Shown here: in pieces, positions 1-64,000 of the stretch | How positions within the stretch are numbered: the first letter of the stretch is position 1 | Layout of the letters: every line of letters begins with the position of its first letter | Assembly (NCBI GenBank): GCA_000092065.1 | Contig: CP000587.1 | DNA length: 64,000 bases | Direction: 5' to 3' (one strand) | From: Ostreococcus lucimarinus | Lineage: Eukaryota | The notes under the pieces: model-generated | Database searches by the model: none | Told to the model about the DNA's origin: nothing | The model's input: the letters and a program-made list of their open reading frames with translations, nothing else | Position numbers and translations under genes: made by a program

Positions 1-612
1 CGCGAAGAAGTGGATGCGTTCTTAACGACACGAAAGTCTGAGAACCTGAGCCAGCAACTGATTCATCGCTTGATGTTGTCTCCTTCAGCCGCGCTCGCGG
101 CGGGAACAAAGTACAACGTCCCGTTGATCAACGCCTTTGTGCTCTACGTCGGCGTCCAAGCGATTCAAGCAAACCGCAGTAAGGACGCCTCGAGCGGCAT
201 CGCGCAAAGCGCTCCGATGGAGTTGTTCTCGCAACTTATCGAATCGCTCGATATGGAGGGCCGATACCTGTTCGTGAACGCTATCGCGAATCAGCTTCGG
301 TATCCGAACTGCCACACGCACTACTTCTCGTGCGTGATTCTCTTTTTGTTTTCCGAAGCCAAGTTCGCGATCATTCAAGAGCAAATCACGCGCGTTCTCC
401 TCGAACGCTTGATCGTCAATCGGCCACATCCGTGGGGTTTGTTGATCACGTTCATCGAGCTCATCAAAAATCCGCGGTACAACTTCTGGGGACACGCTTT
501 CACCAAGTGCTCGCCGGAGATCGAGCGACTCTTCGAGTCTGTCGCTCGCTCGTGCTTACCGCAACAAGACAAGGAGGGCGTCCCGAAACCTTCGCCGGTG
601 CCCGCGTCATGA
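1..612 (+). CDS. CNOT1: CCR4-NOT complex subunit 1 (CNOT1/Not1), C-terminal fragment; the gene continues upstream of the window
   Basis: Frame 1 is open from base 1. The translation ...RYPNCHTHYFSCVILFLFSEA...ITRVLLERLIVNRPHPWGLLITFIELIKNPRYNFW... is almost collinear with the conserved C-terminus of Not1/CNOT1. Stop at 610-612. The track 'M' at 10 is a GTG codon. Confidence 0.85.
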   Translation, partial: REEVDAFLTTRKSENLSQQLIHRLMLSPSAALAAGTKYNVPLINAFVLYVGVQAIQANRSKDASSGIAQSAPMELFSQLIESLDMEGRYLFVNAIANQLRYPNCHTHYFSCVILFLFSEAKFAIIQEQITRVLLERLIVNRPHPWGLLITFIELIKNPRYNFWGHAFTKCSPEIERLFESVARSCLPQQDKEGVPKPSPVPAS

Positions 613-777
613 TACCACCCTCTGTTACAACATACTCTCCCATGACCAATGAGAAACAGAAAAAGAACAAAAAAAGCTCTAGAGCTAGAAGACTCGTCGC
701 GCGTCGCCTAGGGCGTCGACGAAGTCGTCATCGGTAATTCGACGAAACATACAAAAAAATTAAATTACGTTACAACT

Positions 778-1716
778 CTAGTCTTCGCGCGCCGCGAGAG
801 ATCGCCGACGCTTCGTCGGTGACGCGTCGAGCAGATGCAACCACTTCGTCGCCGCCAACGTCGCCGCGCCGGACGAATCGACGTCGGCGTATCGAGGCGA
901 CGTCGCGACCGTCGTCAACTTTTGCGCGCAGTCGGCGTGCCATTCGTCCACGCGCGCGCTCAGAGAAGCCACCCACGCGCGACCCGCGTCGCCGTACCGC
1001 GAGATATACTTTTCTTTCACCTCCTCGGCTTCTCTACGAAGAAAATCCGCTTCGGCTTCGGCAACTTTCGCCCGACACTTGGCGCGAGCCTCCTCGAGCC
1101 TCGACTCCCGAGCGAGCTCGTCGTCGGCGTCGTCGACGAAACGCAAATCCCGCACGCCCGCCGCCCGTCGCGCCCGCGCGCACTCTCGCGCTAATTCTTT
1201 CACGCTTTCAACGTCGAATCGTCGCGAAATCGCGTTTCTCGACGCCAAGTCCACCGCGTCCAGAGCCCCTCGCAGCGCGCCTCTCGCTTCGTCGTCCTCC
1301 GCCTCCGCCTCCGCCGCCTCGTCGCGCGCCGCCTCCTCGTCGAACACCGCCACGTCGTCGTCTCCGCGCGCCGACCGCAACCGCGACGTCGATGACGCAC
1401 ACGACGTCGTCGTCGACGCCGCCGCGCCCTCCCACCCCCCGCCGTCGTCGTCGTCGAAATCCAACGCGCGCGCGACGCCTTCGCCGTCCCGTCGCGCGTC
1501 CCGCGTCGCCTTCCCCCCTACTTCCCAGATCCCGCCCGATCGCGCGCCCGCGCTGTCCAGATCCCCCGCCCACCGCCGCGCGCGTCCGTCGTCGTCGCCG
1601 TCGTCTCGCCACAGCCGAAACCGCGTCCCGCGTCCGTCGCCCGCCGTCGCCGCGCGCCCGTTCGCCTTCGCGCCCCGTCGCGTCGCGAATTCGGAGTAGT
1701 CGTCGCCCGCGTCCAT
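778..1716 (-). CDS. hypothetical protein; acidic low-complexity N-terminus, plausible coiled-coil C-terminal half
   Basis: 312-aa ORF. The C-terminal 150 aa (VESVKELARECARARRAAGVRDLRF...EVKEKYISRYGDAGRAWVASLSARVDEWHADCAQKL) is not Arg-junk-like. The N-terminus is compositionally biased. No family recognised. Confidence 0.3.
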   Translation of the reverse strand: MDAGDDYSEFATRRGAKANGRAATAGDGRGTRFRLWRDDGDDDGRARRWAGDLDSAGARSGGIWEVGGKATRDARRDGEGVARALDFDDDDGGGWEGAAASTTTSCASSTSRLRSARGDDDVAVFDEEAARDEAAEAEAEDDEARGALRGALDAVDLASRNAISRRFDVESVKELARECARARRAAGVRDLRFVDDADDELARESRLEEARAKCRAKVAEAEADFLRREAEEVKEKYISRYGDAGRAWVASLSARVDEWHADCAQKLTTVATSPRYADVDSSGAATLAATKWLHLLDASPTKRRRSLAARED

Positions 1717-1854
1717 CGCGTCGCGACGCCGGAGACGTCGACGCGTCGCGAAACGATTCGCGTCGCGTCGGCGCGTCGTCTCTGAACGCGCGCGCGTCCG
1801 TCTCTCGCCCGGCGACGCGCGACCCGTCGCGTCGACGCGGCGGTTTCAAACGCA

Positions 1855-2070
1855 TCGCGTGTCCGACCGACCAATCTATGTACAAACAGTCACGTACCAA
1901 GTATACATCAACGTCGGTTTCGAACGCTCGCGGGTCCGACCGACCGATCTATGTACAAACAGTCACGTACCAAGTATACATCAACGTCGGTGTCGAACGC
2001 GTCGCGTGTCCGACCGACCGATACCGACCGATCTATGTACAAACAGTCACGTACCAAGTATACATCAACC
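1855..2070. repeat. tandem repeat, 3 copies of a ~74-bp unit (copy 3 carries a 10-bp internal duplication), locally AT-richer
   Basis: The core atctatgtacaaacagtcacgtaccaagtatacatcaac occurs at 1874-1912, 1947-1985 and 2031-2069, each preceded by (c)gtccgaccgacc. It lies between the start of the minus ORF (1716) and the AGPase start (2434). Confidence 0.9.
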
Positions 2071-2433
2071 GCACGTACACTACTCACGAAAACGCCCATC
2101 GCGCGTAAAAGTCAAAAAAAAGCGACGCCCGCGCGGATATTTCGCGCGTCTCGACCCCCCCCCCGTCGAGTCGTGACTCGTCGTGACCCGATTTCGGGTG
2201 TCCGCGTCACCGCGTATCTCGACGGCCCGCGCGGCACACCGCGACGACGCGGCTCGACGACAGCCGACGCGCGACGCGCGCGACGCTCGACCGCGACGCG
2301 CGACGACACGGATTCGCGACCGAGGGTACGACGACGATAACGCGACCGCGCGACGGCGAATCGACGGCGCGATCGACGGCGATCGCGCGATCGATTAATC
2401 GCATCGATTCGCGTCGACGCGAGATCGAACGCG

Positions 2434-4140
2434 ATGATGACGGCGCGAGGCGCTTCGACGCGCGCGAACGGCGCGCGAACGACGCGTGGGAACGCGGGAA
2501 GGCGCGCGAGGGCGGAGGGACGACGGGGGGGGACGCGAGCGCGGAGCGCGGGGGGGCGATTCGACGCGAAGAGCGCGAACGCGACGGATTCGGAGACGAC
2601 GACGACGGCGGCGACGCGAGAGACGGTCGCGGAGGACGGTGATGGGGCGAATGAGGCGGTGCGGAGAGTGGCGGAGGATCACGTGCGGGCGATGGAGGCG
2701 CTGAAAGATGGTGGGGTGGGCGGGCGCGGGACGAGGAAGTCGAGGGAGGCGGCGTCGACGAGACGGGATTTTCGAGCGCGGGACGCGAGGTGCGTCGTGC
2801 TCGCGGGGGGGGCGGACGAGACGAATCCGTTGACGCGTGGGCGCGCGCGAAGTGCGGTGCATCTGGGGGGGGCGTATCGAGTGATTGATTTTCCTTTGAC
2901 GAATTTAATCAACTCGGGCATGCGTCAGGTGTACGTGCTGACGCAATACAACAGTCACTCGCTGGTGACGCACGTCAACCGCGCGTTCCCGATGGAGATG
3001 TTTGGAAACAACAACGAAGGGTTCGTAGAGGTGTTGCCGACGTCGCAGACGCGCGAGCACGGGGAGACGTGGTCGATGGGGAGCGCGGATTGCGTCGCGA
3101 GGCACCTCACGCACGGTTCGCTCACCAAGCATAGTTTCGACATGCGCTTGGAGGACGAGTGTTTGCAAAGACACGGATCGCTCGAAGCGTGCGCGGCGAA
3201 CCAAACCGACGGGATCACCATCGTGTTGGCCGCCGAGCAGTTGTACACGATGGACTTCAACAAGCTCTTGGAGGCGCACTTGAAGTCGGAAGCAGACGTC
3301 ACCGTCGCGACGTGCGATCAAGTCACGGCGGAGAACGCATCGAGATTGGGCATCATGGACGTCGACGAGCACACGTCGAGCATTTTATCCTTCATCGAGA
3401 AGCCTTCGGCCGATCAGTTGCTCGAGTTTATGCAGTGCTCGACGGAGAATGAGCTTCTCGAGTGCAAGCTCAACGCCAACATGGGCGTGTACGTCTTCAA
3501 CAACTCAGCCCTGGAAGAGCTTTTGAGAGATTCAAAGAATCCGGCGGAAGAACGACACGAATTCGGCAGGGACATCATTCCGCACGCGGTGAACGCGGGC
3601 TACGACGTACGTTCGTACAAGCACTCTGGTTATTGGAAGCCGCTTCGAACGCTCGCCGACATTTATGAGGCGAACATCTCAGTCGCCACCGGCGGCGACG
3701 CCGCGTCACTGATCGACTTTGATCGATTAGTGTACACGAAACCCAACTTTTTGCCGCCTAACACATTTTACGGATCTTCGTTGACCGAGCGTTCAATCAT
3801 TTCGGACGGGTGCGTCATTCGCGACGGCGCCAAAATCATCAACTCCATCGTCGGTCCGTGCACTGTGATCGACAAAAACGTCGATTTGGAAGGAGTCGTC
3901 GTGGTCGGTCGCGACGAAATCCTGAAGCGGTCCGGAGGGGACAAAGTCGCCGATATCGGCGCGAATACCATCATTCGTAAGTGCATGGTTGATTCCGACG
4001 CCGTCATCGGAGCCAACGTTCGCATTCTCAACGAGGCAGGCATTCAAGAACTCGATCGCACCGAGGATGGATACATCATCAGTGAAGGCATCGTCACCAT
4101 CCTCGGAGGCGCCGTGATCCCCGATGGGTTCACAATCTAA
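2434..4140 (+). CDS. glucose-1-phosphate adenylyltransferase (ADP-glucose pyrophosphorylase), divergent, with a long Arg/Gly-rich N-terminal extension (possible transit peptide or over-extension)
   Basis: 568-aa ORF. VVLAGGADETNPLTRGRARSAVHLGGAYRVIDFPLTNLINSGMRQVYVLTQYNSHSLVTHVNRAFP matches the AGPase N-terminal nucleotide-binding region. Left-handed beta-helix C-terminus present (SIISDGCVIRDGAKIINSIVGPCTVIDKNVDLEGVVVVG...). Stop taa at 4138-4140. Confidence 0.8.
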   Translation: MMTARGASTRANGARTTRGNAGRRARAEGRRGGTRARSAGGRFDAKSANATDSETTTTAATRETVAEDGDGANEAVRRVAEDHVRAMEALKDGGVGGRGTRKSREAASTRRDFRARDARCVVLAGGADETNPLTRGRARSAVHLGGAYRVIDFPLTNLINSGMRQVYVLTQYNSHSLVTHVNRAFPMEMFGNNNEGFVEVLPTSQTREHGETWSMGSADCVARHLTHGSLTKHSFDMRLEDECLQRHGSLEACAANQTDGITIVLAAEQLYTMDFNKLLEAHLKSEADVTVATCDQVTAENASRLGIMDVDEHTSSILSFIEKPSADQLLEFMQCSTENELLECKLNANMGVYVFNNSALEELLRDSKNPAEERHEFGRDIIPHAVNAGYDVRSYKHSGYWKPLRTLADIYEANISVATGGDAASLIDFDRLVYTKPNFLPPNTFYGSSLTERSIISDGCVIRDGAKIINSIVGPCTVIDKNVDLEGVVVVGRDEILKRSGGDKVADIGANTIIRKCMVDSDAVIGANVRILNEAGIQELDRTEDGYIISEGIVTILGGAVIPDGFTI

Positions 4141-4303
4141 ACAATAAACAGAACACAGCGCCGGGCTCAAGCCATTTTGAACCCGCCGCGAGCGAAATGA
4201 AAATAGGGACGCAGGCGGAAACCGTAGAGCGCGTCAGAATTTGTTGTACCAAACCGAAGATTATTACGCTGACGATGCACCATTACTATCATCAATACGT
4301 CGT

Positions 4304-4308
4304 TACAA
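4304..4308 (-). terminator. candidate green-algal poly(A) signal TGTAA (minus strand) ~45 nt downstream of the transporter stop
   Basis: Plus-strand ttaca at 4304-4308 is TGTAA on the minus strand. TGTAA is the usual poly(A) signal in green algae. Confidence 0.35.
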
Positions 4309-4349
4309 CGCGTCTAAGAAATACTAGTAGAAATAATTGCTAAATGGAC

Positions 4350-5435
4350 TCACAAATCCGCCGAGCCGTTGCTCGAACGCGGCGAGTCCAAGAGCTTTTC
4401 GCGCTCGACTTCGCCGTCGCTCGAAGCCGTGATTTTGCTCACATCCTCGTCTGTTTTATACTTTTGATAATACGCGAATCCCAAGACGTTCATCGCGTAT
4501 CCGACGAGCTGCACGGGCGTCGTCTTCTCGCCCATGAAGACGACGCTAAACATGATGATTGCGACGTTGCGAACTTGACCGGCGGCTTTAAACGTCAGCG
4601 ACCCGCACGTCTTGATCACCCCCAAAGTGGTCACCATTACGAGAAACCCTAACACTGACACCGCGACGAACGGCCAAGGGTTGGCGCGAACGATGGCTAA
4701 GTCTCCTCTCAACGTAATCTCTCGCTGCTCGAAAATCGCCACGCCGACGGAGAGAAAGAAGAAATTCGCGGGACACGTGTAAAACAAACCCTCCAGTAAC
4801 CCAAACCCACGATTGCCCATGAAATGTTGAAACAACACCATGCGCATCGCCTCTGCACCTTCGCCTATGATCATGAGCGACAACCCCAACACCGTAAACG
4901 TTTCCTCCGTCGCGCACGCCACCGCCATGCCGACAGTCATCGTACCCACCGCTATCACCTTCTCCTTCGTCGCCGTGTCTAGACCCACGACGACCAACAT
5001 TAAAAACACCACGCACGGCGACAGGGACTTCATCATCTGTATGAAGCTCACGCTGAGGTACAAATATAACTGATTCCCCGCCGCGAACGTCACCGCGGTG
5101 AAGAACCCGATCGGAAACACCGTCACGAGCCACTCCTTCAGCGAAAGCGTGCGCTCCAATTTCACCGAATTCGTCAACACTAAAATCGCCGCGATCATCC
5201 ACGACAGCAGCGGTCCCGTCGCGCTGACGGCGATCGGGTACGGGAAGTCGTATCTGTTCAACACCGCGTCGTTCACCAAGATGATCAGCCCGCTGCACGT
5301 CCCCCACGCGAGCAGGTACAGCGTCGCTTTGAGCGTGTACAGCGCTCGCGTCAGTTCCGCGCTCGGCGCTCGCGAGCTCGGACGCCCCGCGATCTCGCGC
5401 GCGAGCGCTTTAAGCGCCGACATGGTCGCCAACAC
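4350..5435 (-). CDS. triose-phosphate/phosphate translocator or nucleotide-sugar transporter family (TPT/DMT superfamily) membrane protein
   Basis: 361 aa with about 9 hydrophobic helices. Similar to the TPT/NST family throughout (..FPYPIAVSATGPLLSWM...MMKSLSPCVVFLM...KAAGQVRNVAIIMFSVVFMGEKTTPVQLVGYAMNVLGFAYY). Stop tga (revcomp) at 4350-4352. Confidence 0.8.
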   Translation of the reverse strand: MLATMSALKALAREIAGRPSSRAPSAELTRALYTLKATLYLLAWGTCSGLIILVNDAVLNRYDFPYPIAVSATGPLLSWMIAAILVLTNSVKLERTLSLKEWLVTVFPIGFFTAVTFAAGNQLYLYLSVSFIQMMKSLSPCVVFLMLVVVGLDTATKEKVIAVGTMTVGMAVACATEETFTVLGLSLMIIGEGAEAMRMVLFQHFMGNRGFGLLEGLFYTCPANFFFLSVGVAIFEQREITLRGDLAIVRANPWPFVAVSVLGFLVMVTTLGVIKTCGSLTFKAAGQVRNVAIIMFSVVFMGEKTTPVQLVGYAMNVLGFAYYQKYKTDEDVSKITASSDGEVEREKLLDSPRSSNGSADL

Positions 5436-5648
5436 CTCGCGTCAGCGTCAACACCCTCGGGACGACGCGAGACGATCTCGGGACGACGCTCGCGACGACG
5501 ACGACGCGCGCGACGTTCGCGCGTCTCGTCTTCGTCGCGCGTCGACGTTCGCGCGCGCGGCGCGGCGCGGCGCGAAGTGGCGCTCGCGCGTCTCCGCGGC
5601 TGCCTGAGGACTACGAATTCTACTACAAAGTCAAATCAATCGCCGCGC

Positions 5649-6059
5649 TCACGCCGCGCCGTCGCCGCCGCCGTCGTCCCGCTTTTCTACCTCGTCGTCG
5701 TCGCCCTCGTCCCTCGTTTCCTTGGCCTCGGCGTCTCTCGCCTTTTTCGTCCTCTTGGCGTCGCGAAACGCGTCCAGCGTCGCCCTGACGTCGTCCACCA
5801 GTTCGCCGAAATCGCACTCCTCGATCGCCGCCAGCACGTCCGCGTCGCTGATCGTCGAGCGCTTGTGATCGCGGCAGACGTCGTTCGCCGTGGCGGTGAG
5901 GTAGTGGATGAAGATTTTCGCGCACTCGCCGTAGGCTGTCAGGGCTTCTTTTTGAATGTTTGGTTCGAACGATTGGCCCTTGGCGTCGACGTTATCGAGC
6001 GTCGAGAGCTTGTGCTTGACGAGGCGCTTGATGTGCGCGCGGGGGAGGTCTTCGTCCAT
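5649..6059 (-). CDS. histone-fold protein of the NF-YB / DNA polymerase epsilon subunit 3 (POLE3/DPB4/CHRAC) / NC2 class, with an acidic C-terminal tail
   Basis: 136 aa. LPRAHIKRLVK...ISDADVLAAIEECDFGELV is the canonical H2B-like histone-fold signature of CBF/NF-Y-type subunits. Followed by a D/E-rich tail. Confidence 0.7.
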   Translation of the reverse strand: MDEDLPRAHIKRLVKHKLSTLDNVDAKGQSFEPNIQKEALTAYGECAKIFIHYLTATANDVCRDHKRSTISDADVLAAIEECDFGELVDDVRATLDAFRDAKRTKKARDAEAKETRDEGDDDEVEKRDDGGGDGAA

Positions 6060-6211
6060 CGCGAGCGATCGGGGCGCGGACGACGCGCGCGCGCGTGTGC
6101 GGATCGGAGGGACGGCGAAGCGCGAGGCGAAGCGCGAGGCGAGCGAAGGTTCGCGTACACGGTGCGACTGACGCGCGATTACAACGGCGAGGCGGCGAGA
6201 TCAAAAACACT

Positions 6212-7993
6212 CTACGAGTAGCGCCAATTGAAACCTTTGAGGCTGTTGCTCAGCTCGCCGACTTCCTTGGTGAGGACGTCGTTTTGCGCCTTCAAGTCGT
6301 TCACCACCTTGGCGCGCTCTTTATCGGTGGAATTGAGCGCATCGCGGAGACTGGCCTCGACGGTGTCGGGGTGTAAGTTGGCGTACCTTGCGAGCGCATC
6401 TTCGCGGCCGCCGTCGACCGCATCCACGTTGTAGTCGAAGATGTTGTCCCACTTGTTGTCCAAAAGCGCGAGCGCCGTTTTGAGCGGCGTCGCGGCGTAC
6501 AGGACGCCCGCGCGTTGTTCCACGAGACCCTCGCGAAGGAGCTTGATCATACTACCTTCGATGTCAAAGTCACAATCGACACCGAACACATTCCGCAAGA
6601 AATCTTCGCATTCGATGTCGATTTCCTTCAATGTCATGCTCTTACCTCTGACGGTGAGAATCACAAAGGCGAGCATCATTTCCTTGATCTCTTGATCCTC
6701 CATAGATTCCAAAAGGTGCATCAACATCCCTTCTTGTGCGTTCCTGCTCTTTTGAATAAGATCCTTTGCCATCATGCCGGAGTATCGCGTCCTGGCGACG
6801 TTGATGGCGGTGTACGACTGCCCGAGCTTACCGGCGCACGCGATGAGGAGCGTTTGCATCTTCTTCGTCCAAATCTCACCGGTAACAAACGCCCACAGCA
6901 AAGTGCCGATGGCGACAACGATGGCAATTCCGTTCTGGATCATTTCTTGGAGCTTGACCGAGACCGTCTTCTCCGGGAAAATCATCTCGAGGTCAGCCAT
7001 AGGAATGTCGACGTACGACTTGATGATGAGCGGGCCGCATCCAGAAGGTCCCGCTGCATCGTCGTCGAGCGGTCTCGCCATGCGATAGAGCAGCACGACT
7101 TCTTTGAAAGTTGGCTCTTGAATTTCTAACGTCGAGAATAATTTGCGAAAGAGGACGAAGATGTTCGGCATCAACCTTCGCAGCGTCAGACGTTCTATCA
7201 CAGATGCGTTTCTGTCCTCCACCGTCTTCCCGTCTCCAAACGTCTTCTTCGAATCGCTCGAATTCGCGTTCACGAAAACCGGTTGCTTCTGCCCGAGAAT
7301 TGCCAACAGTGGTTCTTTGATGAGCATGCTGAGAAGCATCTCAATCTTTTGCATGATGAACAACCCCTTCGCCTTGGCGAGGCCCGTGCCTCGCTTGAAC
7401 ACCAACGCTCTTTCGCTAAACTGCGACAACCCAGCGGCGAGCGCCGGATTCTTGCTCAAAAACGTCTTCAGCAACGCTTTATCGTGACAGGACCAATCTA
7501 CGTGCACGGGTAGCGTGAACAAAAAGTCCTCCGCGCTCGCCAACTCCCATTCCTTTTGCGTCAACAACGTGTACTCGGCGTCCGCCATCATCGTACAAAA
7601 CTGCCCCACAAAATCCACGCTCGCCGCCTCGAACGCCGTGGGGTTCAATCGCGCGCCATCGTATCCCACGCTTTTTTCTTCGCCCACCTTGACGTTCGCC
7701 AGCGCGAAATCCTTCTTCACTCGATCCCGTTTTTCCATGGCGCCGTAGTGAAACAAGCTCCGAACCATGCGAATCACGTCCCCGACCGCGCCTCGATCGC
7801 CCTCGGGAATCATCTCCAGCGCGGCGTCGCGCAAAAAGTTCATGCCGACCGGGATGTGCGCCGAGTGTTGGATTCGGATGAAGTTGTTCGTGCGTTCGCG
7901 CGCATCGCGCGACTTTGCGTCGTCGCTCGAACCCATCGCGGCGTCAATCGTCGAGGCTTCGGTCGCGCGCGTCGCGCGTGCGCGCGCGTTCAC
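6212..7993 (-). CDS. conserved hypothetical protein (593 aa) with one predicted TM segment; possibly DUF3754/TMEM143-like (weak recall)
   Basis: Long ORF with non-biased composition. Hydrophobic segment IAIVVAIGTLLWAFVTGEIW. No catalytic motif recognised. Confidence 0.5.
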   Translation of the reverse strand: MNARARATRATEASTIDAAMGSSDDAKSRDARERTNNFIRIQHSAHIPVGMNFLRDAALEMIPEGDRGAVGDVIRMVRSLFHYGAMEKRDRVKKDFALANVKVGEEKSVGYDGARLNPTAFEAASVDFVGQFCTMMADAEYTLLTQKEWELASAEDFLFTLPVHVDWSCHDKALLKTFLSKNPALAAGLSQFSERALVFKRGTGLAKAKGLFIMQKIEMLLSMLIKEPLLAILGQKQPVFVNANSSDSKKTFGDGKTVEDRNASVIERLTLRRLMPNIFVLFRKLFSTLEIQEPTFKEVVLLYRMARPLDDDAAGPSGCGPLIIKSYVDIPMADLEMIFPEKTVSVKLQEMIQNGIAIVVAIGTLLWAFVTGEIWTKKMQTLLIACAGKLGQSYTAINVARTRYSGMMAKDLIQKSRNAQEGMLMHLLESMEDQEIKEMMLAFVILTVRGKSMTLKEIDIECEDFLRNVFGVDCDFDIEGSMIKLLREGLVEQRAGVLYAATPLKTALALLDNKWDNIFDYNVDAVDGGREDALARYANLHPDTVEASLRDALNSTDKERAKVVNDLKAQNDVLTKEVGELSNSLKGFNWRYS

Positions 7994-8221
7994 GCGCGCG
8001 TGCGCGCCGCGTGCGCGCGTGCGGGCGCGTTTACGCGCGTGCGGGCGGGCGCGTGCGACGCGCGCGCGGGAGTGCGGCGCAGAGTCGTCGAGAATTGGGC
8101 GATCGCGCGTCTCGGCGACGCGCGCGGCGGTTGGCGGTTGCGCGCGGAGCGCTGCGGACGCGCGAGGCTACGGCTAATCACAACGTCCGATGGCTACGAT
8201 GACGAAGAGAGATGAGTGCGA

Positions 8222-9388
8222 TCACGTGCTGCGCCTGGCGACGTTCTTCAGACCGACGCCGACGACGGAGCAGAACACGGTGCCGCTCTCGGGCTCGGGC
8301 TGCACGTGAAAGGTGACGCCGAAGAAGGCTTTGAGCGCGCGCAAGGTTTCGATCGCTCGAGGGGTGAGCTGACCGAGACGGATTCTGGACACTTGCTCGG
8401 GACCGATGGCGAGGAGGATGAGGGCGAGGGATTGATGGGTGCTGTCGACGACGCCGCCGCGTTGGATCTCGGCGACGAGCGCCTCGGCGACGCGGCGGCC
8501 GACGTCTTCGGGCACGCGCGCCTCGGCGTCGTCGGCCCATTCTAAATCCGCCGCCTCGCTCATCGCGGACGCGCACGCCGTGGACGCGGCGTCGGCGCCG
8601 AGCACGCAACCCGTGGTGGTTTCGGCGACGAGGGATAATCCGTACCCTGGGCTCTTCCCCGCCTCCGGACCGACGTGATGGTCGGTGAAAATGTACACGT
8701 CTGGAATGAACGCGTTCAACACCCCTCTCGCAGCGTCCACCATGCGGTTTCCATTCTGCGGCGACACCTTGCACGTAAACGTCACCCCTCGCACCCGTTT
8801 CACCAAGCCCTCGTCGCACCAATCCAGCGTCGGCAGCGTTTTCACAATCGGCAACGTCAACCGCACGCGACCGCCGCCGTTCGGCGGACACCCTCGCCGT
8901 TCCACCTCCAGCGCCAATCCATCGTCCACGCCGAAGTGTTTCTTCAGCATCGGCAGCGTCACCGTCCTAAACACGTCCACGCTCACGTCCGCGTCGTCGT
9001 TCGTCACCCCCATGAGCGTCAATTCGATCGGTTTCTTCGCGAACAATCCCAACGCCAGCGTCGGCTCGACGTAATACCCGACGCCCCGGCTCGTCGCGCA
9101 CTCGTGCGTCAGCGCGCGTCCTCCCTTCACCACGCCCGGGTCGAACCGCACCGCGGTGCCGTCTTCGCTGATGTCCACGCGCGTGCCGTTCGTGAGCTTA
9201 TCGATCAGGCGCAGGAGCGAGACTTCGTAATCGCGCAGCCCGACGGCGTCGTCACCGCCGCCTCGCGCGGCGGTTTTGACGCGAATGTCGCGAATCACGC
9301 ACGGCTTACCGCTCAGGACGCTGATCAGGATGCGCGCGCGGAAGTCCTTGGCGCCGGTGAAGCGCGCGGGCGCGCGGGAGGGCGGCAT
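8222..9388 (-). CDS. RCL1: RNA 3'-terminal phosphate cyclase-like protein (RCL1/RtcA family)
   Basis: The ORF runs 8222..9556, but the conserved RtcA/RCL1 fold begins near MPPSRAPARFTGAKDFRARILISVLSGKPCVIRDIRV (ATG at 9386-9388). Similar along the whole length (..RGVGYYVEPTLALGLFAKKPIELTLMGVTN.., ..HQSLALILLAIGPEQVSRIRLGQLT..). Confidence 0.8.
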   Translation of the reverse strand: MPPSRAPARFTGAKDFRARILISVLSGKPCVIRDIRVKTAARGGGDDAVGLRDYEVSLLRLIDKLTNGTRVDISEDGTAVRFDPGVVKGGRALTHECATSRGVGYYVEPTLALGLFAKKPIELTLMGVTNDDADVSVDVFRTVTLPMLKKHFGVDDGLALEVERRGCPPNGGGRVRLTLPIVKTLPTLDWCDEGLVKRVRGVTFTCKVSPQNGNRMVDAARGVLNAFIPDVYIFTDHHVGPEAGKSPGYGLSLVAETTTGCVLGADAASTACASAMSEAADLEWADDAEARVPEDVGRRVAEALVAEIQRGGVVDSTHQSLALILLAIGPEQVSRIRLGQLTPRAIETLRALKAFFGVTFHVQPEPESGTVFCSVVGVGLKNVARRST

Positions 9389-9592
9389 CGCGCGCGCGGG
9401 CGCGGGCGCGAAGTGGCGGCTGCTCGCCCCGAGCCCGCGCTGAGCGCCGAGCGGCGACGCGGCGAACGCGAGCGAATGAAACGCGAGGAATCGCCGTCGA
9501 CGCGCGCTCGGACGCGAAAAGCGAGAAAAGAGTGAGAGATGGTGATTAAAATCCACGACGCGACCGAGCGATGATGGGAAAACGCGGAGAGG

Positions 9593-10420
9593 TTACGTGC
9601 CGAAGGCGCGGTCGCCGGCGTCGCCGAGTCCGGGGACGACGTAGCCGTCGTCGTTCAAGACCTCGTCGATCATCGCCGCGTACACGCGGAGGCCCGGATA
9701 TCGCTCGCTAAGTTGAGTCAACGCCGGTGGAGAGGCGACGACGCAGATGATTCGAATGTTGGACGGAGATGCGCCTCGGGAGACGATTTCTTCGACGGCG
9801 GCGACGATGGTGCCGCCCGTGGCCAACATCGGGTCGCTAATCAACACTTGCGCGTCTTCCGCGAACGACGCGGGGAGCTTGTTGAGGTACATCTTCGGTT
9901 CGAGCGTCTTTTCGTCGCGCACGTACCCGAGATGATGCGTCACGCTCGACGGAAGCACGCTCGCCGATTCCTCCAAGAGCGTCAACCCGGCGCGTAAAAT
10001 CGGCACCACCGCCACCGGTTTCTCGGGGTTCACGAATTCAACGTCCGCGATCGCCAGCGGTCCCTGCACTTGCGCCTCGAACGTTGGCAACCAATCTCTG
10101 CCGCACTCGTAAATCAGAATCCGTCCAATCTCCGCCATGGCGGCTCGGAAAATCGGCGTCGGCGTCTGCACGTTTCTCGCCACCCCCAACCAGTGCTTCA
10201 ACAGCGGATGCGGCGGCACGAGCACGAGCATCTGATTCGGATTCGGCTGCGCGCGCGGCGGCGCGTCCTCGCTTCCCTCCCCCGCGCTCGCGCGCGCGCG
10301 CGTCGCGCGTCGCGCGAGAGGTCCCACCGCGCCCACCGTCCCACTCCCGTTCGCGCTTCGGCGCGCGCGCACCGTCAGCGCGCGCGTCGCGCGCGCTTCG
10401 AGCGACATCGCGAGCGACAT
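9593..10420 (-). CDS. UPP: uracil phosphoribosyltransferase (plastid-type UPP) with an N-terminal transit-peptide-like region
   Basis: Core MLVLVPPHPLLKHWLGVARNVQTP...VVPILRAGLTLLE...ISDPMLATGGTIVAAVEEIVSRGA...YVVPGLGDAGDRAFGT is canonical UPRT. The track ORF extends to 10807 through Arg-rich sequence and overlaps IspD. The internal Met at 10418-10420 (MSLAMSLEARATRAL...) leaves a ~70-aa presequence, as in plant plastid UPP. Confidence 0.8.
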   Translation of the reverse strand: MSLAMSLEARATRALTVRARRSANGSGTVGAVGPLARRATRARASAGEGSEDAPPRAQPNPNQMLVLVPPHPLLKHWLGVARNVQTPTPIFRAAMAEIGRILIYECGRDWLPTFEAQVQGPLAIADVEFVNPEKPVAVVPILRAGLTLLEESASVLPSSVTHHLGYVRDEKTLEPKMYLNKLPASFAEDAQVLISDPMLATGGTIVAAVEEIVSRGASPSNIRIICVVASPPALTQLSERYPGLRVYAAMIDEVLNDDGYVVPGLGDAGDRAFGT

Positions 10421-10577
10421 GCGTTTCGTTCGCGGCGAAAGAGCGTCGTTCGCGGCGCGAGACGCGCGCGCGCGTCGCACAGTGCGCCGATGTCCCGTTG
10501 GATAATGGATAAAGCGTTTTCGCACTTTTCGCCGCACTCGTCGCCTCGCCGAGCGCGCGCGCGCACGCCTCGCGACC
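10421..10577. promoter_or_regulatory. short divergent intergenic region, presumed bidirectional promoter, between UPRT (-) and IspD (+)
   Basis: About 157 bp between the two inferred start codons. Both products carry presequences expected for plastid targeting. Confidence 0.35.
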
Positions 10578-11405
10578 ATGCTCTCGCGAAGAGCGACCGT
10601 GATCGCGCCCGCGCGCGCGGCGCCCGAGAGCGCGCGACGCGTCGCGCGGACGCGCGCGCGGCGCGGCGCGAACGTCCGAACGCGCGCGGCGAGCGAGGTC
10701 ACGCAGGACGTCGCCGACGGCGCCGTGTCCTTCGTCCTGCTCGCGGGCGGCGTGGGCAAGCGCATGGGAGCGGACATGCCGAAGCAGTACCTGCCGCTCA
10801 TGGGCACGCCGATCGCGCTGTGGTCGCTTCGGAAGTTTGCGAAGATGGCTGAGGTCGGGGAGATCGTCGTCGTGTGCGACCCGAGCTACGACGACGTGTT
10901 TCAGAGCGAAGCGATCGATAAGCCGCTGGTGTTCGCGAGACCGGGGAAAGAGCGACAAGATAGTGTGTATAATGGCATGCAAGCGGCGCGGGCGGGGGCG
11001 GAGTTGTTGGCGATTCACGATAGCGCGCGACCGCTGTGCGCGGCGACGGATGCGAGGCGGTGCTTCAACGACGCGAAAAAGTACGGTGCGGCGGTTTTGG
11101 CGGTGCAGAGTAAGGCGACGATTAAGGAAGTGAATAAGGATTTGAGCATCGATAAGGGGCTCGATCGCAGTCGGCTTTGGGAGATGCAAACGCCGCAAGT
11201 GATGCGACCCGAGTTGTTGCGAGCGGGATACGATCTCGTGAATAGTAAGGGACTTGAGGTGACGGACGATGTATCCATCGTCGAAGCCTTAGGTGAGCGC
11301 GTGCAAGTGACGCCGGGGAGTTATTTCAACTTGAAGGTCACGACGCCGGAGGACATGTTCATCGCGGAACGGCTGATGACGGAGCAGGGCGACGCCGTCG
11401 CATAA
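10578..11405 (+). CDS. ISPD: 2-C-methyl-D-erythritol 4-phosphate cytidylyltransferase (IspD, MEP pathway) with N-terminal presequence
   Basis: VSFVLLAGGVGKRMGADMPKQYLPLMGTPIALWSL...VVVCDPSY...LAIHDSARPL...VTPGSYFNLKVTTPEDM is the IspD family signature. Stop taa at 11403-11405. Confidence 0.85.
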   Translation: MLSRRATVIAPARAAPESARRVARTRARRGANVRTRAASEVTQDVADGAVSFVLLAGGVGKRMGADMPKQYLPLMGTPIALWSLRKFAKMAEVGEIVVVCDPSYDDVFQSEAIDKPLVFARPGKERQDSVYNGMQAARAGAELLAIHDSARPLCAATDARRCFNDAKKYGAAVLAVQSKATIKEVNKDLSIDKGLDRSRLWEMQTPQVMRPELLRAGYDLVNSKGLEVTDDVSIVEALGERVQVTPGSYFNLKVTTPEDMFIAERLMTEQGDAVA

Positions 11406-11505
11406 ATAATTCTAATTCGCGCGAGATAATAAACAGTACCGGTAAAGTTGCACTCTCTAAACGAGACAGTAAAACTTGTCGATCTCGCGACCGCGCTCGC
11501 TGAAT

Positions 11506-12249
11506 TCACTTTTTCGCGCACTCGTACTCGACGTCGCCCGAGCATTGCTTCGTGACGGAGTCGTCCAAGGCGTGCGTGTGCGGGAAGAAAGCGCTCCCAT
11601 TCAATTTGAGCTCTTGTTCAAGCGCGCGCGAATCGACGACGAGGGTTCCACATCGGCGTCCACGCCGACAGCACTCGCACTCTTCGTCGTCGTCATTCGC
11701 TGTGAGCAAGTAAAGACCGAGTAAAACGAGAAATGAAATCGTAAAAGCCAGCGCCAATTGCCCGAGCGCACCGTCGCATATTTCGTAAGAGAATTCGATG
11801 ACGTCCCCGTCCCACCATCGCCGATCGACGATACCGAAAGGCTCAACGTCAAACGAAGTCACGAAATCAATATCACGCGGCCCGAATCGACGTGGAAAGT
11901 GCTCGTGGGAAGTGATTGTCGATCCCCCGTGAAACGCCAAATCGAGAACTTCGAGAACTGTCGCGTCGTCGACGGTGACGTCCCGCGACGCGTCGTCCAT
12001 CGACGACTCGGACCAATCCGCGCCGTCCAAACGAAAAGGGTCTTCGATCATCGTCAAGGTCACGATCGCCTCGGCGTTTAATGGATCGATGGTGTCGTCG
12101 GGTGTCGTCGCTGAATCGTCGGGTACAACGGAACTTGAACCGACAAAGTTGGTTCCATCGGTATCTTGAGACGCCGCGAGCGCGGCGAGCGCGAGCGCGA
12201 GCGCGAGCGCGAGACCCGCGCGAGATCGGCCGACCATTTTGTACGCCAT
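11506..12249 (-). CDS. hypothetical type-I membrane protein (signal peptide plus C-terminal TM and Cys-rich cytosolic tail)
   Basis: The ORF runs to 12411, but Met at 12247-12249 starts MAYKMVGRSRAGLALALALALAALAASQD, a signal-peptide-like sequence encoded by a (gcgagc)n repeat. C-terminal TM LALAFTISFLVLLGLYLLTA followed by ECECCRRGRRC. Confidence 0.45.
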   Translation of the reverse strand: MAYKMVGRSRAGLALALALALAALAASQDTDGTNFVGSSSVVPDDSATTPDDTIDPLNAEAIVTLTMIEDPFRLDGADWSESSMDDASRDVTVDDATVLEVLDLAFHGGSTITSHEHFPRRFGPRDIDFVTSFDVEPFGIVDRRWWDGDVIEFSYEICDGALGQLALAFTISFLVLLGLYLLTANDDDEECECCRRGRRCGTLVVDSRALEQELKLNGSAFFPHTHALDDSVTKQCSGDVEYECAKK

Positions 12250-12523
12250 GCTCGCGCTCACCTCGACCGTCGACGCGCGCGAGTGTGAGAAATCTTCCAC
12301 GTAAGCGTTTCTCGTCGTCTCAAACTCCGACGAAACGACGCGACTCGCGTCGAACGCGCGCGCCGCGCGCCGATCGAGACGCGCTCCACCGAACGCCACC
12401 GCGCGATTCATCGCGCATCGCTCGCGTCGCGCGCGCGTTCGCGCTCGCGCGCATCACTCATTTTAATCATCACAACGCGTCGACGCGGCGTCGCGGCGAC
12501 TTCGACGTTCGCTCGCCGCGCGT

Positions 12524-13039
12524 TTACGATTCCCCATCCTTCTTCGCCGCTTTCTTCGCGTCCCTCGCCGCGCGCTTCGCCGCCAGCGCCGCCTTCTTCT
12601 CCTCCCTCTCCCTCGCCTTTTGCGTTTCCCTCGCCGCCGCGTCTCGCGCCCCCTCGTCCGTCGTCTTCCCGTCCAGTCGCGGCCGCGTCTTCGGCGCTCG
12701 CGCGCCCACCGCGTGATCCCTCGGCAGCAGCGCCGCCGTCCCGGCGCCGCCGCCCGACCACCCGACCATCGTCGAGTCGCACACGACGCCCTCGCTCACG
12801 ACGCCGCCGACGCGTCGCGCCGTCACGCGCGTGCCGTCGCGCAGCGTCGCGCCCGCGCGCGCGACGACGATTTTCTTTCCGACGTCGACGTTCGGCGCGT
12901 TCGTCGCGATCTTCAGCGGCGCGTCGCCGCCGCAGTCGATCGTCAGCAGTCGGAGGGCGTCGTGGCCGTCGATCGCGACGCGGGCGAGGATCTCGCCGCA
13001 GCACAGCGGCGCGCCGTCGTCGTCGTCGTCGTCGGACAT
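12524..13039 (-). CDS. small tRNA-binding OB-fold (Myf/Trbp111/EMAP-II-like) domain protein with poly-Asp N-terminus and Lys/Ala-rich C-terminal tail
   Basis: 171 aa. ILARVAIDGHDALRLLTIDCGGDAPLKIATNAPNVDVGKKIVVARAGATLRDG..VTARRVGGVVSEGVVCDSTMVGW matches the tRNA-binding domain of Arc1p/EMAP-II/Trbp111/MetRS C-terminus. The tail AALAAKRAARDAKKAAKK is typical of nucleic-acid-binding appendices. Confidence 0.65.
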   Translation of the reverse strand: MSDDDDDDGAPLCCGEILARVAIDGHDALRLLTIDCGGDAPLKIATNAPNVDVGKKIVVARAGATLRDGTRVTARRVGGVVSEGVVCDSTMVGWSGGGAGTAALLPRDHAVGARAPKTRPRLDGKTTDEGARDAAARETQKAREREEKKAALAAKRAARDAKKAAKKDGES

Positions 13040-13241
13040 TTAATTTAAGAATCGATTCGCGTCGACGAATGACGACAGTGCGCGACGCTGCGCGACGACG
13101 CGCGCGCGGCGACGCGACGCGTCGGTGGATGCGCCGCAGACGCGGCGAACGACGCGCGTCGCGCGTCGCCGCGACGCGAGACGCGCGCGAAAAGCGGTGA
13201 TTCATTGACGCATTTGGAATTCGCGCAAAAGACGCGGAAAG

Positions 13242-16200
13242 ATGGCGGTGGGAACGCGACGGGAGCGCGATGCGTCGCGAATGTCGCGCGCGCACGACGC
13301 GGATGACGCCGCGGACGCGCGACCGTGGCGATGGCGGCGATGCGGGACGTTTCACGCGTCCGAGGGAGGGATTTGGGGGACGAGCGGGACGACGACGGCG
13401 CGCGCGGCGACGCGATGGGAAAACGCGCCGCTGGAGGGGTTCGGTTTGCGCTTCGCGAGCGATGCGGAGGAGGAGACGACGACGCGCGCGCGAGCGTTGG
13501 AGGCGTGCGCGAGAGAAACGCTCGGAGAGGGCGGGTTGACGAATGAGATGTTGGAGGAGACGGCGCGCGCGACGACGACGCCGAGCGCGGCGAGCGACGA
13601 CGCGGCGACGATTTCGAACATCGAGACGCGGTTGGCGTCGACGCGCGCGATGTTGAGGGGATTGGGCGTCGATGAAGCGAAAACGAAAGCGGTGATGGCG
13701 CGGGCGATGGACGCGTGGGGAGGGGAGATTCGAGAACGCGAACGAATCGTCGACGCGCTGGAGACGCGCTTGCTCGAGGGAGACGAGGACGAGGAGGCGT
13801 TGAATTACATCTTGCGTCGTGCGGTGGCGCGGTTGAGGGTTTTGAAGACGAGTGGAGCTCGTTCGAGGGTCGGCTTGCGGGCGTGTGTGGCGAGCGCGAC
13901 GGCGTCCGTCGCCGCGGCGTCCACCACCGCGGCCGTCGCGGCAAAGTCTACGCCCATCGCGAAGAAAGGCCGCGGTGGAATGTTCTCTTGCTGCGGCGCA
14001 GATTCGACGGCGATCGATGACGACGCTCAAGAGCTCGCGTACGCGCCTTCGGAAAGTGCAGCCGTTGAATGCGAACCGCTTACTTGCGTCGTACGTCTTT
14101 CACGCGTTGGGGAAGAAACGGCGAGCGCATACTCGTCGACATCTCGCGCATACTCGTCGACATCTCGCGCATCTTCGCGAGAAGGAGGCGTTTTGTTCAA
14201 CGCCACGACTCCGTTATTGACCGTTTCCGAAGATGACACGATTGAGTTCAACTTTTACGCGGGCGACGCGCACGAATCCGTCGACGAGAGTGCAGTCGAT
14301 GCGAATGATAGGATGCGCGCCAACGCCGTCATGTCGCCGCACGTCGGGGAAACAAGTGGCAAGATTAGAGGAAGCGCCACCATTTGTGTCGCAGATTTAG
14401 CAGAGACGACGAGAAAAGACGAACCGCACGTGCTCACGATTTTCATCGAGCGGCCGAAGAGTGGAGGGTCACCGGGTCAGGTCTACGGTAAAGCAATCGT
14501 ACGCATTGACAAGTTCGTCGAATCGTTTGACGACGGAACGACGCAGATCGCGACGGCGAAGGGCGACGTTCTGAAAGATGCCGCCGTGCTTTTCGCGGCG
14601 CTCGACAAGTCGAGTGTGCCAAATGTAAAACAGCTTGTGCGCAGCTTCGTGGATCAGCGCGGCGCATGCCCGTCCATTGCTGCACTGGCCGAAATGATTA
14701 CGCTTTGCATTGATTGGCGACTCGAACGCCCGCAACTTGATAGATTACGCCACTGCACAATGGAAGTGTTCGCGGCAATTGCGGTGAATCGAATTACGGC
14801 GAGTGAGAAGCAGCGGTTTGACGAACTTTCCGCGCTCATGTCGAAACAACTAGAAACAGAGCTGTGCAATATTTTGCCGACGGCAAAAGTCGCCGAGCAA
14901 GAACTCGTCGATGTGCTTGACATGGAGTATTCTGCCAGTATCGCCCGCGCGATCATTCCATTATTTGCTTTGACCCTTGGGAGCATTTCAGCCACTCGGC
15001 TCGTGTTGCGGTTGAAAAAGGTCGTTCGCGAGGCCATGCGTAAACGTTGTGTCGAGCACATGGTGAGGGAAAATCCGACAAAGGGCCCTCCCACGGTTGC
15101 GTGCGTGACGTCTATGATATGCAAACTCACCAAACGTTTGCCGCTCGACGCTGCGATTTTATCGCAGTTTCCGTCCGAAGTAGAAGCTCTTTCGGAGGCT
15201 GCGTCGGCGTCGAGTGCTTTCATCGCAAACATTATTACTGAAGTATTTCAGGCGATCGCGAGCATGCGTAGCCCGCCTGATTACGACTCCGGGATGATGG
15301 CACTAGACGATGCGCTGTGCGCGCACAGGAGGGCATTAAAGCGATATGATTTGGTGCTTGCTATGCAGCCGATTTCGTCCCGGTTCATCGATCGGCTCCT
15401 TCAGCCGGCTTTGGATGAAACGCTAGGCACAGTACACCATGCGCTGGTTGCGTGGGTCAAGCAAGAAATTGATGGCGAAAGAACAAATTTAGAGCCCGTG
15501 GACGTCGAAAGAGGAGCGATGCACAGTATGTCGTGCGTCAATCTTTTTTGTGTACTCTACAACATCGATAGAGCAGCGCAAGATCACATTCTTCACGGCG
15601 AAAGAGCGGCGTTCAACGCTACATCGTTGAGTCAAATGTGCTATGAAGTGTTTAAGACGTACGTCAATATTTATGAAAGAGCGTGCTTGGAGGCGATCCA
15701 GAACGCGCGCTTGCATTTGATGCAAGACTCAAAGGGGCAGAATACGAAGACGGCGAATGTTTCGGACGTAAAGTCTCTGATGGTTGGTAACTTTTACACG
15801 CGTCTAAGTAATATTCATCAGTGCATCCTCGCGATCGAACCGTTCATGGAAGAGATGCCGTTACTGTGGTGTTCGTCAAAGTCGGAGTTCGACGAGACAC
15901 TCAAGCGTCAAGCGAGCTCGGAGTATGGTATCGATGACGATCAAGTGATATTGTTTGAGGACGATGAAGTCCATGTCTTCGACGAGAAAAGAATGCTGGA
16001 TACTGATTTCTTCGCGAACAGAATTGTACAGAAACTTCGCACCGTTCGCGCAAACGTCATTGCGTCATTAACGGAGTTGATCGAAGAACGGATTGCACCG
16101 TTTATTCGTGTCGCTATTCTTGACAAGGAAGAAAAGACACGTTCTGCGGCGGTACGCATAGTCTTCATGATGATTGACTCGGAGCTCAAGCTTATGAACG

Positions 16201-17498
16201 AGAGGCTTGCGCCAGGGGCGTTTCGACTGGCGTTGTCTTCGATGCACAAAGGGGTGTGTGATGCGATCGAACAACTCATCCTACACAGACCGATAGAGGA
16301 GGGAGCGCTAGAAGCCAGTGAGCGTTGGAGAGGATTACCAACGCTCACAGAAATGCAACATTCCTTAGTCGTCGAGCTCATGGCAGATGTCAGAGAATTC
16401 TTCCACTGCGACGGTGCCGGCGAGCCTGAGTCAATTCTCAAGGATGGCGAAGGCAGACTGCGCCGTTTGTTGAATTTATGGTTTACGCCCACGATCGAGA
16501 TTATGCGAGAATTCTGGCAGTTGAAAGAAGTATTGTCCCGATCGATCGTTTCGGCGCATGGCAAACAAATCCGACTGCGGTCGATCGGTGGAGTGGCCGT
16601 TCAAGACATCTTGCGCTTTTTGCGTCAGCGTTCAAACGACGCAACAGCAATGGATCTTTACAACGAACAGAGCATGCTGATTACGAAAATGAGTCTAAAA
16701 GCACTCTTTGGCGAACAGTTAATGAGTATCGACTCTTTACTCGGTGCCTGGGTTTGCCGCGATGGTTCTGGCTTAATAGGACGATTCTACATCACGGCTA
16801 CGCAATTGGCGTTTTCGACATCTGGAATGAGCATCGATCACCCGCACGACAGCCAGACAGCGGTCGTCCGAGAGATTCGCAGAATCGCGAACATCTCGCG
16901 TATCGATGCTGCTGATGGTACGCCTGGGCTTCGCATCACATTCGACGATCGTCGATCATTCACTTTCAGTGAATTCGGTGGAATGCACACCGAGTTAAAC
17001 ATTCAAGCTCGAGAGAGGGATTCGTGCGTCGCGGTGATTCGCACGAATCCTTGCTTCTTGCAGCGTCCGGTATTCATGCACGATATTCAAGTCGCACAAA
17101 TTTCAGATCATGCGTGCGAGACTTTAGATGAGGTTGTCAGCGTAGAAACGGCGCAGCGAATGGAGCCACCCACTCTGCCGGCGGATGAGGAAGTGATCGC
17201 CACGTGCGTCTGCGCGCGTGCGAACGGCTTAGCACGCGACTTGGGGAAGTTTACGGTGGCGAGCCAATCGTGCGTGTTTTTACCAGTCAACGGGTCAGGT
17301 CGTGGAGTGTTGTATAAGACTATGACGTCAACGAAGAGGATGCCACAGTTGCGGCCATTCGGTTGGAAGAATGCTGATATCATCATCCCGATACGACATT
17401 ACGAAGAACCCGTGTTGCGCTTGACGGGGATGACGCTCGTTGAAGCCCAGTCGGTTTTCGACGCACTGTCGAGCGCCATTACCGCTTACAAAAGTTAG
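13242..17498 (+). CDS. large uncharacterised protein (1418 aa); possible C2-like region, long helical middle, C-terminal PH/GRAM-like domain
   Basis: Uninterrupted 4.26-kb ORF with ordinary, lower-GC composition. C2-like stretch HVLTIFIERPKSGGSPGQVYGKAIVRIDKF. C-terminal LIGRFYITATQLAFSTSGMSI...GLRITFDDRRSFTFSEFG resembles PH/GRAM folds. The N-terminal 300 aa are low-complexity, so the true start may be downstream. Confidence 0.6.
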   Translation: MAVGTRRERDASRMSRAHDADDAADARPWRWRRCGTFHASEGGIWGTSGTTTARAATRWENAPLEGFGLRFASDAEEETTTRARALEACARETLGEGGLTNEMLEETARATTTPSAASDDAATISNIETRLASTRAMLRGLGVDEAKTKAVMARAMDAWGGEIRERERIVDALETRLLEGDEDEEALNYILRRAVARLRVLKTSGARSRVGLRACVASATASVAAASTTAAVAAKSTPIAKKGRGGMFSCCGADSTAIDDDAQELAYAPSESAAVECEPLTCVVRLSRVGEETASAYSSTSRAYSSTSRASSREGGVLFNATTPLLTVSEDDTIEFNFYAGDAHESVDESAVDANDRMRANAVMSPHVGETSGKIRGSATICVADLAETTRKDEPHVLTIFIERPKSGGSPGQVYGKAIVRIDKFVESFDDGTTQIATAKGDVLKDAAVLFAALDKSSVPNVKQLVRSFVDQRGACPSIAALAEMITLCIDWRLERPQLDRLRHCTMEVFAAIAVNRITASEKQRFDELSALMSKQLETELCNILPTAKVAEQELVDVLDMEYSASIARAIIPLFALTLGSISATRLVLRLKKVVREAMRKRCVEHMVRENPTKGPPTVACVTSMICKLTKRLPLDAAILSQFPSEVEALSEAASASSAFIANIITEVFQAIASMRSPPDYDSGMMALDDALCAHRRALKRYDLVLAMQPISSRFIDRLLQPALDETLGTVHHALVAWVKQEIDGERTNLEPVDVERGAMHSMSCVNLFCVLYNIDRAAQDHILHGERAAFNATSLSQMCYEVFKTYVNIYERACLEAIQNARLHLMQDSKGQNTKTANVSDVKSLMVGNFYTRLSNIHQCILAIEPFMEEMPLLWCSSKSEFDETLKRQASSEYGIDDDQVILFEDDEVHVFDEKRMLDTDFFANRIVQKLRTVRANVIASLTELIEERIAPFIRVAILDKEEKTRSAAVRIVFMMIDSELKLMNERLAPGAFRLALSSMHKGVCDAIEQLILHRPIEEGALEASERWRGLPTLTEMQHSLVVELMADVREFFHCDGAGEPESILKDGEGRLRRLLNLWFTPTIEIMREFWQLKEVLSRSIVSAHGKQIRLRSIGGVAVQDILRFLRQRSNDATAMDLYNEQSMLITKMSLKALFGEQLMSIDSLLGAWVCRDGSGLIGRFYITATQLAFSTSGMSIDHPHDSQTAVVREIRRIANISRIDAADGTPGLRITFDDRRSFTFSEFGGMHTELNIQARERDSCVAVIRTNPCFLQRPVFMHDIQVAQISDHACETLDEVVSVETAQRMEPPTLPADEEVIATCVCARANGLARDLGKFTVASQSCVFLPVNGSGRGVLYKTMTSTKRMPQLRPFGWKNADIIIPIRHYEEPVLRLTGMTLVEAQSVFDALSSAITAYKS

Positions 17499-17575
17499 AC
17501 GTCAAAAACGCGAAAGAACAGCAGAGTAGCGGTGTGATATATCATTATGTAGTCGTAGCAAATCGTGTTTCATAT

Positions 17576-20500
17576 CTACGCTGCGTCCAATTCAACAGTC
17601 AACACGGCGAGGTTGTCGTTTATGATGGATGAGTACGTTTCGACGGCATCTGGCAAAATCTCTTCGAGCGCTGAAATGAGCTTTTGCGTTTGTTTGAGCC
17701 AGTCGATTGCTTCCTTCGTTCGCATCGATCTCTCATGTCGAACGGCACGGTTGAAACAAGTTGAGAGCAACCACTGCGCTTCCACTGGGGGATATGAAGG
17801 ATGCAGTGCGAGGAACTCTTCGGCCGAGTCGTAAAGCGAGTGAATCACGTCGTCTTTGCTTTTGTACACTCGCGAAGCGAGTTGAATTTGTTTACGCATT
17901 AATCGCGCGATGAGAGCAACGTCTTGAATCAAATACTTCTTCATAGCTTTCCCAACCGCTTCATATGCTCTCGAAACGGTGACCAAATCAGACGTTCTCA
18001 TCGCCGCGCCGCGGTCGGCAATCATCAAGAGCGTGTTTATTGAAGCTTCGTCATCCAACGTCTTTGTCGATAATATTTCGATTATTTTGCCTTGCAACGC
18101 GACGTCACGCTGGGCGCAAGCGATTTCATATTCAAGGACACTCGCAACCTTTCGCAACTCTTCGTACCTTTCCTCTTCAGCGTTTTTCAACAAGCTGTGG
18201 AGATTGGCCATCGCACCCTTTGAGCGGGCGATATTCTTCGCTTCGCGTTCTTTCCGAGATTGTTCGTCTCCTACATCAGTAGCTGGGTTATAGCTGGTGA
18301 GCGATGCGATGGACAACAGAAGCGCGACTGCTTGTCGATAGCCATACTCTGCACGATCGTCTGCATCCAAACCTTCTGGAATCTTGTTTAATTTGGAAAT
18401 CACAAGCGCACATAAAAACATAAACTGATAGGCCGCTTCTGTTTCTGACGACTTTTCGTACGCGTCGAGGCCAGTATTCCACGAAAAGTCGGCGAGATAC
18501 CGTGCCTGTCGAACATCTGTGAGAAGATTCAAATTCGACGCTCGCTTCATGAACTCGCTGAACAACTCGGCTGATTCAGAAAACGTCTTCGAGTCAAAGT
18601 CACCCATTTTGGCCATTTTTACGTGTCGCAGATAACTGCAAAATATAAAAGTCTCTTGCTTCATCATATTATCGGTACCCATATTGTTCAAAATCATATC
18701 GTAAAGGCTACGAAAAGCGTCTGCGGCCGTGGCGTGGTGCTTTGAGCCATCGAGTTCTCCCGCAACGTATAACAACGCATCAGATTCACCTGCCTTTGCA
18801 AACGTTCGAATCGATTCTCCCAGGCCCGAGACGTCGTCAGAAATGAGCTGAAACTTTACGTTCAACAATGTTGTGGACACATCCGTCGCGGTCTTGTCCG
18901 CCAGCAAACTTCGCAGCGACTCCTTTGCTTGTTCGATATCGCCATTCTCGAGATCGCACATCACTTGCAGCCGGATAACCGGTACCGCTGCGTTGCTCAC
19001 GGTCTTCGACTTTCTTTGTGACGATAATGGGAGCGTCATACCAAACAGTTTTCGTGCCAGTGAGTACTTATTTTGCATGTACATGTCAGATGCAGCGTTC
19101 CAGATGATGGCGTATGCACGAGATTGCCCGTCGCGAGAAAAACCGATTTCCTTGAAACTATCGGTATCTGTAAGAAGTCGATCCATATAAGACAGAACAT
19201 CGTTTGCTACTTGTTCATCTACAGTGAGCGTCGTATCCAGTAGAGCTTCAAAGATATCAGTAATCATTTCTTGTCGTCTCGCCTTTGGACAGCCGCTCAG
19301 TCGTTTGGCGAGCGGAGCGATGCACGACGCAACGGCGCCAGCGCCGCATTCGCTCTTCGCCAGATTGACACAGCACGTATGGAGGACATTCACAACAGAG
19401 TTTTCATCGTTGAGTACATTTTCGAGTATGCTGCACGCTTTCGAAATCTCACCACTCCCTGAGAACGCTTCAATCAGCATGTTGTCCATGAGAAACGATT
19501 CGGTTAACGCCTGCAAATCGCGAGCCAAGACGTTATCACTATTTTCACACTTTTTCGCGTAAGACTTGATTATTTTCATTTTATCCAACACTTTAAGAGC
19601 CTCGTTGTACCTTCTTCCGTGAATGAATAGTCTGGCAAGGTTATGCAAGATGCGAATGTACAAACCATCGGCGCGAACCAGGCGGTGGTCCTCGCACACG
19701 AGTTTCTCATCTAAATCAAAGTGCGCCGCGTTATCTTGATGGGAAGACGTCGACCAAGAATTCGGAGTGATCGTGAACAAGTCGTAGTATGCTGCGATTA
19801 GCTCTTTGACGAGGAAACCAACTTTTCTGTCGAACACGGCTTCGTCATCTGCTGATTGAAGCTTTTCTGAAACCACGAAATTCTCAGCCAAGTTTATCTT
19901 CGCGCTGATCAATGTCGTTACGCACATAGTCTCATTTCCTTTATTCTTTTCGCTTTCAGAAAGCGATTTGGCGTCTTGAAAAAAGTCCCGAGCACCGGCG
20001 ACGTTGCCGAGATAAAAACAGTTCTTTGCGCGTGACGTGGCGGCTTCAATCGTCTGTAACATTGTCTCGGCGTCGAATTCGCCATTTCGGTTCAAGAACG
20101 AATTACCGTATGATTCACCGATCACGAACTGCTCTTCCGCCGCCTTGAACTCACCCGCATCGTGCAGCAACTTTGCGAGCGTCAAGTGATTTGAAATGCC
20201 GACAGCGAGACTCGAAATTTCAGGCGCCCCAGCGCTCACAGCGAAGCCATCCGCAAATCCCAACGCGGCGTCCAGCAACTCACACGCGAAGTACCTCAAA
20301 TCAAGCAACGGACCAATCATTTCCTTCTTCACAATCCCGCTTTCCGCCGTCGTCTCCAACGCCGTTTTCTCGATTGCGAAATTCCAGCATCGTTGCGACA
20401 TGTGCCTCGCTAAATCGCTCGCCTTCGTCGCATTCGTCGACCACAAATCTCGCAATCGCTCACTCACCCGCCGCACCTCACTCACCGTATTCGTCATCTC

Positions 20501-20938
20501 ATCCTCGCTCGATATTCTCTTCGCCAATTCCGCGCGCTTCAAAGAATCATGAAACGTCGTCCAGACATCATCCATCGCGTCGCGCTCCGGCGTCTCCGAT
20601 CTCGCCGCGCCGCGCGTCTTCGTTGTCTCCGAGACGCCACCATCCTCCGCACCCGCTCCGTCGCTCTCGCGCCGCTCCAGCCCCGCGCCTATAGAAACTT
20701 CGCTCAAAGAAATATCCATCAGCGCTTCCGCGCCTTTTCGAGCGCCCGTCGGCGTCGCATCGCGCGGTGCCGTCCTCGTTTCGTCGCGTTTGCGTTTCGG
20801 TCCGGAATCGCTCCCAGAGTGCGTGGTTTCGCTTTTCGACGCCGCGGGCGACGCGGTCGACGCGGGTGCGTCGTCAGCGCGAGGTGGATCCGATGTGTCG
20901 GTATCGGTTCGTTTGAACGGGCTCTGGAAACCCGGCAT
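17576..20938 (-). CDS. large helical/TPR-like repeat protein (1120 aa), uncharacterised
   Basis: Uninterrupted 3.36-kb ORF of normal, lower-GC composition, predicted all-alpha with repeated amphipathic helices. The N-terminal 120 aa are S/T/P/D-rich and disordered. No catalytic motifs. Confidence 0.55.
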   Translation of the reverse strand: MPGFQSPFKRTDTDTSDPPRADDAPASTASPAASKSETTHSGSDSGPKRKRDETRTAPRDATPTGARKGAEALMDISLSEVSIGAGLERRESDGAGAEDGGVSETTKTRGAARSETPERDAMDDVWTTFHDSLKRAELAKRISSEDEMTNTVSEVRRVSERLRDLWSTNATKASDLARHMSQRCWNFAIEKTALETTAESGIVKKEMIGPLLDLRYFACELLDAALGFADGFAVSAGAPEISSLAVGISNHLTLAKLLHDAGEFKAAEEQFVIGESYGNSFLNRNGEFDAETMLQTIEAATSRAKNCFYLGNVAGARDFFQDAKSLSESEKNKGNETMCVTTLISAKINLAENFVVSEKLQSADDEAVFDRKVGFLVKELIAAYYDLFTITPNSWSTSSHQDNAAHFDLDEKLVCEDHRLVRADGLYIRILHNLARLFIHGRRYNEALKVLDKMKIIKSYAKKCENSDNVLARDLQALTESFLMDNMLIEAFSGSGEISKACSILENVLNDENSVVNVLHTCCVNLAKSECGAGAVASCIAPLAKRLSGCPKARRQEMITDIFEALLDTTLTVDEQVANDVLSYMDRLLTDTDSFKEIGFSRDGQSRAYAIIWNAASDMYMQNKYSLARKLFGMTLPLSSQRKSKTVSNAAVPVIRLQVMCDLENGDIEQAKESLRSLLADKTATDVSTTLLNVKFQLISDDVSGLGESIRTFAKAGESDALLYVAGELDGSKHHATAADAFRSLYDMILNNMGTDNMMKQETFIFCSYLRHVKMAKMGDFDSKTFSESAELFSEFMKRASNLNLLTDVRQARYLADFSWNTGLDAYEKSSETEAAYQFMFLCALVISKLNKIPEGLDADDRAEYGYRQAVALLLSIASLTSYNPATDVGDEQSRKEREAKNIARSKGAMANLHSLLKNAEEERYEELRKVASVLEYEIACAQRDVALQGKIIEILSTKTLDDEASINTLLMIADRGAAMRTSDLVTVSRAYEAVGKAMKKYLIQDVALIARLMRKQIQLASRVYKSKDDVIHSLYDSAEEFLALHPSYPPVEAQWLLSTCFNRAVRHERSMRTKEAIDWLKQTQKLISALEEILPDAVETYSSIINDNLAVLTVELDAA

Positions 20939-21013
20939 CGCGCGCGAGTCGCGCGTCGCGGAGTGGTGATTTGGGTTGATTGTTACAGTGTCTCGGCGCG
21001 CGTCGGCGTGACC

Positions 21014-22075
21014 TTACGTCATTCCAGCCATGCTCCCCGCGAGATTGAACGCGGGAAACACGATGTTGGGGAACTTTTTGGACAGCGTCGTGAACTCTTC
21101 GAACGATATGTTCCCATCGCCGTCGGTATCGCACTGACGCATGAGCCATTCTACCTTGCGTTCGATTTGCTTGTCGGTGCTCATATTCGTCGCGCAAATG
21201 ATTTTGCGCAGTTCGCTCGAGTCGATGTACCCCGAACCGTCGAGATCGTACACGCTGAACGCGAACTGAATCTTATTATCGCGTGCCTCGCCACCGACGT
21301 TGGCCATACCGACGATGAATTCCTTAACGTCGATGAGACCGGTGCGATCGGTGTCAAACATGGAAAACAGACGCTCGACAAACGGCGTGCGATCGACGCG
21401 CAACATGCGCACGAATTCATTCACGTCCACGCGCCCGCTCCCATCCTTATCGCTCTCCAAGAACGCCTTGTATATTGCTTTTAACGCGTCCGTACCGAGC
21501 CCTTGGGACCTTCGGAACGACTCTAAATCATGAATCCCGCCCGATCCGCCGACGCCGACGTCGTCCATCCCGCCCATCGGCGCTCCGCCGCCGCCGACGC
21601 CCATCATGCCCGCACCGCCCGCGCCCATTCCCACGCCGTACGTTCCGCCCATCTGATGCGGCGCTCCACCGTACGCGTTCCCATACTGCACTCCCGGCGC
21701 GTTCCCGTACCCATACCCTCCTCCCGGTCCCGGCGCGCCGCCGCGATTCAACGCCATATTCGGCGGTTGCCCGTACTGTCCTCCTTGTCGCCCCACGTTC
21801 GCGCCGTAGCCCCCCGCGCGCGGCGCCACGGGCGCGCCGCTCAGCTGCGCCATCAACCGGTGAAATTCCTCGAACGATATCTGCCCATCGCCGTCGGTGT
21901 CAGCCATTAAAATCATCTCATCTATCTCGTCATCCGTCACCTTCTCGCCCATGGATGCGAGGACGTGCGCGATCTCCGCGGCGCCGACGTAGCCGTTGCG
22001 GTCGAGATCGAACTCGCGGAACGCTTGGCGGATGTCGTCTTTCGACAGGCCGCCGGCGTCGGGCTGGGCGTACAT
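21014..22075 (-). CDS. EF-hand calcium-binding protein: N-terminal calmodulin-like EF pair, Gly/Tyr/Pro-rich linker, C-terminal calcineurin-B/recoverin-like EF-hand module
   Basis: EF loops [60 protein letters not shown] and [12 protein letters not shown]. The central linker [18 protein letters not shown]...[20 protein letters not shown] resembles penta-EF-hand-type Gly/Tyr-rich regions. Confidence 0.8.
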
Positions 22076-22229
22076 CGCGCGCGCGCGACGGTGACGCGCG
22101 ACGGCCGCGGCTTTTTTACGCGCCGCGGTCGAGTGAGTGACGTTTGAAATCGAGGGCGCGGGAGGAAGGTTTGATTCTTTCGTCGGTGAGTGATGTGACA
22201 GAGAAAGAACGACGCGCTAAGCGCTGAGG

Positions 22230-25200
22230 CTACTTGGAGACGGTTTTCATGGTGAAACGAAGTTTTGGCTTGGGAGCGCCTTTGTCGGCGGGCGGGCGCC
22301 AGCGCGGCTCGACGCACTTGGCGGCGTCGTACGGAGAGTCGCGCTCGGGAACGGGATGACCAGGGTACAAAGATTGGATCGTCTTCGCGATGACGCCGCG
22401 TAAGACTTCGGCATCTTTGTACAGCGTGCTGCTCGATTCGTTGAAGTTTTGGCAGTTGGAAAGCATGAGCTCGAGGGCGACGCAAAACATCCACGTCGAG
22501 GGGTAACCGCCCGCGTTCAAGCATTTTTGAATGCTGCCGAGATCGATGGGCGCAGAGATGGCGCGATAGTACTCGGGTAAAGCCTTACGCGTAGGAAGTA
22601 ACTCGAAAGGATCCGCGCGTTTGCGTCCTTTTTTGTCCTTGCTCGCGCGAATAGCGGCCAGAACGCTCCGACACGCGCTCGTTTCTTGCTTTGTCATCTC
22701 TATCTTTTCCGGCGGCGGAGACGCCTCCGCGGTGTCTTCGCTCATCTCTTCTCGACCGTCATCCGCGAGGTAATCGATTTCTTCATCGGTATCGACATCC
22801 ACTTTGTTCACCAGTTCCCAGACTTCCCCACCTCGAGCGTCACGAAAGACGAGCGGGTTTTGTCGCAATAGCGCGCCAAGCGCCGCGAGTGGTCTTCGTC
22901 CCCAAAGACCACAATCCACACCTTTCTCGACCATGATTTCATAAAGCGAATTTAATGGCATTGCGTTTCCGTGAACACGAGAGAGGACGTAAATCGCGCA
23001 GTCGAGCGGGTTCTTCGGCACGCGACGATCTCTCGGCGCGCTGCGTTGAGACTTTCGCTTTGGTACATATTCCTCAGAATCCGAATCATACCGCGCACGA
23101 CGCTTCCTTTGCGGGGCGGCTTGTGTGTTTGATTGTCTGAGCTCTGGTTGAACGTACTTCTGCGGAAATGGATCGTCTTCGTCTTCAATCACGCCATCAT
23201 CGACTGGTTTATCCCACGCTGGCTCATCTACGTTGTCGTAAATGTTCTTTGATGGCACCGGGTGGCCTGGAAACCGTTCCTGAACCGCCTTGAGATAGAC
23301 GCCTCTCAGGACTTCGGCGTCTCTGTAGAGCATCGAAGCGGGATCGTTAAAGCGCTGACAATTGGTAAACATGAGCTCCATCGCGACGAGGAAGAACCAG
23401 ACATTCGGGTAACCAGCCATGGATTTCCGAAGCATTCGCTCGATCGCCGCACAGTCGACCGGACACTTGATGATTTCGTAGTAATCAGGTAGGGTGAAGC
23501 GCGAAGGGAGCCTTTCGAACGGTTCAGATAAGCTTCTACCATCGGCTTCGACTTTGCGAACAGCTTGTAGAATTTCGAAGCACTTACGACGCTCGCTATG
23601 CTTCATCGTCGTCGTCGATGGTTTCAAACGCGTGTAAACGCTAAATCCTCCTAGTGGAACTCGAACGGTGGCTTCTTCAGAGCCTGCAACGCCTGGCGGA
23701 CGCACGTGGAGACGAGAGGGCGCTTTTTCGTCCTCGGCTTCCTCTTCGTCGTTCGGAACAAGCACGTCCGAATCGAGCCACTTCACGCGTTGCATGCAGA
23801 GCGCGACGTCCTCCAGTTGACCATCGTCGTACCTAATTGAATGATCGCCGTTCGCGACGTTGTAAGCTTCAACATTCCCGAGGTAGAACAGCTGCTCTGT
23901 CGCCCACCAGACCGCTATGCGCCGTCCGATGACATCATCGCCCTTTTCATCGCCGCGTTCGACCAAGTGCGCGCCGATAGTAATGCCAGGCGTGTCGTCG
24001 GGATTGAGAACGCGGCACGAATTTCGCCATTTTTTTGAGCTGCCGCAGCCAGACATGCGTTCGAATTCGCCCCCACCGACTATTTTGTCTGAAGCGACAT
24101 CGTGTATGCGTTCAGCGCGCGATTTGCACATTGTTTGTAACATGCCTACGTGACCGGCACAGGTAATGGCGATTGGATCCGGAATATCTTCCTCGCCTTC
24201 GTAGGCCGCAAGATCTTCGGCGCTGTAGCCGATGGATTCCTTCATGCACACCACGCGCCTCCCTCCGTGCAATTCCATCTCAGCCTCGCGGCGAACCTCT
24301 TCCTCTTCAGCATCTCTACGTCGACGTTCGCGCTCACGCTCGCGCTCAGCATCGCGTTCTGACTTCTCTGCAGCCTTTTCAAAAGACTCGATGCTTCGCA
24401 GGACCTGGTATTCAAACGTTCGCTTTGCGTCGAGATCCTCCAAAGCAATGTTTGCGAGCATTTCTCGTTTCGTCTCGTCGGCGTCGTCCATGGCCGCAGC
24501 TTCTACTTTCCGCTCCATGTGCGCTTCGAGGGAGTCTTGCACTTGCTCTTCCGAGTACCCGAATAGCGTGTCACCATCTATTTGGTCTGGCTTCCATTCG
24601 TACTCGACGGGTTTGTACCGCTCCGATTCGGTGAGATTGAGTTGATACTTTTCGTATCTCCCCGTTTCAACCATGCGCTTGAGGTGAGAGTGCGCGGCGT
24701 AGGGTACCGCTCGCTGGTACAGTCGCTCCTCCGGAAGTTCGTCCGCCATGACCTGTCTATTGGTAATCAACCCCGTACTCGCAAGAGTGACGAGTTTAGT
24801 GAAGTGCGGCAAGGACGACCAATCGACAGCGTCAATGGGGTAGTCCTCGACCACGCCTCTAGTCGTCCTCATGAGCATCGTGGAAGTGGATACCGGTGCA
24901 CCTGGTAAGAAGCGATTGACAGCCGGATACTGGGTCGATAAGGGTTCTGAGTGTCGCTCCCAATCCTTTTCGGTTCGCTCGTAGCGACTCAAACCGTCAT
25001 CGGCGGCGACGTCCACTTCCATCCTGTCATCCTCGACGACGTCCACGTTCAACACTAGGTCGCCAGCGTCGGATACGGATAACGTGACCGCCACGCGCTC
25101 GCATCGCGCCTCCGCATCGTCCGTGACTTCGACGTTCTTCTCCTCTTTCACCTCGACATACCCATTTATTTGAAGGTCCTTGAATTCAACAGTAGAGTTC

Positions 25201-26219
25201 AAGTTATCCGCGAATCCCATCGGCCGATACGTGTGACCCATGCAAGCATAGAACAATCCGCACGCGGTGCACAAAGAGCGTCGCTTATCTGGACCGAGAC
25301 GCATCTTTGGTGTCTCTTCTTTGCTGATGCCGCATTGTACGCAGTGGGAGGCGATTTCACCGTCTAAGACGTCGATCTTGTCCACTTCCCAATTCTGGAA
25401 CTTGTTCTCTTTGAACTGCTTGCGAAACGCCCGTCGTGTCTTTTCTTCTTCGTCAAGTTCATCTTCTTTCACGACGGGAATCGGTGCGTGCTTGACAATC
25501 GGCGCCCACAACGCCCTCGCGCGCTCGTCAATGTACGTCGGGTAGTACGGACGGTACCAGCTCGGCGTTGGACTACCCATCAACAAATCTAAGGCCTTCT
25601 CCGCGCGTTCAACAATGAAGTCTTCGTAAAGTCGCCGCCGACGTCTTGCGCACTCTTGCAAAATGATCACCGCCGCGCCGCTCGCCGTCGCGCTTCCTTT
25701 CTCATCCGTTCGCACGTGTCGTTTATTCTCCTTCACACGATCATTCCCCCATATCAAATGGTGCCAACCCACGTCATCCGTCCACGCCGCGTACGGTTCA
25801 TCACCGCAGTACCCTTCGACGAAGTAATTCTTCGGCACCAATCTTCCATTCAAACCTCTATCCTCCTCCGTCGCCGTGCCGAGACTCCCCACGTCCGCGT
25901 CCACCTCAAACGCCCAATGCGTCCTCAACGGTCGCTCGATCCGCGTGCCGCGCCACGACGTCAGCCTCGACTCTTTCCGTAATTTCTCCACTCGCGAGCT
26001 CTGTCTCGCCGGTTCTCTCTTCACTCTCGGTCCTCGTCCTCTTCCGCGGCCGCGTCCGCGCCCTCGCCCTCGTCCGCGGCCCGGCCCGTCTCCCTCTCCA
26101 CCGATCCCCGCCTCGCTCGCCAGCTTCGCCAGCGCCAAGCGTTCCATCAGCGCTTTATTTCTTTCGATTTTCGCTTGTCGCTCGCGCTCGTACTCGGTGA
26201 GCTCTTCTTCGCGCGCCAT
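22230..26219 (-). CDS. chromatin-associated protein with two Brg1/polybromo-type bromodomains, a GATA-type zinc finger, a Tudor/Agenet-like module and an N-terminal (Gly-Arg)n repeat
   Basis: 1329 aa. Bromodomains ..LPDYYEIIKCPVDCAAIERML...VAMELMFTNCQRFNDPASMLYRDAEVL.. and ..LPEYYRAISAPIDLGSIQKCL...VALELMLSNCQNFNESSSTLYKDAEVL.. GATA finger CVQCGISKEETPKMRLGPDKRRSLCTACGLFY (C-x2-C-x20-C-x2-C). (GR)8 repeat near the N-terminus. Confidence 0.8.
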   Translation of the reverse strand: MAREEELTEYERERQAKIERNKALMERLALAKLASEAGIGGEGDGPGRGRGRGRGRGRGRGRGPRVKREPARQSSRVEKLRKESRLTSWRGTRIERPLRTHWAFEVDADVGSLGTATEEDRGLNGRLVPKNYFVEGYCGDEPYAAWTDDVGWHHLIWGNDRVKENKRHVRTDEKGSATASGAAVIILQECARRRRRLYEDFIVERAEKALDLLMGSPTPSWYRPYYPTYIDERARALWAPIVKHAPIPVVKEDELDEEEKTRRAFRKQFKENKFQNWEVDKIDVLDGEIASHCVQCGISKEETPKMRLGPDKRRSLCTACGLFYACMGHTYRPMGFADNLNSTVEFKDLQINGYVEVKEEKNVEVTDDAEARCERVAVTLSVSDAGDLVLNVDVVEDDRMEVDVAADDGLSRYERTEKDWERHSEPLSTQYPAVNRFLPGAPVSTSTMLMRTTRGVVEDYPIDAVDWSSLPHFTKLVTLASTGLITNRQVMADELPEERLYQRAVPYAAHSHLKRMVETGRYEKYQLNLTESERYKPVEYEWKPDQIDGDTLFGYSEEQVQDSLEAHMERKVEAAAMDDADETKREMLANIALEDLDAKRTFEYQVLRSIESFEKAAEKSERDAERERERERRRRDAEEEEVRREAEMELHGGRRVVCMKESIGYSAEDLAAYEGEEDIPDPIAITCAGHVGMLQTMCKSRAERIHDVASDKIVGGGEFERMSGCGSSKKWRNSCRVLNPDDTPGITIGAHLVERGDEKGDDVIGRRIAVWWATEQLFYLGNVEAYNVANGDHSIRYDDGQLEDVALCMQRVKWLDSDVLVPNDEEEAEDEKAPSRLHVRPPGVAGSEEATVRVPLGGFSVYTRLKPSTTTMKHSERRKCFEILQAVRKVEADGRSLSEPFERLPSRFTLPDYYEIIKCPVDCAAIERMLRKSMAGYPNVWFFLVAMELMFTNCQRFNDPASMLYRDAEVLRGVYLKAVQERFPGHPVPSKNIYDNVDEPAWDKPVDDGVIEDEDDPFPQKYVQPELRQSNTQAAPQRKRRARYDSDSEEYVPKRKSQRSAPRDRRVPKNPLDCAIYVLSRVHGNAMPLNSLYEIMVEKGVDCGLWGRRPLAALGALLRQNPLVFRDARGGEVWELVNKVDVDTDEEIDYLADDGREEMSEDTAEASPPPEKIEMTKQETSACRSVLAAIRASKDKKGRKRADPFELLPTRKALPEYYRAISAPIDLGSIQKCLNAGGYPSTWMFCVALELMLSNCQNFNESSSTLYKDAEVLRGVIAKTIQSLYPGHPVPERDSPYDAAKCVEPRWRPPADKGAPKPKLRFTMKTVSK

Positions 26220-26522
26220 GCCGCGTCGTCAATCGCGTTCGAGCGGTGAATCGCTTTTTGAATTTGTTTTTTAGTCTGCGCGCCCGGTGCCGGCGCGGAA
26301 ACCGAACCGTCGTTTGATTGGACGCGCGTCGACGCGCGAGCGATGCGGTCGCGCGCGCGCGCGCGCGCTCGGCGGCGCGAGCGGGACGAGCGCGCGCGAC
26401 GTCGGCTCGATCTGCGGCGCCGCGCGACGCGGGGACGAGGGGACGACGGGGTGAAATCCGTGTGTGAGATTGAGACTGGGCGCGGCGCGCGAACGCGCGC
26501 GAGGACGACGGGCGTTACATCG

Positions 26523-27413
26523 CTAGAGCGGGACGAAAGGAAAGTCGGGGGAGCGGCGGAGCCAATTGGTGGGGCGCCAAGTCGCGGTGGCGTCGACGTA
26601 GTGGACCGAGTACGCGTGGCGAGACGCCGGCGAAAGATTCGGGCGACTGTAGTGCACGTTTTGGCCGTGAAGCACGACCAAGGTTCCGGCGGGGACGTCC
26701 AAGGGTTCGGCGACGGTGAGGTCGTGCGTCGGGGCGTCGCCGATGAATTCGACCGCGCGAGTGCCGTCGTGGTCAACGACCATGCGTCGCGCGACATCGG
26801 GCGTGCCGGAGAGCGCGTGCAGGCAGCCGTTTTCCAGCGTGCAATCCTCGAGGGCGAGCCAAATTCCGACGCACGTCGGTGGGTCGGTGTTCAAAAAGGT
26901 TGAGTCTTGATGCGGCACCACTTCACCGCCGATGGACGGTTGTTTGAATATGTACATGGACTGCACCGGTTGCGGATTCCGCGGCGAGCCCAGCGTTTTG
27001 AATAGATTCTTCACCTTTTCCGAGCGACTCCACGCGCGAAACACTGGATCTAAATCGTGCAGCGCGTGTCCGATTTTGTTGATCGAGAGGTGTTTCGGCA
27101 CGCGCAGTTCGCCCCGTTCATCGAACGCTCCCTCTTCAAAGAAGCAACAGACTTTGTCGGCCGACCCCAAAAAATACTCGTCCGTCGCCCGTTTCTGCCC
27201 GGACTGATTCACGGTAGAGAAGATCGACTCTCTGTTTGCGTTGGCGTCGAATTTGTCGACTATTTCCGCCGCGCGCGCGCGCATGGCGGAGATTTCGGTG
27301 GGGCTCGCGAAGTCAGTGAGCACCAAGTATCCATGCGTTTCGAACGCGCTGACGTCTTCGGGTGCGAGCGAGCCGCTCGTCGAACACTTCGACCAGGATG
27401 TCTTCGCGCGCAT
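26523..27413 (-). CDS. phytanoyl-CoA dioxygenase (PhyH) family Fe(II)/2-oxoglutarate oxygenase, PHYHD1-like
   Basis: 296 aa. ..FETHGYLVL.., the HxD iron ligands in VVPHQDSTFL and a distal His in ..VVLHGQNVHYSRPN.. are arranged as in the PhyH family. Confidence 0.75.
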   Translation of the reverse strand: MRAKTSWSKCSTSGSLAPEDVSAFETHGYLVLTDFASPTEISAMRARAAEIVDKFDANANRESIFSTVNQSGQKRATDEYFLGSADKVCCFFEEGAFDERGELRVPKHLSINKIGHALHDLDPVFRAWSRSEKVKNLFKTLGSPRNPQPVQSMYIFKQPSIGGEVVPHQDSTFLNTDPPTCVGIWLALEDCTLENGCLHALSGTPDVARRMVVDHDGTRAVEFIGDAPTHDLTVAEPLDVPAGTLVVLHGQNVHYSRPNLSPASRHAYSVHYVDATATWRPTNWLRRSPDFPFVPL

Positions 27414-27628
27414 CGTGATGCGCGCCGAACGGGGGGGCGACGGGGGCTCCAGAAGCGACGCGCGTGACTGTGATGCTTTTAACCGTCTGCATTTTTTGTA
27501 AAACAGTGGCGTCGCCGAGGAGTCGTCACCGAGGAAAGGAAACTAGCAACTCAATTAGTGATTACAAGGTTTTAATGGTAACAAGACCGGTCGGTCGCGT
27601 CGCGTCGCGTCGCGTCGCTCGCTCGCCC

Positions 27629-28720
27629 TCACGCGCGAGGTTCGAAGTTCTTCTTGAAAGTTTCGGCGACGAGGATGGGAAAAGCAATAGTGGCGTCGAC
27701 GTAACATTTGACTGGTTTGGCATCCATGGTGATCTTTCCCCAAGACACTGCCTCGTCCGGGCGTGCACCGGAGTCGCTTCCATCGAACTCTTGCGCGGTG
27801 TTGATGAACACGGCGTAATCCGCGCCGTTTCGCATCAAATTACTGTTGCAAATGTGGTGCTTGGCGACGCCGCCGCCGAGAATAATGATGCCCGTCTTCC
27901 TCGGCCGTTTAACCTTGATCGACTCATCGTTCATCGCTCGAACGTCCGCGACGACGTCAATGACCAAGCCTGGGTTCTTATACGAGTGAAAGTACAACAT
28001 GTCGCCGATGGAACCATCCGTCAGCGCCGGACAATAGCAAGGAATATCGTTCTTCGCAGCCCAATAAAAGATGGAATCCTCGTGATTAATCTCCATACCA
28101 AGCCGCTTGATCACCGATGAGCACGTCCATTTCACGCCCTCTTCGTTTTGTTCCCTGAGCATCGCGTCCAATATCGGCATGATCCAATCCTCGAAATCGC
28201 AATAGTTGTCGTTTGGCTGAATCAAATTTCCGATTCGGTTCAATCCCTTCCCCCGCAAATCTTTCCCGCGAAGCGCGAAATCCCCCAAATACGTCGGTTT
28301 CATGCATTTTATGAAATCTTCCTCAACCCCACCCGCCGTCGTGCACAGCACGTCGATCATCTTATTTTTGCACAGATATTTAATAGTCTCTCGCGTCCCG
28401 CTGCTCGTCAGGTTGCTCGTCCATCCCAAAAATATCTTCGTTCGCACGTTCGCCCTGTGCGCCTCCCCTCGCTCGTCCTCGTCCGTCTCCTCCGTCACCG
28501 CCTCGTCGCTCAACCGCCACCGCAGCATTCGATTCACCTCCCCGATCGCTTGTCCCAGCGACGTCGCTTGGTACCCGGTGGTGTAGAGCGACCGCATCAG
28601 CGCGTCGTAATCGAGCGCGCCCTCGAAATCGTACCCTCGCACGACGCTCGCGTCCGCGGGCATGGGTTCGGACTTCACCAGCACCGCCTGCGCGGCGGCG
28701 TTCGGGACGCCGTGCGACAT
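27629..28720 (-). CDS. DHS: deoxyhypusine synthase
   Basis: 363 aa. Collinear with DHS: ..[44 protein letters not shown].., ..[53 protein letters not shown].. (NAD-binding and spermidine-site motifs). Confidence 0.9.
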
Positions 28721-28935
28721 CTCGAGACGGCGGCGTCGCGCTCTGGCGCCGGCCGGCGGCGGGACCGCACGCGTCCCGGCCGTCGTCGGTTCGCGACTCG
28801 TCCGAGTGTGTCTTCGTATTTAACGTCTCAGACGACCATGACGGGACGATTGCGAAAGGTGGCGCCAACACCATCAACAGCAGCGATTTTCGACACCTTC
28901 GACTTCACTTCCCGAGACGACGCGAGGACGAAACG

Positions 28936-29844
28936 ATGGGCGAAGACGCGAAGACCGAGACGGCGTACGGCGCGATCGCGCGCGACGTCGACGTCGAGGC
29001 GACGCCGCTCGAGGGCGAGCGGGCGCGACGCGAAACGCTCGCCGCGAAGGTGCGCGGACGAAAAACGCTCGGATTGGCCGCGGTGGCGCTCGCGGGCGTC
29101 GGCGCGGTGGCGCGGGCGCGCGCGCCGGAGATGTTCACCGCGTCGCTCGGTCGCGCGCCGCTCGTGCCGGCGCTCGGATTGGCGGACGGGGCGTATTACG
29201 CGCGGGGCGGGAAGCACCGACTTCGAGACCCGTTCCTCAACGGCGTGCCGATGAAGCAGATGACGGACGCGCAGAAGAGCGCGAACGTTGTGAACTGGTG
29301 CCGTTTTCGTAATGTCGCGAGCAACGGAAACTTTCGATGCGGCGTGACGTGTCGCCAGGACGGAGAAAACGGCTCTAACGCGCCGGAAGTCTTTTACATC
29401 GGCAGCACGCCGGCGGACGATGACGGCAACGTCTATCGCACCATCAGCCGCAAGGGTGAAGATGGAAATATGTACGTCTGTTATTCTGACTGGTCCCAGA
29501 ATAATGGCTGGAACAGAAAAGTCATGAAGTGTCCGACGAGCGGATCCAGAGCTGTTTTGACGAACAGCACCAGTCTTCCCGAAGGCGCGAAGTTAACAAT
29601 CTCGGAAGTGCCCGCGGCCAAGAAACACACCCAAAACGTGGAATATGATATGGGCACCCTCTACACGTTCGTGAACAAAGATCTCGCGAGTCGTGAATCG
29701 GGCAAAGGTCTGTGCCGGGATTTCGGCAGCTCAATTGCGTGCCACGCACGGCAGAACAACATCGCGGACGTCAACGCCCAGTTTGAATTCATCCCAGTCG
29801 TGCCAGACGACGCTTCCGGAGATGTCTCCGCTTGCCCGGCGTAA
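28936..29844 (+). CDS. hypothetical secreted or membrane-anchored Cys-containing protein
   Basis: 302 aa. N-terminal hydrophobic anchor TLGLAAVALAGVGAVARARA. Mature part has many Cys, Asn and Gly (..CRFRNVASNGNFRCGVTCRQDGENG..) and ordinary lower-GC composition. No family recognised. Confidence 0.45.
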   Translation: MGEDAKTETAYGAIARDVDVEATPLEGERARRETLAAKVRGRKTLGLAAVALAGVGAVARARAPEMFTASLGRAPLVPALGLADGAYYARGGKHRLRDPFLNGVPMKQMTDAQKSANVVNWCRFRNVASNGNFRCGVTCRQDGENGSNAPEVFYIGSTPADDDGNVYRTISRKGEDGNMYVCYSDWSQNNGWNRKVMKCPTSGSRAVLTNSTSLPEGAKLTISEVPAAKKHTQNVEYDMGTLYTFVNKDLASRESGKGLCRDFGSSIACHARQNNIADVNAQFEFIPVVPDDASGDVSACPA

Positions 29845-29953
29845 ATTTGCCGCGTGATGCGTACTAAGTCTCGCCATCCCTGGCGAATTTTGTTCTCAAG
29901 AAGTCATCGCCAGTCGACGATGAATCCCAAACTCTTACAATAAAATGCGTCCT

Positions 29954-29958
29954 TGTAA
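29954..29958 (+). terminator. candidate poly(A) signal TGTAA ~110 nt downstream of the stop at 29844, within an AATAAA-like context (cttgtaataaag)
   Basis: tgtaa at 29954-29958 in the AT-richer convergent spacer 29845-30003. Confidence 0.35.
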
Positions 29959-30003
29959 TAAAGATGATATCTCCAAATGACTAGTGCTACTGCGCGCTAT
30001 GTA

Positions 30004-30804
30004 CTATAATCTTGATCTAAGAGATGCGGTGTTCGCCGCGGCGTCGGCGACGTATCCCGCCTCGGCGTCGTCTAAATCCAAACCGTACTTGATCCTCGCG
30101 AGCGACGACAACTCTTCAGAGTCTAAAGTTCGCGACAACGCCTCGAACACGGTGAGTTCCTTGATTTCGTCGCCGCCATCTCGCACGCGTACCGCTTCCC
30201 CGCGCTCATTGATGCGAAAACCGACGTCTTCGGCGCGGTTCAACATCAAAGAAATCTCCCTTCGCGCCTCTGGAGGCGTCTCGGACCTCAGCACCACGCT
30301 CGGCAACCCATTCACGATCGCCTCTCTCAGCCCGGCGTCTCGCGTCAGCGCGTCGCCGTAACGAATTCTCCTCGATCGTTCCCATCGTCGCTCGAACACG
30401 CTCGGCACGTCGTACTCGATCAACTTGAGCGCCAAATTTAAGTGCGACGACCCGAGCGTGGCGTAAGCCCACCGCCGCGACGCCCACGTTCGCGCCGACA
30501 CCTCCGGGAGCACGCGCGCGTTCGCCCGCGAGAACGCCTCCCACCGTCGATACGCGTCTGATTTCAGCATATCTCGCGCCCGTTCGCGCACGACGACCGG
30601 AACGTCGTGGTTTTCGTTGAATCCATCCTCGCAAATCGACATCGCGATGCCGTGGGCGTGTTCAAGCGAGACGCCGCTGTTCGCCCTGTTCGTCGCGTCG
30701 GGGATGACGAGACGCGGCAAGACGCGCTGCATCTTCGGTTCTCGCCATTTAGAGAGCAGCGCGTTGAGGCGAACGACGTCGCCGTCATCGGCGTCGTGGG
30801 CCAT
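30004..30804 (-). CDS. hypothetical protein (266 aa)
   Basis: ORF of non-junk composition (..VLPRLVIPDATNRANSGVSLEHAHGIAMSICEDGFNENHDVPVVVRE..). No recognised motif. Confidence 0.4.
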   Translation of the reverse strand: MAHDADDGDVVRLNALLSKWREPKMQRVLPRLVIPDATNRANSGVSLEHAHGIAMSICEDGFNENHDVPVVVRERARDMLKSDAYRRWEAFSRANARVLPEVSARTWASRRWAYATLGSSHLNLALKLIEYDVPSVFERRWERSRRIRYGDALTRDAGLREAIVNGLPSVVLRSETPPEARREISLMLNRAEDVGFRINERGEAVRVRDGGDEIKELTVFEALSRTLDSEELSSLARIKYGLDLDDAEAGYVADAAANTASLRSRL

Positions 30805-30850
30805 GGAGTGCGGCGCTCGACGAATTCAATTCTGTTACAAACGCGCGGCG

Positions 30851-31723
30851 TCAGCCCCAAATTTTCTTGGTCATCTCGTCAGGCGTCGGCTCGCTCGGGT
30901 ACGTGCCCAGCAACACGTACTGTTCTAATTCACGAGCTCCCGTGCGCTTGTACAACTCCCACTCGTTTTCGTAGTACGCGAAGCGCAGGGCGCCGTAAAT
31001 TGGGAAAAAATACGGCTTGCGATACAACAGCCGAAAATGGTACACCTCCTTCCACGCCGCGACGGCGTCCATGCGCTCCTTCCTCCCTCGCACCGACATC
31101 ACGTTCCCCGCGGACTGCACGTCGTCCAACCTCGGATTAATCATGATCATCGGCTTATCGCCCACGACCGCCTCCATCTCCTCGATGTACGGCAGCACCG
31201 AGTACCCCACGATGTTTTGCGGCTGCACCAATATGAAACAATCCGCCCCCTCGCCGTCCGCCGCGCCGATCCCACCGCTCGGGTCGATCATTCCCTCCGT
31301 CCCCGGTTCCCAATCCATCATCCCGAGCAATTTCGACACCCCGCTCAGGCTCAGCGGCAGCGCTTGAAACACTCCCTGTCCCATGCTTCGCTGCACGCAA
31401 ATCTTCACTCGCAACCCGTCGCGCGCCAGCGCCGCCGCCGTCTCGCGCACGAGCTCCAGCGTCGTCCCGACGCGATACACGTCACCGTTTACGTTCAGCT
31501 CCGGGAACTCGCTCTTGATCTTGATGCGTCGCTCGCGCGCCGTCACCGCGGCGACGATCGACTTCGTCGCGTCCTCGTAAAACCATCGCCGCGTCGCGCG
31601 CGCGTGCGGCACGTTGTTCAGCAGCGTCGGGACGTCGACGCCGGCGTTCGCGCGCGACTTGGGCGACGCGCGTCGCGCGCGCGCCGGCCGCGCGAACGCC
31701 GGCGCGGTCGTCGACGCGCGCAT
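30851..31723 (-). CDS. DUF1995-like protein (plastid-type protein of unknown function), paralog 1, with N-terminal presequence
   Basis: The track ORF starts with GTG at 31738; the first ATG is at 31721-31723 (MRASTTAPAFARPARARR...). Conserved blocks ..CFILVQPQNIVGYSVLPYIEEMEAVVGDKPMIMINPRLDD.., ..YHFRLLYRKPYFFPIYGALRFAYYENEWELYKRT.. are shared with the second copy at 56316-57329. Confidence 0.6.
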   Translation of the reverse strand: MRASTTAPAFARPARARRASPKSRANAGVDVPTLLNNVPHARATRRWFYEDATKSIVAAVTARERRIKIKSEFPELNVNGDVYRVGTTLELVRETAAALARDGLRVKICVQRSMGQGVFQALPLSLSGVSKLLGMMDWEPGTEGMIDPSGGIGAADGEGADCFILVQPQNIVGYSVLPYIEEMEAVVGDKPMIMINPRLDDVQSAGNVMSVRGRKERMDAVAAWKEVYHFRLLYRKPYFFPIYGALRFAYYENEWELYKRTGARELEQYVLLGTYPSEPTPDEMTKKIWG

Positions 31724-31751
31724 GACTGTCGTCGTCACTCAGAGGCGCGCG

Positions 31752-31765
31752 ATGGGATCGACGCG

Positions 31766-31796
<31 letters not shown>

Positions 31797-32966
31797 GGAC
31801 GCGGCGAGGCGTCGGCGACGGCGACGCGCGACGCGATGGCGGCGCCGGAGGCGAGCGCGGCGACGGGCGCGGACGAGGACGCGTACGACGACGCGGTGGA
31901 GACGCGCGACGACGAGGCGGAGGTCGAGGCGGAGGTCGAGGAGGAGGTCGAGGAGATCGTCGTCGACGGCGCGGTCGGCGCGATGCAGCGCTCGGGTGAG
32001 CTGACGCGTGAACTTCGAGAGGAGGCGGAGGAGGAGGACGAGGCGTCGCTGGAGGAGGATATATCGCGAGAGGAGGCGCTGTCCACGGCGACGGAGATGA
32101 TAAAGTCCGTCGCGAACGGGGACGAAGCGCTGGACGCGGCGAGGTTAGGGAGCTTGTTGTGGGCGCTGAGTAACGCGCTATTGGAAGATTTGACGGATAG
32201 GGATGATTTGCGAGTGCCGGGAAATTCGCTCGAGACGTTTCCGGTGGAATTGGTGCGAGATATCATGGCAAACATCGAAACCTTGGTGATTGCGTTGACG
32301 TTTGAACCCGAAGACGCCGTGACGCAGCGAAGCGGACAAAAGATTCCGGCGATTGGGTCCCATCGCGTCGCGGCGGCGGAGATTTTGGCCGTGCTCTTGC
32401 AAATCGGATGTCAAGACATCGATGAGCGCATCGCAAAGCTCAAGCTTCCGAGCGACGGTCAGTTTGTCCTCGTGTCGCTCGTGCGCATGTTTTTCAAGTA
32501 CAATTGGAGTTCGGCTCTGCACGCGACGGTGATTCGTTTGATTCTCGCCGCGTTGGTGAGCCCACATGAACCGCTGTGGGCGCCGATGTTTGAAGGCGGT
32601 GAAGAGAGTCTTCAAGGCTCGCTCGCGAAATCCATCAAGGAAGCGTTGGCGACCAAGCCGATTTCAACGCGTCTGGGGAACGTGGGGAGTGTGATCATCT
32701 TGGCCAACGCGCTTTGTGAACTCGAAGCGTGCGACGACGTCGAGCGCGCGAGCGTTCGCACGACGCTGCAAGAGGATCCCGCGTGGCGCGCCACCGTGGA
32801 GGGCGAAAACAACAGTTTGGCGAAGCTAAACGAAGAGCAGGCGGGCGGTTTGTGCGGCCCAAAGCCGACAAAGTCGCCCGCGTTCATGGATTCGGGCATG
32901 GGCTCCAACGTCATCAGCAGCCAAGAGTTGCTGAGGATGTTGCAACACATCTCGCTCGGACAGTAA
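31752..32966 (+). CDS. SAPS-domain protein (PP6/SIT4 phosphatase regulatory subunit-like) with acidic N-terminal region
   Basis: The ORF runs from 31614, but the first ATG clear of the divergent gene is 31752 (MGSTRDDDDDDDDD...). ..ILAVLLQIGCQDIDERIAKL...VLVSLVRMFFKYNWSSALHATVIRLILAALVSPHEPLW.. resembles the SAPS family block FFKYPWNNFLH. Confidence 0.55.
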
Positions 32967-33048
32967 GGAACGGCGAACGTCTGAACATTCGAACATCGCC
33001 GTCTTTAGTTGAGAATATTGTGAACCACGAACATAGGCTAAAATTTTG

Positions 33049-34371
33049 CTATCGCGCCGCGAGCAACGGCGAGCGCGCCGGCGACTTGAGCGGCGTCTTT
33101 GATTTCGCGAACATCGACGACTGCGCGTGCGAACCGCTCCCATCCGCCTCGACGCGCGTACGCTTCGGCGTGGCTTGTGTCTCTTCAAAGCTCCACAAAC
33201 GTTTCGGCGCGAGTCCGCTCGCGCGCGGCGTCGAGACCGCCGTTTTGCTCGGTGTGGGTGAGAAGAACGACACGAGCGATGCGTACAAAGTGTTCGCCAC
33301 GGGCGTCATCGCCGCTCGCGCCGGCGTCGGCGGCGGTTCGTAGCGGGATGTCCTCTTTCGGGATGTCGACGTCACCGCGGGCGCCGGCGCCGGTTTCGAC
33401 GGGAAGTGCATTTCGCGCAACAGCGAGACGCGTTGGAGATAGGCTTCGATGTTGTCGATTGTCGACCCCGCTTCGCGAATGCACTCCACGGATGAGCTCA
33501 TGTCTTCGGCGGCTCGTATCCACGGCGCTTGCAACGCAAGAATCGCCAAAGAGCTTCGCATGATCGTCTCCCGCGGTTCTCTATCGGCGTCGACGAATAT
33601 CAAATCCCACACCCGCAGCACAATCGGCACCGACGCGCATCCGATCAGCGCGCACATCAACCACCGCGCGGTGAAGTATTTCACCGCCAGCCCCATGGAC
33701 TCGAGCTTCGCGTGCGCCTCGCTCGACACGCACCGAAACCTGTGATCGAGCGTGTCCAAGTCCGCGCGCAGCGACTTCAAACCTTCCGTGAAATACCCCG
33801 CAAACATCACGTTAACCACGACGTGAAGCGTCCAAAACGCGTCCTCCTCCGTCTCCATCACCAACAGCAGAAATCCACCGAGATAATTCATCCCCTGCAC
33901 GTATCCCGCCGCCGCCGACGTCGCCGTCGCTCGCAGCACGCGACGCAACGCCGGAAGCGCGTCGCCCGTCTCCGCGAACCTCGCGTGTTCGGGAAACGTT
34001 CGCGCCAAATCCATCTCAATCTGCGCGTCTCGCGTCGTCGCCGCCGCCGCGTCGTCGCTCAGCTCCGCCGCCCTCAGGTACTCTTCGTACGTCGTGTCGC
34101 TCGCGCGCTTCGCCGCCTCCGCGCCGCTCCACGCGAACCAAAGCCGCGGTCGCGCCTCTCGTCCGACGCCGTTCGCGCGCGCGAACGCGCGGACGAGCTC
34201 GCCGCGCGCGCGCGCGTCGCGGCCGTTCGCGACGAATGCGCGCCAGCGCCGCTCGAGGCGCGCGTCGGATTCGCGGAGCGAGGACGCGACCTCGCGCGAG
34301 GGCTCGCGAGGGAAGCCGAGACGCCACGCGTCGTCGCCGGCGTCGTCGGGCGCCGCGCGGTCGGCGCGCAT
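33049..34371 (-). CDS. TBC-domain Rab GTPase-activating protein
   Basis: 440 aa. Arginine finger IEMDLARTFPEH (IxxDxxR) and glutamine finger YVQGMNYLGG (YxQ) with the intervening helices. Confidence 0.8.
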   Translation of the reverse strand: MRADRAAPDDAGDDAWRLGFPREPSREVASSLRESDARLERRWRAFVANGRDARARGELVRAFARANGVGREARPRLWFAWSGAEAAKRASDTTYEEYLRAAELSDDAAAATTRDAQIEMDLARTFPEHARFAETGDALPALRRVLRATATSAAAGYVQGMNYLGGFLLLVMETEEDAFWTLHVVVNVMFAGYFTEGLKSLRADLDTLDHRFRCVSSEAHAKLESMGLAVKYFTARWLMCALIGCASVPIVLRVWDLIFVDADREPRETIMRSSLAILALQAPWIRAAEDMSSSVECIREAGSTIDNIEAYLQRVSLLREMHFPSKPAPAPAVTSTSRKRTSRYEPPPTPARAAMTPVANTLYASLVSFFSPTPSKTAVSTPRASGLAPKRLWSFEETQATPKRTRVEADGSGSHAQSSMFAKSKTPLKSPARSPLLAAR

Positions 34372-34475
34372 CGCGCGCGCGGGTCGCGAGATGGCGATTT
34401 AGGGGAACGAAATCGTGCCGATTCATCTTCGAGCTCGAAACGCGACGCGAACGGGAATGCGAATACAAGGAGGGG

Positions 34476-37256
34476 CTAGCGCGTCGGCGTCGGAGGATCG
34501 AGCGCGGAATCCGTGAGTTTCTGAGCGATGCGCTCGGCGGAAGGCGATGCGGTCGTGAAGGCGGCCCAGGCGTCGGGACCGCGCAGTAATAAGGAATTGG
34601 TGACGACGGCGACGGAGCTCGCCGCCATCATGGCGCCCGCGGCGGAGGGGTTGAGGGTGAAGCCGTATTCGGGGAGCAAGACGCCCGCGGCGAGTGGAAT
34701 GCCGACGGCGTTGTATGCGAGCGCCCAACCGAGGTTCTGGCGAATCTTTCCGAGGGCGTTCTTGCCTAATTGTACGGAATCAGCGACTTGGGAGATGGCG
34801 TCGTTCAGAAGGATGACGCCGGCGGCGTTGCCGGTGGCTTCCATTCCTCGAGACATCGCGATACCGACGTCAGCGGTGACGAGGGCGGGGGCGTCGTTGA
34901 TGCCATCGCCCACCATGGCCACTTTCAAACCCTTGGCGCGAAGCTTTTCGATTTCATTTGCTTTGTCGCCGGGGAGCATGCCGCCGAGTGCAACGCTGTC
35001 GGCGCCCAAGCCGAGCTCGCCCGCGACGGCGGTCACGACGGCTTGTCTGTCGCCAGAAAGAATGTGAACGGTGATTCCGGACTCTTTCAATCGTTGGACC
35101 GTCGCTGCTGCATCTTCACGAATCTCATCCGTGACGGTGAGCATACCCATAACGCCTCGACCTTCGACGCCGACGGCGACGAGCGAGCACGTCTCGCTCT
35201 CCGCCCACGCTTCTTCGAACGAGTCGCTCGACGGTCCGACGCCTCGCACCTTCTCGTCCACCCACGATGGTGCGCCGACGAAAACGCGTTCGCCATTTAC
35301 AGTCGCACTGACTCCACGACCCGGTTCGGTCTCTGACGCCGAAGCCCGCGGGACGGGGGTTAAATTATCCGTCGTCTCGAATCGCAAATCCGCCGCACGC
35401 GCCACCGCCTTGGCGAGCGGGTGCGTCGTCGTTGCCTCTACCGCAGCGGCGACACTTAAAATATTCCAATCATCGTCACCACTCGTAGCGTAGACCGATT
35501 TCAATTTCGGCTTCCCTCGAGTGATCGTGCCCGTTTTGTCCAACACGACGGCGTCGACGCCGGCGATGGTTTCCAGCACGTCGCCGCCGCGGAGGAGGAC
35601 GCCGTTGCGCGCGCCGAGAGATGTCGCCACGAGTACTGCGGTAGGCGTCGCGAGACCAAGCGCACATGGACACGCAACGACGAGGACATCCGTCGCTAAC
35701 TTTATCGGACCCATCCACGGCGCCGCACCGAACGATCCCGCTTCCATGAGCGCGCCCGGAAACATGGCGTCGCCCGCGAGCGTCCAAAACCCAAACGTCG
35801 CCGCGCTGATGCCCATGACGCCGAACACGAACGGGCCCGCGATGGCATCCGCGAGTCTTTGAACCGGTGCCGCGCGCCCTTGCGCTTCCTCGATCGTTCT
35901 CGTGATACCGGCGACGATGGACGAGTCCCCGCTGCTCGTCGCTTGAATCGTGAGTGGGCCCTCGAACACGCCCGTGCCCGCGTTTACGTCGCTCCCTCGC
36001 GTCTTGTAAACCAGCACAGGTTCGCCCGTAAGCGTGGCCTCGTCCACACCCGCGTTTCCGGCGACGACGACACCGTCTACTGGGATAATTTCACCCGGAA
36101 CGACGCGCACTAAATCTCCGGGCTTCACCGCCGCTCTGTCCACGTCGAGCATCACCGAGTGATCGGCGGGATCTTCGCCTTCTTCGCTCGCGCGATCAGG
36201 CACCACTAAGCGCGCATCCAACGGCAGTAGCGAACTTAAAGAACGCAAATCCGCGCTCGCCCGCGCGCGCGCGCGACCTTCCAACGCGCGCCCGAGCAAG
36301 ATGAACGCCATCAACAGCACCGGTTCCTCAAAGAAATCATTCGTCCACTGCCCGTACTCGTTCAGCTGCGGATTCAACGCCCCCGCGGTGGACAACCCAA
36401 ACGCCGCGAGCGAGCCCACGCCGACGAGTGAGTTCATGTTCGGCGCCCCGTTTGCAAACGCCTGCGCGCCTTCTACTAAAATCTTCCGCCCCGGTCCCAA
36501 CAGCGCCCCCATCGCGAGCGTCGCCCCGATCCACGGCTGCGCCAACGCGTTCAAAACCTCCGTGTGCGCGTACTCGTGCAGGCCAAGCGCGTGTAAGTGA
36601 TGTGTCAAATGCGTCCCTAAACACGCCGCCGTCAATCCCCAGGCTTTGTATAAATCCCACTTCGTCCGTTCCATCTCTTCCTCTCGTCGCGCGCTCGCCT
36701 CTCTCGCCGCCGCCTCCGCCGCGCGTCCGAGCTCGCGTCGCGTCATCTTAAATCCCTTCTTCCCTATCTCCGCCACCGCGCTTTCGATCGAAGCGTCTAA
36801 GCTCCCTACTATCATCGACGTCGTTTTAAACCGCACCGCCGCCGTTTCCGTCACTAAATTCACCGCCGCCGCCTCCACGTCGTCTCGCGCGTCGAGCGCG
36901 TTTCGCACCGCCGCGCTGCATCCGCCGCACCGCATCCCTTCGATCGCGAACAGCACCGTCGAACTCGACGACTCGAGCGACGACGCGCTCGACGACGTCG
37001 CCGACGTCTCTTCATCGCGCATCGCGATGGCGCGCGTCGACGCGAACGCGCATCGTCGCGAATCGCCGAGTCGCGCGCGCGTCGAGTTCGACGGTGCGCG
37101 CGCGCGGGCGACGACGCATCGCGCGCGGGAACGCGGACGCGCGAGCGATGCGAGCGCCCGGACGCACGCGCGTTGGCACGCGACGCGCGGCATCGGACGA
37201 GCGACGCGTGATGACGATGATTGATGGGCGATCGGACGGCGAGGCGACGACGGCAA
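34476..37256 (-). CDS. copper-transporting P1B-type ATPase (HMA/PAA-like) with N-terminal presequence and heavy-metal-associated domain
   Basis: 926 aa. HMA motif GMRCGGCSAAV, transmembrane CPC (VVACPCALGLATP), phosphorylation site DKTGTIT, hinge GDGINDAPAL, and a TGEP-like actuator motif. Confidence 0.9.
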   Translation of the reverse strand: MPSSPRRPIAHQSSSSRVARPMPRVACQRACVRALASLARPRSRARCVVARARAPSNSTRARLGDSRRCAFASTRAIAMRDEETSATSSSASSLESSSSTVLFAIEGMRCGGCSAAVRNALDARDDVEAAAVNLVTETAAVRFKTTSMIVGSLDASIESAVAEIGKKGFKMTRRELGRAAEAAAREASARREEEMERTKWDLYKAWGLTAACLGTHLTHHLHALGLHEYAHTEVLNALAQPWIGATLAMGALLGPGRKILVEGAQAFANGAPNMNSLVGVGSLAAFGLSTAGALNPQLNEYGQWTNDFFEEPVLLMAFILLGRALEGRARARASADLRSLSSLLPLDARLVVPDRASEEGEDPADHSVMLDVDRAAVKPGDLVRVVPGEIIPVDGVVVAGNAGVDEATLTGEPVLVYKTRGSDVNAGTGVFEGPLTIQATSSGDSSIVAGITRTIEEAQGRAAPVQRLADAIAGPFVFGVMGISAATFGFWTLAGDAMFPGALMEAGSFGAAPWMGPIKLATDVLVVACPCALGLATPTAVLVATSLGARNGVLLRGGDVLETIAGVDAVVLDKTGTITRGKPKLKSVYATSGDDDWNILSVAAAVEATTTHPLAKAVARAADLRFETTDNLTPVPRASASETEPGRGVSATVNGERVFVGAPSWVDEKVRGVGPSSDSFEEAWAESETCSLVAVGVEGRGVMGMLTVTDEIREDAAATVQRLKESGITVHILSGDRQAVVTAVAGELGLGADSVALGGMLPGDKANEIEKLRAKGLKVAMVGDGINDAPALVTADVGIAMSRGMEATGNAAGVILLNDAISQVADSVQLGKNALGKIRQNLGWALAYNAVGIPLAAGVLLPEYGFTLNPSAAGAMMAASSVAVVTNSLLLRGPDAWAAFTTASPSAERIAQKLTDSALDPPTPTR

Positions 37257-37437
37257 GCGCGGCGACGACGCGCGAGGACGACGCGCGGGAGACGGCCCGA
37301 GAGCGCCGCGCGTGAACGCAGCGATACGATTATAATACGTGTATTAAATACCTCGCGCGCGCGCGTCGGCGCGCGTGCGACGAAAATATTGTTCTTCGTC
37401 GCGAGAAGTCTTCTCGCCGCTCTCGCCAAATCTAAGC

Positions 37438-38277
37438 CTAGTCGTCGTCTTCTTGGGAAAAAGACTTTTCGAAATGGGAAACTACGCCGTCCGCTACCAT
37501 GAAAGTGATGGCTTGTCCGGGGGGGATGCGCATCAACCTCGGTAGCAGCCCCTTCCACATCGCCAACATCCCCTCTTCCTTCGGAATGAGATACAACGCG
37601 TGCAGGAAAGATTTGTACTTGATGACGCCCGCTTTGCTCTGCGCCATGAGACGCGTCTTCACGACGTCGAACGGTCCCGTGGCGACCGGCCCAATCGTCG
37701 CCGCCAACCCACCGGAAATTAAAGATTGCACCGGATGCAACGCCATGCCATCGCCGTCGTGTTTCCCCCACAAGAATGAGTCGACGTGCGCCTTGGCGGT
37801 GAACAGACACATTTGGTTCGTTCCGTTTCGCGCGATGGTCGGCCCCGCGCCGTTCCACATCGCCATCACACCCTCTTCCTTCATGATCGTTCGCGCGGCG
37901 TGTAACGTGCCTTTGTACTTCAAGTTCACGCTCCCCTTTTGTTGCTGCAAGCGAATCTTCACCACCTCAAACGGGGTCACGATGCACAGCGCCTCGACGA
38001 CGCCCGCGCCGAACCCCGCCGCCATGCGCTTACCCGTCGTCAATTTCCCCTCCTCGTCCCTCAGCGCCGCCTGAAAAGTCGCGTTCGTGCCCATTCGCAG
38101 CATGTACTTAAAGCACAAGTGCGTCGCGAACGCATTCAACCCCTTCCAAAGCGCCCCCACGCCTTCCTCGGCGTGAATCTTCTTGAAGCAGTCCACCACG
38201 CCCTTGTATTGCCCCGACTTATCCAACTGCAACCGCGTCTTCACCACGTCCACCGGTTGCAGGCAGCACGCCTGCAA
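37438..38277 (-). CDS. mitochondrial carrier family (SLC25) protein
   Basis: 279 aa, three repeats with signature PxD/ExxK/R: PVDVVKTRLQ, PFEVVKIRLQ, PFDVVKTRLM. Confidence 0.85.
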   Translation of the reverse strand: MQACCLQPVDVVKTRLQLDKSGQYKGVVDCFKKIHAEEGVGALWKGLNAFATHLCFKYMLRMGTNATFQAALRDEEGKLTTGKRMAAGFGAGVVEALCIVTPFEVVKIRLQQQKGSVNLKYKGTLHAARTIMKEEGVMAMWNGAGPTIARNGTNQMCLFTAKAHVDSFLWGKHDGDGMALHPVQSLISGGLAATIGPVATGPFDVVKTRLMAQSKAGVIKYKSFLHALYLIPKEEGMLAMWKGLLPRLMRIPPGQAITFMVADGVVSHFEKSFSQEDDD

Positions 38278-39135
38278 AATTCGCCGCGCTCGCGCGCGTT
38301 TCGTCAGTCTCGTCGTCGAGGCGTTCGATCGTCGTCATCGCTCGATCGCCCTCCGCGCGTCCGCGCCTCGGGGTCCCGTCCCGCGCGTCCCGCCCGTCCC
38401 GTCCCGCGTCGACCCCGTCGAGCGCTCGCGTCGATTCGCCGCGCTCGACCGCGCCGCGCGCCGTCAAAATTCGCGCCATCGCCCGTCGTCGCGCGCGTCT
38501 CGCACCTCGATGACGCCTCCGAACGATCCCGACACGCCCTTGACGAGCGGCAGCAGCGCGGCGGCCCGCGCCGCGCTCCGTTTCTCCGTTCGTTCGCTCG
38601 CGCTCGCCGCGCCGCGGAGCCGGCGCAGCGCCGGGACGTCGTACGCGTTCGCGGGCGCGGGCATGGCGCGCGCGAGCGCTTCGATCGCGTCCGGCGCGCG
38701 CGCGAGTGCGGCGGCGCGTTTGAATTTAAATGATTCATCGTCAGCTGGCGCGCGATGATCGACGGCAGAGCGCGACGCGCGGCGCGGCGCCGGACGCGGG
38801 CGCGACATGGCGCGAGGCGCGACGCGGAGCGAGGGTCACGGCGCGAACGGCGCGCGAACGGCGCGAACGACGGCGATGGAGGGGATTCTGAGAGCGCTGA
38901 GCGGGGCGAAGGCGCAGACGAACGCGCGCGAGGGCGACGGCGGCGATGGCTTCGCCGCGAATCTGCGCGCGCAGCTGCCGGCGCTGATGTCGGTGATAAA
39001 TCCCACGAACGGTGCGCGCGCGCGACGGCGGTTCGAGCGCGGGACGAGAGCGACGACGCGGTGGAGGCGCGCGAGGCGATCGAACGCGAGACTGACGAGA
39101 AACGCGCGGGACGCGACGAACGACGCGCAGTGTGC

Positions 39136-42100
39136 ATGGAGGAGAACGAGGTGAAACAAGCGCTGGCGCTGCTGAAGGGGGCGCTGAAAAAACATCCAGG
39201 AGCGTTCGCGCTCGGGGCGGGGACGTCGGCGGTGAGGGTGTTCGCGAACGTCTTCGCGTTGTCGGCGGTTTCGGACGCGAGCGCAGAGTTTCACGAACAA
39301 GTGCACTCGGTGTTGTACGCGTTGATGTCCGTGGCGTCGAAGAGCGATTTGGTTGGGATGCATGAGTTGTGTAAGGGGTGCGTGGAGCTCGCGAGCGATT
39401 CGAAGAGGGTGTTGGAGTTGTTTCCGGGGAAGCGGTACGGGGGCGAATTCGGCGCGGCGGACGACGATTTCGAAGACGAAGCGAGTCGTGAAACGATCGT
39501 GTTGTGTTGCTTCGACACCGCGCTGGCGCACGTGAAGCGAAGCGAAGAGACGAGTGGGCGGAATGGTGAGGCGGGAACGAACGGTTTGTCGTCGTCCACG
39601 AGCACGGGGCTGATGATTGAAGTGCAGAGTTTGGAGTGCGCGATGAACGTCACGAACACGGCGTGCAAACTCTTGGAGTGCGCGTTGTTGACGAATCCTC
39701 AAAACGTCGCACCGTTAACGACAAGTGAGTTGTTGTTCACGCTCTCGCGCTTGCTCGTCATCGGCTCGCGAGACGTGCAGCTCTCCGCCGCGGCGGTGCT
39801 GAAGAATCTCATAGCGGACATTCCAATAGTGCTGGTGCCGTGCGACACCATTTTAGCCGCGATCGCAACGTTGCTCACGGGGCGATCGCTACGACGCGAC
39901 GATAAAGTCATTTTAGAGTTGGTATACGCGCTGAAAGAACTCGCGGGTGAGGATGTCTTGCGAAAGCACGTAAACGTGTTGGCGACGTCCATACTGACTG
40001 CGATCGAATCGGCGCGCGATGAATCCGTTCGCGCAGTCCTTTTCGACGTGCTTCGGATGTGTCTGTTGATGCGACCTTCGTTGGCAATCCAGGCAATAAC
40101 TCTGCTTCCTCATGCGGTGGCGACGAAAGGTTCAGACGCTTTGGTTGAATGCCTGGCGATGGCGTTTTCCAACGCGCGCGAGCAAGACGTCGACGACGAG
40201 GACGAGGTTGAAAAACGCTCCAGACTGAACGAAGGTGAAGGTGAAGACGTGCACACGGTGACGTTCGATTACGACACTCGATCGGAGTGGATCGAAAGTT
40301 GCATCGTAACGTCAATGGAGTTTTTAGGTGGCCCAGACTCTGCATACGCGAGAGAGGGCGGTGGCAGTCAGTTGCAACGTGCCGACTCAATGGAATTAGA
40401 AAACTCGCTTCGGGATTCCGCGCCGAGCGAGTACCAACGAATTTTAGCGATCTCGGTGATCGTGCGTTCTATCGCTGCATCAACGGGATCTATGCGTATT
40501 CGACGCATCGCCGCACAAGTTACGTATAAATGGCTCGGATGGATTCGAGCGTATGATGGCGACGCTTCGGACGCGCCAACGACGCGCATGTACGCGCTCC
40601 TCGCCGAGGCTGCGAACTGTCTAGTAAACGTTCAAACAGATAAAGAGAACAAGGCTCCACCACTGTTGAGCACGAAAGACATTTCTTTAGATATTTTGAC
40701 TTGGCCGTGGACTTCGATCGCAAAGAGAGACCCGAGCGCTCTGCTCGACGACGAGACGATTGAAGGCGATCGAATGGCGAAACTCGCCGCTCTTAATCTC
40801 GCAGTTTCTCTCGCATCATCGGAAACTTCGGGGGAAAAGGTGAGCTCTGAAGCAGCTCGGCAAGTTCTCACGAGAGCCTTTGCGGATCAGGATGCAGGCG
40901 TTCGCTCGTCAGCAGCAATTGCGGTGTCTTTCGTGCACGTCCTCGCGTCCAATCCGCCCTCGGGTATCGGCGCTTTGCAGCGTCTCAGCTCGTTGAAGGA
41001 TGCCAAAGAGATCTCAGTGCGGAATGCATTTGCGACCGCACTCGGGGGGCTCGCTGCCGCCGGGGTTTTGCATGGTATTCAGAAAGCTGCCGGAAATGAA
41101 GCGATACGCAACGCCGCGAGACTTCACGGTAACAGAGCCGTCACCGCGGCGTTCAAGACGTGCAGCCACGAACTTGGGAGCGATGAAGCAAAGAATGCGA
41201 TGAAACTTCTCGCAGACTCTATGCAGGCGTTTCATGAAGTCGTAAAGCGAGAGGTCATTAAAGCTGTGCACTCAATCGACGGTGATGACGTCGCCGCCGG
41301 CGCGCCAAAGACACCCGGAAAGTTTAACAGAAACAAACGACGTCTCACTGCGGGTACGCCAAATGCAAATAGGCAAAGGAGTGACGCGCAGAAGGCGCCT
41401 TCACTGAATGCGGCGTTGACTCTGCAAGATTTAAACAGCGCAGGACAGCTTGAAGGCGTTATTTTAGATCGTGCCGATCCAGACGGTTTGGTCGCCGCGA
41501 GCGGTTTGCGTTCGTTGCGCTACGTGTTTGAGATTTTCAGCGCGGCGGGAGATTTTACCGAAGATGGTGAAACATTGAAAGGTGCCCGTGCGCTCGCGCA
41601 AGCGGCGTTGAGAACTGCACATCACAAGTCGCCGCACGTTCGCGAAGCGTTATGCGAAGCGGCGTCTGCGATCGTCTCTGATGATATCTTGCTCGAGATG
41701 GCGCCGCCAAAGAATGAGCGTCCCGAGGATCGAAGGCGCAGTAGTAGTGCGGCGTTACTTCACGCGGAGGCTGTGGTTAACGCCCAACTCACGTCAGGTC
41801 TTCAAATTCTCCGCAACTTGAAGGAAAGCATAGACACTGCCCCAGATTCATTCATTAAGGAGTCCACGCTGCGAACGTTTGCCGCGGTGGCAGAAACTTT
41901 GACGATTCCGGGTGCGACTTCGGCAGCCGTCATCGTGTACTTCAAAAACATTATCGACATGGATCTCACCGCGCAAAACTGTGCGATTTACTTATTGCGG
42001 CGTCTTGCAAAAAAGCGTCAAGTTCGAACGAGAGAGTTATTGTTTGGCGTTCAGGACGTTGCGGCGCAAATTGGCACGTTACTTCCGCTTCACGAGCACT

Positions 42101-45100
42101 CCATAGCGACGCTCGCCGAACTAGCGAAGATGTCGCCGCGGCAGCTGTTGGAAGAAATTTTGCCTCTCTCCATGATGCGCCTGATTCGCACCGCGATCGG
42201 CGCCGGTAGCGAGAAGCAAGAAGATTTGTCGATTTTACAGGCGTACGCGCATTTGTTGAACAAGGACTTGCACCAGCTTGTAGCGGACTACAGTTACGAA
42301 GCCATCGCAGAGCTGATCAACCCAAGGACGCTCAAGCCTTTGAGTGAACAAGAAAGCAACGCGTTCAAATCCTTTTTGCAGAAGTACAGCAAGGATGATC
42401 TTTTGACGCTTATTTCCAATCAAAAGTTTTACATCATGAAGGCTCTAATCACACGAGCCGGTGCGGCGATGAAAGACGAACAAGAAGACATGATAACGTC
42501 CGCAGCAACCATGATGACAGTGTTCAAGGCGCTCGCCGACGCGGCGCAGTCGGATGCCCACGAGGTCAGTGATTTTTTCCGTCCTCACTTCACACGGATG
42601 GAGATGGTCTTGTTCGATAAAAGTGGTGATACGCTCTCACACAAGCGATATATTCGCTCATTGACCATCATGGTTTGGATCATCGGTAAACACTTGCCGC
42701 AATTCGCACCAAAAGTCATGGCGCATCTGGCGCACGCGCTCAACAATCCAGAGCTGCGTCGGACTGCGTTACAGAGCTGGAAAATACTCGTTCAAGTCTT
42801 GTCCGAGCGTCCTGCGCACTTGCAGCGTGCTGCTGATCAGATAGTCGTCGCCATGTTGCCATATTTGGACGCGAACGCGCAAAAGGATGACGAGCATGGC
42901 TCGGACAAAATCGCTCAAGCGAGAGCACTCGAAGACGCGAATCAAGCGGCGGCGGTGATTGACGAACTGGTCTTGCGGCGAGGAGACGTCATGCGAGGCA
43001 ATCTGGCTAGATTACCGATGTTACCTGACGTTCAGCGTCTAGAAGCCTCGAATGCGCGTATAGCACAAGAACGAGGTCTCGTGTCACTTCGCCAACTTCT
43101 CGGCAGTTTGACGGAAAGCCTGGCGGACGAATCTCTTGCCGTTCGCACCACCGCTTTGACTGAAATTCGGCGGCGCGTGAGCAATCCCGATAACGGGATG
43201 GAGATCCAGGGACTAATCCAAGGTGTCGAAGGTACGGCGGCAGACCCCATCATGAGTGCATTAGTTGCAGCGCTTTTGAAGTGTTGCGAAGGTGAAGGAT
43301 CGAGTGAGGCGTCTCGTCGCGTTCAACGCGCTGCGGCGCAGTGTTTGAGCGAACTCGGCGCGATCGATCCAGGTCGTTTGCTCATCGCTTCGCAACAAGT
43401 ACAAGCGCTTAACAGTGAGTCAATCACGGTTGCAAGTATTCTGCTTGTCGATCATCTCGCGCGAACTGTGCGCGGGGCGAACGATTCAGATATGCTCGAT
43501 GCCGCAGCGTACGCGGTTCAGTGCGTGCTCATTCACGTCGGTTGCCGCCCAGAAAGCGTGGATGAGGACGATGCAGTTGGTCTTGAACTTCCCAAAGGGC
43601 ACAGCGCTGACGGCATTGAGTTTTGGGAATCATTACCCGATGAAGCTCGCGTGGTATTGGCACCATGCCTGACATCCATGTATTCCATCAGCGGCATGAG
43701 CAAGGAATCCAACGTCAAGCAGAGGCCACTGTACGGTAGCCCGACTGCAGGAACCACTTTCAACAAGTGGATCGTGTTTTGGTGCCGAACACTCGCGCTC
43801 GAAGCGTCTGGCGAAAACGCTCCGTTGTTCAAGGCAGCAGTTAGCGTATTTCGTCACGATATTCGTATCGCTTTGTTTCTTCTACCATACATGGTACTCG
43901 ACGCAATTCTTGACAATGAAGAACGCAAAAACGAGGTGTACTTGGAGATCGTCGCTGCTTTGACCGATGCTGCGGGTGGAGATCGCGCGAGCGAAGATCA
44001 GAACTTTTCAGGATCGAGTACGTCTCATGGTCGCACTGAACTCGCCGCGCAGACGATATTCTCTCTACTCGATCAACTTAAAGGTTGGGCCGATGCACAG
44101 CAAGACGCTAGCGGTGTCAATCCTGTGCATAGCTTGATGCGCGACTTGTCCTTCACACTTCTTGCCAAGGCTGCGCAAAGGTGCGGTGCAAGTGCACGGT
44201 CGCTGATGTACTTTGAAGATTATTTACGGTCGAATAAGATGGTGTTGAATCAAGCTACGTGCGTGAAGCAGCACGACATCATGGACGTCGACGTGAGCTT
44301 CTTGGCGACGATTTATCAAGGCTTGGCTGAACCAGACGCGCTCGTATCAATTCCGCGCTTGCGCGCCACACCTCAACCTGAAGATCAGCTCTTACAGCAC
44401 GAAGAAGCTGGAGAATGGGAAGAGGCATTGGTACATTACGAAAGCGCCTTGCAGCGCGGCGAAGAGCCCATGAATAATCTCGGCATTTCTGTCGCTGAAT
44501 GGGGACGCTTGCGGTGCCTGCAAGGCTTGGGGCATCTTCGAACTGTACAGCGCGAGGTTGAAAACCTGATTCGAACGCGCCCTGACGCCCCACCGACGTT
44601 GGCCGAGGCTGGCGCCGCCGCCGCTTGGCGACTTGGCCAATGGGACGATCTGGACTCGCTTTTAGGGAAGATTGATTCTGAAAATTCAAGTCACGTCAAC
44701 AGCGGAATGAAGCGCTCGCACAGGCAGATGCATGTTGCACCATCGGCGCTCACACCCAGTGGAATGCCACTGACGGTCGGAGTGGGTACTCAATTAAATG
44801 CCGATGTCCCGCAACTAAGCGCAGATGCCGCCATAGGGCGTGTCCTCCTCGCTTTGCACAAGAACGACGGTCACGCGTTTCAGGTGGCGTGCGCATCGGC
44901 ACGGGACGCACTCATTACACCTCTCCGCGCGGCGTCGATGGAAGGGAGTTACTTACGCGCACACGCCGCTTTGGTTCAATTGCATTTACTTCAAGAAGCC
45001 GAGTCTTCGTACAACGCCGTAGTTTTGACAGAAGAAGCCCGTAAGGCTGCCGCAGCCGCGAAGACGCGCATACCGACAGATTCGTCAGATATTCCGCTCT

Positions 45101-47466
45101 GCGCGGTGAAAGAATTTCAGTTTTGGCACGACCGACTCGATCGCACGCCTCCGAACGTCGCCACTCGAGAGCCTATATTGGCTTTCCGTCGCACGATTTA
45201 CAAGCTTCTCGGCGCAAAATTGGCGGCGTCGAAGACTTGGTTGGAGCAAGCCAAGGTGGCGCGAAGCGCAGGACACTACGGCGCCGCGCAACTCGCGTTA
45301 TTGGAAGCGCGTTCGGAGATTGGAATGTCCCTGCCCCTCGCATTGGAGCAAGCCAAGCTACTCTGGGCCGGGGACAGTCACCAACGTGCCGTGTTGGAAA
45401 TCGAAGAGGCTTTGAAGGATCAAGACGCCGTTGCGGCGCATCCCGAACACGCCGCCAAGGCTGTTTTGCGATTGGCGCGATGGGCTACCGTCACCGGTCA
45501 AAAGCAAAAGAAAGAGATTCTCACGCTCTACGCGAGTGTTATTAAAAGTCATAAGAGCTGGGAAAAATCTCATTTCCACGTCGCTCGATACATGGATGAG
45601 TGGATGAAGGACGCGACGAAGAGAGAGCTCAACGGCGAAATCGGCGCAAATTTGCCCGCCTCAGTCCGACGGAAAGGCATAGGTGGCGATGACGAGGAAG
45701 CGATCGACCTCTTGAGTGAAACTGTGCGCGAGTACGGGGCGAGTATAAAATATGGTCATAGGCACATTTACGAATCACTCCCACGCATGTTGACGCTTTG
45801 GTTCGACATCGGCGACAGAGTGTACGAGGCGGAGGCGGAGGGCATGGAGAATCGAAATTCAGCAAAGCTTAAGAAAGTGTTTGCCGAAGTTTTGTTCGCC
45901 ATAAACACCTTTTCTGATCAGCTGCCGCTGTACAAATGGCTCACAGCTCTTCCTCAGCTTACATCAAGATTGGCGCACAACGATAGAAAGGTGCGAGAGC
46001 TGGTGCAAACGCTCGTGACTCGACTCCTCATCAACTACTCTGATCAAGTCTTGTGGGCGCTCGTACCGATGGCTCGTTCGCGCGACGCAGTTCGCGCGAA
46101 GAGCGCCAAGGATGTGCTTACGAATGCAAAACATGGAAAGCAAGACAAGACGGGCATGCGTGCTGACCGAGAGCTCATAAATCAGTTTGCCCTTGTGGCT
46201 GATCAACTCGTCAAACTGTGCAATTACGCGCCGAAGACGCAAGCAAAGAATGGTCGACCTCCTAGGACCTTCAGCTTGATGAAAACCTTCCCCGATCTCG
46301 CCGCCCTCATGCCGACTCGAGTGATGATTCCCGTGCAGAAGTCGCTCACGGCGACGCTTCCGCCGGCTGGCACGAACCCGACGGATCACAGACCGTTTCC
46401 GCCCGGCACGGCGACGCTCTTCGAGTTGGGCGACGCCGTATCGGTGCTACCTTCGTTGCAAAGACCGAAGAAGCTCACGATGCTTGGAAGTGATCGGGAA
46501 AAATATGCATTCTTGTGTAAGCCCAAGGATGACCTTCGTAAGGATTTGAGAATGATGGAGTTTACCACGATGTTGAATCGCTTGCTGGCGCGAGACGCCG
46601 AGAGTCGCAAACGCAGACTGTATCTCAGAACGTTTAGCGTCATCCCGCTCACCGAAGATTGCGGTATCATCGAATGGGTGCCGAACACCACTGGCTTTAG
46701 ACACATTATTCAAGGTTTATACGCAGACGACGGGCTGTACCACAAGAACTCTCACACAGAGGTGAAGGAACTTTACGAAAAATGCAAAGGCCGCAACCCG
46801 ACGTCTTGGTCTCGAGAAGTTTTGAGTCGACACCCACCCGTGTTCCATCGCTGGTTCTTAGAACGTTGGAAAGAACCCGCGGCTTGGTTCACCGCTCGTA
46901 CTGCGTTCGCGCACACTGCGGCGGTATGGAGTATGGTCGGCCACGTCGTCGGCTTGGGCGATCGACACGGAGAAAATATTTTGTTTGATTGCAAAACGGG
47001 TGACGCCGTGCACGTCGATTTCGCGTGCTTGTTCGACAAAGGTTTAGAATTAGAAATGCCCGAGCGCGTTCCTTTCAGGTTGACGCAAAATCTCGTCGAC
47101 GGTCTCGGCGTCGGTGGTTACGAAGGCGTGTTCATGCGAGTGTGCGAGATTACGCTCACCGTCTTGCGTTCGCATCGCGAGGCGCTCATGAGTGTCCTCG
47201 AAACCTTTGTGCACGATCCTTTGGTAGAATGGACGAAGAGTTCGATTCGCGACGCTTCGCGTGGTGGACGTTCAACGTCGTCGTCCACGCGTGGCAAAGA
47301 CGCGCTCGAAAAGATTCGTTCGAGACTCGAAGGCGTCGTCGTCGGCGTCGGCGCCGCGCCGTCGTTACCGCTGAGCCCGTCGGGACAAGCGCGACGTTTG
47401 GTCGAAGAAGCCGTGTCGCTCTCAAATCTTGGCTCGATGTACATCTGGTGGATGGCGTGGCATTAA
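39136..47466 (+). CDS. ATR: ATR/Mec1-family PI3K-related protein kinase (FAT, kinase and FATC domains); intronless 8.3-kb ORF
   Basis: The ORF is open from 38755, but the first 127 codons are Arg-rich junk. ATG at 39136-39138 (MEENEVKQALALLKG...). Kinase catalytic loop GLGDRHGENILFD, DFACLFDKG, and C-terminal FATC (..LSNLGSMYIWWMAWH*). Stop at 47464-47466. Confidence 0.9.
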   Translation: MEENEVKQALALLKGALKKHPGAFALGAGTSAVRVFANVFALSAVSDASAEFHEQVHSVLYALMSVASKSDLVGMHELCKGCVELASDSKRVLELFPGKRYGGEFGAADDDFEDEASRETIVLCCFDTALAHVKRSEETSGRNGEAGTNGLSSSTSTGLMIEVQSLECAMNVTNTACKLLECALLTNPQNVAPLTTSELLFTLSRLLVIGSRDVQLSAAAVLKNLIADIPIVLVPCDTILAAIATLLTGRSLRRDDKVILELVYALKELAGEDVLRKHVNVLATSILTAIESARDESVRAVLFDVLRMCLLMRPSLAIQAITLLPHAVATKGSDALVECLAMAFSNAREQDVDDEDEVEKRSRLNEGEGEDVHTVTFDYDTRSEWIESCIVTSMEFLGGPDSAYAREGGGSQLQRADSMELENSLRDSAPSEYQRILAISVIVRSIAASTGSMRIRRIAAQVTYKWLGWIRAYDGDASDAPTTRMYALLAEAANCLVNVQTDKENKAPPLLSTKDISLDILTWPWTSIAKRDPSALLDDETIEGDRMAKLAALNLAVSLASSETSGEKVSSEAARQVLTRAFADQDAGVRSSAAIAVSFVHVLASNPPSGIGALQRLSSLKDAKEISVRNAFATALGGLAAAGVLHGIQKAAGNEAIRNAARLHGNRAVTAAFKTCSHELGSDEAKNAMKLLADSMQAFHEVVKREVIKAVHSIDGDDVAAGAPKTPGKFNRNKRRLTAGTPNANRQRSDAQKAPSLNAALTLQDLNSAGQLEGVILDRADPDGLVAASGLRSLRYVFEIFSAAGDFTEDGETLKGARALAQAALRTAHHKSPHVREALCEAASAIVSDDILLEMAPPKNERPEDRRRSSSAALLHAEAVVNAQLTSGLQILRNLKESIDTAPDSFIKESTLRTFAAVAETLTIPGATSAAVIVYFKNIIDMDLTAQNCAIYLLRRLAKKRQVRTRELLFGVQDVAAQIGTLLPLHEHSIATLAELAKMSPRQLLEEILPLSMMRLIRTAIGAGSEKQEDLSILQAYAHLLNKDLHQLVADYSYEAIAELINPRTLKPLSEQESNAFKSFLQKYSKDDLLTLISNQKFYIMKALITRAGAAMKDEQEDMITSAATMMTVFKALADAAQSDAHEVSDFFRPHFTRMEMVLFDKSGDTLSHKRYIRSLTIMVWIIGKHLPQFAPKVMAHLAHALNNPELRRTALQSWKILVQVLSERPAHLQRAADQIVVAMLPYLDANAQKDDEHGSDKIAQARALEDANQAAAVIDELVLRRGDVMRGNLARLPMLPDVQRLEASNARIAQERGLVSLRQLLGSLTESLADESLAVRTTALTEIRRRVSNPDNGMEIQGLIQGVEGTAADPIMSALVAALLKCCEGEGSSEASRRVQRAAAQCLSELGAIDPGRLLIASQQVQALNSESITVASILLVDHLARTVRGANDSDMLDAAAYAVQCVLIHVGCRPESVDEDDAVGLELPKGHSADGIEFWESLPDEARVVLAPCLTSMYSISGMSKESNVKQRPLYGSPTAGTTFNKWIVFWCRTLALEASGENAPLFKAAVSVFRHDIRIALFLLPYMVLDAILDNEERKNEVYLEIVAALTDAAGGDRASEDQNFSGSSTSHGRTELAAQTIFSLLDQLKGWADAQQDASGVNPVHSLMRDLSFTLLAKAAQRCGASARSLMYFEDYLRSNKMVLNQATCVKQHDIMDVDVSFLATIYQGLAEPDALVSIPRLRATPQPEDQLLQHEEAGEWEEALVHYESALQRGEEPMNNLGISVAEWGRLRCLQGLGHLRTVQREVENLIRTRPDAPPTLAEAGAAAAWRLGQWDDLDSLLGKIDSENSSHVNSGMKRSHRQMHVAPSALTPSGMPLTVGVGTQLNADVPQLSADAAIGRVLLALHKNDGHAFQVACASARDALITPLRAASMEGSYLRAHAALVQLHLLQEAESSYNAVVLTEEARKAAAAAKTRIPTDSSDIPLCAVKEFQFWHDRLDRTPPNVATREPILAFRRTIYKLLGAKLAASKTWLEQAKVARSAGHYGAAQLALLEARSEIGMSLPLALEQAKLLWAGDSHQRAVLEIEEALKDQDAVAAHPEHAAKAVLRLARWATVTGQKQKKEILTLYASVIKSHKSWEKSHFHVARYMDEWMKDATKRELNGEIGANLPASVRRKGIGGDDEEAIDLLSETVREYGASIKYGHRHIYESLPRMLTLWFDIGDRVYEAEAEGMENRNSAKLKKVFAEVLFAINTFSDQLPLYKWLTALPQLTSRLAHNDRKVRELVQTLVTRLLINYSDQVLWALVPMARSRDAVRAKSAKDVLTNAKHGKQDKTGMRADRELINQFALVADQLVKLCNYAPKTQAKNGRPPRTFSLMKTFPDLAALMPTRVMIPVQKSLTATLPPAGTNPTDHRPFPPGTATLFELGDAVSVLPSLQRPKKLTMLGSDREKYAFLCKPKDDLRKDLRMMEFTTMLNRLLARDAESRKRRLYLRTFSVIPLTEDCGIIEWVPNTTGFRHIIQGLYADDGLYHKNSHTEVKELYEKCKGRNPTSWSREVLSRHPPVFHRWFLERWKEPAAWFTARTAFAHTAAVWSMVGHVVGLGDRHGENILFDCKTGDAVHVDFACLFDKGLELEMPERVPFRLTQNLVDGLGVGGYEGVFMRVCEITLTVLRSHREALMSVLETFVHDPLVEWTKSSIRDASRGGRSTSSSTRGKDALEKIRSRLEGVVVGVGAAPSLPLSPSGQARRLVEEAVSLSNLGSMYIWWMAWH

Positions 47467-47500
47467 GAAGACTCAGTAAGAAGTAGTAGCTTAGTATTCG

Positions 47501-47505
47501 TGTAA
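47501..47505 (+). terminator. candidate poly(A) signal TGTAA 35 nt downstream of the ATR stop in an AT-rich 3'UTR (gtaagaagtagtagcttagtattcgtgtaagattaatag)
   Basis: tgtaa at 47501-47505. Local drop in GC. Confidence 0.4.
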
Positions 47506-47594
47506 GATTAATAGCCGGATAAGTAGTAAGACAGTGGTTGGCGACGCGCGCCGCCGAGCGCTAAAATTGGTTCAAGTGCGTCGATCGCATCGCA

Positions 47595-48158
47595 TTAATA
47601 CCGACGATCGTACGGCGGGAAATCGTCGTCCTCGCCATCGTCGCGTCGATCGTCCGCGTTCTCCGCGAACTGCGACAAGAATCCCAAAACCGTATTCGCG
47701 ACGAAGAACAAAAACATCAAGTTGAACAGGAATCCCATCCCCCCGAACCCGAATCCGAACCCGTACATCGGCATGATCGGCATCGGCATGAACACGGAGT
47801 TATACCCGTACCCGTACCCTCCGATCGGCGGCGCCGCGCGGCTCTGCGCGCTCATCCTCGGCGACGCTCGCGACCGGCTCGACGCTCGAAAGCTCCCGCC
47901 GCCCACGCGTCCGCCGCTTCTCGCCGCCTCCGCCTCGTCCGCGTCGATCGCTCCCGTCACCAGCACGCTCGCCGCCACGAGCGCCGCCAACGGCGCGTTC
48001 AGCGTAAACGTCGCCTCCTCCTCGCGCTTCGTCCCTCGCGCCGTCGTTCGCATCGTCCTTCGCGTCGTCGTCGTCGTCGTCGTCGTCGTCTTTCGCATCT
48101 TCTCCTTCGTCGTCGTCATCTTCACCAGCGGCGTCGTCATCGCACCGCGCATCATCAT
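47595..48158 (-). CDS. candidate small membrane protein with N-terminal hydrophobic segment and C-terminal Gly/aromatic 'glycine-zipper' segment; start uncertain
   Basis: ..ATFTLNAPLAALVAASVLVTGAI.. and ..GGYGYGYNSVFMPMPIMPMYGFGFGFGGMGFLFNLMFLFFVANTVLGFL... The N-terminal poly-Thr is encoded by a (gtc)n microsatellite at 48063-48090 and is likely not native. Confidence 0.3.
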   Translation of the reverse strand: MMMRGAMTTPLVKMTTTKEKMRKTTTTTTTTTRRTMRTTARGTKREEEATFTLNAPLAALVAASVLVTGAIDADEAEAARSGGRVGGGSFRASSRSRASPRMSAQSRAAPPIGGYGYGYNSVFMPMPIMPMYGFGFGFGGMGFLFNLMFLFFVANTVLGFLSQFAENADDRRDDGEDDDFPPYDRRY

Positions 48159-48538
48159 CGTCGCGCGTCGCGCGTCTTCGAGAGGTGCGTGTTTTTATTC
48201 GCGCGCGCGCGTCGTCGTCGGCGTCGCGTCGTCGGCGTCGTCGTGTGTCGCGTCGCGCGCGCGATCGGCGTCGGGACACGTCATCGGGTCCGTGTTCTTA
48301 ATGTTCGCAGAGTTCATTCGATTGAATGCACGCAATCGCGCGAACGAGTCGAAATTCAACACCCCGACGCGCCGACGCGTCGCATTTCGCGAACCCTGCG
48401 TGTTCTCGTGCGCGATATTTTAGTCCGTGTGCTAATTGTTAATTATTAATGATGATGCATACGTGGCGCGCGCGGGCGGGCGTCGCGTGGGATGGAACGT
48501 CGCGGCCGATTCGAGACGTCGGAGGATGTCGAGTGATT

Positions 48539-49015
48539 TCACGAGTGCACGCTGACGGCCTGCGTGCGATCGAGCAAGGGATGCACGATCGCGTACACCA
48601 AATCCACCGAACACGTGAACAGCACCAACGCCGCGTACAGCACGACGATCGACCTCGAATCGTCCACGCGCAAGTCGCCGTCGAAGTCGACGCGTCGGCA
48701 CGCGTCCACGCGCCTCCGGTGCAGCACCGCGAGCTCGATCGCGGCCAAGATGCAAGATCCGTAGATGATCGCCCCGAACGCGATCGGCACCTTGCCGCCG
48801 CGGCCGACGGCCGTTAATCCGACGCCCGTCAGCGTCATGACGCCGAGAAAGTTGAGCGAACTGTAAAACGTGCGCTCGAGCGCGAGCAGCGTCACGGCGT
48901 CGCAGCTCGCGCGGACGTCGCCGTCGTCGTCATCGCCGCGAATCGCGCGTTTCGCCTTGCCGAACGACCGAATCATCGCTCGTCGCGCGCGCGTCCGAGT
49001 GCGCGCGCGCGCCAA
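48539..49015 (-). CDS. DUF202 (YidH-like) small membrane protein
   Basis: 158 aa. LALERTFYSSLNFLGVMTLTGVGLTAVG matches the DUF202 N-E-R-T-F-L-A-W-x-R-T motif, followed by two further TM helices. Confidence 0.45.
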   Translation of the reverse strand: MARARTRTRARRAMIRSFGKAKRAIRGDDDDGDVRASCDAVTLLALERTFYSSLNFLGVMTLTGVGLTAVGRGGKVPIAFGAIIYGSCILAAIELAVLHRRRVDACRRVDFDGDLRVDDSRSIVVLYAALVLFTCSVDLVYAIVHPLLDRTQAVSVHS

Positions 49016-49203
49016 TCGTCATTTAATTCTCATGCGCCCGCGCGTCGATCCAGATCGCGCGCGCACTGATCCCTTAACGATGCATCATTATACGTACTCA
49101 TAATGCGTATAATGATGTATCGTAGTGCTATCCGTCTGCATCTCGACGACGTCCCGGCGCCCGCGGCGGCGCGCCGCGCACCGCGACGCGACGACGGGCG
49201 ACG

Positions 49204-50589
49204 ATGCCGCGCGCGACCGTCCTCGCCGGGTCGTACGAGCGCTTCGTCTTCGGCTACGCGCACGCGCGCGGCGCCGCGAGCGACGCGAGCGACGGCGCGA
49301 CGACGACGACGCTCGCGAAGCGCTTCACCGTGGACGCGCACCTCGCGAGCGTCAAGGCGGTCGCGTGCGCGGGCGGACTCGCGGCGAGCGGGGGGAGCGA
49401 TGACTTGATACGAGTGTATCACTGCGACGCGTCGGGGGCGATGGCGGACCTGGGGACGTGCGTGGGACACGGAGGGGACGCGCGGGCGCTGGAATTTTAC
49501 GCGCCGCGCGGGTACGCGCCGACGCGACTGCTGTCGGGAGGCGCGGACGGCGCGCTGATGGTGTGGGACGCGAGCGATAATTTTGAATTGTTGAAAACGA
49601 TGCGGGCGCATCGGGGAGGGGTGTGCGCGATCAGCGCGCATCGGAGCGGGAAGGTGGCGCTGACGAGCGGGTGCGACGCGCACGTGGCGATGTGGGACAT
49701 GCGAAGGGGACGCGTGGCGTATAAGTTTAAGACGCCGGAACGCGTGGAGGGGTTGGCGTTCACGTGTGATGGGTCGGAATACGTGAGTAGACTGACGCAG
49801 AAGATCACGCTGACGGATGTTGAGGCGGGGAGCGTGGTGACGTCGTTCACGACGCCGGCGAAGACGTTGACGTTTGACGCGCGCGGGCGAATGGTGTACG
49901 TCGGGTGCGAGGGCGGTGACGTGCTCGTGTACGACGCGCGCATGGCGGCGAAGGAGGGAGCGGTGAGTCGCATTGCCAAGGCACATCCGCAACGCGTGCG
50001 CGGATTGGCGATCACTTCGGCCAAGGGTGACGAGACCGTGGGAGACTCTGGGCCGAGCGCGCTCGTCACCGCCGGTTCCGAAGGCGTCGTGCGCGCGTGG
50101 GATTTGCGTCGCGCCTCTGGGCCGCGCGACGAAAACCCAGGAACTCCCGTCGCCGAGATCAACTCTGGTGCTCGATACACGTGCTTATGCGCGATGCCAG
50201 CGGAGACTGTACCGGACGCACCAAAGCCAAAGTTGCCCGCGCCGAAGCCGCGCGCCGACGCGCCGGCGAAGAAGCAGGCGGACAAAAGCTCAAAGGTTTC
50301 GACATCCAAAGACAACAAACCCGCGTCATCGAAGCGACATGATATGAAGCAAAAGAAGCGTCCAGATATCGGTGGCGACGATGACTTCGAAGTCGTTCCC
50401 GAAGAGCACGAGCCCGCGGCGAAACGCGAGCCGAGTCGGTTTGATTCCGACTCTGACGGCGACGCGCCGTACGCGAAGCCTGCCGGCGGCAAGAAGCGGC
50501 AGAAACAGCGTCAAGGACCGGCGTACGAAAAGACAGCCACGTCAGCTCGTCGCAAGGCGAACAATATTAAGCACAAGAAACGTAGATAG
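49204..50589 (+). CDS. WD40-repeat protein, PAK1IP1/MAK11 homolog (60S ribosome biogenesis) with Lys-rich C-terminal tail
   Basis: N-terminus ..VLAGSYERFVFGYA.. parallels PAK1IP1 ..VAGCYEQVLFGF... Successive WD repeats (..LLSGGADGALMVWD.., ..ALTSGCDAHVAMWDMRRGR.., ..LVTAGSEGVVRAWDLR..). Basic tail KKQADKSSKVSTSKDNKPASSKRHDMKQKKR. Confidence 0.75.
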   Translation: MPRATVLAGSYERFVFGYAHARGAASDASDGATTTTLAKRFTVDAHLASVKAVACAGGLAASGGSDDLIRVYHCDASGAMADLGTCVGHGGDARALEFYAPRGYAPTRLLSGGADGALMVWDASDNFELLKTMRAHRGGVCAISAHRSGKVALTSGCDAHVAMWDMRRGRVAYKFKTPERVEGLAFTCDGSEYVSRLTQKITLTDVEAGSVVTSFTTPAKTLTFDARGRMVYVGCEGGDVLVYDARMAAKEGAVSRIAKAHPQRVRGLAITSAKGDETVGDSGPSALVTAGSEGVVRAWDLRRASGPRDENPGTPVAEINSGARYTCLCAMPAETVPDAPKPKLPAPKPRADAPAKKQADKSSKVSTSKDNKPASSKRHDMKQKKRPDIGGDDDFEVVPEEHEPAAKREPSRFDSDSDGDAPYAKPAGGKKRQKQRQGPAYEKTATSARRKANNIKHKKRR

Positions 50590-50607
50590 GAGATAGATAT
50601 ATCAATA

Positions 50608-51366
50608 TTAATACAAGTGGCTGACGTGCACGGGTTCTTCGGCGTCGAGGTCAAACGGTACCAGGACAGAAATCGCCGGTTCGCCGTCGTGCGTTCGCAC
50701 GTGGTGCCAAAAGAAAGGCGGCGTGTATATCATGTCGCCCGGATAAAGTGTGAACGTCAATGGTGTCGCGTCTTCAAAGTCTGGAAACCGATCTCGCTCG
50801 TCGGCGTCGCCCGCGTACCACGCGTCCAAATTCACGCGCGACAGTTCCGGGCGATCACTCCGCTGATACATCGCGCGAAAGTCATCCTTATGAAATATCG
50901 TAAAGGTTTTTACGCCTCGAATCATGATCAAAAACCCATGGCATAAATCATAATGCAAAGGCGTCACGTTACCCGCCGCGCCGAACCAAACGCCGCAATT
51001 TCTCAACGCGACGTCTTCCGCGAACACCTCACCCACCGCCCCGACGTTCGCCTCGACCGCGAGCGTCGTCGTGCACTCCGCACGCGCGTACACGCGCTCA
51101 CCGTGCTCAAAAATAGCCTCGCAAGCCTCCTCGAACGTGACGGATTCATTCGCGTCGCAGTCCGCTTTGATGAACGCGCCGCGAGCGCCCTCCCGAGACG
51201 TCAGCACCGTCGTCCGCGCTCCCTGGCCCGCGTCGGCGAAGCGCTTCGCGTCGCGCCACGTTCGCACCGCCGTCGTTTCGCTCGCCTCTGAAGACGTGCG
51301 GCGCGCGCATGCGCGTCGTCGTCGCGAACGCGTCGATGCCTTCGTCCCGACGCGTCGAAATCGCAT
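50608..51366 (-). CDS. JmjC/cupin-fold domain protein (small JmjC-only type)
   Basis: ..GNVTPLHYDLCHGFLIMIRGVKTFTIFHKDD...LYPGDMIYTPPFFWHHVRT.. gives the JmjC His/Asp iron-binding arrangement. The track ORF extends to 51591 through Arg-rich sequence; the internal ATG at 51364-51366 (MRFRRVG...) is the first plausible start. Confidence 0.65.
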   Translation of the reverse strand: MRFRRVGTKASTRSRRRRACARRTSSEASETTAVRTWRDAKRFADAGQGARTTVLTSREGARGAFIKADCDANESVTFEEACEAIFEHGERVYARAECTTTLAVEANVGAVGEVFAEDVALRNCGVWFGAAGNVTPLHYDLCHGFLIMIRGVKTFTIFHKDDFRAMYQRSDRPELSRVNLDAWYAGDADERDRFPDFEDATPLTFTLYPGDMIYTPPFFWHHVRTHDGEPAISVLVPFDLDAEEPVHVSHLY

Positions 51367-51736
51367 CTTTTCGAGCGACGACGTCGCACATCGACGCGAA
51401 CGGCGCCGCGGCGGCGGGAAACGATCGGGCGCGGCGTTCGTCGCGCGCGCCGCGCTTCGCGCGCGCGATGTGCGCTTCGCGCGCGCGCGCGGACGTGTGT
51501 CGAAACGCGCGAGATAACCCGGGTGGCGGTTCGGTTCTCGACACAGTTTACCCTGAGGCGCGGGGAGTCGGCGGCGCGACGTTCGTTTCATCGGTGTCGG
51601 GGTGTCTACGACATTGGCAAACGCGAGGAAATACTCGCGTGGAATATTGTGTGGTGCTAATCGATGGACGAACGCTGGTTCGTTCGTCGGATGGAGCGCG
51701 CGGCGACGCGCGGAGCGTCGCGCGACGGCTCGCGTC

Positions 51737-52987
51737 TCAGTCGTACTCGCCGTTGGCCTCTAAGATCTGCTGCGACGCTAAACGAATGGCTTGTTTCTTG
51801 CTCGTCGCCTCAGCGCGAGCTTCATCGTTGCCTAAACGCACGGTGGCGACGTAACGCGCAGTTTCGTTCGTTGAGGCGGTGTTGATGCACTCTCCGACGA
51901 GGACGCCGCCCAAGGTGAGGAGATGTCCGTACGCGTTTTCCATTTTCAAATCTTTTTTCTCCTTGAGCTTGGCCGACTCTTGCGCCGGGGCGTTGTAAAT
52001 CTCGTGACCGTAGATTTCGAGCATTTCTTTCGCCGCGTTCGCCTCGGCTTCTTTTTTGCTCTTCCCGATGGCTGTCGTCTCCCGCTGCTGTTCTCTCGGC
52101 GCTTCTTTTGGCCAAACGCATCGCGCTTGGAACGCGGGCTCGTGATCGGCCGTGCCCTCGATTCGATGCGACATCGTGTGACCGTTGAGTTCGATAATCA
52201 ATCCTTTCGGGTTGGTGAATCTCCTTTGTTTTTTTCCCTCCACGACGACGTTATAAACGAACCACTTCGCCAACTGCTGCACCGCCTGAGGTCCGCCGGC
52301 CATTTGATTCACCATGTACACCGCCGCCTCGACTAGCGTTCCCGCGCTGTGTTCTTCAACCTCTCTGCCTCCTTGCACGTGTTGTGGCAGACATTCAGAC
52401 ACCAACTGCGCCATCGACGCATTACTCGCTACCTCTGAATACTGCCTCGTCGCCTCTCCCGTATCCTTGCACAGTCTGTTCCCGACGATTTCCTCCAACA
52501 ACGCCGCGCCAAATATCTTATCCCCGATCAACGCGTGCATCTCCACATCGCTCGTGCTCACGTGCTGTTGCGTCACATCTCGCAATCGCGTCGGCACGAT
52601 GTCGGCCTCGATCAACCGCGAGCTCAAATCGTGCCAAAGTTCCAACGACGGCTTTTCGCGATACGCATCCTCGCACTTTCTTTTAAACCACTGATCTCCC
52701 CCGAACACGTCCAGCTTCAGCCGCTTTTGCGACTTGGCGGACGGCCCGAGGCGCGGTGGCGGCGCACCTCCCATCAGTCGTCGACTGTCGGGGACGAGGA
52801 CGCGAGAGAAGGACGGCGGCGACGCTCGAGTGGACGCCCGAGGGCGTTGACTGCAGGCGGCGGTGACGCGGGAAAAGGCGCGCGACGGCGACGACGACGC
52901 GCGGAGGACGGTGCGTGACGGCGCGGTGCGCGCGGTGCGGTCAGTGGTCGACGTCGATCGCGTTGACGCGGCGAACGCGATGCGCAT
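51737..52987 (-). CDS. RNase III-like domain protein with two dsRNA-binding domains (plant RTL / organellar RNase-III-like)
   Basis: EMHALIGDKIFGAALLEEIV matches the RNase III signature (ERLEFLGDA) with substitutions. dsRBD-like segments ..EPAFQARCVWPKEA...GKSKKEAEANAAKEMLEIY.. and ..YVATVRLGNDEARAEATSKKQAIRLASQQILEANG... N-terminal presequence-like region; start uncertain. Confidence 0.65.
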   Translation of the reverse strand: MRIAFAASTRSTSTTDRTARTAPSRTVLRASSSPSRAFSRVTAACSQRPRASTRASPPSFSRVLVPDSRRLMGGAPPPRLGPSAKSQKRLKLDVFGGDQWFKRKCEDAYREKPSLELWHDLSSRLIEADIVPTRLRDVTQQHVSTSDVEMHALIGDKIFGAALLEEIVGNRLCKDTGEATRQYSEVASNASMAQLVSECLPQHVQGGREVEEHSAGTLVEAAVYMVNQMAGGPQAVQQLAKWFVYNVVVEGKKQRRFTNPKGLIIELNGHTMSHRIEGTADHEPAFQARCVWPKEAPREQQRETTAIGKSKKEAEANAAKEMLEIYGHEIYNAPAQESAKLKEKKDLKMENAYGHLLTLGGVLVGECINTASTNETARYVATVRLGNDEARAEATSKKQAIRLASQQILEANGEYD

Positions 52988-53070
52988 GCGCGCGAGAGAG
53001 TGGCGACGGGAAGCCGAGAAGACGCGGCGGAGAGGCGGCGGCGACGGTTAAGAATAATGTTACACGCGCG

Positions 53071-53982
53071 TCAGCCGCCGAATCGTTCGGGGCCGTGACC
53101 GGCGAGGGTTTTGATGGCTAAACTCAACTCCTCGGCGAAGAACGGGTTGTCTTCGTCCGATTGCGCGAACTCTTCCTCGGTCCAGAGCTCTCGCAGCGCG
53201 TTCAAGCCGACGTTGACGTCGAGCAGTAGCAAGGATGGATCGTACTCCACCAGGCGAGCGACGTTGACGCGAGGAAAGGCGTCGCGAAGGGCGCGGAAGC
53301 GCTCTTTAATCTCTGGAATGTCGCGCTGAAGGAAGCTCTTGGAGTCTTGTCGCAAAATCGCGCCGACGTCGGCGCCAGGAATCATAGTCTTCAGCTGCGA
53401 CAATCGAGCCACGATGGCGCTCGAGCTCGTCAGGAGTAACTCTGGATACCCGTAAGCCATCTTTGCCGCATCCGCCGCGGACGAGCACAGACAAATTTGC
53501 TTGATTCGCTCCAGCGCTTCGCACAGCGCGCTCAACGTCGGTTCGCCGAGCATAGCCTCCACGGCTCTCGAATCCTCCTCCATTTCGCACGCGATCACCC
53601 CTCGCTCAAGATCCATCACGAGCGCCATCGTGTACTCGGCGGCCATCTGATCGAATCCCGTTCGCGTCTCCCCCCCCGCTCGCCAGAAATCCCGCACCTC
53701 TCGCTCCGCGTCCAATCGACGCGCCTTTTCGCTTCGCTTCAGCCTGCGCACCGCGTCCTCGATCGTCCGCTCGCCTCCCGGCGGTAAGCTCCCATCCTGT
53801 CGTCGATACGGTAAATCATACAAAAATTCCCCGTACGCCGCCGCGAGCGCGTCCAGCGGTCCCTTCACAAACTTTTCGCGCGTCTTTCGCGCGCCGAATG
53901 AAATCTCGCTCAGCCAATTCAACGTCGTCGCGATCCCGGGCTGGAATCCGCGCGCGCGCTCCGACATCAGCGCCGCGCGCAT
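53071..53982 (-). CDS. hypothetical helical protein (possibly mTERF-like repeats)
   Basis: The track ORF extends to 54534 through Arg-rich sequence. Non-biased composition begins near ATG ~53980-53982 (MRAALMSERARGFQPGIATTLNWLSEISFG...). Repeated ..P.LL....(20-30 aa)...L... periodicity; no firm family call. Confidence 0.4.
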   Translation of the reverse strand: MRAALMSERARGFQPGIATTLNWLSEISFGARKTREKFVKGPLDALAAAYGEFLYDLPYRRQDGSLPPGGERTIEDAVRRLKRSEKARRLDAEREVRDFWRAGGETRTGFDQMAAEYTMALVMDLERGVIACEMEEDSRAVEAMLGEPTLSALCEALERIKQICLCSSAADAAKMAYGYPELLLTSSSAIVARLSQLKTMIPGADVGAILRQDSKSFLQRDIPEIKERFRALRDAFPRVNVARLVEYDPSLLLLDVNVGLNALRELWTEEEFAQSDEDNPFFAEELSLAIKTLAGHGPERFGG

Positions 53983-54255
53983 GGCGTCGTAGTCGTTGTC
54001 GAAATCGTCCGGGTTTTTCGGCGCCCGCGTCGCGCGGCAGCGCGCGCGTTGTCGTCGCCGACGATGCCGCTCTGGACGACCGCGCGGCGCGACGGACGCG
54101 CCGCGCGACGCGCGCGCGACGCGCGACGCGGGCGGCGACGACGTCGTCGTCGTCGACGACGACGTCGACGCGACCGGGCGCGCGCGCGCGCGCTCCATCG
54201 CGCCGCGCTCGACTCTGCGGCGTCGTCGTCGAATCGACACTCGCTGACGCGCGCG

Positions 54256-54834
54256 ATGGCGCGCTCGAGCGTCGACCGCGCGCTCGACCGCGTCGCGCGC
54301 GTCGCGAGTCACGTCGACGCGTCGTCCGCGACTCGCGACGACGCGCGCGACGCGCGCGCGCGCGCGATGGCGGCGTACGTCGCGGAAAACGCCGCGGGCG
54401 CGGTGGTGCACGCGAGCGACGACGCGACGCCGTGGATCGACGTCGATCAGCGCCGCATCGACGCCTTCGCGACGTGCGCGAACGATCATCAATACATACA
54501 CGCGCGCGACGCCCCGGGCGGGGCGATCGCGCACGGATTCTTGACGCTGAGCCTGCTGACGCCCGCGACGGCGGCGCGCACGACGCCCGCGTGGTCGACG
54601 CGCGCCGTCAATTACGGCCTCAATCGCGTCCGTTTCGTCCGACCCGTGCGCGCGGGCGCGCGCGTCCGCGCGCGGGCGATCAAAATCGTCGCCGCGCGCG
54701 CGTTACCCGACGCCGCGGGCGCGGAAACGGAGTATTTAGTCGAATTAGAAACCGCGCCGAGCGCGTCGTCGGCGTCCGCCGAGCGCGCCGAGCTCGCCTT
54801 GGTCGCGTCTTGGATCGTCCGTCACTACGTCTGA
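54256..54834 (+). CDS. MaoC-like (R)-hydratase / hotdog-fold protein
   Basis: IDAFATCANDHQYIHARDAPGGAIAHGFLTLSLL is the MaoC dehydratase motif (DxN/HxxHxD...GxIAHG). The ORF is open from 54049, but the upstream part is poly-Arg junk; ATG at 54256-54258 (MARSSVDRAL..). Confidence 0.7.
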   Translation: MARSSVDRALDRVARVASHVDASSATRDDARDARARAMAAYVAENAAGAVVHASDDATPWIDVDQRRIDAFATCANDHQYIHARDAPGGAIAHGFLTLSLLTPATAARTTPAWSTRAVNYGLNRVRFVRPVRAGARVRARAIKIVAARALPDAAGAETEYLVELETAPSASSASAERAELALVASWIVRHYV

Positions 54835-54970
54835 CGTCCCGCGCTCGCGCGTCACCGCGTAACCAAATAACCCTAGTTTAGCTCTGTTTCGTTTCGTCTT
54901 CGATCCATCGTTCGTCGCGTGCCGTTCGGCGCTCGCGTCCGCCGCGCTCGCGTCCGCCGCGGCGTCTCCA

Positions 54971-55014
54971 GATGTGACGAATGTGCCGCGGTGACGCGGC
55001 ACATTCGTCACATC
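54971..55014. repeat. perfect inverted repeat (20-bp arms, 4-nt loop) forming a strong hairpin, preceded by a 15-bp direct repeat x2 (54931-54960)
   Basis: gatgtgacgaatgtgccgcg (54971-54990), gtga, cgcggcacattcgtcacatc (54995-55014). It lies ~137 nt after the MaoC stop and ~210 nt before the next plus-strand ORF. The six-frame track reads the same peptide (RCDECAA.TRHIRHI) on both strands here. Confidence 0.85.
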
Positions 55015-55224
55015 GAAGTGCCGCGCCGCTCGCGCGCGCGGCCACGACGACGGACGCGCGCGCGCGCGTCGACGACGACGACGACTCGAACGCGCGTCTC
55101 GACGCGGCTCGCCACGCGCGCGCTCGACCGCGCGGCGACGCGCGGCGCGCGCGTTCGTAAAACGGCACGCATTCGCGAGAATTGAATTGAAATTCAAGAC
55201 GCGCTCGACGACGACGACGCGCGG

Positions 55225-56238
55225 ATGGACGCGACGCGCGCGCGCGGAGGCGCGCGGATGGACGCGTGGCGCCCGATGATGACGCTGGACGCGCGAGACG
55301 GAGGCGCGATGGGCGCGGTGAGGACGATGCGGGACGGGACGACGCGAGGGGAAGGCGAGAGAGACGCGCGCGAGGGGACGCGCGCGAGAGGAACGACGAC
55401 GACGACGACGACGACGACGAGTTTGGACGCGTTCGACGCGCGGTTAGCGCGGGCGAGGGAAAGAGCGATGCTCGCGAGGGAAGAGACGGAACGCGTGGAG
55501 AAGTGGTTGCGAGACAGCGCGGCGGCGACGCGGCGAGGGGAAGGCGCGAGAGGCGAAGGCTCGAGAGGACGGCGGTCGGACGACGACGGAGGCGTGAAGA
55601 TGGCGATGGCGAGCGAGGAGGACGTCGAGGTCGAAGAGTATGATTATGGGGTGGAAGAAGAACGCGCGATGCGCTCGTCGATGGCGACGACGTTGGTGGC
55701 GAGGGAATCGATGTCCTCGTTGTTCGTGCCGCAGCGTTCGCCGGCGAGGTCGGTGATACACAGGCCGATACCGAGGCGGCCGCTGAGCGCGAGCGTGGAG
55801 GGCACGGAGTGGACGACTTTACGAGCGAAAGCGACACGATCAGGCGACACGCGCACGAACGTGTCGATAGTGAGCGATGAAGATGGTAGGAGCGCGTTTC
55901 AATCGCTCGCCAGGGACAACCGCGCCGGGCTGGACGGACTAGGCGACATGGTGGCGAGGACGACTATTTCGAGCGGCGTGCTCGACGACGGAGGGTTGGA
56001 CGGAGGAATGAGTACGCCGCCGCGACCGCACCGATCGCCGCTACGTCCACCGGTGGCTCGTCCGAGGAATCGCACACTGAGCGAGGATTTCTCTAGTCCC
56101 GTTCGCCTGTCGTCGTCGATGGAGCTGAGACATTCCACCAGCTCGCGCATGACGTTGTTAGAATCCGTCGCACACGAGGCAGAGTACGAACGCGCGCGTA
56201 TGTCTGAAAAGTCTTACGACGATAGCGAGCCTCGGTAA
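55225..56238 (+). CDS. hypothetical disordered protein (337 aa), low confidence
   Basis: ORF with mixed composition. The poly-Thr stretch is encoded by (acg)n at ~55393-55420. The C-terminal half is Ser/Pro/Arg-rich (..[39 protein letters not shown]..). Could be real or compositional. Confidence 0.25.
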   Translation: MDATRARGGARMDAWRPMMTLDARDGGAMGAVRTMRDGTTRGEGERDAREGTRARGTTTTTTTTTSLDAFDARLARARERAMLAREETERVEKWLRDSAAATRRGEGARGEGSRGRRSDDDGGVKMAMASEEDVEVEEYDYGVEEERAMRSSMATTLVARESMSSLFVPQRSPARSVIHRPIPRRPLSASVEGTEWTTLRAKATRSGDTRTNVSIVSDEDGRSAFQSLARDNRAGLDGLGDMVARTTISSGVLDDGGLDGGMSTPPRPHRSPLRPPVARPRNRTLSEDFSSPVRLSSSMELRHSTSSRMTLLESVAHEAEYERARMSEKSYDDSEPR

Positions 56239-56315
56239 TGGTAGCGACAAAGCTTTTCCAAACTTCACAAGATTTAGTGGCCAGAAAACTAGTAAACGTA
56301 TTTAAAAGAGCCTAT

Positions 56316-57329
56316 TTAGTTCGATAACGACTTCGCAAATCGCTGCATCTCACGCATCATCCCCAAAACCTTTTCAGCCGCAGTCTTTTCCGTCGCCTCG
56401 CCATCCTCGCCCACGGGTCGAAGCGCTGCGTCGACGATATCGTCAAGTTCCTCGCCCGCCGGTCGCTGCGCGTACTCATCAATGAGCTTGAACCGTCCCG
56501 GCTCCTCTGGGTCTTCCAAGAAAAGTTTCCACGCGCTCGGATACGACTTGTACAGACTCCCATTGCACCACGGCAGAGGTCTCAAAGAGTACGTGACCGT
56601 CATCTTTCCTAAAAAGTTGTCTCTCATGCGCCGAACGTTCAATCCAACCCCGGCGTCGCCGCTCGCCAATCTCGGATTCAACAGCACCACCGGATACCCC
56701 AACTCGTTCGCTCGACCCGTGGCCTTTTGTACCTTCTCTAAAGACATCGGATCCGGCGCCGCGAACACCAAAACGCCCTCGAAATCATCCGTCACCAAAT
56801 TCCTATCGTCCACGCTCGCCACCTCAAACGCGACGTCGTCTCCCCACCGCGCTCGCAACATCGCCGCCGCGCCCGCGTCCGGGAACACCGCCTTCACCCC
56901 AGTCGCACCACTCGCGCTCAATTTCGACAAAAACTCTCGAGAGATCTCCCACACTTTCAGTTGATCACCCGATTCGCTCATCACGTTTCCGCTCATCGGG
57001 TCCCAGAGCTCTGGGATGAGCAGCTCGACGATGCTTCCCGCGACCCCACGCTGCATGGCGTCTCGCGTCGCCTTCGCCGCTTGCCCGACGGCGTCGAAGA
57101 GGTTATCCGGCAGCACCTCGTCCTCACGCGGCGCCGGCGCCGCCGCGACCGGCGCGAGCGAGCGATCGTCGTCGTCCCCGCTCGATGTGGATAAACGCGC
57201 AAACTTTTGCGCCTTCGTTCGCGTCGTCGCCGCCGCGCCGCGTCGCGAGCGCGTCCCCGGCGTCGCGCGATGCGATGCCTTGGTCAGCGTCGCGCATCGC
57301 GTCGTCGTCGTCGTCGCGCTCGAAATCAT
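56316..57329 (-). CDS. DUF1995-like protein, paralog 2, with N-terminal presequence
   Basis: 337 aa, true ATG at 57327-57329. Blocks ..GVLVFAAPDPMSLEKVQKA...PVVLLNPRLASGDAGVGLNVRRMRDNFLGKMTVTYSLRPLPWCNGSLYKSYPSAWKLF.. align with 30851-31723 (NPRL, Y.FR.LY, G.L.R.Y...W.L). Confidence 0.6.
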   Translation of the reverse strand: MISSATTTTTRCATLTKASHRATPGTRSRRGAAATTRTKAQKFARLSTSSGDDDDRSLAPVAAAPAPREDEVLPDNLFDAVGQAAKATRDAMQRGVAGSIVELLIPELWDPMSGNVMSESGDQLKVWEISREFLSKLSASGATGVKAVFPDAGAAAMLRARWGDDVAFEVASVDDRNLVTDDFEGVLVFAAPDPMSLEKVQKATGRANELGYPVVLLNPRLASGDAGVGLNVRRMRDNFLGKMTVTYSLRPLPWCNGSLYKSYPSAWKLFLEDPEEPGRFKLIDEYAQRPAGEELDDIVDAALRPVGEDGEATEKTAAEKVLGMMREMQRFAKSLSN

Positions 57330-57361
57330 GTCGTCGTCGTCGCACTCCGAGGCGCGCTGTG

Positions 57362-58417
57362 ATGTCTGCGGTCGCGCGAAGCGCGCAGGGCACGCCGCTC
57401 GACGGCGCGCCGCTCGCGACGACGGCCGTCGTGATCGCGGTCGCGATATCTTTCGCGCTCGCGCTCGCCGCGAACGGCGATTTCGCGCGCGTGTGCGCGT
57501 CGCCGCGGTTGGCGTTTGAACATCCGCTGTCGAGCTATCATCGCGTCTGGACGTCGACGTTCTCGCACGGGAGCTTCCCGCACGCGCTGCTAAATTGTCT
57601 AGCGTTCGTTCCGATGGCGTCGGCGCTCGAGCGATCGATCGGGACGACGCACTTCGCGTGGTTATTCGCGACGTTCGCGCACGCGGCGTACGCGCTCTCG
57701 GCGAGCGCGGCGACGGCGCTTTGGATGGCGCTCGGATATCGCGCGTCGTACGAGAGCTGCGCCATAGGAATGTCTGGGGTGGTGTTCGCGCTGATCGTGT
57801 GCGAGACGAACGTGAACGACGTGGAGCGGCGAAGCGTGTTCGGGTTGTTCACAGTGTCGAGCGAGTATTACCCGATCGCTCTTCTGCTTTTCATTCAACT
57901 TTTGATGCCTGGCGTCTCTTTCATCGGTCACGCGGGTGGTATCGCGGCTGGATGGTTGTACGTTCGCGGATACTTGAACTTTTTGCTCCTGAAGGAGACG
58001 CACGTGGAGTATTTAGAGAAATTAGCGATTTGCGCGCCCGCGCGCGCCCTGGCGTCGTTCGTGCCGTCAAACGCCGATCGGGGCGCGCGGCCGAACGCGG
58101 AGGCGAGTTCGACCGCATTTCCCGCGTTTTCGACGGTTAGAGCGATCCCGACTCGTATGAGTGAGGTGACGCGCAACGCGTTCGCGGGTAATTTCCCGGG
58201 CCAAGGACGGAAACTTGGCGGCGACGGGTCCACGACGGGTGAGATGGCGAATCTCGTTCGGGTCGATCCTCGGGCGTTGGATACGTTAGTAGAGCTGGGA
58301 TTCGCAGAACACGCCGCGCGGCGAGCGTTGCAAGAATGTGACGGCGACTCGCAGCGTGCGATCGAGTTGTTGACGGAATCAGCGGCGCACGACGCGAATA
58401 GCGACGAAATAGTTTAG
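57362..58417 (+). CDS. rhomboid-family intramembrane serine protease with C-terminal UBA domain (RHBDD1/plant RBL-UBA type)
   Basis: Active-site GMSGVVFAL (GxSG) and a downstream His in FIGHAGGIAAGWL within about 6 TM helices. C-terminal UBA ..LDTLVELGFAEHAARRALQECDGDSQRAIELL... The ORF is open from 57185; ATG at 57362-57364. Confidence 0.8.
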   Translation: MSAVARSAQGTPLDGAPLATTAVVIAVAISFALALAANGDFARVCASPRLAFEHPLSSYHRVWTSTFSHGSFPHALLNCLAFVPMASALERSIGTTHFAWLFATFAHAAYALSASAATALWMALGYRASYESCAIGMSGVVFALIVCETNVNDVERRSVFGLFTVSSEYYPIALLLFIQLLMPGVSFIGHAGGIAAGWLYVRGYLNFLLLKETHVEYLEKLAICAPARALASFVPSNADRGARPNAEASSTAFPAFSTVRAIPTRMSEVTRNAFAGNFPGQGRKLGGDGSTTGEMANLVRVDPRALDTLVELGFAEHAARRALQECDGDSQRAIELLTESAAHDANSDEIV

Positions 58418-58968
58418 CTCGACGTAGAGAGTTGTATTTTTTGTATCGATATTTTGAAAATTTGCTGCTCGTATTGGTGGATTTCGAGAGTCAAAAGTGC
58501 AGACAGCAACGTATGCGTCTTAAAGTCTTGATACTGCGACCTGTTCTTGGCTCAAAAGCGCAACAGCGTCGCCCTTTTTTTTTCGTTTTTTTCATGCACG
58601 TGATGGAGTCCATCACGCTAGTTTCTGGTCCGCAGTCGGCTCGCGGCGAGAGCATTCGTGATTCTCGCGGCGGCTGTGGACACCATGGTCGCGGTTGAGC
58701 GCATAGACAAAAGAAATACCGTCTCGCACCCCCCAATGGCGCCCGCCTATTGGTGCTATCGTATCGTTGCCGCGGGCCGCGTCAAAGCGTCGACGAGACG
58801 TCGCGATGAAATATCGCGACAGCTCGCTCGCGCTCGCGCGGCCCGCAGCTCGCTAAAAATGTTGTGCCTCTTCTCGTGCGCGCGCACGAGAAGACTCGCC
58901 AAAGAATTCTCATACCAAACGTATCCTCACTCACTGAGTTTGAAGTGCATACTTCATCGACGGAGCGA

Positions 58969-60786
58969 TTACGCACCTTCCTCGGCGGCAGCCTTCAGCA
59001 CAGCGAGGGCTTCTTGAACCTTGGAGGTGAGCGCGTCCGGAGACTCGATCAAGTGAAGGACCTCCGACTGGTCCATCTCGAGCAACATACCCGTGATCTT
59101 TGCGGCGTTGGCGGCGTCCTTGCTCTCAATGAGCGGGTAGAGGGCTTCACCAAGAATCATGCGCTGTTGATCCGGAGCGGCGGCGGAGAGCTGAGAAGCG
59201 AGAATAGCCATCGGGTTAGCCGCCTCCGCCGGCATCGGCGGCATCGGCATAGCCGCGGCGGCGTTGTATCGCATGTTTTGACGCTGGCCACGGCCACCGG
59301 CCGGGCCACCTCGGCCACCACGGCCACGCTGGGCGCCCGGAACGCCTTGGCGTTGCGGCATCGGCATGCCGTAACCCGGCATGCCCGGCATGCCCGGTCG
59401 CGGTCCGCCCGGCATCACCGGTTGGAAACCGAAGCCTGGTTGCGGTTGCGGCGGCATCATACCCGGAGGCGGTTGGCCGTAGTACATAGGAGCACCTGGC
59501 ACGCCCGGCGGCGGCATGTACGGAGCCATGCCACCCGGCATACCGGCGCCCGGCATGCGCTGCGCGAATTGCGCTTGGAGACGCATGCGGCGTTCTTCCT
59601 TGCGTTGCGCGAGAGCGACATAGAGCGGCTTGGCACCGACCATCTTACCGTTCATCTCCGTCACCGCGCGGGTGGCTTCGTCGGGAGAAGAGAAGGCGAC
59701 GAACGCGGAACCGCGAGAAACGCCCGAGGCGTCACGCATGACGCGGCAAGAGGTGATGGTGCCAAACTCCTTGAACAATTCGCGAAGCTTTTCATCGTCG
59801 GTGCCGTCCTCAAGATTTTTGATGTAGAGGTTGGCGCCCGCCATCTTTTCCATGCGTTCACGGCGTTCTTGGTCGAACTTGGCCTTCAATTCGGCTTCGC
59901 GCTCAGCCTTCTTTTGCGCTCGGCAGACAACCCAAGTCTTTTCATCCTCGGTGTACCCGTCGAGCTTTTCGACCGCGGCCGCCGCGCCTTCAGGTTCTTC
60001 GTAGCACACGAAGCCGAAGCCCTTAGACTTGCCTTCTTCGTCGCGCATGATGACGCAGCTCGTCACCGCGCCGTGCTCGGCAAACTTTTCACGCAACTTT
60101 TCGTCGCTCAAGTTTTCGCTCAAGTTCTTAACATAGACGTTGTTAAACTTGGCTTCGCCGGTGTTCGAGCGCTCGGCACGGCGTTGGAACGGACCGACGT
60201 ACACTTGCTTGTCGTTCAGTTCCATACCGTTGACGTTGTCAATCGCCGCCTGCGCCGCCTCTTGGGTCTCGAATTGCACGAAGCCGTAGCCCTTCGAGTT
60301 CCCTTGGCCATCCATCGCCACCTTGGCGCTCGTGATCGTCCCGAACTGCGCAAAGGTATCGAGCAACGCCTTGTTGTCGATCGCCTTATCGAGATTCTTG
60401 ATGAAGATGTTCCCCACGCCAGATCTTCGCACCGCCGGATCTCGCTGCGAGTACAACACGCGAATCGGCTTCCCGTTGATGACTTGAAAGTTCAACACAT
60501 CAATCGCGTGCGCCGCATCGTTCGGCGATTGAAAGTTCACGTACGCGTACCCGAGCGATCGTCGCGTGATCAAATCCCGGCACACCCGAATCGACACCAC
60601 CGGTCCGATGGATGAGAACTTTTCGTACAGCTGCGCCTCGGTCACCGAGGTCTCCAGGTCCCCGACGTACAGCGAGCTCGTCCCCGCCCCCGGTTGTTGC
60701 GCCGCGGGCGTCGTCCCATCCGCGTTCGCCGTCGCGTTCGACGCTTTCGCATCGTTCGTCACGTTCGTCGCCGTCGCGGCAGACAT
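58969..60786 (-). CDS. PABP: polyadenylate-binding protein (4 RRMs plus a C-terminal MLLE/PABC domain)
   Basis: 605 aa. RRM1 SLYVGDLETSVTEAQLYEKFSSIGPVVSIRVCRD...YAYVNF, then three further RRMs (..NIFIKNLDKAIDNKAL.., ..NVYVKNLSENLSDEKL.., ..NLYIKNLEDGTDDEKL..). Pro/Gly/Met-rich linker. PABC ..KITGMLLEMDQSEVLHLIESPDALTSKVQEALAVL... Confidence 0.9.
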   Translation of the reverse strand: MSAATATNVTNDAKASNATANADGTTPAAQQPGAGTSSLYVGDLETSVTEAQLYEKFSSIGPVVSIRVCRDLITRRSLGYAYVNFQSPNDAAHAIDVLNFQVINGKPIRVLYSQRDPAVRRSGVGNIFIKNLDKAIDNKALLDTFAQFGTITSAKVAMDGQGNSKGYGFVQFETQEAAQAAIDNVNGMELNDKQVYVGPFQRRAERSNTGEAKFNNVYVKNLSENLSDEKLREKFAEHGAVTSCVIMRDEEGKSKGFGFVCYEEPEGAAAAVEKLDGYTEDEKTWVVCRAQKKAEREAELKAKFDQERRERMEKMAGANLYIKNLEDGTDDEKLRELFKEFGTITSCRVMRDASGVSRGSAFVAFSSPDEATRAVTEMNGKMVGAKPLYVALAQRKEERRMRLQAQFAQRMPGAGMPGGMAPYMPPPGVPGAPMYYGQPPPGMMPPQPQPGFGFQPVMPGGPRPGMPGMPGYGMPMPQRQGVPGAQRGRGGRGGPAGGRGQRQNMRYNAAAAMPMPPMPAEAANPMAILASQLSAAAPDQQRMILGEALYPLIESKDAANAAKITGMLLEMDQSEVLHLIESPDALTSKVQEALAVLKAAAEEGA

Positions 60787-61414
60787 CTCGCGTCGTCCTC
60801 AAAAACTCGTTCGCTCGGAACGTCAAGAAATTCGGCGGCGCGATGCGATCGCGTCCCGGGGCGCGTCTCGAGGCGCGCGTTCGCTGTGTTCGGCGACCGT
60901 CGAGCGCGTCGACGTGCGCGAGCGCGTGATGTGCGAAAACGACGTGCGTCCGTCGGCGTCGCGTGAACCGTCGTTCGCGAGCGCGCGCGCGACGTGGAGT
61001 GTCGCGCGCGCGCGCGCACGATGCGCGATGCCGCGACGTCCCGGCGGCGCCGACGCGACGTGCCGTTTAGGGCTTGCGCGCGTCCGCGCGTCCGATCGTT
61101 CGCACATCGAGGTTTTTCGCACAGTGTACGCGATTCGAGTCGACCACGCGCGCGACGCGCGCGATCGCGATATCCGATGCGATCCGCGGACGGCGCGCGA
61201 CGACCGCGAAAAACCCGCGTGGGTCGAGCGACGGGTCGCGACTCGAGCGTTCGGCGCGCGTGTGCGACCATCGAAACGCGCCGTGTGATATCGGCGCCGC
61301 GCGCGGTGTGATTTCGGACGTCCGACGACGCGCGTCGACGCGACGCGCGACCGCGTCGCGCGCGAGTGCGCGACGCGGCGGCGGCGCGACGACGACGCGG
61401 AGTGGTCGGGCGCG

Positions 61415-62803
61415 ATGACGCCGACGACGGCGCGCGCGAGCGCGCGCGCGCGAGCGACGAGGGCGCGTCGCGACGAGGAGGCGGTTTCGGAATCGTCCTC
61501 GGCGATGGACGCGGGCGCGCGCGCGGACGCGGGCGCGCGGACGCGGGCGCGTGGGGGGGGGAGGGGCGCGCGAGAGGAGGTTTTGGAGGAGGAGGAGTAC
61601 GCGGCGCGGTTGGAGGCGATCATCGAGAGGGATTATTTTCCGGATTTGCGAACGAATCGGTTGAAGGCGGCGCTGCTGGAGGCGACGAGACGGGGAGACG
61701 CGCGGGCGATCGCGGCGGTGCATCGAGAGATGAACGTGGAGAGGATGCGAAGAGTTGGTTCTCGGGGTGGGGTGGTGGGGACGCCGAGCATCGGGGGATC
61801 GGGGACGACGGCGCGCGACGCGGAGGCGAGCTGGGAGACGGAGACGCCGCAGAGGGCGAACGATTTTGAAGACGACGACGAAGAGGAGGAATTCGTAGAC
61901 TACGAAGACTACGAAGGACGCGGGATCGAGGGCATGCGTGGGAGATCTACGGCGTACGAGGAGGACCGTCACTTGAGCGTGAATGGGTTTTTGGCCAAGT
62001 ACACGTCGGAGGACAACGCTTCGTTTACCGAAATTGTCAAACAAAGCGAGGCGAAGCGGGCGTTAAAGAAGCGGCATTTGGAAGCCGTCACGGCGCCACC
62101 GTCGCGTCGAGCGGCTTTAATCGCCGCCCTGGCGTCTCATCCCCAGCCGTCATCCGCGTTGGCGCTTGTCGAAGGCGCAGAGGTTGCCGAAAGTGATCCA
62201 TCCGCAGCAAAGGTGGTCGCCGTCGTCGGTCACGATAGCCTGTACACCGCCCCAAATGGTGTGGCTTTGTCGTTAAAAGAGCGCCAACGCATCGTGGCGA
62301 GCGAACCTAAGGTCACGATTGCGGCGAACACGCGATTTGTGGCGCCAAAGCCACGCACAGACGGAAGCGAAGGTAAGCGCGCGGCGCTGAAGCGCTACGA
62401 GCGCGTGCACACACCGAGCATGACTCCGGGCGTCGAAGGGAGCCCAATTATGACGTGGGGTCAAATCATATCGACACCATTACGCTTGGAAGATACGGAA
62501 GAAGAACTAGCGGGCGCGGGGAAGTTTTCGATGAAAGGTTCGAGCGCGAGAGAGCGAAAATTGCGCGAACTCACCGCGCGAAACGCGAGCGGTTCCGCAA
62601 CGCCGACGCCTCGGACGCGACGCGGCGCACCTACGCCGAATGGACTGTCGAAAGCGGGGAAGAGTTTACTCCGACGCGTCACGACACCCGCTCGACGCGC
62701 AGCGACGACGCCGAGAGATAGCGATTTGCGAAAATCATATAGCGGAAGGACGCCGCGAACGACGCCGGCGAGCCATGGCGGGTTACTTAGATTAGACGAT
62801 TAG
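61415..62803 (+). CDS. ESS2: splicing factor ESS-2 / DGCR14 (ES2) homolog
   Basis: ..VLEEEEYAARLEAIIERDYFPDLRTNRLKAALLEA.., ..LSVNGFLAKYTSEDNASFTEIVKQSE.., ..TPSMTPGVEGSPIMTWGQIISTPLRLED.. match conserved ES2 blocks. The first ~30 codons are Arg/Ala-rich, so the start may be the downstream M (MDAGARAD..). Confidence 0.7.
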   Translation: MTPTTARASARARATRARRDEEAVSESSSAMDAGARADAGARTRARGGGRGAREEVLEEEEYAARLEAIIERDYFPDLRTNRLKAALLEATRRGDARAIAAVHREMNVERMRRVGSRGGVVGTPSIGGSGTTARDAEASWETETPQRANDFEDDDEEEEFVDYEDYEGRGIEGMRGRSTAYEEDRHLSVNGFLAKYTSEDNASFTEIVKQSEAKRALKKRHLEAVTAPPSRRAALIAALASHPQPSSALALVEGAEVAESDPSAAKVVAVVGHDSLYTAPNGVALSLKERQRIVASEPKVTIAANTRFVAPKPRTDGSEGKRAALKRYERVHTPSMTPGVEGSPIMTWGQIISTPLRLEDTEEELAGAGKFSMKGSSARERKLRELTARNASGSATPTPRTRRGAPTPNGLSKAGKSLLRRVTTPARRAATTPRDSDLRKSYSGRTPRTTPASHGGLLRLDD

Positions 62804-62874
62804 GTAGTTGCAATGTACTAGTTACATCGAATGCGTTAAGTTATTCTATAGTGTGGAGTCAATCGTGTCACTCC

Positions 62875-63933
62875 CTATACGAGCTCATCGAGCGGGAACG
62901 CTTGCGTGAGCAGTTCTGGAATCGCCTCTGGGTTGTCGAAACGCTGGCGCAGCTCCGTCTCTTGCGTGGGCACTAAGTGCACCGAGTTGCGCAAGTACGT
63001 CGGGTTAACGTCGATGTCCCAGCCGTATGCTTCTTTGATTCTCTTCAACGTTTGTACTTGGCGAGCCGCGGTTGCCAAATGCTCTTCGTACACCAAGTGC
63101 ACGTATTGCCGCTTGCGCGCTCGCATTTCATTCATGAAGAACTCAATCCAGTCGTGTCTTTCTTGGAAAGTTTGCTTGAACTTTTCAAAGTCAAACACAA
63201 CTTGTGTCGGTATGGTTTCGTCCTTCGATTCCGGTTTCAACGGATCCGAGAACTTCATCCAAACACCCGTCTCCTCAGCCGCCGCCAACGAAGCGTATTG
63301 GGCGAGAATGTTCGCGCGCTCAAGGAAGAAGACGTTCGCCTTGGGGAATTCATCCAAGATCGTACGTGCGATGCGTCTGGTCGCTCGAGCACCACCCAAG
63401 GCGTTGTTCCAACCAATTCTCGTCATCACGTACCGATAACCGTGTCTCGCCGCGCCCAACAAAAGCTGATCGAGGAACGTACGCGGGTGGTTCACCAAGT
63501 TGTTGAAGACGTCCTCGTCGACGCCGAGCTGCAAAATCTTCGGCTTCATGTCCCGCGTCACCCAGTCCATCTCTAACGCACGTTCTGACCACAAATCTCC
63601 AATGTCCAAGAATCTGTTGTACAAAGGAATATCAGAGTGGAAACCGGTGTCATCTTCCCAAACCACCGTGTCTTCGTCGGCGTTGAATGCTTGTCGCAAG
63701 AGTTCAGACATCAGCTGTGCGCCGGAACGCGCTGTGTTCGCTAACACCACGAGCTGCGCCGAGACGTCGGCCGTACCGAGCAAGCCCATGCGGCGATTCA
63801 CGAGCTTTTCAGTCATGACATCTACGTTATCAGCCTCGGACCAACGAACTTGATCGAGAATGAAATCGAAAATGAAAGACGAAGGATCGTGCACGTAGTT
63901 GAGCGTCCAGTCTACTAAACGCTGCGTTTTCAC
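62875..63933 (-). CDS. hypothetical protein, possibly a P-loop sulfotransferase (Stf0/Sulfotransfer_3-like)
   Basis: 352 aa of ordinary lower-GC composition. C-terminal ..RKRQYVHLVYEEHLATAARQVQTLKRIKEAYGWD.. resembles the 3' block of Stf0-type sulfotransferases (hl.YEdL..dP...l..i..FLG). Assignment is tentative. Confidence 0.4.
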   Translation of the reverse strand: MKTQRLVDWTLNYVHDPSSFIFDFILDQVRWSEADNVDVMTEKLVNRRMGLLGTADVSAQLVVLANTARSGAQLMSELLRQAFNADEDTVVWEDDTGFHSDIPLYNRFLDIGDLWSERALEMDWVTRDMKPKILQLGVDEDVFNNLVNHPRTFLDQLLLGAARHGYRYVMTRIGWNNALGGARATRRIARTILDEFPKANVFFLERANILAQYASLAAAEETGVWMKFSDPLKPESKDETIPTQVVFDFEKFKQTFQERHDWIEFFMNEMRARKRQYVHLVYEEHLATAARQVQTLKRIKEAYGWDIDVNPTYLRNSVHLVPTQETELRQRFDNPEAIPELLTQAFPLDELV

Positions 63934-64000
63934 CTCGGGATCGCATCCCGTCCACGACTTGCCGAGACTGAAATGATCCAGCGCAGTCGCATCGGGGTAG

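Follow-up and report, generated by a model that had tools for sequence, protein, structure and literature searches.

A hypervariable minisatellite formed by recurrent tandem duplication in a divergent promoter region of Ostreococcus lucimarinus

The tandem array between two divergently oriented genes in the 64,000-nucleotide stretch of Ostreococcus lucimarinus DNA analysed here (hereafter, the window) is a single-locus, lineage-specific, hypervariable promoter minisatellite that arose by recurrent tandem duplication and slippage. Its units fall in the ~10–100-bp range and lie head to tail, its copy number varies among individuals, and it occupies one locus in the window and the metagenome collection. 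A minisatellite was among the readings offered in the initial annotation of this DNA, and that reading has been strengthened by the finding that natural alleles differ from one another both in copy number and in the structure of their junctions. As to what the array does, we consider it somewhat probable, on balance, that it is a young, lineage-specific, single-locus VNTR in a shared divergent promoter, which multiplies a functional block and by its copy number tunes transcription. An effect of copy number on expression is plausible, and we infer that the array is a promoter tuning repeat and not a dedicated module conserved between species.

The array and its divergent intergenic region

The array is the top-scoring tandem repeat that TRF finds in the window (period 73, 3.0 copies, 89% matches, score 319). 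It is built around a 39-bp core, ATCTATGTACAAACAGTCACGTACCAAGTATACATCAAC, whose exact occurrences begin at 1874, 1947 and 2031; TRF and exact matching thus bear out the original description of three perfectly conserved copies at periods of 73 and 84. The palindromes described with them, GTAC-N10-GTAC and GTATAC, are present in each of the three cores, and the GTCCGACCGACC leader, a short CCGA-type direct repeat and likely slippage substrate, accompanies each unit. The internal 10-bp duplication reported in the third copy was located as well. No fourth match to the core was found in the window at up to three mismatches, nor any match in 100 dinucleotide shuffles, and a sensitive blastn search of the whole array against the window returned nothing beyond the array itself. 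The features of the locus are as follows, in window coordinates; a strand is assigned only to the two genes.

778–1716, minus strand: left gene, a 312-aa hypothetical protein (XP_001418974.1, O. lucimarinus CCE9901)
1717–2433: divergent intergenic region, the putative shared promoter, at the centre of an island of nucleotide diversity (ORF map, sliding pi)
1841–2069: tandem array of three units, at about 1841–1913, 1914–1986 and 1987–2069 (TRF and repeat-family search)
1861–1872: leader GTCCGACCGACC of unit 1, found again at 1934–1945 and 2008–2019 (motif coordinates)
1874–1912: core copy 1, 39 bp, 36% GC, with TGTACA, CACGTAC and GTATAC/TATACATC (exact match)
1947–1985: core copy 2, identical to copy 1 (exact match)
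2013–2032: 10-bp tandem duplication, ACCGACCGAT twice, in the leader of unit 3 (TRF and allele comparison)
2031–2069: core copy 3, identical to copy 1 (exact match)
2070–2088: unique tail CGCACGTACACTACTCACG after the last core, which holds a fourth CACGTAC and is part of the period-90 duplication type
2089–2214: conserved central promoter block just downstream of the array, with 17 of 126 sites variable in 12 alleles
2434–4140, plus strand: right gene, a 568-aa AGPase-like protein with the Pfam domains NTP_transferase and LbH_GLGC

The divergent intergenic region is GC-rich, and the array forms its AT-richer centre: GC content is 51% in the array and 36% in the core, against 70–76% in the other DNA of the same region. 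The 70% GC background first ascribed to the surroundings of the array is therefore correct for the intergenic flanks, and not for the window as a whole, at 59.7%. Within the window the convergent spacers are AT-rich (GC 0.39–0.45; the 3′–3′ spacers at 613–777, 4141–4349, 17499–17575, 29845–30003 and 62804–62874), and those on the promoter side are GC-rich (0.62–0.77) and packed with CGCG/CGACG low-complexity repeats. Because promoter-side spacers are GC-rich in this window, the AT-richer array block is conspicuous. Two other repeats were seen elsewhere in the window. The spacer upstream of the DUF3754 gene contains a long repeat that is (CG)n-like and Z-DNA-prone (7964–8068; period 2 and 41, TRF score 125), and there is a perfect 21-bp tandem repeat of 2.3 copies and in-frame length within the long ORF at 13242–17498 (14125–14172).

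The spacer between the divergent genes, at 717 bp, is among the longest in the gene-dense window, and the array begins 125 nt away from the hypothetical gene's start codon and ends 365 nt short of that of the AGPase-like gene. Since it is nearer the hypothetical gene, allotting it to the AGPase gene is arbitrary, and either or both genes may be affected. The initial annotation had placed the array upstream of an ADP-glucose pyrophosphorylase gene; the divergent arrangement that it described is correct, but the array is closer to the other gene, and the AGPase-like protein is a divergent paralogue, with 33–36% identity to canonical bacterial GlgC and to plant AGPases and large subunits. Its orthologues, at 59–68% identity, are found only in other Ostreococcus-like lineages; weaker relatives, at 34–41% identity, may belong to other Mamiellales. 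The protein has a long low-complexity N-terminus. Three AGPase genes are annotated in O. tauri (PMC3056741). At the position of the left gene, a syntenic ORF of 291–311 aa is present in three other Ostreococcus lineages (L023, L026 and L027) and in the divergent lineage represented by L040.

The start of one Logan contig, L002, was considered as a transcription start site and rejected, as it precedes the end of that core's third copy by exactly 30 nt and represents a k = 31 de Bruijn break; the ends of Logan contigs at the array are such graph breaks and not transcript ends. A literature search for SRR1179203 gave no match.

Copy number, junctions and diversity among wild alleles

Environmental orthologous loci were retrieved via the proteins of the 90% clusters of the flanking genes, and copy number was read from 17 fully spanned alleles and three partial environmental alleles, 97–99% identical to the window. 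Among the 17 alleles spanned by both unique flanks, six carry one copy (L005, L008, L011, L017, L021 and L041), ten carry two and the window carries three, and partial alleles hold at least 3.3 copies (L010, three copies and the start of a fourth at the contig end) and at least two (L020), all these numbers being lower bounds, as short-read metagenome assemblies can collapse repeats. Many contigs stop at the array and one scaffold (L006) has an N-gap there, which is expected of a repeat. Novel junctions, on the other hand, cannot come from assembly collapse, so that the independent duplication types stand despite the lower-bound counts.

Four such architectures were found. In the first (J1), ATCAAC is joined to G(T/G)CGGT(T/G)TC, with a period of 73/74, or of 84 where the 10-bp indel is present. 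The second (J2) joins CTCACG to GGTGTC at a period of 90 and takes in the 19-bp tail; it occurs in three contigs, one from an ENA Tara assembly (L003) and two from a metagenome-contig collection (L019 and L022). In the third (J3, in L040), GTATACA is joined directly to GCGTGTCC, giving a period of 51, and the fourth (J4, in L042) is a partial duplication of the 3′ end of the core and the tail, with a 21-bp filler. The sole segment common to all four is the (A/G)AG(T/C)ATACA part of the core (~10 bp). The 10-bp ACCGACCGAT indel also segregates in the wild, being present in the single copy of L005, in copy 2 of L009 and L016 and in copy 3 of L010. At least one copy of the core is kept in every protein-selected allele that spans the site, and none lacks it. 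The suggestion, made from the window alone, that slippage or unequal exchange was recent at this locus is supported.

The array also lies within an island of nucleotide diversity. Among eight alleles compared over positions 1–9400 of the window, pi is 0–0.004 nearly throughout, climbs to 0.010 at 1351–1500 and to 0.026–0.068 across 1651–2400, and is back to 0 by 2551. The island (1350–2550, ~1.2 kb) includes complex indel-substitutions in its CG-rich low-complexity parts. At the 4-fold sites of the flanking genes pi is 0.001–0.006, and in four other nearby spacers it is 0–0.007. In O. tauri, intergenic and synonymous diversity are about equal genome-wide, at 0.009 and 0.01 (PMC5498103), which makes the array spacer an outlier. 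The island is not unique, as smaller peaks occur at other intergenic regions of a 20.7-kb control region (38.4–59.1 kb): there overall pi among ten alleles is 0.0015 and other spacers peak at 0.015–0.028, some of these peaks falling at palindromes that are themselves structurally variable. Variation in this population thus falls generally in promoters, the array spacer forming the broadest and highest peak seen. Balancing selection was considered as the cause of the island and rejected, given a Tajima's D of about −0.5 to −0.6 and the lack of a deep two-haplotype structure; high mutational input fits this value better than maintained alleles do.

Two inverted repeats lie under peaks in the control region. 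At 54971–55014, within another divergent promoter, an inverted repeat whose 20-nt arms match perfectly coincides with a local pi peak of 0.028; its 4-nt spacer and adjacent bases read GGTGAC in the window strain and GTCACC in most wild alleles, resembling an inversion of the loop, and tandem duplications of CACATTCGT occur at the same site in L034 and L035. The other, at 49077–49123, is an 18-nt, 94%-complementary inverted repeat (ACGATGCATCATTATACG / CGTATAATGATGTATCGT) under a pi peak of 0.016–0.020. A DUF202 gene and a MAK11-like gene share the divergent promoter in which it lies, 227 bp long, and the repeat makes up the AT-rich centre of that promoter.

Within the array spacer, variation is unevenly distributed. 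Ten main-lineage alleles show no variation in the first 54 nt beside the left ATG. The conserved block, which contains an A8 tract (2114–2121), GGATATTTC (2135–2143), a C10 tract (2155–2164) and GTCGTGAC twice (2170–2187), has its 17 variable sites in 126, as compared with 68 in 171 in the DNA that follows at 2215–2385 (P = 6e-7), and the tail at 2070–2088 is highly polymorphic (10 of 19 sites variable). The core, scored in its first copy with the truncated J3 end set aside, has five segregating sites in 39; this equals the proportion in the conserved block and is lower than that at 2215–2385 (P = 0.0013) and in the tail (P = 0.003), so that the core is ~3–4 times less polymorphic than its flanks. 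Among main-lineage cores, 21 of 30 are identical. The low polymorphism of the core could reflect a lower mutability of AT-rich, CpG-poor DNA instead of selection, and recent duplication or conversion would by itself leave the core copies identical.

Several smaller variants were noted in the same spacer. The C10 homopolymer at 2155–2164 has allele lengths of C9, C10, or C7 followed by T's. At the equivalent of ~2219, a 7-bp insertion, AAACAGT, segregates (L007, L008, L009 and L017) and makes TCAAACAGTGACG. This is similar to ACAAACAGTCACG, the 5′ half of the core, and a template switch from the array may lie behind it. In one metaSPAdes contig (L013, 3700–3830, corresponding to window ~2263), the proximal upstream region of the AGPase-like gene is fused to an unrelated FMO-like monooxygenase gene; the break sits in CGACGCG low-complexity DNA and represents either an assembly chimera or a real rearrangement.

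Possible effects of the array on transcription

A segment of ~50–90 bp, carrying the only AT-rich, palindrome-bearing block in the upstream half of the spacer, was duplicated several independent times with different breakpoints. We propose that short direct repeats such as CCGACCGACCG and CGGCGG/GTCGG allowed replication slippage or unequal exchange between sister chromatids, in a promoter that seems generally prone to structural mutation. The core would be a functional promoter block, as its low polymorphism, its retention in every allele and its repeated co-duplication suggest, and may hold ACGT-core and GTAC-core factor sites together with the TATA-like TATACATC. The resemblances to ACGT-core and GTAC-core elements extend over 4–6 bp, and we take these matches, like the TATA-like sequence, to be candidate sites. 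A change in copy number would alter the number of such sites and shift the GC-rich upstream half by 51–160 bp from the block at 2089–2214, and transcription of the hypothetical gene, of the AGPase-like gene or of both would shift in a graded way.

Nearly as likely as such tuning, and a serious possibility though one we would put short of an even chance, is that the array is a neutral minisatellite, the most duplication-prone part of a weakly constrained and unstable spacer, with no meaningful effect on either gene. Its lack of conservation between species, the excess of spacer diversity (pi 0.03–0.07) over that at 4-fold sites in the flanking genes (0.001–0.006) with a Tajima's D of about −0.5, the structural polymorphism of other promoters of the 20-kb control stretch at repeats and palindromes, and the coexistence of alleles with one, two and at least three copies are all consistent with neutrality. 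Less easily reconciled with it are the core polymorphism, 3–4 times lower than that of its neighbours, and the convergence of at least four independent duplications on the same ~10-bp part of a core that every allele retains. In addition, 51–160 bp put into a compact bidirectional promoter of 600–700 bp would be unlikely to be fully silent.

It is improbable that the repeat and the ~1.2-kb island around it are the target of diversifying or fluctuating selection on the expression of the AGPase-like gene or its neighbour. In that event, duplications of a functional block would have been kept repeatedly, with populations favouring different carbon-storage settings, and the array would constitute a natural expression dial that could be read straight from metagenomes.

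A dedicated, selected cis-regulatory module, in which clustered factor sites place starch synthesis under light or clock control, is more doubtful still. Each unit does contain an ACGT core (CACGTAC), two GTAC cores and GTATAC, core polymorphism is reduced, and AGPase transcripts cycle daily in O. tauri (PMC3056741). Comparison with other lineages nevertheless argues against such a module. The gene order Not1, hypothetical gene, AGPase-like gene, TPT, NF-YB-like gene and DUF3754 gene is kept in seven other Ostreococcus lineages, but their orthologous spacers cannot be aligned with the array spacer, and the core as a whole is not conserved in them: Smith–Waterman comparison of the core with the seven spacers showed no excess over dinucleotide shuffles (P = 0.14–0.97), and an unbiased count of 7-mers and 8-mers shared with them equals the null. 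Nor is any core motif shared with the ~37 other promoters in the window, as no intergenic region apart from the array spacer contains GTATAC, CACGTAC or TGTACA.

A sign to the contrary is the composite GTATAC-N0-6-YACGTG, which is found here and in two of the seven other lineages (L025 and L026), that is, in three of eight lineages as against 0.01 expected, and nowhere else in the window. Because this motif was chosen after the data had been seen, runs in the opposite orientation in L025 and L026 and is missing from the other five lineages, we regard it as a lead only. The common occurrence of single-copy alleles further indicates that multiplicity is not required, and the gene that the module would serve lies farther from the array than the hypothetical gene does. 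The sole clock-like motif noticed, the evening-element-like GGATATTTC (2135–2143), is invariant in the 12 alleles aligned across it and lies outside the array, 66 bp downstream; the control of starch synthesis by light or clock, which had been raised for the array when it was first described, is thus without specific support. Similar motifs were seen in other alleles and species: an evening-element-like palindromic pair, GAAATATCCGCGCGGATATTTC, in the divergent lineage L040 (about 2668–2690) and in L041, an exact AGATATTT in L042 (about 125–135), and GATATTT in a GCGCG context in the spacers of two other species (L026 and L030).

The initial annotation had also suggested the remnant of a dispersed element. 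That the array derives from a dispersed repeat or a mobile element, as a remnant or as an insertion and whether MITE-like or introner-like, is very improbable. Its locally AT-richer composition and short palindromes would suit such an element, but the core occurs at a single locus in the window and in the metagenome collection. When the metagenome was scanned with a degenerate 28-nt core pattern, the four contigs recovered all corresponded to window positions 1–9341 at 97–99% identity; as the array locus itself gave four contigs, about four more would be expected for each extra genomic copy, and none was seen. Viral contigs scanned with the exact 39-mer and the central 20-mer gave no match. 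The apparent terminal inverted repeat, ACCGAC...GTCGGT, is a product of the duplication junctions: single-copy alleles end in ATCAACCGCACG and lack it, the ACCGAC/GTCGGT pairing being formed only across junctions.

The least credible reading of all is that the units are small non-coding RNA genes in a tandem cluster, such as snoRNA-like ones. A 6–7-bp terminal stem can form around the core in each internal unit, but neither the last unit nor the single-copy alleles have it. An Rfam scan of 1600–2500 at E <= 10 gave chance-level matches only, none of which reaches half its gathering score over the array (the best there, snoTBR5, scores 14 bits where the gathering score is 44; E = 2.9). Whether the unit, the core or the whole array was folded, z-scores on the two strands stayed between −1.4 and +0.2, and canonical boxes of the C/D or H/ACA type were not seen when the units were read by eye. 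A minus-strand C/D-box snoRNA (UGAUGU with a terminal stem) was considered and discarded, as its stem is a by-product of the junctions and its boxes are non-canonical.

Comparison with known promoter repeats

A promoter minisatellite is by itself an ordinary kind of object. If its copy number changes expression, as we consider somewhat probable, the locus would provide a compact natural allelic series of one to at least four promoter units beside a starch-pathway gene in an ecologically dominant picoalga, a series open to scoring in metagenomes and to testing in a relative that can be transformed. The array is a ready intraspecific marker for O. lucimarinus populations even if it is neutral. 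The locus also illustrates how a compact genome concentrates variation in its promoters, with pi of up to 0.07 here as against about 0.001–0.004 in the surrounding genes.

In yeast, tandem repeats in promoters are modifiers of expression and a source of 'transcriptional evolvability'. Human promoter tandem repeats likewise act as expression modifiers and eQTLs (PMC4857002). The array resembles both in its head-to-tail arrangement within a promoter, its natural variation in copy number, its candidate factor sites and the changes in spacing that accompany each copy. It differs in having a long unit (51–90 bp) that is AT-richer than its surroundings and is no AT- or GC-rich microsatellite, and in that several independent duplication architectures coexist, as opposed to one unit that expands and contracts. 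With the classical hypervariable minisatellites it shares a unit of 10–100 bp, a single locus, many length alleles, variant units and raised local diversity, although it is very short (one to at least four units) and not GC-rich relative to its surroundings.

ACGT-core elements of the G-box family are bound by bZIP and bHLH proteins, and GTAC-core elements by SBP-domain factors such as Chlamydomonas CRR1. The core of the array includes both of these 4-bp cores, in CACGTAC, TGTACAA and GTATAC; the likeness to these plant and algal elements consists of 4–6-bp matches, and none of the window's other promoters shares the motifs. Genomes of the Mamiellales also have dispersed short elements, such as the introners of Micromonas; like them the array is a short repeated sequence in a prasinophyte genome, but it is undispersed, lies outside introns and occupies one locus.

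In a related picoalga, Bathycoccus prasinos, INDELs in the TOC1 and yrdC promoters serve as markers of diversity (PMC11539686). Those markers belong to another genus and to other genes; they are indels with two or three alleles, hundreds to thousands of bp in size, and are not described as tandem arrays. What the two systems have in common is an intraspecific length polymorphism of promoters in the Mamiellales, which is detectable in environmental DNA and can serve as a population marker.

Follow-up and report, generated by a model that had tools for sequence, protein, structure and literature searches.

A predicted multivalent chromatin-reader protein with bromodomain, SAND, Tudor and GATA modules encoded by a single-exon gene of Ostreococcus

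Background

In PBRM1 and yeast Rsc1/2, several bromodomains occur together with another type of reader and with modules that bind DNA, and MTA1-3 and GATAD2A/B of the NuRD complex carry GATA-type fingers inside chromatin-complex subunits. In established bromodomain structures, acetyl-lysine is anchored by an Asn of the BC loop together with a Tyr of the ZA loop. Canonical GATA fingers contact DNA via a basic C-terminal tail (as in the GATA-1 and AreA structures) and have loops of 17-18 residues, while among plant GATA subclasses a loop of 20 residues (x20) is known from only one. The animal speckled proteins (i.e., SP140, SP100C and SP110) are non-catalytic nuclear chromatin readers with the domain order CARD - SAND - PHD - bromodomain (PMC11879014). 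In the Tudor domain of RDM15, D643 and D645 hydrogen-bond the monomethylammonium group and D645 is needed for monomethyl selectivity, while E647 and Q654 serve H3R2 (PMC8184781). HARE-HTH domains are typical of chromatin proteins; binding of DNA or modified DNA has been proposed for these domains and was reported for ASXL1 (PMC6591016). Here we describe a gene of the marine picoalga Ostreococcus with modules comparable to those of these systems and suggest, with reasonable but not high confidence, that this single intron-free Ostreococcus nuclear gene encodes a multivalent chromatin-anchoring adaptor.

Results and discussion

Gene structure and distribution

The open reading frame (ORF) at 22230..26219 of the window (i.e., the 64,000-nucleotide stretch of Ostreococcus lucimarinus contig CP000587.1 analyzed here) is on the minus strand, as are all features given below; it runs from ATG to TAG with no internal stops and represents a single-exon coding sequence of 1329 aa plus stop. 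As an in-frame stop is located 4 codons 5' of the ATG, this ATG is the first possible start. The coding signal is uniform along the ORF (GC3 > GC2 in all 100-codon windows), and the identical protein with the same neighbours was found in many marine metagenome assemblies. Full-length colinear orthologs from other Ostreococcus clades cover 99-100% of the protein at 51-65% identity, and two higher-GC relatives, P0059 and P0060, which are probably Mamiellaceae, are also colinear at about 33-35% identity. Two orthologs, one from Ostreococcus sp. RCC789 / O. mediterraneus and one from the P0059 lineage, are transcript-derived and marked complete.

Two neighbouring genes (or a read-through) could share a frame by chance, or an in-frame intron could be hidden; a boundary could be masked by the poorly conserved acidic linkers (aa ~346-455, 820-840, 1025-1040 and 1140-1170), and P0060, the distant ortholog at locus L006, is represented by two called ORFs. 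However, these linkers are retained in the complete transcript-derived orthologs, every Ostreococcus ortholog is in a single frame from end to end, coding GC3 is uniform, and recognizable domains occur in both halves, with their order conserved down to 33-35% identity. An artefact is therefore barely conceivable and already largely refuted. The preliminary description had placed all domains in one 1329-aa protein rather than in two adjacent genes, and this is borne out by the continuous ORF, the uniform GC3 and the colinear and transcript-derived orthologs. Judged from these sequences, the locus is one real intron-free nuclear gene of an Ostreococcus species.

From the N- to the C-terminus, the protein is organized as a helix, an RG tract, a conserved block A, a GATA finger, a conserved block B, a charged helix, a SAND domain, a Tudor domain, bromodomain 1, a probable winged helix and bromodomain 2; the SAND domain is directly N-terminal of the Tudor domain, with no intervening module, and none of the domains is catalytic. 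Among the 1.84 billion representative proteins covered by a full HMMER scan, this multi-block architecture was found only in Ostreococcus and the two higher-GC relatives, in support of the earlier proposal that the combination is lineage-specific; the protein that ranks next among green algae, from Chloropicon, is organized differently (DDT-PHD-2xBromo-multi-Tudor). The domain arrangement is new and Mamiellales-specific, and all identified modules are of known kinds. Across the divergence represented by the 7 orthologs (down to ~33-35% identity), N958 of bromodomain 1, K729/K730/W731 of the SAND domain, W771/W772, Y797 and D798/D799 of the Tudor domain and the four Cys of the GATA finger are invariant.

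Bromodomains and winged helix

Two bromodomain units were defined by Pfam and alignment. Unit 1 (aa ~873-1020; 23160..23603) and unit 2 (aa ~1176-1310; 22290..22694) each consist of a bromodomain followed by a conserved tail (FPGHPxP…YD..DEPxW and YPGHPxP…YD…EPxW, respectively). The bromodomains proper, located at aa 873-983 and 1176-1284 with ~190 aa between them, match Pfam PF00439 in two stretches with E = 5e-29 and 100.5 bits (cut-off, 21.7), which confirms the double bromodomain noted initially; a Bromodomain match was found in all 7 orthologs. The two units share 45% identity over 148 aa (E = 9e-46), and on the basis of this alignment unit 2 is an internal duplicate of unit 1. In bromodomain 1, N958 and the ZA-loop residues Y913/Y914 (PDYY, aa 911-914) are invariant among the 7 orthologs, including the distant ones; in bromodomain 2, N1260 and Y1217/Y1218 (PEYY, aa 1215-1218) are invariant among the Ostreococcus orthologs and are also kept in P0059.

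As the best solved relatives of both bromodomains are PBRM1, RSC4, BRG1/SMARCA2 and a "SWI/SNF nucleosome remodeling complex component", their initial classification as SWI/SNF-polybromo type is correct at the level of best hits. These relatives raise the possibility, which we consider rather unlikely, that the protein is the functional equivalent of Polybromo or Rsc1-Rsc2-Rsc4, i.e., the subunit that targets a PBAF/RSC-type SWI/SNF remodeller of Mamiellales by reading acetyl-lysine and touching DNA. In naming the partner complex, this possibility refines the adaptor reading. Like PBRM1/BAF180 and yeast Rsc1/Rsc2/Rsc4, the protein is non-catalytic and carries, besides more than one bromodomain, a second reader and putative DNA-contacting modules, and automatic annotation (JGI/IMG) names its family "protein polybromo-1". 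However, the margin by which the bromodomain class is assigned is small (RSC4, 66 bits; BRG1, 46 bits; BRD4, 47 bits), a homology search found no named close relatives of the bromodomain-plus-tail unit, and Pfam searches across 7 orthologs found no BAH or HMG match even at E <= 10. Moreover, the Ostreococcus bromodomains are separated rather than numbering six in tandem (PBRM1) or forming a contiguous pair (Rsc4), and the GATA, SAND, Tudor and HARE-HTH modules are absent from PBRM1, Rsc1, Rsc2 and Rsc4. With only two bromodomains and neither the two BAH domains nor the HMG box of PBRM1, the name "polybromo-1" is not justified and was rejected. An RSC4-type contiguous tandem bromodomain was also rejected; the tail, a basic linker and the winged helix lie between the two bromodomains.

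This linker (aa ~1038-1066, RKRRAR…KRKSQRSAPRDRR; 23022..23108) is basic/serine-acidic, is conserved as a basic patch and appears to be NLS-like. It is followed by a probable HARE-HTH-type winged helix (aa ~1068-1140; 22800..23018), an assignment to which four independent weak-to-moderate signals point. Pfam PF05066 (HARE-HTH) was matched below threshold, with only one of six orthologs giving a hit (E = 0.086), and profile alignment with the ASXL1 HARE-HTH domain gave 88.8%. Superposition of the domain model gave winged helices as the best matches, among them the N-terminal domain of RNA polymerase delta; the wing hairpin is not confidently modelled. The domain may be comparable to the HARE-HTH domains of ASXL1-3, plant HB1 and RNA polymerase delta and differs from these in its sub-threshold Pfam score and in its placement; we know of no description of a HARE-HTH domain between two bromodomains.

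Tudor and SAND domains

The Tudor/Agenet-like module of the preliminary description was identified by phmmer and by Pfam searches of the orthologs as one Tudor domain, at aa ~755-815 (23775..23957), that belongs to the PTM/DIR17/RDM15 type. It matches the Tudor domain of Arabidopsis RDM15 (PDS5C), an H3K4me1 reader, with E = 1.9e-11 (PDB 7DE9). Pfam PF21743 (PTM_DIR17_Tudor) gave 18.6 bits, below the cut-off of 27.2, for the 1329-aa protein and 41.4 bits for its ortholog P0059, and Tudor matches were found in all 7 orthologs (best E = 8.7e-6). Residue mapping, using the cage and monomethyl contacts described for RDM15 (PMC8184781), aligned W772, Y779 and Y797 with the cage residues W616, Y623 and Y641. 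D799 and E803 are conserved and correspond to D643 and E647, and the equivalent of Q654 is ambiguous owing to a 2-residue gap. As the W/Y/Y cage and two of three RDM15 acidic contacts are kept, the ligand would be a lowly methylated lysine. On the other hand, the D645 position is occupied by Q801 here and by Glu in the higher-GC P0059 and P0060, so the mark specificity may differ from that of RDM15. The rest of RDM15, with its ARM/HEAT repeats and cohesin/RdDM context, is unrelated to the Ostreococcus protein.

The region aa ~679-750/752 (23970..24185) was assigned as a SAND domain on transitive and profile evidence. Pfam PF01342 (threshold, 22 bits) gave no match in the 1329-aa protein itself, and five of the 7 orthologs were matched weakly, at 16-17 bits and with E = 0.0048 at best. 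The top PDB profile match to the block is the SAND domain of SP140 (E = 0.019). Homologs matched at E <= 1e-26 carry above-threshold Pfam SAND domains, and hhalign comparison with the SAND domain of P0067, which itself scores 49.7 bits in Pfam, gave 96.5% (E = 8.3e-10). The KDWK motif is present in a KKW(R/K) version (K729 K730 W731-(R/K)), which is invariant in the 7 orthologs. Neither the SAND domain nor the probable HARE-HTH winged helix was on the preliminary list of domains.

GATA finger

The GATA-type zinc finger (aa 293-329; 25233..25343) was supported by Pfam and by a profile match to PDB GATA fingers (E = 1.2e-5). The segment passes the Pfam PF00320 threshold (33.1 bits against 26.8), so the finger reported initially stands on the point that could have overturned it, and the pattern C293-x2-C296-x20-C317-x2-C320 was verified in the sequence. 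The earlier term "plant-type spacing" is imprecise in that x20 does not apply to plant fingers in general; the loop of the plant GATA18 finger (PDB) is 2 residues shorter in the alignment. The finger is present in all 7 orthologs, with all four Cys and the core TxxMR.GP…LCxACG invariant, including in the distant orthologs.

These invariant zinc ligands and core, together with the Pfam score, would also be compatible with a protein that is primarily a sequence-specific GATA transcription factor, in which (A/T)GATA(A/G)-like sites are recognized by the finger and the reader domains have no more than a modulating role. We consider such a factor improbable. The basic tail is absent; the residues that follow the finger (…YRPMGFADNLNSTVEF…) are acidic to neutral, are conserved as such and contain no basic cluster. 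In addition, the 20-residue loop is 2-3 residues longer than those of fingers with solved DNA complexes, and alignments to solved fingers are modest, with the best matches to the N-terminal fingers of GATA-3 and GATA-1. The finger also accounts for only 37 of the 1329 residues of a protein that has two other putative DNA-binding folds. Given the missing basic tail, the SAND and HARE-HTH domains appear at least as likely as the GATA finger to contact DNA. The proposal of an acetyl-lysine reader recruited directly to DNA is supported as regards the joining of family-VIII-like bromodomains, a GATA-type finger and a Tudor domain in one protein; the case for recruitment through the finger itself is weak. 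MTA1-3 and GATAD2A/B may provide a functional precedent for a single GATA-like finger in a large non-catalytic chromatin protein, where the finger need not read a GATA motif; the Ostreococcus protein appears to differ from these in that it has no BAH/ELM2/SANT or CR1/CR2 context.

N-terminal regions and charged helix

Ortholog conservation revealed a helical motif at aa 5-36 (EELTEYERERxAKIERNKALMERLALAKLA; 26112..26207), which is near-identical in the Ostreococcus orthologs, is recognizable in P0059/P0060 (…TKYERQRQANIARNKLLMQQL…) and gave no match in Pfam and PDB searches. The (GR)8 repeat reported at the outset was found at aa 47-62 (26034..26081), where it forms a basic low-complexity RG tract that is written in mixed codons, i.e., it is not a pure DNA microsatellite. 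Its length varies among the Ostreococcus orthologs, P0059/P0060 have a lysine/arginine-rich stretch instead, and it resembles only other RG tails (e.g., those of SmD1 and uS5).

Two further blocks were defined by ortholog conservation; fold and sequence searches gave no match for either. Block A (aa ~105-240, …GWHHxIWG…RH…E.GC..A.GAA..IL.E..RR…; 25500..25907) has ~25 invariant positions across 7 orthologs and was modelled by AF2 as five strands plus a long helix, with a pLDDT of only 57-71. Block B (aa ~455-570, VEDYP.D..DW…AAH.HLKRM…IDG.T.FGY…VQ.SLE; 24510..24857) is conserved in every ortholog, although P0059/P0060 carry large insertions in it, and its model has a pLDDT < 45. Blocks A and B and the linkers, i.e., ~40% of the protein, are outside the function-assigned parts. 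The highly charged segment at aa ~575-650 (ERERERERRRRDAEEEE…; 24270..24497) is predicted to be helical and is a probable coiled coil; matches to DivIVA and similar Pfam families were rejected as spurious low-complexity matches.

Multimerisation or condensate formation would be aided by the RG tract and the probable coiled coil, as would be expected of an SP100/SP140-like repressive scaffold, in which SAND, reader and bromodomain nucleate nuclear bodies or silence particular DNA (e.g., that of invading viruses or transposons) instead of serving activation or remodelling. The order SAND, then directly a methyl-lysine-type reader, then bromodomain is that of SP140, whose SAND domain is also the best solved match, and Ostreococcus is under heavy giant-virus pressure. 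We nevertheless regard a scaffold of this type as very improbable, as the SP140 SAND similarity is marginal, the bromodomains are nearest to the PBRM1/SMARCA class rather than the SP family, and the CARD/HSR multimerisation domain is absent. Pfam gave no PHD or CARD match in the protein and its orthologs, with the Tudor domain occupying the PHD position, and membership in the speckled proteins (CARD/HSR + SAND + PHD + bromodomain) was therefore rejected. The Ostreococcus protein further differs from the SP140 family in its additional GATA, HARE-HTH, second-bromodomain and N-terminal blocks. As sequence similarity is too low for orthology, the likeness in layout is best seen as an analogy, i.e., as convergent domain shuffling.

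Proposed function

As read from its domains, the protein brings together two readers of acetyl-lysine, one of methyl-lysine and as many as three putative DNA-binding modules. In the adaptor that we favor, the two bromodomains, which have kept the Asn and the ZA-loop Tyr, would bind acetylated histone tails, and the Tudor domain would bind lowly methylated lysine, with an R-x-Kme site (e.g., H3K4me1) as the most likely target. DNA would be touched by the SAND domain and the winged helix, possibly helped by the GATA finger and the RG tract. In other chlorophyte chromatin proteins, the SAND-Tudor pair likewise recurs as one unit, an argument for joint action of the two domains. Summed over several weak contacts, the protein would stay bound only to nucleosomes in which the appropriate marks are combined beside suitable DNA. 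The N-terminal helix, blocks A and B and the coiled coil are likely docking surfaces for a partner complex, which would be delivered to chromatin marked in this way.

A bolder version, which we offer as speculation with little probability, would make the protein a targeting subunit of a SWI/SNF-type remodeller in Mamiellales, in which SAND-Tudor and HARE-HTH jointly sense DNA sequence or base modification, H3K4me1 and acetylation on the same nucleosome. SAND-Tudor would then represent a general green-algal DNA-to-H3K4me1 device, with blocks A and B as novel domains associated with chromatin. If this is true, the SAND-Tudor cassette that is reused across Chlorophyta beside AP2, SET and bromodomain modules would link DNA readout to H3K4me1.

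Gene model and conservation of the locus

The gene at 22230..26219 (-) is an unbroken reading frame of 1329 codons from ATG to TAG and, as an in-frame stop lies 4 codons 5' of the ATG, an earlier start is precluded; residue 25 is the next Met. GC3 was higher than GC2 in 13 of 13 windows of 100 codons, with no break that would hint at an intron or a second gene. The full-length Ostreococcus orthologs (1311-1420 aa) show 51-65% identity to the encoded protein (54-65% by alignment, 51-61% by BLASTP) and are colinear with it over 99-100% of its length. One of these orthologs, UniRef A0A7S0KGS2, is derived from a transcript (MMETSP0929) and is marked "type:complete"; it is labelled Ostreococcus mediterraneus and has the taxid 548131 (Ostreococcus sp. 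RCC789). We rejected two adjacent genes or a hidden intron on the basis of the colinear orthologs, the uniform codon-position GC and the transcript-derived orthologs, and the single 1329-aa protein proposed in the preliminary description is thus upheld.

Close neighbours on the same strand flank the gene, i.e., a PhyH dioxygenase gene upstream (26523..27413) and a gene for an EF-hand protein downstream (21014..22075), a compact arrangement typical of Mamiellales picoalgae. An index lookup located the identical 1329-aa protein in 165 blocks of public assemblies, with constant neighbours (DS - PhyH - gene studied here - EF-hand - TPR) in the loci examined.

Distribution of the protein family

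A first homolog search, performed with the full-length protein, was swamped by bromodomain word matches and returned 7 proteins. For the second search, a profile of 4 orthologs covering aa 100-870 (i.e., without the bromodomains) was compared against 1.84 billion representative proteins. Among these, multi-block matches were few and comprised two Ostreococcus orthologs (P0005 and P0058), two distant orthologs (P0059, 1709 aa; P0060, 1384 aa) and fragments, which bears out the earlier suggestion that the combination of domains is lineage-specific. P0059 and P0060 present the same order as the Ostreococcus proteins, i.e., N-terminal helix - conserved block A - GATA - conserved block B - SAND - Tudor - bromodomain - winged helix - bromodomain. 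They come from genomes with 62% and 69% GC, presumably of Micromonas or other Mamiellaceae, and have in common a neighbourhood (KRR1 … XPG) that differs from the Ostreococcus locus; a complete MMETSP transcript exists for P0059. At the P0060 locus (L006, 4001-9161), two overlapping ORFs (1384 aa and 344 aa) were called; the second encodes the remainder of the winged helix, the second bromodomain and a terminal Tudor, which indicates that this lineage has an intron or a frameshift here, or that the assembly is in error.

The next-best green-algal match was a Chloropicon primus protein (P0061, QDZ24944.1, 2322 aa) with the order Myb-like (weak) - DDT - PHD - two bromodomains - at least four PTM/RDM15-type Tudors. 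We rejected this likewise unusual reader as a distant ortholog despite its 246 bits, since it has modules in common with the protein studied here but a different architecture, and the score comes mostly from the repeated Tudors. Within the databases searched, the family is confined to Mamiellales. A literature search, whose reach did not extend to the founding HARE-HTH survey, found no published description of this architecture in Ostreococcus or Micromonas. The protein is a new, uncharacterised arrangement of known modules that is limited to one green-algal order.

An extra C-terminal Cys-rich motif with a second Tudor was seen in the orthologs P0005/P0045 and P0006 (C-terminal ~100 aa), at the C-terminus of P0059 and at L006 8127-9161, i.e., in Ostreococcus sp. 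RCC789/O. mediterraneus-type and higher-GC orthologs; the protein studied here and its closest relatives are without it. This patchy occurrence among Ostreococcus orthologs indicates that the extension was lost or gained within the genus.

Bromodomains and the name polybromo-1

The double bromodomain noted previously was recovered by Pfam (100.5 bits in two stretches), and both copies keep the acetyl-lysine Asn (N958 and N1260) and the PxYY of the ZA loop. Each bromodomain is followed by a conserved tail, (F/Y)PGHPxP…YD…EPxW; the two units of bromodomain and tail are 45% identical over 148 residues and thus arose by internal duplication. The closest solved relatives were PBRM1 (its bromodomains together giving 1.2e-52), RSC4 and BRG1/SMARCA2/4, together with a chain named "SWI/SNF nucleosome remodeling complex component". 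A large profile search with the bromodomain-tail unit retrieved 13 short fragments from metagenomes, all belonging to this family, and no named relatives, and was thus of no help in placing the bromodomains.

Automatic pipelines name the protein "polybromo-1" because its bromodomains are nearest to those of PBRM1, RSC4 and BRG1. Polybromo is defined by six bromodomains, two BAH domains and an HMG box, and Rsc4 by contiguous tandem bromodomains. The protein shows neither the Polybromo set (six bromodomains, BAH, HMG) nor the contiguous tandem of Rsc4. A role as a targeting subunit of a PBAF/RSC-like complex, with which the bromodomain kinship would agree, would be a reasonable refinement of chromatin anchoring; we consider it rather unlikely.

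SAND domain, Tudor domain and their pairing

All modules listed in the preliminary description were found, and the list proved incomplete, as it missed a SAND domain and a probable HARE-HTH domain. The SAND domain (aa ~679-752) was first spotted by eye (…ITCAGHVGML…SSKKWRNSCRV…). Weak Pfam SAND matches were obtained in 5 of the 7 orthologs, and a profile of the block had the SP140 SAND as its top match in PDB (E 0.019), the alignment taking in the signatures VxCG and SKxW. Homologs of the SAND block plus Tudor (E 1e-26 to 1e-46) hold above-threshold Pfam SAND domains (P0067, 49.7 bits; P0090, 41.3 bits; P0063, 35.3 bits), and direct alignment of the block with the P0067 SAND gave 96.5% probability, E 8.3e-10 and 35% identity (hhalign). 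The DNA-binding helix of SAND domains carries the motif KDWK; its counterpart here, K-K-W-(R/K), is invariant in the orthologs.

The Tudor module suggested earlier scored below the Pfam threshold (18.6 vs. 27.2 bits), yet it matched the Tudor of Arabidopsis RDM15 (7DE9) with E 1.9e-11 and groups with the plant PTM/DIR17/RDM15 Tudors. In RDM15, W616, Y623 and Y641 form the cage around the methyl group of H3K4me1, while the ammonium protons are held by D643 and D645 and H3R2 by E647/Q654 (PMC8184781). Counted along the alignment, RDM15 W616, Y623, Y641, D643, D645 and E647 correspond to W772, Y779, Y797, D799, Q801 (i.e., not Asp) and E803, respectively; W772, Y797, D799 and E803 show no substitution, even in the distant orthologs. 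This conservation of the RDM15 cage residues predicts a methyl-lysine-binding cage, for which monomethyl specificity cannot be assumed.

In many homologs from the aa 100-870 profile search, one aligned stretch covers the SAND helix as well as the Tudor (23775-24185 (-) in the gene studied here). The gap between the Pfam SAND and Tudor domains was ~35-60 residues in proteins from Pyramimonas (P0112) and Nannochloris/Chlorella desiccata (P0195) and in the metagenomic proteins P0063, P0094 and P0109. A Cymbomonas protein (P0077) has SAND, Tudor and AP2, with the AP2 lying between the other two, and two further homologs (P0124 and P0154) have SAND with PHD-SET, the Tudor-like match of P0154 being weak and non-adjacent. 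The recurrence of the pair in several proteins indicates that, across Chlorophyta, it is a mobile unit of two domains, and suggests that SAND and Tudor act together.

Animal speckled proteins represent the nearest characterised layout; SP140 (CARD - SAND - PHD - bromodomain) is a reader without catalytic function, through which repressive complexes are recruited (PMC11879014). Compared to SP140, the protein has a Tudor in place of the PHD and is without a CARD, and the likeness is limited to single modules. By analogy, it would work like SP140 in outline, and it is not a member of the SP140 family.

Probable winged helix, GATA finger and basic tracts

The probable HARE-HTH winged helix is located between the bromodomains (aa ~1068-1140). 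Its block profile had the ASXL1 N-terminus as top match in PDB (E 0.95), Pfam HARE-HTH matched in one ortholog (E 0.086), AlphaFold2 gave a three-helix core (pLDDT 73-84), and hhalign against ASXL1 1-85, a query that is approximate outside residues 16-63, gave 88.8% and E 2.5e-6. These signals are singly weak and mutually consistent.

The GATA finger exceeded the Pfam cut-off (33.1 vs. 26.8 bits), was present in 7 of 7 orthologs, showed the C-x2-C-x20-C-x2-C spacing reported before, and its profile matched solved GATA fingers (E 1.2e-5). While canonical GATA fingers contact DNA through a basic tail, the segment following this finger has a conserved acidic-to-neutral character (…RP.GF.DELN.T.EF…), and the loop is 2-3 residues longer than in solved fingers. 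The GATA fold proposed in the preliminary description is thus real, and its assignment as the element recruiting the protein to DNA is weak; because of the lack of a basic tail and the longer loop, SAND and HARE-HTH would more likely provide the DNA contacts. The finger could serve as an auxiliary DNA contact or as a protein-interaction finger. Residues 546-579 of PDB 23cp_S ("Putative chromatin structure-remodeling complex protein") weakly matched the GATA part of the profile (E 0.1); this match, if real, would mean that a GATA-like finger already has a precedent among RSC-type complexes.

The (GR)8 repeat, also noted previously, lies at aa 47-62 and is a fast-evolving basic tract whose length differs among Ostreococcus orthologs. 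P0059 and P0060 are without a (GR)n tract and hold AT-hook-like motifs (GRPRGRPRK / GRPVGRPRK) elsewhere in the protein (alignment columns ~360-380 and ~1400-1410); Ostreococcus orthologs have no AT-hooks. Within one family, the basic low-complexity element for DNA or RNA binding thus appears to differ between Ostreococcus and the higher-GC lineage. In PDB, the N-terminal 100 aa matched nothing but RG/GS sequences of low complexity, from SmD1, uS5 and a synthetic linker.

Conserved segments outside the recognised domains

An N-terminal motif, EELTEYERERxAKIERNKALMERLALAKLA (aa 5-36; 26112-26207 (-)), shows almost no variation within Ostreococcus and can still be recognised in the distant orthologs; it had no database match and could represent a short docking helix. 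Strong conservation was also observed for block A (GWHHxIWG…RH…; aa ~105-240; 25500-25907 (-)) and block B (VEDYP…AAHxHLKRM…IDGxTxFGY; aa ~455-570; 24510-24857 (-)), the latter followed by a charged coiled-coil-like segment (aa ~575-650). AlphaFold2 modelling of aa 100-580 from a 7-sequence alignment gave a mean pLDDT of 44.5, with block A predicted, at low confidence, as five strands and a long helix. The best Foldseek match of this model in PDB had an E of only 0.65, and the aa 100-580 profile retrieved only GATA fingers from PDB sequences. With no Pfam, PDB-sequence or fold match, blocks A and B may be lineage-specific domains.

Proposed function

Pfam found no catalytic domain in the protein or its orthologs. 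The parts of the protein, for which domain identity and conservation of ligand-contact residues are direct observations, comprise two readers of acetyl-lysine and one of methyl-lysine, two or three folds that bind nucleic acids and a basic tract; the linkers between domains are acidic, and one basic patch resembles an NLS. The protein is best read as a multivalent chromatin anchor, for which we infer all ligands, a location in the nucleus and a partner. Several contacts with DNA and with modified histone tails, each of them weak, would together hold the protein selectively on one particular state of chromatin, and the conserved non-reader blocks would recruit a partner.

Ostreococcus and Micromonas genomes are among the smallest of free-living eukaryotes, and their chromatin protein set is reduced. 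One strongly conserved protein predicted to recognise acetyl-lysine, methyl-lysine and DNA could well be a central organiser of picoalgal chromatin targeting, and its gene is a solid candidate when key chromatin-targeting factors of a minimal eukaryote are sought. As O. tauri is genetically tractable, these predictions are testable. In eukaryotic chromatin proteins, reader modules are commonly shuffled in a lineage-specific manner; the protein is useful for algal chromatin biology, is not surprising in principle and demonstrates no new principle. The analysis corrects a misleading automatic name ("polybromo-1"), adds two domains and points to a SAND-Tudor cassette reused across green algae.

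Other features of the region

Long arginine/proline-rich ORFs, in a different frame or on the opposite strand, overlap real genes (21937-22524 (-), 24173-24634 (+), 26147-26797 (-) and 26343-26903 (+)); these are a typical spurious by-product of DNA with ~60% GC and not genes. A dip in GC content (0.47-0.52, as compared to ~0.60 elsewhere) was observed at ~14000-20000. It coincides with two large ORFs, one of 1418 aa without a Pfam match (13242..17498 (+)) and one of 1120 aa with weak TPR matches (17576..20938 (-)).

Follow-up and report, generated by a model that had tools for sequence, protein, structure and literature searches.

The stretch of Ostreococcus lucimarinus DNA analysed here (64,000 nucleotides with a GC content of ~60%, called the window throughout; reference annotation, O. 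lucimarinus CCE9901) carries a DUF1995 gene on the minus strand and a SAPS-like gene on the plus strand whose 5' ends face one another, a head-to-head arrangement backed by both Pfam and NCBI protein matches. The genes and features around this junction are the following.

30004-30804, minus strand: next gene downstream of DUF1995 paralogue 1, 266 aa, XP_001418988.1, without a Pfam domain
30851-31723, minus strand: coding sequence of DUF1995 paralogue 1, 290 aa, XP_001418989.1, exact NCBI protein match
31724-31751, no strand: non-coding spacer of 28, 29 or 30 bp depending on the haplotype, with (CG)n slippage
31728-31750, plus strand: shared element GTCGTCGTCACTCAGAGGCGCGC, whose best match is the spacer of a second junction described below
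31752-32966, plus strand: SAPS-like gene in its longest version given a non-coding spacer, 404 aa, start MGSTRDDDDDDDDD
31766-31794, plus strand: (GAC)9 microsatellite found by Tandem Repeats Finder, 7 to 9 copies among haplotypes
31836-32966, plus strand: SAPS-like gene in its annotated version, 376 aa, XP_001418753.1 by exact-sequence look-up, start MAAPEAS

The domain labels that the earlier note on this DNA had given to the two products both pass the Pfam cut-offs. DUF1995 paralogue 1, whose N-terminus is a short presequence rich in Ala, Arg, Ser and Thr, matches PF09353 above the gathering threshold (126.9 bits against a cut-off of 26, E=1.3e-36) over almost the entire model (positions 2-196 of 197). 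The plus-strand product matches PF04499, the SAPS (SIT4 phosphatase-associated protein) family, with 41.3 bits against a gathering cut-off of 25.6 (E=1.3e-10), and it does so over the C-terminal part of the model alone (positions 324-440 of 451). In this protein of 376-404 aa the match does not span the whole SAPS domain in the way known from Sap155/185/190 and PP6R proteins, and the safe label for it is "SAPS-like C-terminal region".

An in-frame TGA at 31741-31739 closes the minus-strand reading frame (30851-31738) on its upstream side, and the first ATG within the frame is the one at 31723, as had been claimed. Since this TGA lies 15 nt upstream of the ATG and the next Met falls within the conserved domain, we regard the DUF1995 start at 31723 as firm, with no alternative position possible. 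On the plus strand the frame is open from 31614, and here the first in-frame ATG is at 31722, upstream of the one at 31752 that had been taken as first. It sits inside a CATG at 31721-31724, in which it is overlapped by the DUF1995 start codon on the opposite strand. The bases themselves are as the earlier note gave them: between the minus-strand ATG (31723-31721) and the plus-strand ATG beginning at 31752 there are exactly 28 nucleotides (31724-31751). Read as the gap between annotated starts, the figure of 28 bp does not hold, because the reference start of the SAPS-like gene at 31836 gives an ATG-to-ATG gap of 112 bp. Even this larger value is smaller than the conventional promoter of at least 150 bp that, according to the earlier note, would speak against an unusually tight pair.

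In addition to the window sequence we considered eight independent metagenome contigs, from different samples, that bear the same junction, giving nine haplotypes in all. An assembly or annotation artefact that conceals a normal intergenic region is hardly credible in view of these eight contigs and of the presence of the DUF1995 protein in 810 blocks of the metagenome collection; because the junction recurs in independent assemblies, it is real. The nine haplotypes have spacers of 28 bp (n=4), 29 bp (n=1) or 30 bp (n=4), that is, insertions of +1 and +2, and every indel in the reading frame after 31752 is a multiple of 3, so the spacer between the two ATGs is non-coding. The frame of the ATG at 31722 shifts with spacer length, which means that 31722 is not a conserved start: it is in frame with the SAPS-like gene in this strain and out of frame in five of the nine haplotypes, in which it would open an upstream ORF of 91-94 codons overlapping the SAPS-like start.

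The earlier note had called for a comparison with orthologous loci, and we recovered these from several other Ostreococcus lineages, including O. mediterraneus, at a DUF1995 identity of 75-80%. The head-to-head order is kept in five other Ostreococcus lineages and lost in one. In the five that keep it, the first ATGs are 245, 253, 255, 378-390 and 406 bp apart, with intergenic sequence of an ordinary kind, richer in AT, between them. Conserved protein anchors flanking the junction are 340 bp apart here as against 768-800 bp in the relatives, so the O. lucimarinus lineage has lost ~430-460 bp, made up of the old intergenic region and parts of both variable N-termini. Taken together, these loci show that the ancestral gap, ~250-400 bp long, shrank to 28-30 non-coding bases in the O. 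lucimarinus lineage only: five related lineages retain 245-406 bp, and a comparable collapse, sought in all sampled relatives, was absent from them. The tandem neighbour has moved closer as well, with only 46 bp between the DUF1995 stop codon and the ATG of the 266-aa gene, compared with 110-148 bp in the relatives.

The earlier note had also reported that a similar junction recurs at 57330-57361. It does, with a spacer of 32 bp, and the claim proves stronger than was then seen, because the two spacers share sequence. The features involved are listed here together with a third near copy of the shared sequence.

48987-49001, minus strand: third near copy CACTCGGACGCGCGC, one mismatch, in sense orientation
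56316-57329, minus strand: coding sequence of DUF1995 paralogue 2, 337 aa, XP_001418997.1, 157 bits in Pfam
57330-57361, no strand: second-junction spacer of 32 bp, with the shared element at 57336-57357 (GTCGTCGCACTCCGAGGCGCGC)
57362-58417, plus strand: rhomboid-UBA gene, 351 aa, XP_001418758.1

Both starts at this second junction are firm, on the same grounds as the DUF1995 start at 31723. DUF1995 paralogue 2, which starts at 57329 on the minus strand, is conserved as far as land plants, and the rhomboid-UBA start at 57362 on the plus strand can be relied upon because the next Met lies within the membrane domain and the APLAT sequence that follows the start is conserved in relatives. The second junction thus shows that two firm starts can indeed lie ~30 bp apart in the O. 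lucimarinus genome. Unlike the first junction, it is short in relatives as well, at 61 bp and 101-116 bp.

To place these distances we used our own codon-usage-based gene calls, ten of whose starts were checked by exact look-up, with eight matching NCBI proteins. The two junctions are the only divergent pairs in the window that are less than 200 bp apart, the other eight being separated by 202-1189 bp, and the extreme tightness that had been asserted therefore holds within the window. Convergent genes lie 71-82 bp apart. Whether head-to-head (28-30 bp), stop-to-ATG (46 bp) or convergent (71-82 bp), the intergenic DNA is shorter than a promoter plus UTRs.

A 23-nt element is common to both spacers and reads GTCGTCG..CACTCNGAGGCGCGC, that is, GTCGTCG(TC)CACTC[A/C]GAGGCGCGC. 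Each spacer holds one copy of its 15-mer CACTCNGAGGCGCGC, both copies reading in the same direction, and the window has no further exact copy. When the 28-bp spacer was compared with every 32-nt segment of either strand, the spacer of the second junction was the top non-self match with a score of 18 (next best 14; window-wide mean 5.8, sd 1.5), and the two spacers are reciprocally each other's best matches within the window. At both junctions the element ends beside the plus-strand ATG (31752 and the rhomboid start), and at the first junction its opposite strand holds the TGA at 31741-31739 that closes the DUF1995 frame. The similarity halts at the spacer edges without extending into the flanks. 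We considered gene conversion between the two junctions and rejected it, given that the similarity is limited to the spacers and the flanks are dissimilar. Part of the element, namely GCGCGC, the GTC repeats and the GCG-ATG start context, is generic in this genome, and its GAGGCGCGC portion differs among the haplotypes. A metagenome-wide scan for CACTCNGAGGCGCGC returned at least 120 GC-rich contigs, none of which, among the matches listed, matches the window, and is uninformative about the frequency of the 15-mer in Ostreococcus. We regard the similarity between the two spacers as real, though unexplained.

Within the element lies CACTC, at 31736-31740, 15 nt before the ATG at 31752. The initiator (Inr) of RNA polymerase II core promoters is YYANWYY, and CACTC resembles it in fitting YANWY, 15-24 nt upstream of three ATGs, as a pattern match only; the occurrences are those at 31736-31740, at 57343-57347 and upstream of 48976. 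The last of these belongs to the third near copy, which sits 8 nt upstream of the annotated ATG at 48976 of a DUF202 gene (XP_001418994.1), and it is the one case that also has a TTAAAT, ~26 nt upstream of the A in CACTC and hence near the TATA-to-Inr spacing. The likeness has limits. Of 36 ATGs, 6 have a CACTC no more than 35 nt upstream, where 1.07 would be expected (raw p 8.5e-4); this enrichment is not significant after correction for 425 k-mers. Nor is CACTC conserved at the orthologous promoters of the relatives, where none was seen.

From this arrangement we propose, at what we judge to be even chances, that one ultra-compact divergent promoter region is shared by the two genes, that their 5' leaders are very short or overlap, and that core promoter elements would occupy the spacer together with the opening codons of both genes. 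The distance between the ATGs, 28-30 bp or 112 bp as annotated, means that the distance between the transcription start sites (TSSs) must be small or negative. The SAPS-like transcript probably begins downstream of 31722, since most haplotypes would otherwise include the out-of-frame upstream ATG. It would start in the spacer, probably at the CACTC at 31736-31740, which would give a leader of ~15 nt; any TSS in the spacer would make the ATG at 31752 the first AUG, with a 404-aa product and a leader of less than 29 nt. With a SAPS-like leader that starts in the spacer and a usable leader for DUF1995, the 5' ends would have to abut or overlap, and we suppose that the TSS of the DUF1995 mRNA is at CACTC or at a point beyond it, so that the ends would abut or would overlap by anything from a few nucleotides to some tens. 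Initiation complexes placed side by side, as in ordinary divergent promoters, would be impossible here. A search for Ostreococcus TSS, RACE or bidirectional-promoter data found no TSS resource in the literature collection covered.

A stronger version of the proposal would make the shared 23-nt element a self-contained minimal bidirectional core promoter, which would drive two Pol II genes of a free-living eukaryote from less than 35 bp, with leaders of ~15 nt or mRNAs overlapping at their 5' ends, and whose origin or recruitment would date to the collapse, in O. lucimarinus, of the pair's ancestral 250-400 bp promoter. This version we regard as quite doubtful.

Judged by sequence, both 31752 and 31836 are possible starts of the SAPS-like protein. 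The two versions differ by an N-terminal segment, MGSTRDDDD...AGRGEASATATR, present in the 404-aa version only, in which the (GAC)9 repeat would encode poly-Asp; with a start at 31836 the repeat would be 5'UTR or promoter DNA. Similarity to the relatives begins at YDDAVE, downstream of both ATGs; this conservation also rules out a start at 31983. Smith-Waterman scores of the disputed segment against the relatives did not exceed those of shuffled sequences (p=0.25-0.69 for four lineages and p=0.04-0.07 for O. mediterraneus). The segment 31752-31835 is without similarity to relatives beyond composition, and because of this homology cannot choose between the starts. Nor does the start context discriminate: the core G(-3) C(-2) G(-1) is common to all three candidate ATGs, and where their scores differ under a context model derived from 30 genes, the differences stem from sparse columns.

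If the gene starts at 31836, the 112-bp gap with its (GAC)9 would be a compact but conventional divergent promoter with separate TSSs and no overlap, and the open frame from 31752 would be a by-product of GC-rich sequence. We hold this to be a serious possibility, though one we would not favour. Both XP_001418753.1 and a transcript-derived ORF marked "complete" in MMETSP (the marine eukaryote transcriptome project) are 376 aa long and start at 31836; 28 stop-free codons are unremarkable at ~64% GC (an estimate of ~0.46 from base composition); the segment that would be lost is the one without similarity to relatives beyond composition; and the ATGs at 31752 and 31836 have the identical context GCG-ATG-G. 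The weight of the annotated start is reduced by the fact that gene finders commonly shun very short intergenic distances. Under ribosome scanning, moreover, a start at 31836 needs every TSS to fall inside 31753-31835, and the shared element lies directly against 31752, as it does against the firm start of the rhomboid gene.

Metagenome gene calls do not lend the later start the support that they seem to offer. Database entries for the SAPS-like gene come in several lengths (327, 376, 400-404 and 413-414 aa), and the ORF is called at 400-404 aa on many metagenome contigs. Several contigs end inside the (GAC)n repeat, and it is by such contig ends that the metagenomic calls of 376 aa, which we had considered as support for 31836, are truncated. 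The only transcript-sized contig, L017, diverges from the genome upstream of the repeat and is uninformative about the start, and contig L016 is an Illumina-adapter chimera. The calls of 327 aa likewise do not reflect a downstream start: that on L147 is due to a scaffold gap of Ns, and that on L148 to a GAG-to-TAG change in a single contig. Whichever start is right, the database entries for this gene blend genuine variants with truncation artefacts. The earlier note had allowed either for overlapping initiation regions or 5'UTRs or for a downstream start in one gene, and both alternatives are live, the second now being confined to the SAPS-like gene with its annotated start at 31836, as a downstream start for DUF1995 is excluded.

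Another reading keeps the starts at 31723 and 31752 and puts the 5' end of the DUF1995 mRNA far into the SAPS-like coding region, by tens to hundreds of nucleotides; in place of short leaders there would then be a long antisense 5' overlap, with possible mutual interference. Scanning ribosomes read very short leaders inefficiently, which favours this reading, and on the DUF1995 sense strand the 543 nt upstream of the ATG are free of ATGs, as are 191 nt at the second junction. Stretches of 540 nt or more without an ATG make up 4.6% of the window, however, so that this depletion is only marginally unusual, and we rejected it as proof of a long leader. An inverted-repeat search showed that the (GAC)9 repeat is complementary to the spacer sequence GTCGTCGTC. 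Any DUF1995 leader that reached past 31766 would contain (GUC)9, complementary to GACGACGAC just before the AUG, and very long leaders are disfavoured because the two could pair. We consider a deep DUF1995 start unlikely on balance. The mirror arrangement, in which the SAPS-like gene has the long leader, is disfavoured by the out-of-frame upstream ATG.

The shared promoter with short or overlapping leaders that we propose has partial parallels in known systems. In ordinary divergent promoters a nucleosome-free region of ~100-200 bp separates the two initiation sites. The present pair resembles the divergent-promoter pairs of plants and O. tauri in its opposite strands, its facing 5' ends, a gap far below 1 kb and its retention across Ostreococcus species, and differs in that 28-30 bp (at most 112 bp) leave no space for a nucleosome-free region. 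[quoted passage not shown] Bidirectional regulatory elements are reported to be fewer in Ostreococcus than in yeast, according to a footprinting study as cited in PMC2850359.

A further analogy lies with microsporidia, in which 5'UTRs are reduced or absent and transcription signals lie beside the start codon (PMC10815200); overlapping transcription in the compacted genomes of microsporidia and nucleomorphs is described in the same article, with reference to Williams et al. 2005. The likeness consists of intergenic DNA too short for separate promoters and UTRs, of a short candidate signal beside the start codon and of promoter signals expected in neighbouring genes. Ostreococcus differs in being a free-living phototroph and in that overlap and leader length are here deduced from sequence, and the microsporidian CCC/GGG-like signals are unrelated to the candidate signal CACTCNGAG. 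Polycistronic gene pairs, for which close same-strand spacing is typical, have been reported in green algae (PMC7896298). The likeness to these is limited to the spacing of the tandem of DUF1995 and the 266-aa ORF, 46 bp apart; the head-to-head pair is not concerned, and short gaps are the rule in this genome rather than a sign of polycistrony.

The locus is thus an extreme case of known genome compaction and not a new kind of arrangement; the features that appear new are a collapse confined to one lineage and an element common to the two tightest junctions. If the SAPS-like gene starts at 31836, the locus would simply rank among the shortest divergent promoters of the conventional type in a genome that is compact in any case. 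Should the 28-bp reading hold, both junctions would be natural tests of the minimum of DNA required by a eukaryotic divergent promoter, and would ask whether core promoter elements can reside in coding sequence. Comparators are built in, with sister lineages at 245-406 bp and natural haplotypes at 28, 29 and 30 bp, and such junctions may be of practical interest for compact expression cassettes in transformable Ostreococcus.

The tight spacing of the second junction, between DUF1995 paralogue 2 and the rhomboid-UBA gene (57330-57361), is also found in other Ostreococcus lineages, where the first ATGs of the pair are separated by 61 and 101-116 bp. Within the spacer, two of these lineages have CTCTCGGG in common, and its O. 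lucimarinus counterpart reads CTCCGAGG.

L023 and L024 (from other Ostreococcus lineages), 2939-3001: junction of the rhomboid/DUF1995 paralogue 2 pair
L025 and L026 (likewise), 2884-3001: junction of the rhomboid/DUF1995 paralogue 2 pair

The junction motif, the element common to both O. lucimarinus spacers, has a third near copy at a further gene start, where an AT-rich TTAAAT lies ~26 nt upstream of the A in the initiator-like CACTC, a distance that resembles TATA-to-initiator spacing.

48987-49001, minus strand: third near copy, CACTCGGACGCGCGC, 8 nt upstream of the annotated DUF202 gene ATG at 48976

Across the window, the start-codon context is G(-3) C(-2) G(-1) ATG (17, 20 and 22 of the 30 genes at the three respective positions), often with a CG run on its 5' side, and it differs from the A/G-CC context familiar in animals and plants. 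In base composition, the stretch 14001-20000 has a GC content of 0.475-0.525, compared with ~0.6 in the rest of the window, and overlaps two long genes with lower codon-bias scores.

13242-17498, plus strand: long gene overlapping the low-GC stretch
17576-20938, minus strand: long gene overlapping the low-GC stretch

On the 3' side of DUF1995 paralogue 1, the next gene has its ATG only 46 bp (30805-30850) beyond the paralogue's stop codon in O. lucimarinus, versus 110-148 bp in related lineages. This gene could have its promoter inside DUF1995, or else it could be co-transcribed with paralogue 1.

XP_001418988.1, same strand as DUF1995 paralogue 1: 266 aa, without a Pfam domain

These DUF1995 proteins carry the JGI/IMG name 'adenylate kinase', which looks like a transferred annotation, since Pfam finds DUF1995 alone in them.

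At the first junction, the (GAC)9 microsatellite (31766-31794) varies from 7 to 9 copies, with one GAC-to-GGC change, among the haplotypes (the window and eight metagenome contigs). Metagenome assemblies often break at this repeat, which explains the truncated 376-aa SAPS-like entries in public databases. A single metagenome contig, L148, has a GAG-to-TAG change (equivalent to window position 31953) where the SAPS-like gene encodes its acidic N-terminal part; this may be a sequencing error, and the allele, if real, could yield only a 327-aa protein, from Met 31983.

The (GAC)9 tract is complementary to GTCGTCGTC in the spacer (31728-31736), 30 nt away, and both start codons lie between the arms (31697-31720 and 31762-31785) of an imperfect 24-nt inverted repeat that is 79% complementary. 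A transcript running across the two arms could form a folded structure at either AUG.

Follow-up and report, generated by a model that had tools for sequence, protein, structure and literature searches.

A perfect 44-bp palindrome in an intergenic spacer of Ostreococcus lucimarinus is most likely a recent mutational product of template switching at a hypermutable non-coding hotspot, and not a functional element. We analyzed it within a stretch of 64 000 nucleotides (hereafter the window) together with 34 marine metagenome contigs drawn from many studies and assemblers, a sample of 35 sequences in total. Between invariant anchors these sequences carried 11 alleles of 36–53 nt, to which the structural variation was confined. 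One side of the palindrome is an exact reverse complement of the other, and the hairpin is absent from the outgroup.

The window codes for a DUF1995 protein, a rhomboid+UBA protein, a dsRBD protein, an ATR-type kinase and a PABP-like RRM/MLLE protein, and its genes are packed at about 200–400-bp spacing; the DNA is not bacterial but that of a compact marine green alga. Its GC content is 47–52% from 14001 to 20000, compared with about 60% elsewhere, across two very long ORFs, 13242–17498 (+) and 17576–20938 (–). The hairpin sits in a 390–470-nt spacer between two same-strand nuclear genes (Table 1). The distances given in the preliminary description of this DNA were right: the stop codon of the MaoC gene lies 136 nt before the hairpin, and the next ATG-initiated ORF begins 210 nt after it. 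An exact-protein look-up of this 337-aa downstream ORF, as read from the window, returned no match because gene callers use a later start. Its sister-clade ortholog begins at the position equivalent to M29, and the alignment suggests that translation may in truth begin at 55309 (M29); codons 1–28 of the window ORF (55225–55309) are possibly a 5΄ leader and not coding. In a more distant relative, the downstream protein showed 56% identity over its C-terminal half.

Table 1. Features of the hairpin locus (positions in the window) and alleles typed at the hairpin site (number of contigs)
Feature or allele	Position or contigs	Strand	Description
Upstream gene	54256..54834	+	MaoC-like acyl dehydratase, 192 aa; annotated 155-aa form XP_001418756.1, O. 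lucimarinus CCE9901
Tandem duplication	54929..54961	.	GCGCTCGCGTCCGCC; 15 bp, 2.2 copies, 100% match (repeat finder)
Left junction	54961..54970	.	GGCGTCTCCA
Palindrome left arm	54971..54990	.	GATGTGACGAATGTGCCGCG; putatively the derived arm
Loop	54991..54994	.	GTGA
Palindrome right arm	54995..55014	.	CGCGGCACATTCGTCACATC; putatively the older arm
Older hairpin	54995..55025	.	CGCGGCAC(A)TTCG / CGAAGTGCCGCG, loop TCACAT; right arm and right flank
Right-anchor block	55015..55041	.	GAAGTGCCGCGCCGCTCGCGCGCGCGG; directly 3΄ of hairpin, conserved between O. lucimarinus and sister clade
Conserved intergenic island	55168..55200	+	GCATTCGCGAGAATTGAATTGAAATTCAAG
Downstream gene	55225..56238	+	Conserved protein, no Pfam domain; 83% identical to sister-clade ortholog
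Allele G	2 contigs		CAGATCGCCGCG-TCAC-CGCGGCACATTCGTCACATC; 6-bp stem
Allele D	3 contigs		As G, loop GCAC
Allele J	1 contig		CAGAGTGCCGCG-TCAC-...; 8-bp arms
Allele F	3 contigs		Tandem duplication of ATTCGTCAC
Allele E	4 contigs		Tandem duplications of ATTCGTCAC and CGCGGCAC
Allele I (L043)	1 contig		8-bp arms, loop GTGA, ATTCGTCAC twice
L032 allele	1 contig		18-bp arms, loop TCAC, putatively ancestral left flank
Allele B	16 contigs		20-bp arms, loop TCAC, left flank CA to TGGA
Allele B΄	2 contigs		As B, one mismatch in right arm
Allele C	1 contig		As B with one added G; 21-bp arms, 3-nt loop
Allele A	window only		20-bp arms, loop GTGA, putatively ancestral left flank

Both the sequence and a repeat finder confirmed the hairpin as first described, with arms of 20 bp each, 100% complementarity and a 4-nt loop. 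The 15-bp direct repeat reported to precede it was also recovered (the earlier register, 54931–54960, denotes the same repeat as that in Table 1). This repeat showed no variation in 34/34 population contigs and was absent from the sister clade; it is an ordinary fixed tandem duplication lying beside the hairpin. We compared the palindrome with 100 dinucleotide shuffles of the whole window, in which the longest perfect short-loop arm measured 9–16 bp. Because an arm of 20 bp was never reached, the hairpin is not a chance product, as had been surmised. It is the longest perfect short-loop palindrome of the window, the runners-up having 14- and 13-bp arms, and the 20-mer arm is single-copy in the window, with no match in a separate set of 100 shuffles. 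The folding energies, whose calculation had been proposed earlier, were likewise extreme for RNA (–99.2 kcal/mol for 54900–55050, z = –7.2) and for DNA (–34 kcal/mol for the 69-nt core, z = –8.8).

The window as a whole has an excess of perfect short-loop palindromes: 16 with arms of at least 10 bp were observed, compared with 2.4 ± 1.6 in shuffled sequences, and five with arms of at least 12 bp, compared with 0.2. This excess, about 6-fold, derives partly from CG-repeat tracts.

A second, shorter hairpin overlaps the first (54995–55025; Table 1). It has a bulged 12-bp stem (z = –6.5), competes with the long 44-bp hairpin, and is present in all O. lucimarinus alleles but not in the sister clade, which suggests a serial growth of inverted repeats at this site.

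We searched the window for known RNA families and signals. Rfam models at their gathering thresholds matched nowhere in the whole window, and a permissive scan of 54700–55300 returned only generic miRNA-like matches of 17–30 bits, compared with cut-offs of 67–100 (the top match, MIR898, scored 30.2 bits against a cut-off of 75). A tRNA scan found nothing, and a bacterial promoter and terminator scan, which has little bearing on a eukaryotic host, found neither at the hairpin site. Coding on the minus strand was considered for the two ORFs that span the site (54878–55837 and 54745–55197) and rejected; they had no Pfam match, and the length differences among alleles were not multiples of three. 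Allele lengths differed by +9, +10, +12, +13 and +17 nt, and because such differences include non-multiples of three, the hairpin site is non-coding on either strand.

Proteins of the MaoC locus are present in hundreds of marine metagenome assemblies, and we typed the alleles of the sampled contigs between the anchors CGTCCGCCGCGGCGTCTC and GAAGTGCCGCGCCGC. The palindrome arms were at least 18 bp long in 21 of the 35 contigs and shorter in the other 14; the contigs are consensus sequences from a biased sample, and the counts given here are not population frequencies. The exact allele of the window, A, was found in none of the 34 other contigs. Arm lengths of 6, 8, 18, 20 and 21 bp were found in nature, together with both loop orientations: TCAC is carried by most wild alleles, including B, G, J and L032, and its reverse complement GTGA, a spacer inversion, is carried by the window allele and also, with 8-bp arms, by L043. 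Alleles D, E, F, G, I and J have no left arm. The right arm is unchanged in 8 of the 11 alleles; of the other three, B΄ has a single substitution there, and the ATTCGTCAC duplication alters or interrupts this arm in E and F.

This variability is sharply localized. The flanks, about 700 bp in all, are nearly invariant, with 2 variable columns out of 348 on the left and 20 out of 352 on the right. In a 17.7-kb alignment of 11 sequences (the window and ten contigs), the 50-column segment at the hairpin contained 38 variable columns; apart from an alignment-edge artefact this was the highest value of the alignment, whose overall variable fraction was 2.7%. The SNP haplotypes in the flanks did not separate palindrome from non-palindrome alleles, and allele B occurs with each of the four haplotypes that the two nearest SNPs can form; these haplotypes are accordingly unusable for counting events or dating alleles. 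One contig of 1118 nt (L034) diverges fully from all others past the equivalent of window position ~55100, after the conserved block; its end is probably chimeric or misassembled, and it was left out of the flank statistics.

The sister clade, whose MaoC protein is 89–90% identical, is fully syntenic at this locus, and its spacer is largely diverged except for two islands. One, TTCGCGTCACACCGAGACGCCGCGCCGCTCGCGCGCGCG, is homologous to the outer half of the right arm and the right flank. The other, GCATTCGCGAGAATTGAA..., is a block near the downstream gene; its counterpart at 55168–55200 in the window is, from the sequence, presumably the promoter or 5΄ leader of that gene. The alignment revealed neither a left-arm counterpart nor a hairpin in the sister-clade spacer, and the region folds no better than its shuffles (z = +0.3). 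In a relative with 60% MaoC identity (L047/L048) the locus is syntenic and the spacer is not alignable, and the contig of a deeper outgroup (P0008) stops at the MaoC gene, before the intergenic sequence. The spacer of L047 contains an unrelated perfect 10-bp hairpin (CTTCTTTTTG tgcc CAAAAAGAAG, L047 3677–3700) 122 nt past the MaoC stop codon, a position like that of the hairpin studied here.

Another spacer of the window behaves differently. The convergent spacer at 58418–58968 (compare L011 8130–8720), between the rhomboid+UBA and PABP-like genes, is ~96% identical to the sister clade, a conservation far above that of either the MaoC protein or its spacer. Several hairpins lie in this stretch, no Rfam family matches it, and it may represent a conserved non-coding RNA or a structured UTR. 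Within it lies a perfect 26-bp zero-loop palindrome (TCTTCTCGTGCGC|GCGCACGAGAAGA, 58869–58894), which, unlike the polymorphic 44-bp hairpin, was invariant in the population contigs checked and is kept in the sister clade.

The allele series can be explained by template switching as follows. The ancestral O. lucimarinus state would be the quasi-palindrome of allele G (...TCTCCAGAT-C-GCCGCG-TCAC-CGCGGC-ACATTCGTCAC-ATC...), with a 6-bp stem, a 4-nt loop and two unequal sides. During DNA synthesis, in replication or repair, the nascent strand would leave its template at the inverted repeat, copy the complementary or the nascent strand for ~20–30 nt and then return, so that the short left side is replaced by the exact reverse complement of the right side. 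If the copied tract included the loop, as in an intermolecular switch to a sister template, the loop would be inverted and allele A, with its 20-bp arms and GTGA, would result. If the loop lay outside the copied tract, as in an intramolecular switch, TCAC would be kept, and J (8 bp), L032 (18 bp), B (20 bp) and C (21 bp) would arise. Slippage also affects this site, as seen in the duplications of ATTCGTCAC and CGCGGCAC, and the locus thus behaves as a hypermutable hotspot with many alleles segregating in the wild.

The alleles fit this scheme in their details. An imperfect inverted repeat of the kind assumed is present in G and D, with stems of 6–7 bp, and in J, with 8 bp. Between G and A, 11 nt are replaced by 21 nt, all of which fall within a 30-nt exact reverse complement of the loop and right arm of G; this single copy would extend the arm from 6 to 20 bp and invert the loop. 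The change is thus a multinucleotide one that one event can account for, its segment being an exact reverse complement of the adjacent, putatively ancestral sequence. Similarly, L032 differs from G by one 18-nt reverse-complement copy in which the loop is not inverted, and C differs from B by one added base that makes the palindrome longer. In the opposite direction, the changes from A to G and from B to G are neither simple deletions nor reverse-complement copies, and neither A nor B is derivable from the other by one reverse-complement copy event. Allele B requires a second small complex change adjoining the palindrome, in which the junction CA (54969–54970) has become TGGA; a 7-nt reverse-complement copy explains it weakly. 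By parsimony over these sequences we estimate that at least four hairpin-perfecting or loop-flipping events may have occurred at the site, besides the slippage duplications, where the polarity of the alleles rests on parsimony and on one outgroup with an only partly alignable intergenic region.

Among the four readings offered in the preliminary description, only that of a replication or recombination hotspot survives, and it is supported: no other spot in the 17.7 kb of aligned population sequence comes near the hairpin in structural variability, and reverse-complement copying links its alleles. The other readings fared less well. We consider it unlikely that the hairpin is a functional structure raised by selection, whether a stability or 3΄-end element in the 3΄ UTR of the MaoC mRNA or an insulator between the two tandem genes. 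Its location past the MaoC stop codon, in a 390-nt spacer between same-strand genes, would suit such a role, as would the numerical predominance of long-arm alleles among the sampled contigs, the similarly placed hairpin of L047 and the excess of perfect short-loop palindromes in the window. However, that excess is equally expected from a template-switch mutational bias, the long stem is missing from 14 of the 35 natural sequences, no stem at all is present there in the sister clade, and the hairpin varies freely in the length of its arms and in the orientation of its loop. After the stem comes GAAGTGCC, with no T-run of the kind that marks an intrinsic (rho-independent) terminator, and the host is eukaryotic; together with the missing Rfam family at threshold, these observations speak against the proposed terminator or 3΄-end element. 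It is less likely still that a dimeric DNA-binding protein recognizes the palindrome and controls the downstream gene through it, in the manner of an operator or promoter element. It does lie 210–295 nt upstream of the start of that gene, and its arms hold a TGACG core, which we take to resemble a bZIP half-site. These half-sites, however, stand at the outer ends of the 44-bp palindrome, which is not dimer spacing. Both would be conserved in a cis-regulatory palindrome; hairpin-less natural alleles hold a single copy of the motif, the left arm being missing from 14 of the 35 contigs, and no copy is conserved in the sister clade. The conserved intergenic islands are elsewhere, at 55015–55041 and 55168–55200.

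A mobile element is a very improbable source. Perfect inverted repeats are typical of transposon ends, and excision of hAT-type elements leaves short palindromic footprints; the hairpin could in this way be a MITE, its terminal inverted repeats or an excision footprint left by hairpin-end repair. This reading, which had also been put forward, is largely refuted. The search for further copies of the arm showed that it is not dispersed: beyond its single copy in the window, a metagenome-wide scan gave six matches at this locus and three unrelated single-arm matches attributable to chance. No target-site duplication is present, the flanks (...GTCTCCA | element | GAAGTGC...) having no repeat in common, and there is no internal sequence, the 4-nt loop being already present in the short alleles. 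Unlike an empty transposon site, the 'empty' alleles keep one complete arm, the right one, and the loop, and the flank of the right arm is common to the sister clade. There remains an artefact of sequencing or of assembly, for instance a fold-back chimera or an ambiguity of the de Bruijn graph at the palindrome, which we find barely credible. Perfect palindromes do confuse short k-mer graphs, the loop orientation is ambiguous when k is smaller than the arm, and the exact allele of the window was seen once. Yet the same long palindrome was also assembled from many samples by SPAdes, by MEGAHIT (k127 and k141) and in the JGI and TARA pipelines, the alternative alleles differ in their flanks and tandem duplications as well as in loop orientation, and GTGA is found with arms of 8 bp too, short enough for any k-mer to span. 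This agreement among assemblers and projects, and the occurrence of GTGA with 8-bp arms, make an assembly artefact unlikely.

Template switching therefore stands as the preferred explanation of the hairpin, which would be dispensable in nature. The long-palindrome alleles form the majority (21/35) in our biased sample, and a selective advantage of these alleles is possible. We give a small chance to a more far-reaching proposal, namely that the site is an unusually active, recurrent template-switch hotspot in a wild haploid picoeukaryote, with the products of at least four independent hairpin-perfecting or loop-flipping events and their intermediates segregating, or that the long-stem alleles have risen through a function acquired between the tandem genes. 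If the former is true, the hotspot could report, in nature, how often template switches happen and in which direction the replication fork moves; if the long stem has acquired a function, the locus would show the birth of a structured element in progress.

Three other inverted repeats of the window were found to vary among the sequences compared. The hairpin GTCGCGAT-GAAAT-ATCGCGAC at ~58790–58812 (approximate coordinates, taken from the alignment) has in the sister clade a loop that is nearly its reverse complement (GTTTC), and L007 carries a 1-nt insertion there; it looks like another loop inversion and would fit with frequent template switching in this genome. At 54120–54169, which includes the palindrome CGACGTCGTCGTCG t CGACGACGACGTCG (54139–54167), eight haplotypes were present in 11 sequences, and the boundary between (GAC)n and (GTC)n moves with no change in length. 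This second inverted-repeat-associated hotspot lies in the arginine/aspartate-rich 5΄ part of a minus-strand gene, adjoining the divergent MaoC promoter. Finally, the SNP-rich intergenic region 48353–49126, with 5–8 haplotypes per 50 nt, includes a palindrome at 49083–49117 (CATCATTATACG...CGTATAATGATG). Its 12-bp arms are perfect in the window and in 5 of 10 contigs (L003, L004, L008, L009 and L010), the right arm has a mismatch in the other five, and the loop differs from that of the window in all ten (TACTCAGAATG versus TACTCATAATG).

These results indicate that, in a compact eukaryotic genome, even a conspicuous perfect hairpin may be neither a signal nor a mobile element; it can be a fresh footprint of template switching. 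Annotators would do well to look for polymorphism in long perfect palindromes before giving them a function. The consequence for Ostreococcus biology itself is small. The allele series, however, is an unusually complete natural record of a long perfect stem growing from a quasi-palindrome, and studies of mutation clusters and of how RNA hairpins originate depend on records of this kind. We found no description of template switching in Ostreococcus in the literature on its RNAi and population genomics.

Several known systems resemble the hairpin described here. MITEs and other short elements with terminal inverted repeats share its perfect repeats and intergenic location, and differ from it in copy number, target-site duplication, internal sequence and the state of their empty alleles. 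In plastid non-coding DNA, small inversions at hairpin loops are familiar, in which the loop flips between reverse-complement states and the stem is kept; the present locus is nuclear, and its arm length changes too. Template switching has been described as a general process by which perfect hairpins and loop inversions arise (PMC8794818; also PMC5453318, PMC10710096 and PMC7202029). The perfect hairpins and de novo miRNAs studied by Monttinen and Löytynoja (PMC8794818, PMC10710096) and by Löytynoja and Goldman (PMC5453318) likewise have a perfect stem of tens of bases formed in one event, as well as loop inversions. Our stem also appears miRNA-precursor-like to covariance models, here below threshold; unlike the de novo miRNA hairpins, it matches no RNA family at threshold and is known from DNA sequence alone.

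The closest likeness is to quasi-palindrome template switching as in the Ripley model, in which an imperfect inverted repeat is turned into a longer perfect one in a single step by copying of the other arm, an intermolecular switch inverts the spacer, and recurrent, reversible multinucleotide changes are confined to the repeat. Hotspots of this kind are known in E. coli (QP hotspots; PMC7202029), and natural yeast strains display both the homogenization or extension of inverted-repeat arms and spacer inversion (PMC8604942). In yeast REG2, arms of 5 bp became arms of 16 bp together with a spacer inversion (PMC8604942), a close parallel to the change from G to A proposed here, from 6 to 20 bp with loop inversion. 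In contrast to the yeast and E. coli cases, the present site is intergenic and belongs to a wild marine picoalga, its arms reach 20–21 bp, 11 alleles including intermediates were recovered at one site from metagenomes, and the mechanism is read from sequence comparison. The hairpin adds a new and well-documented case to a known class of mutation products.
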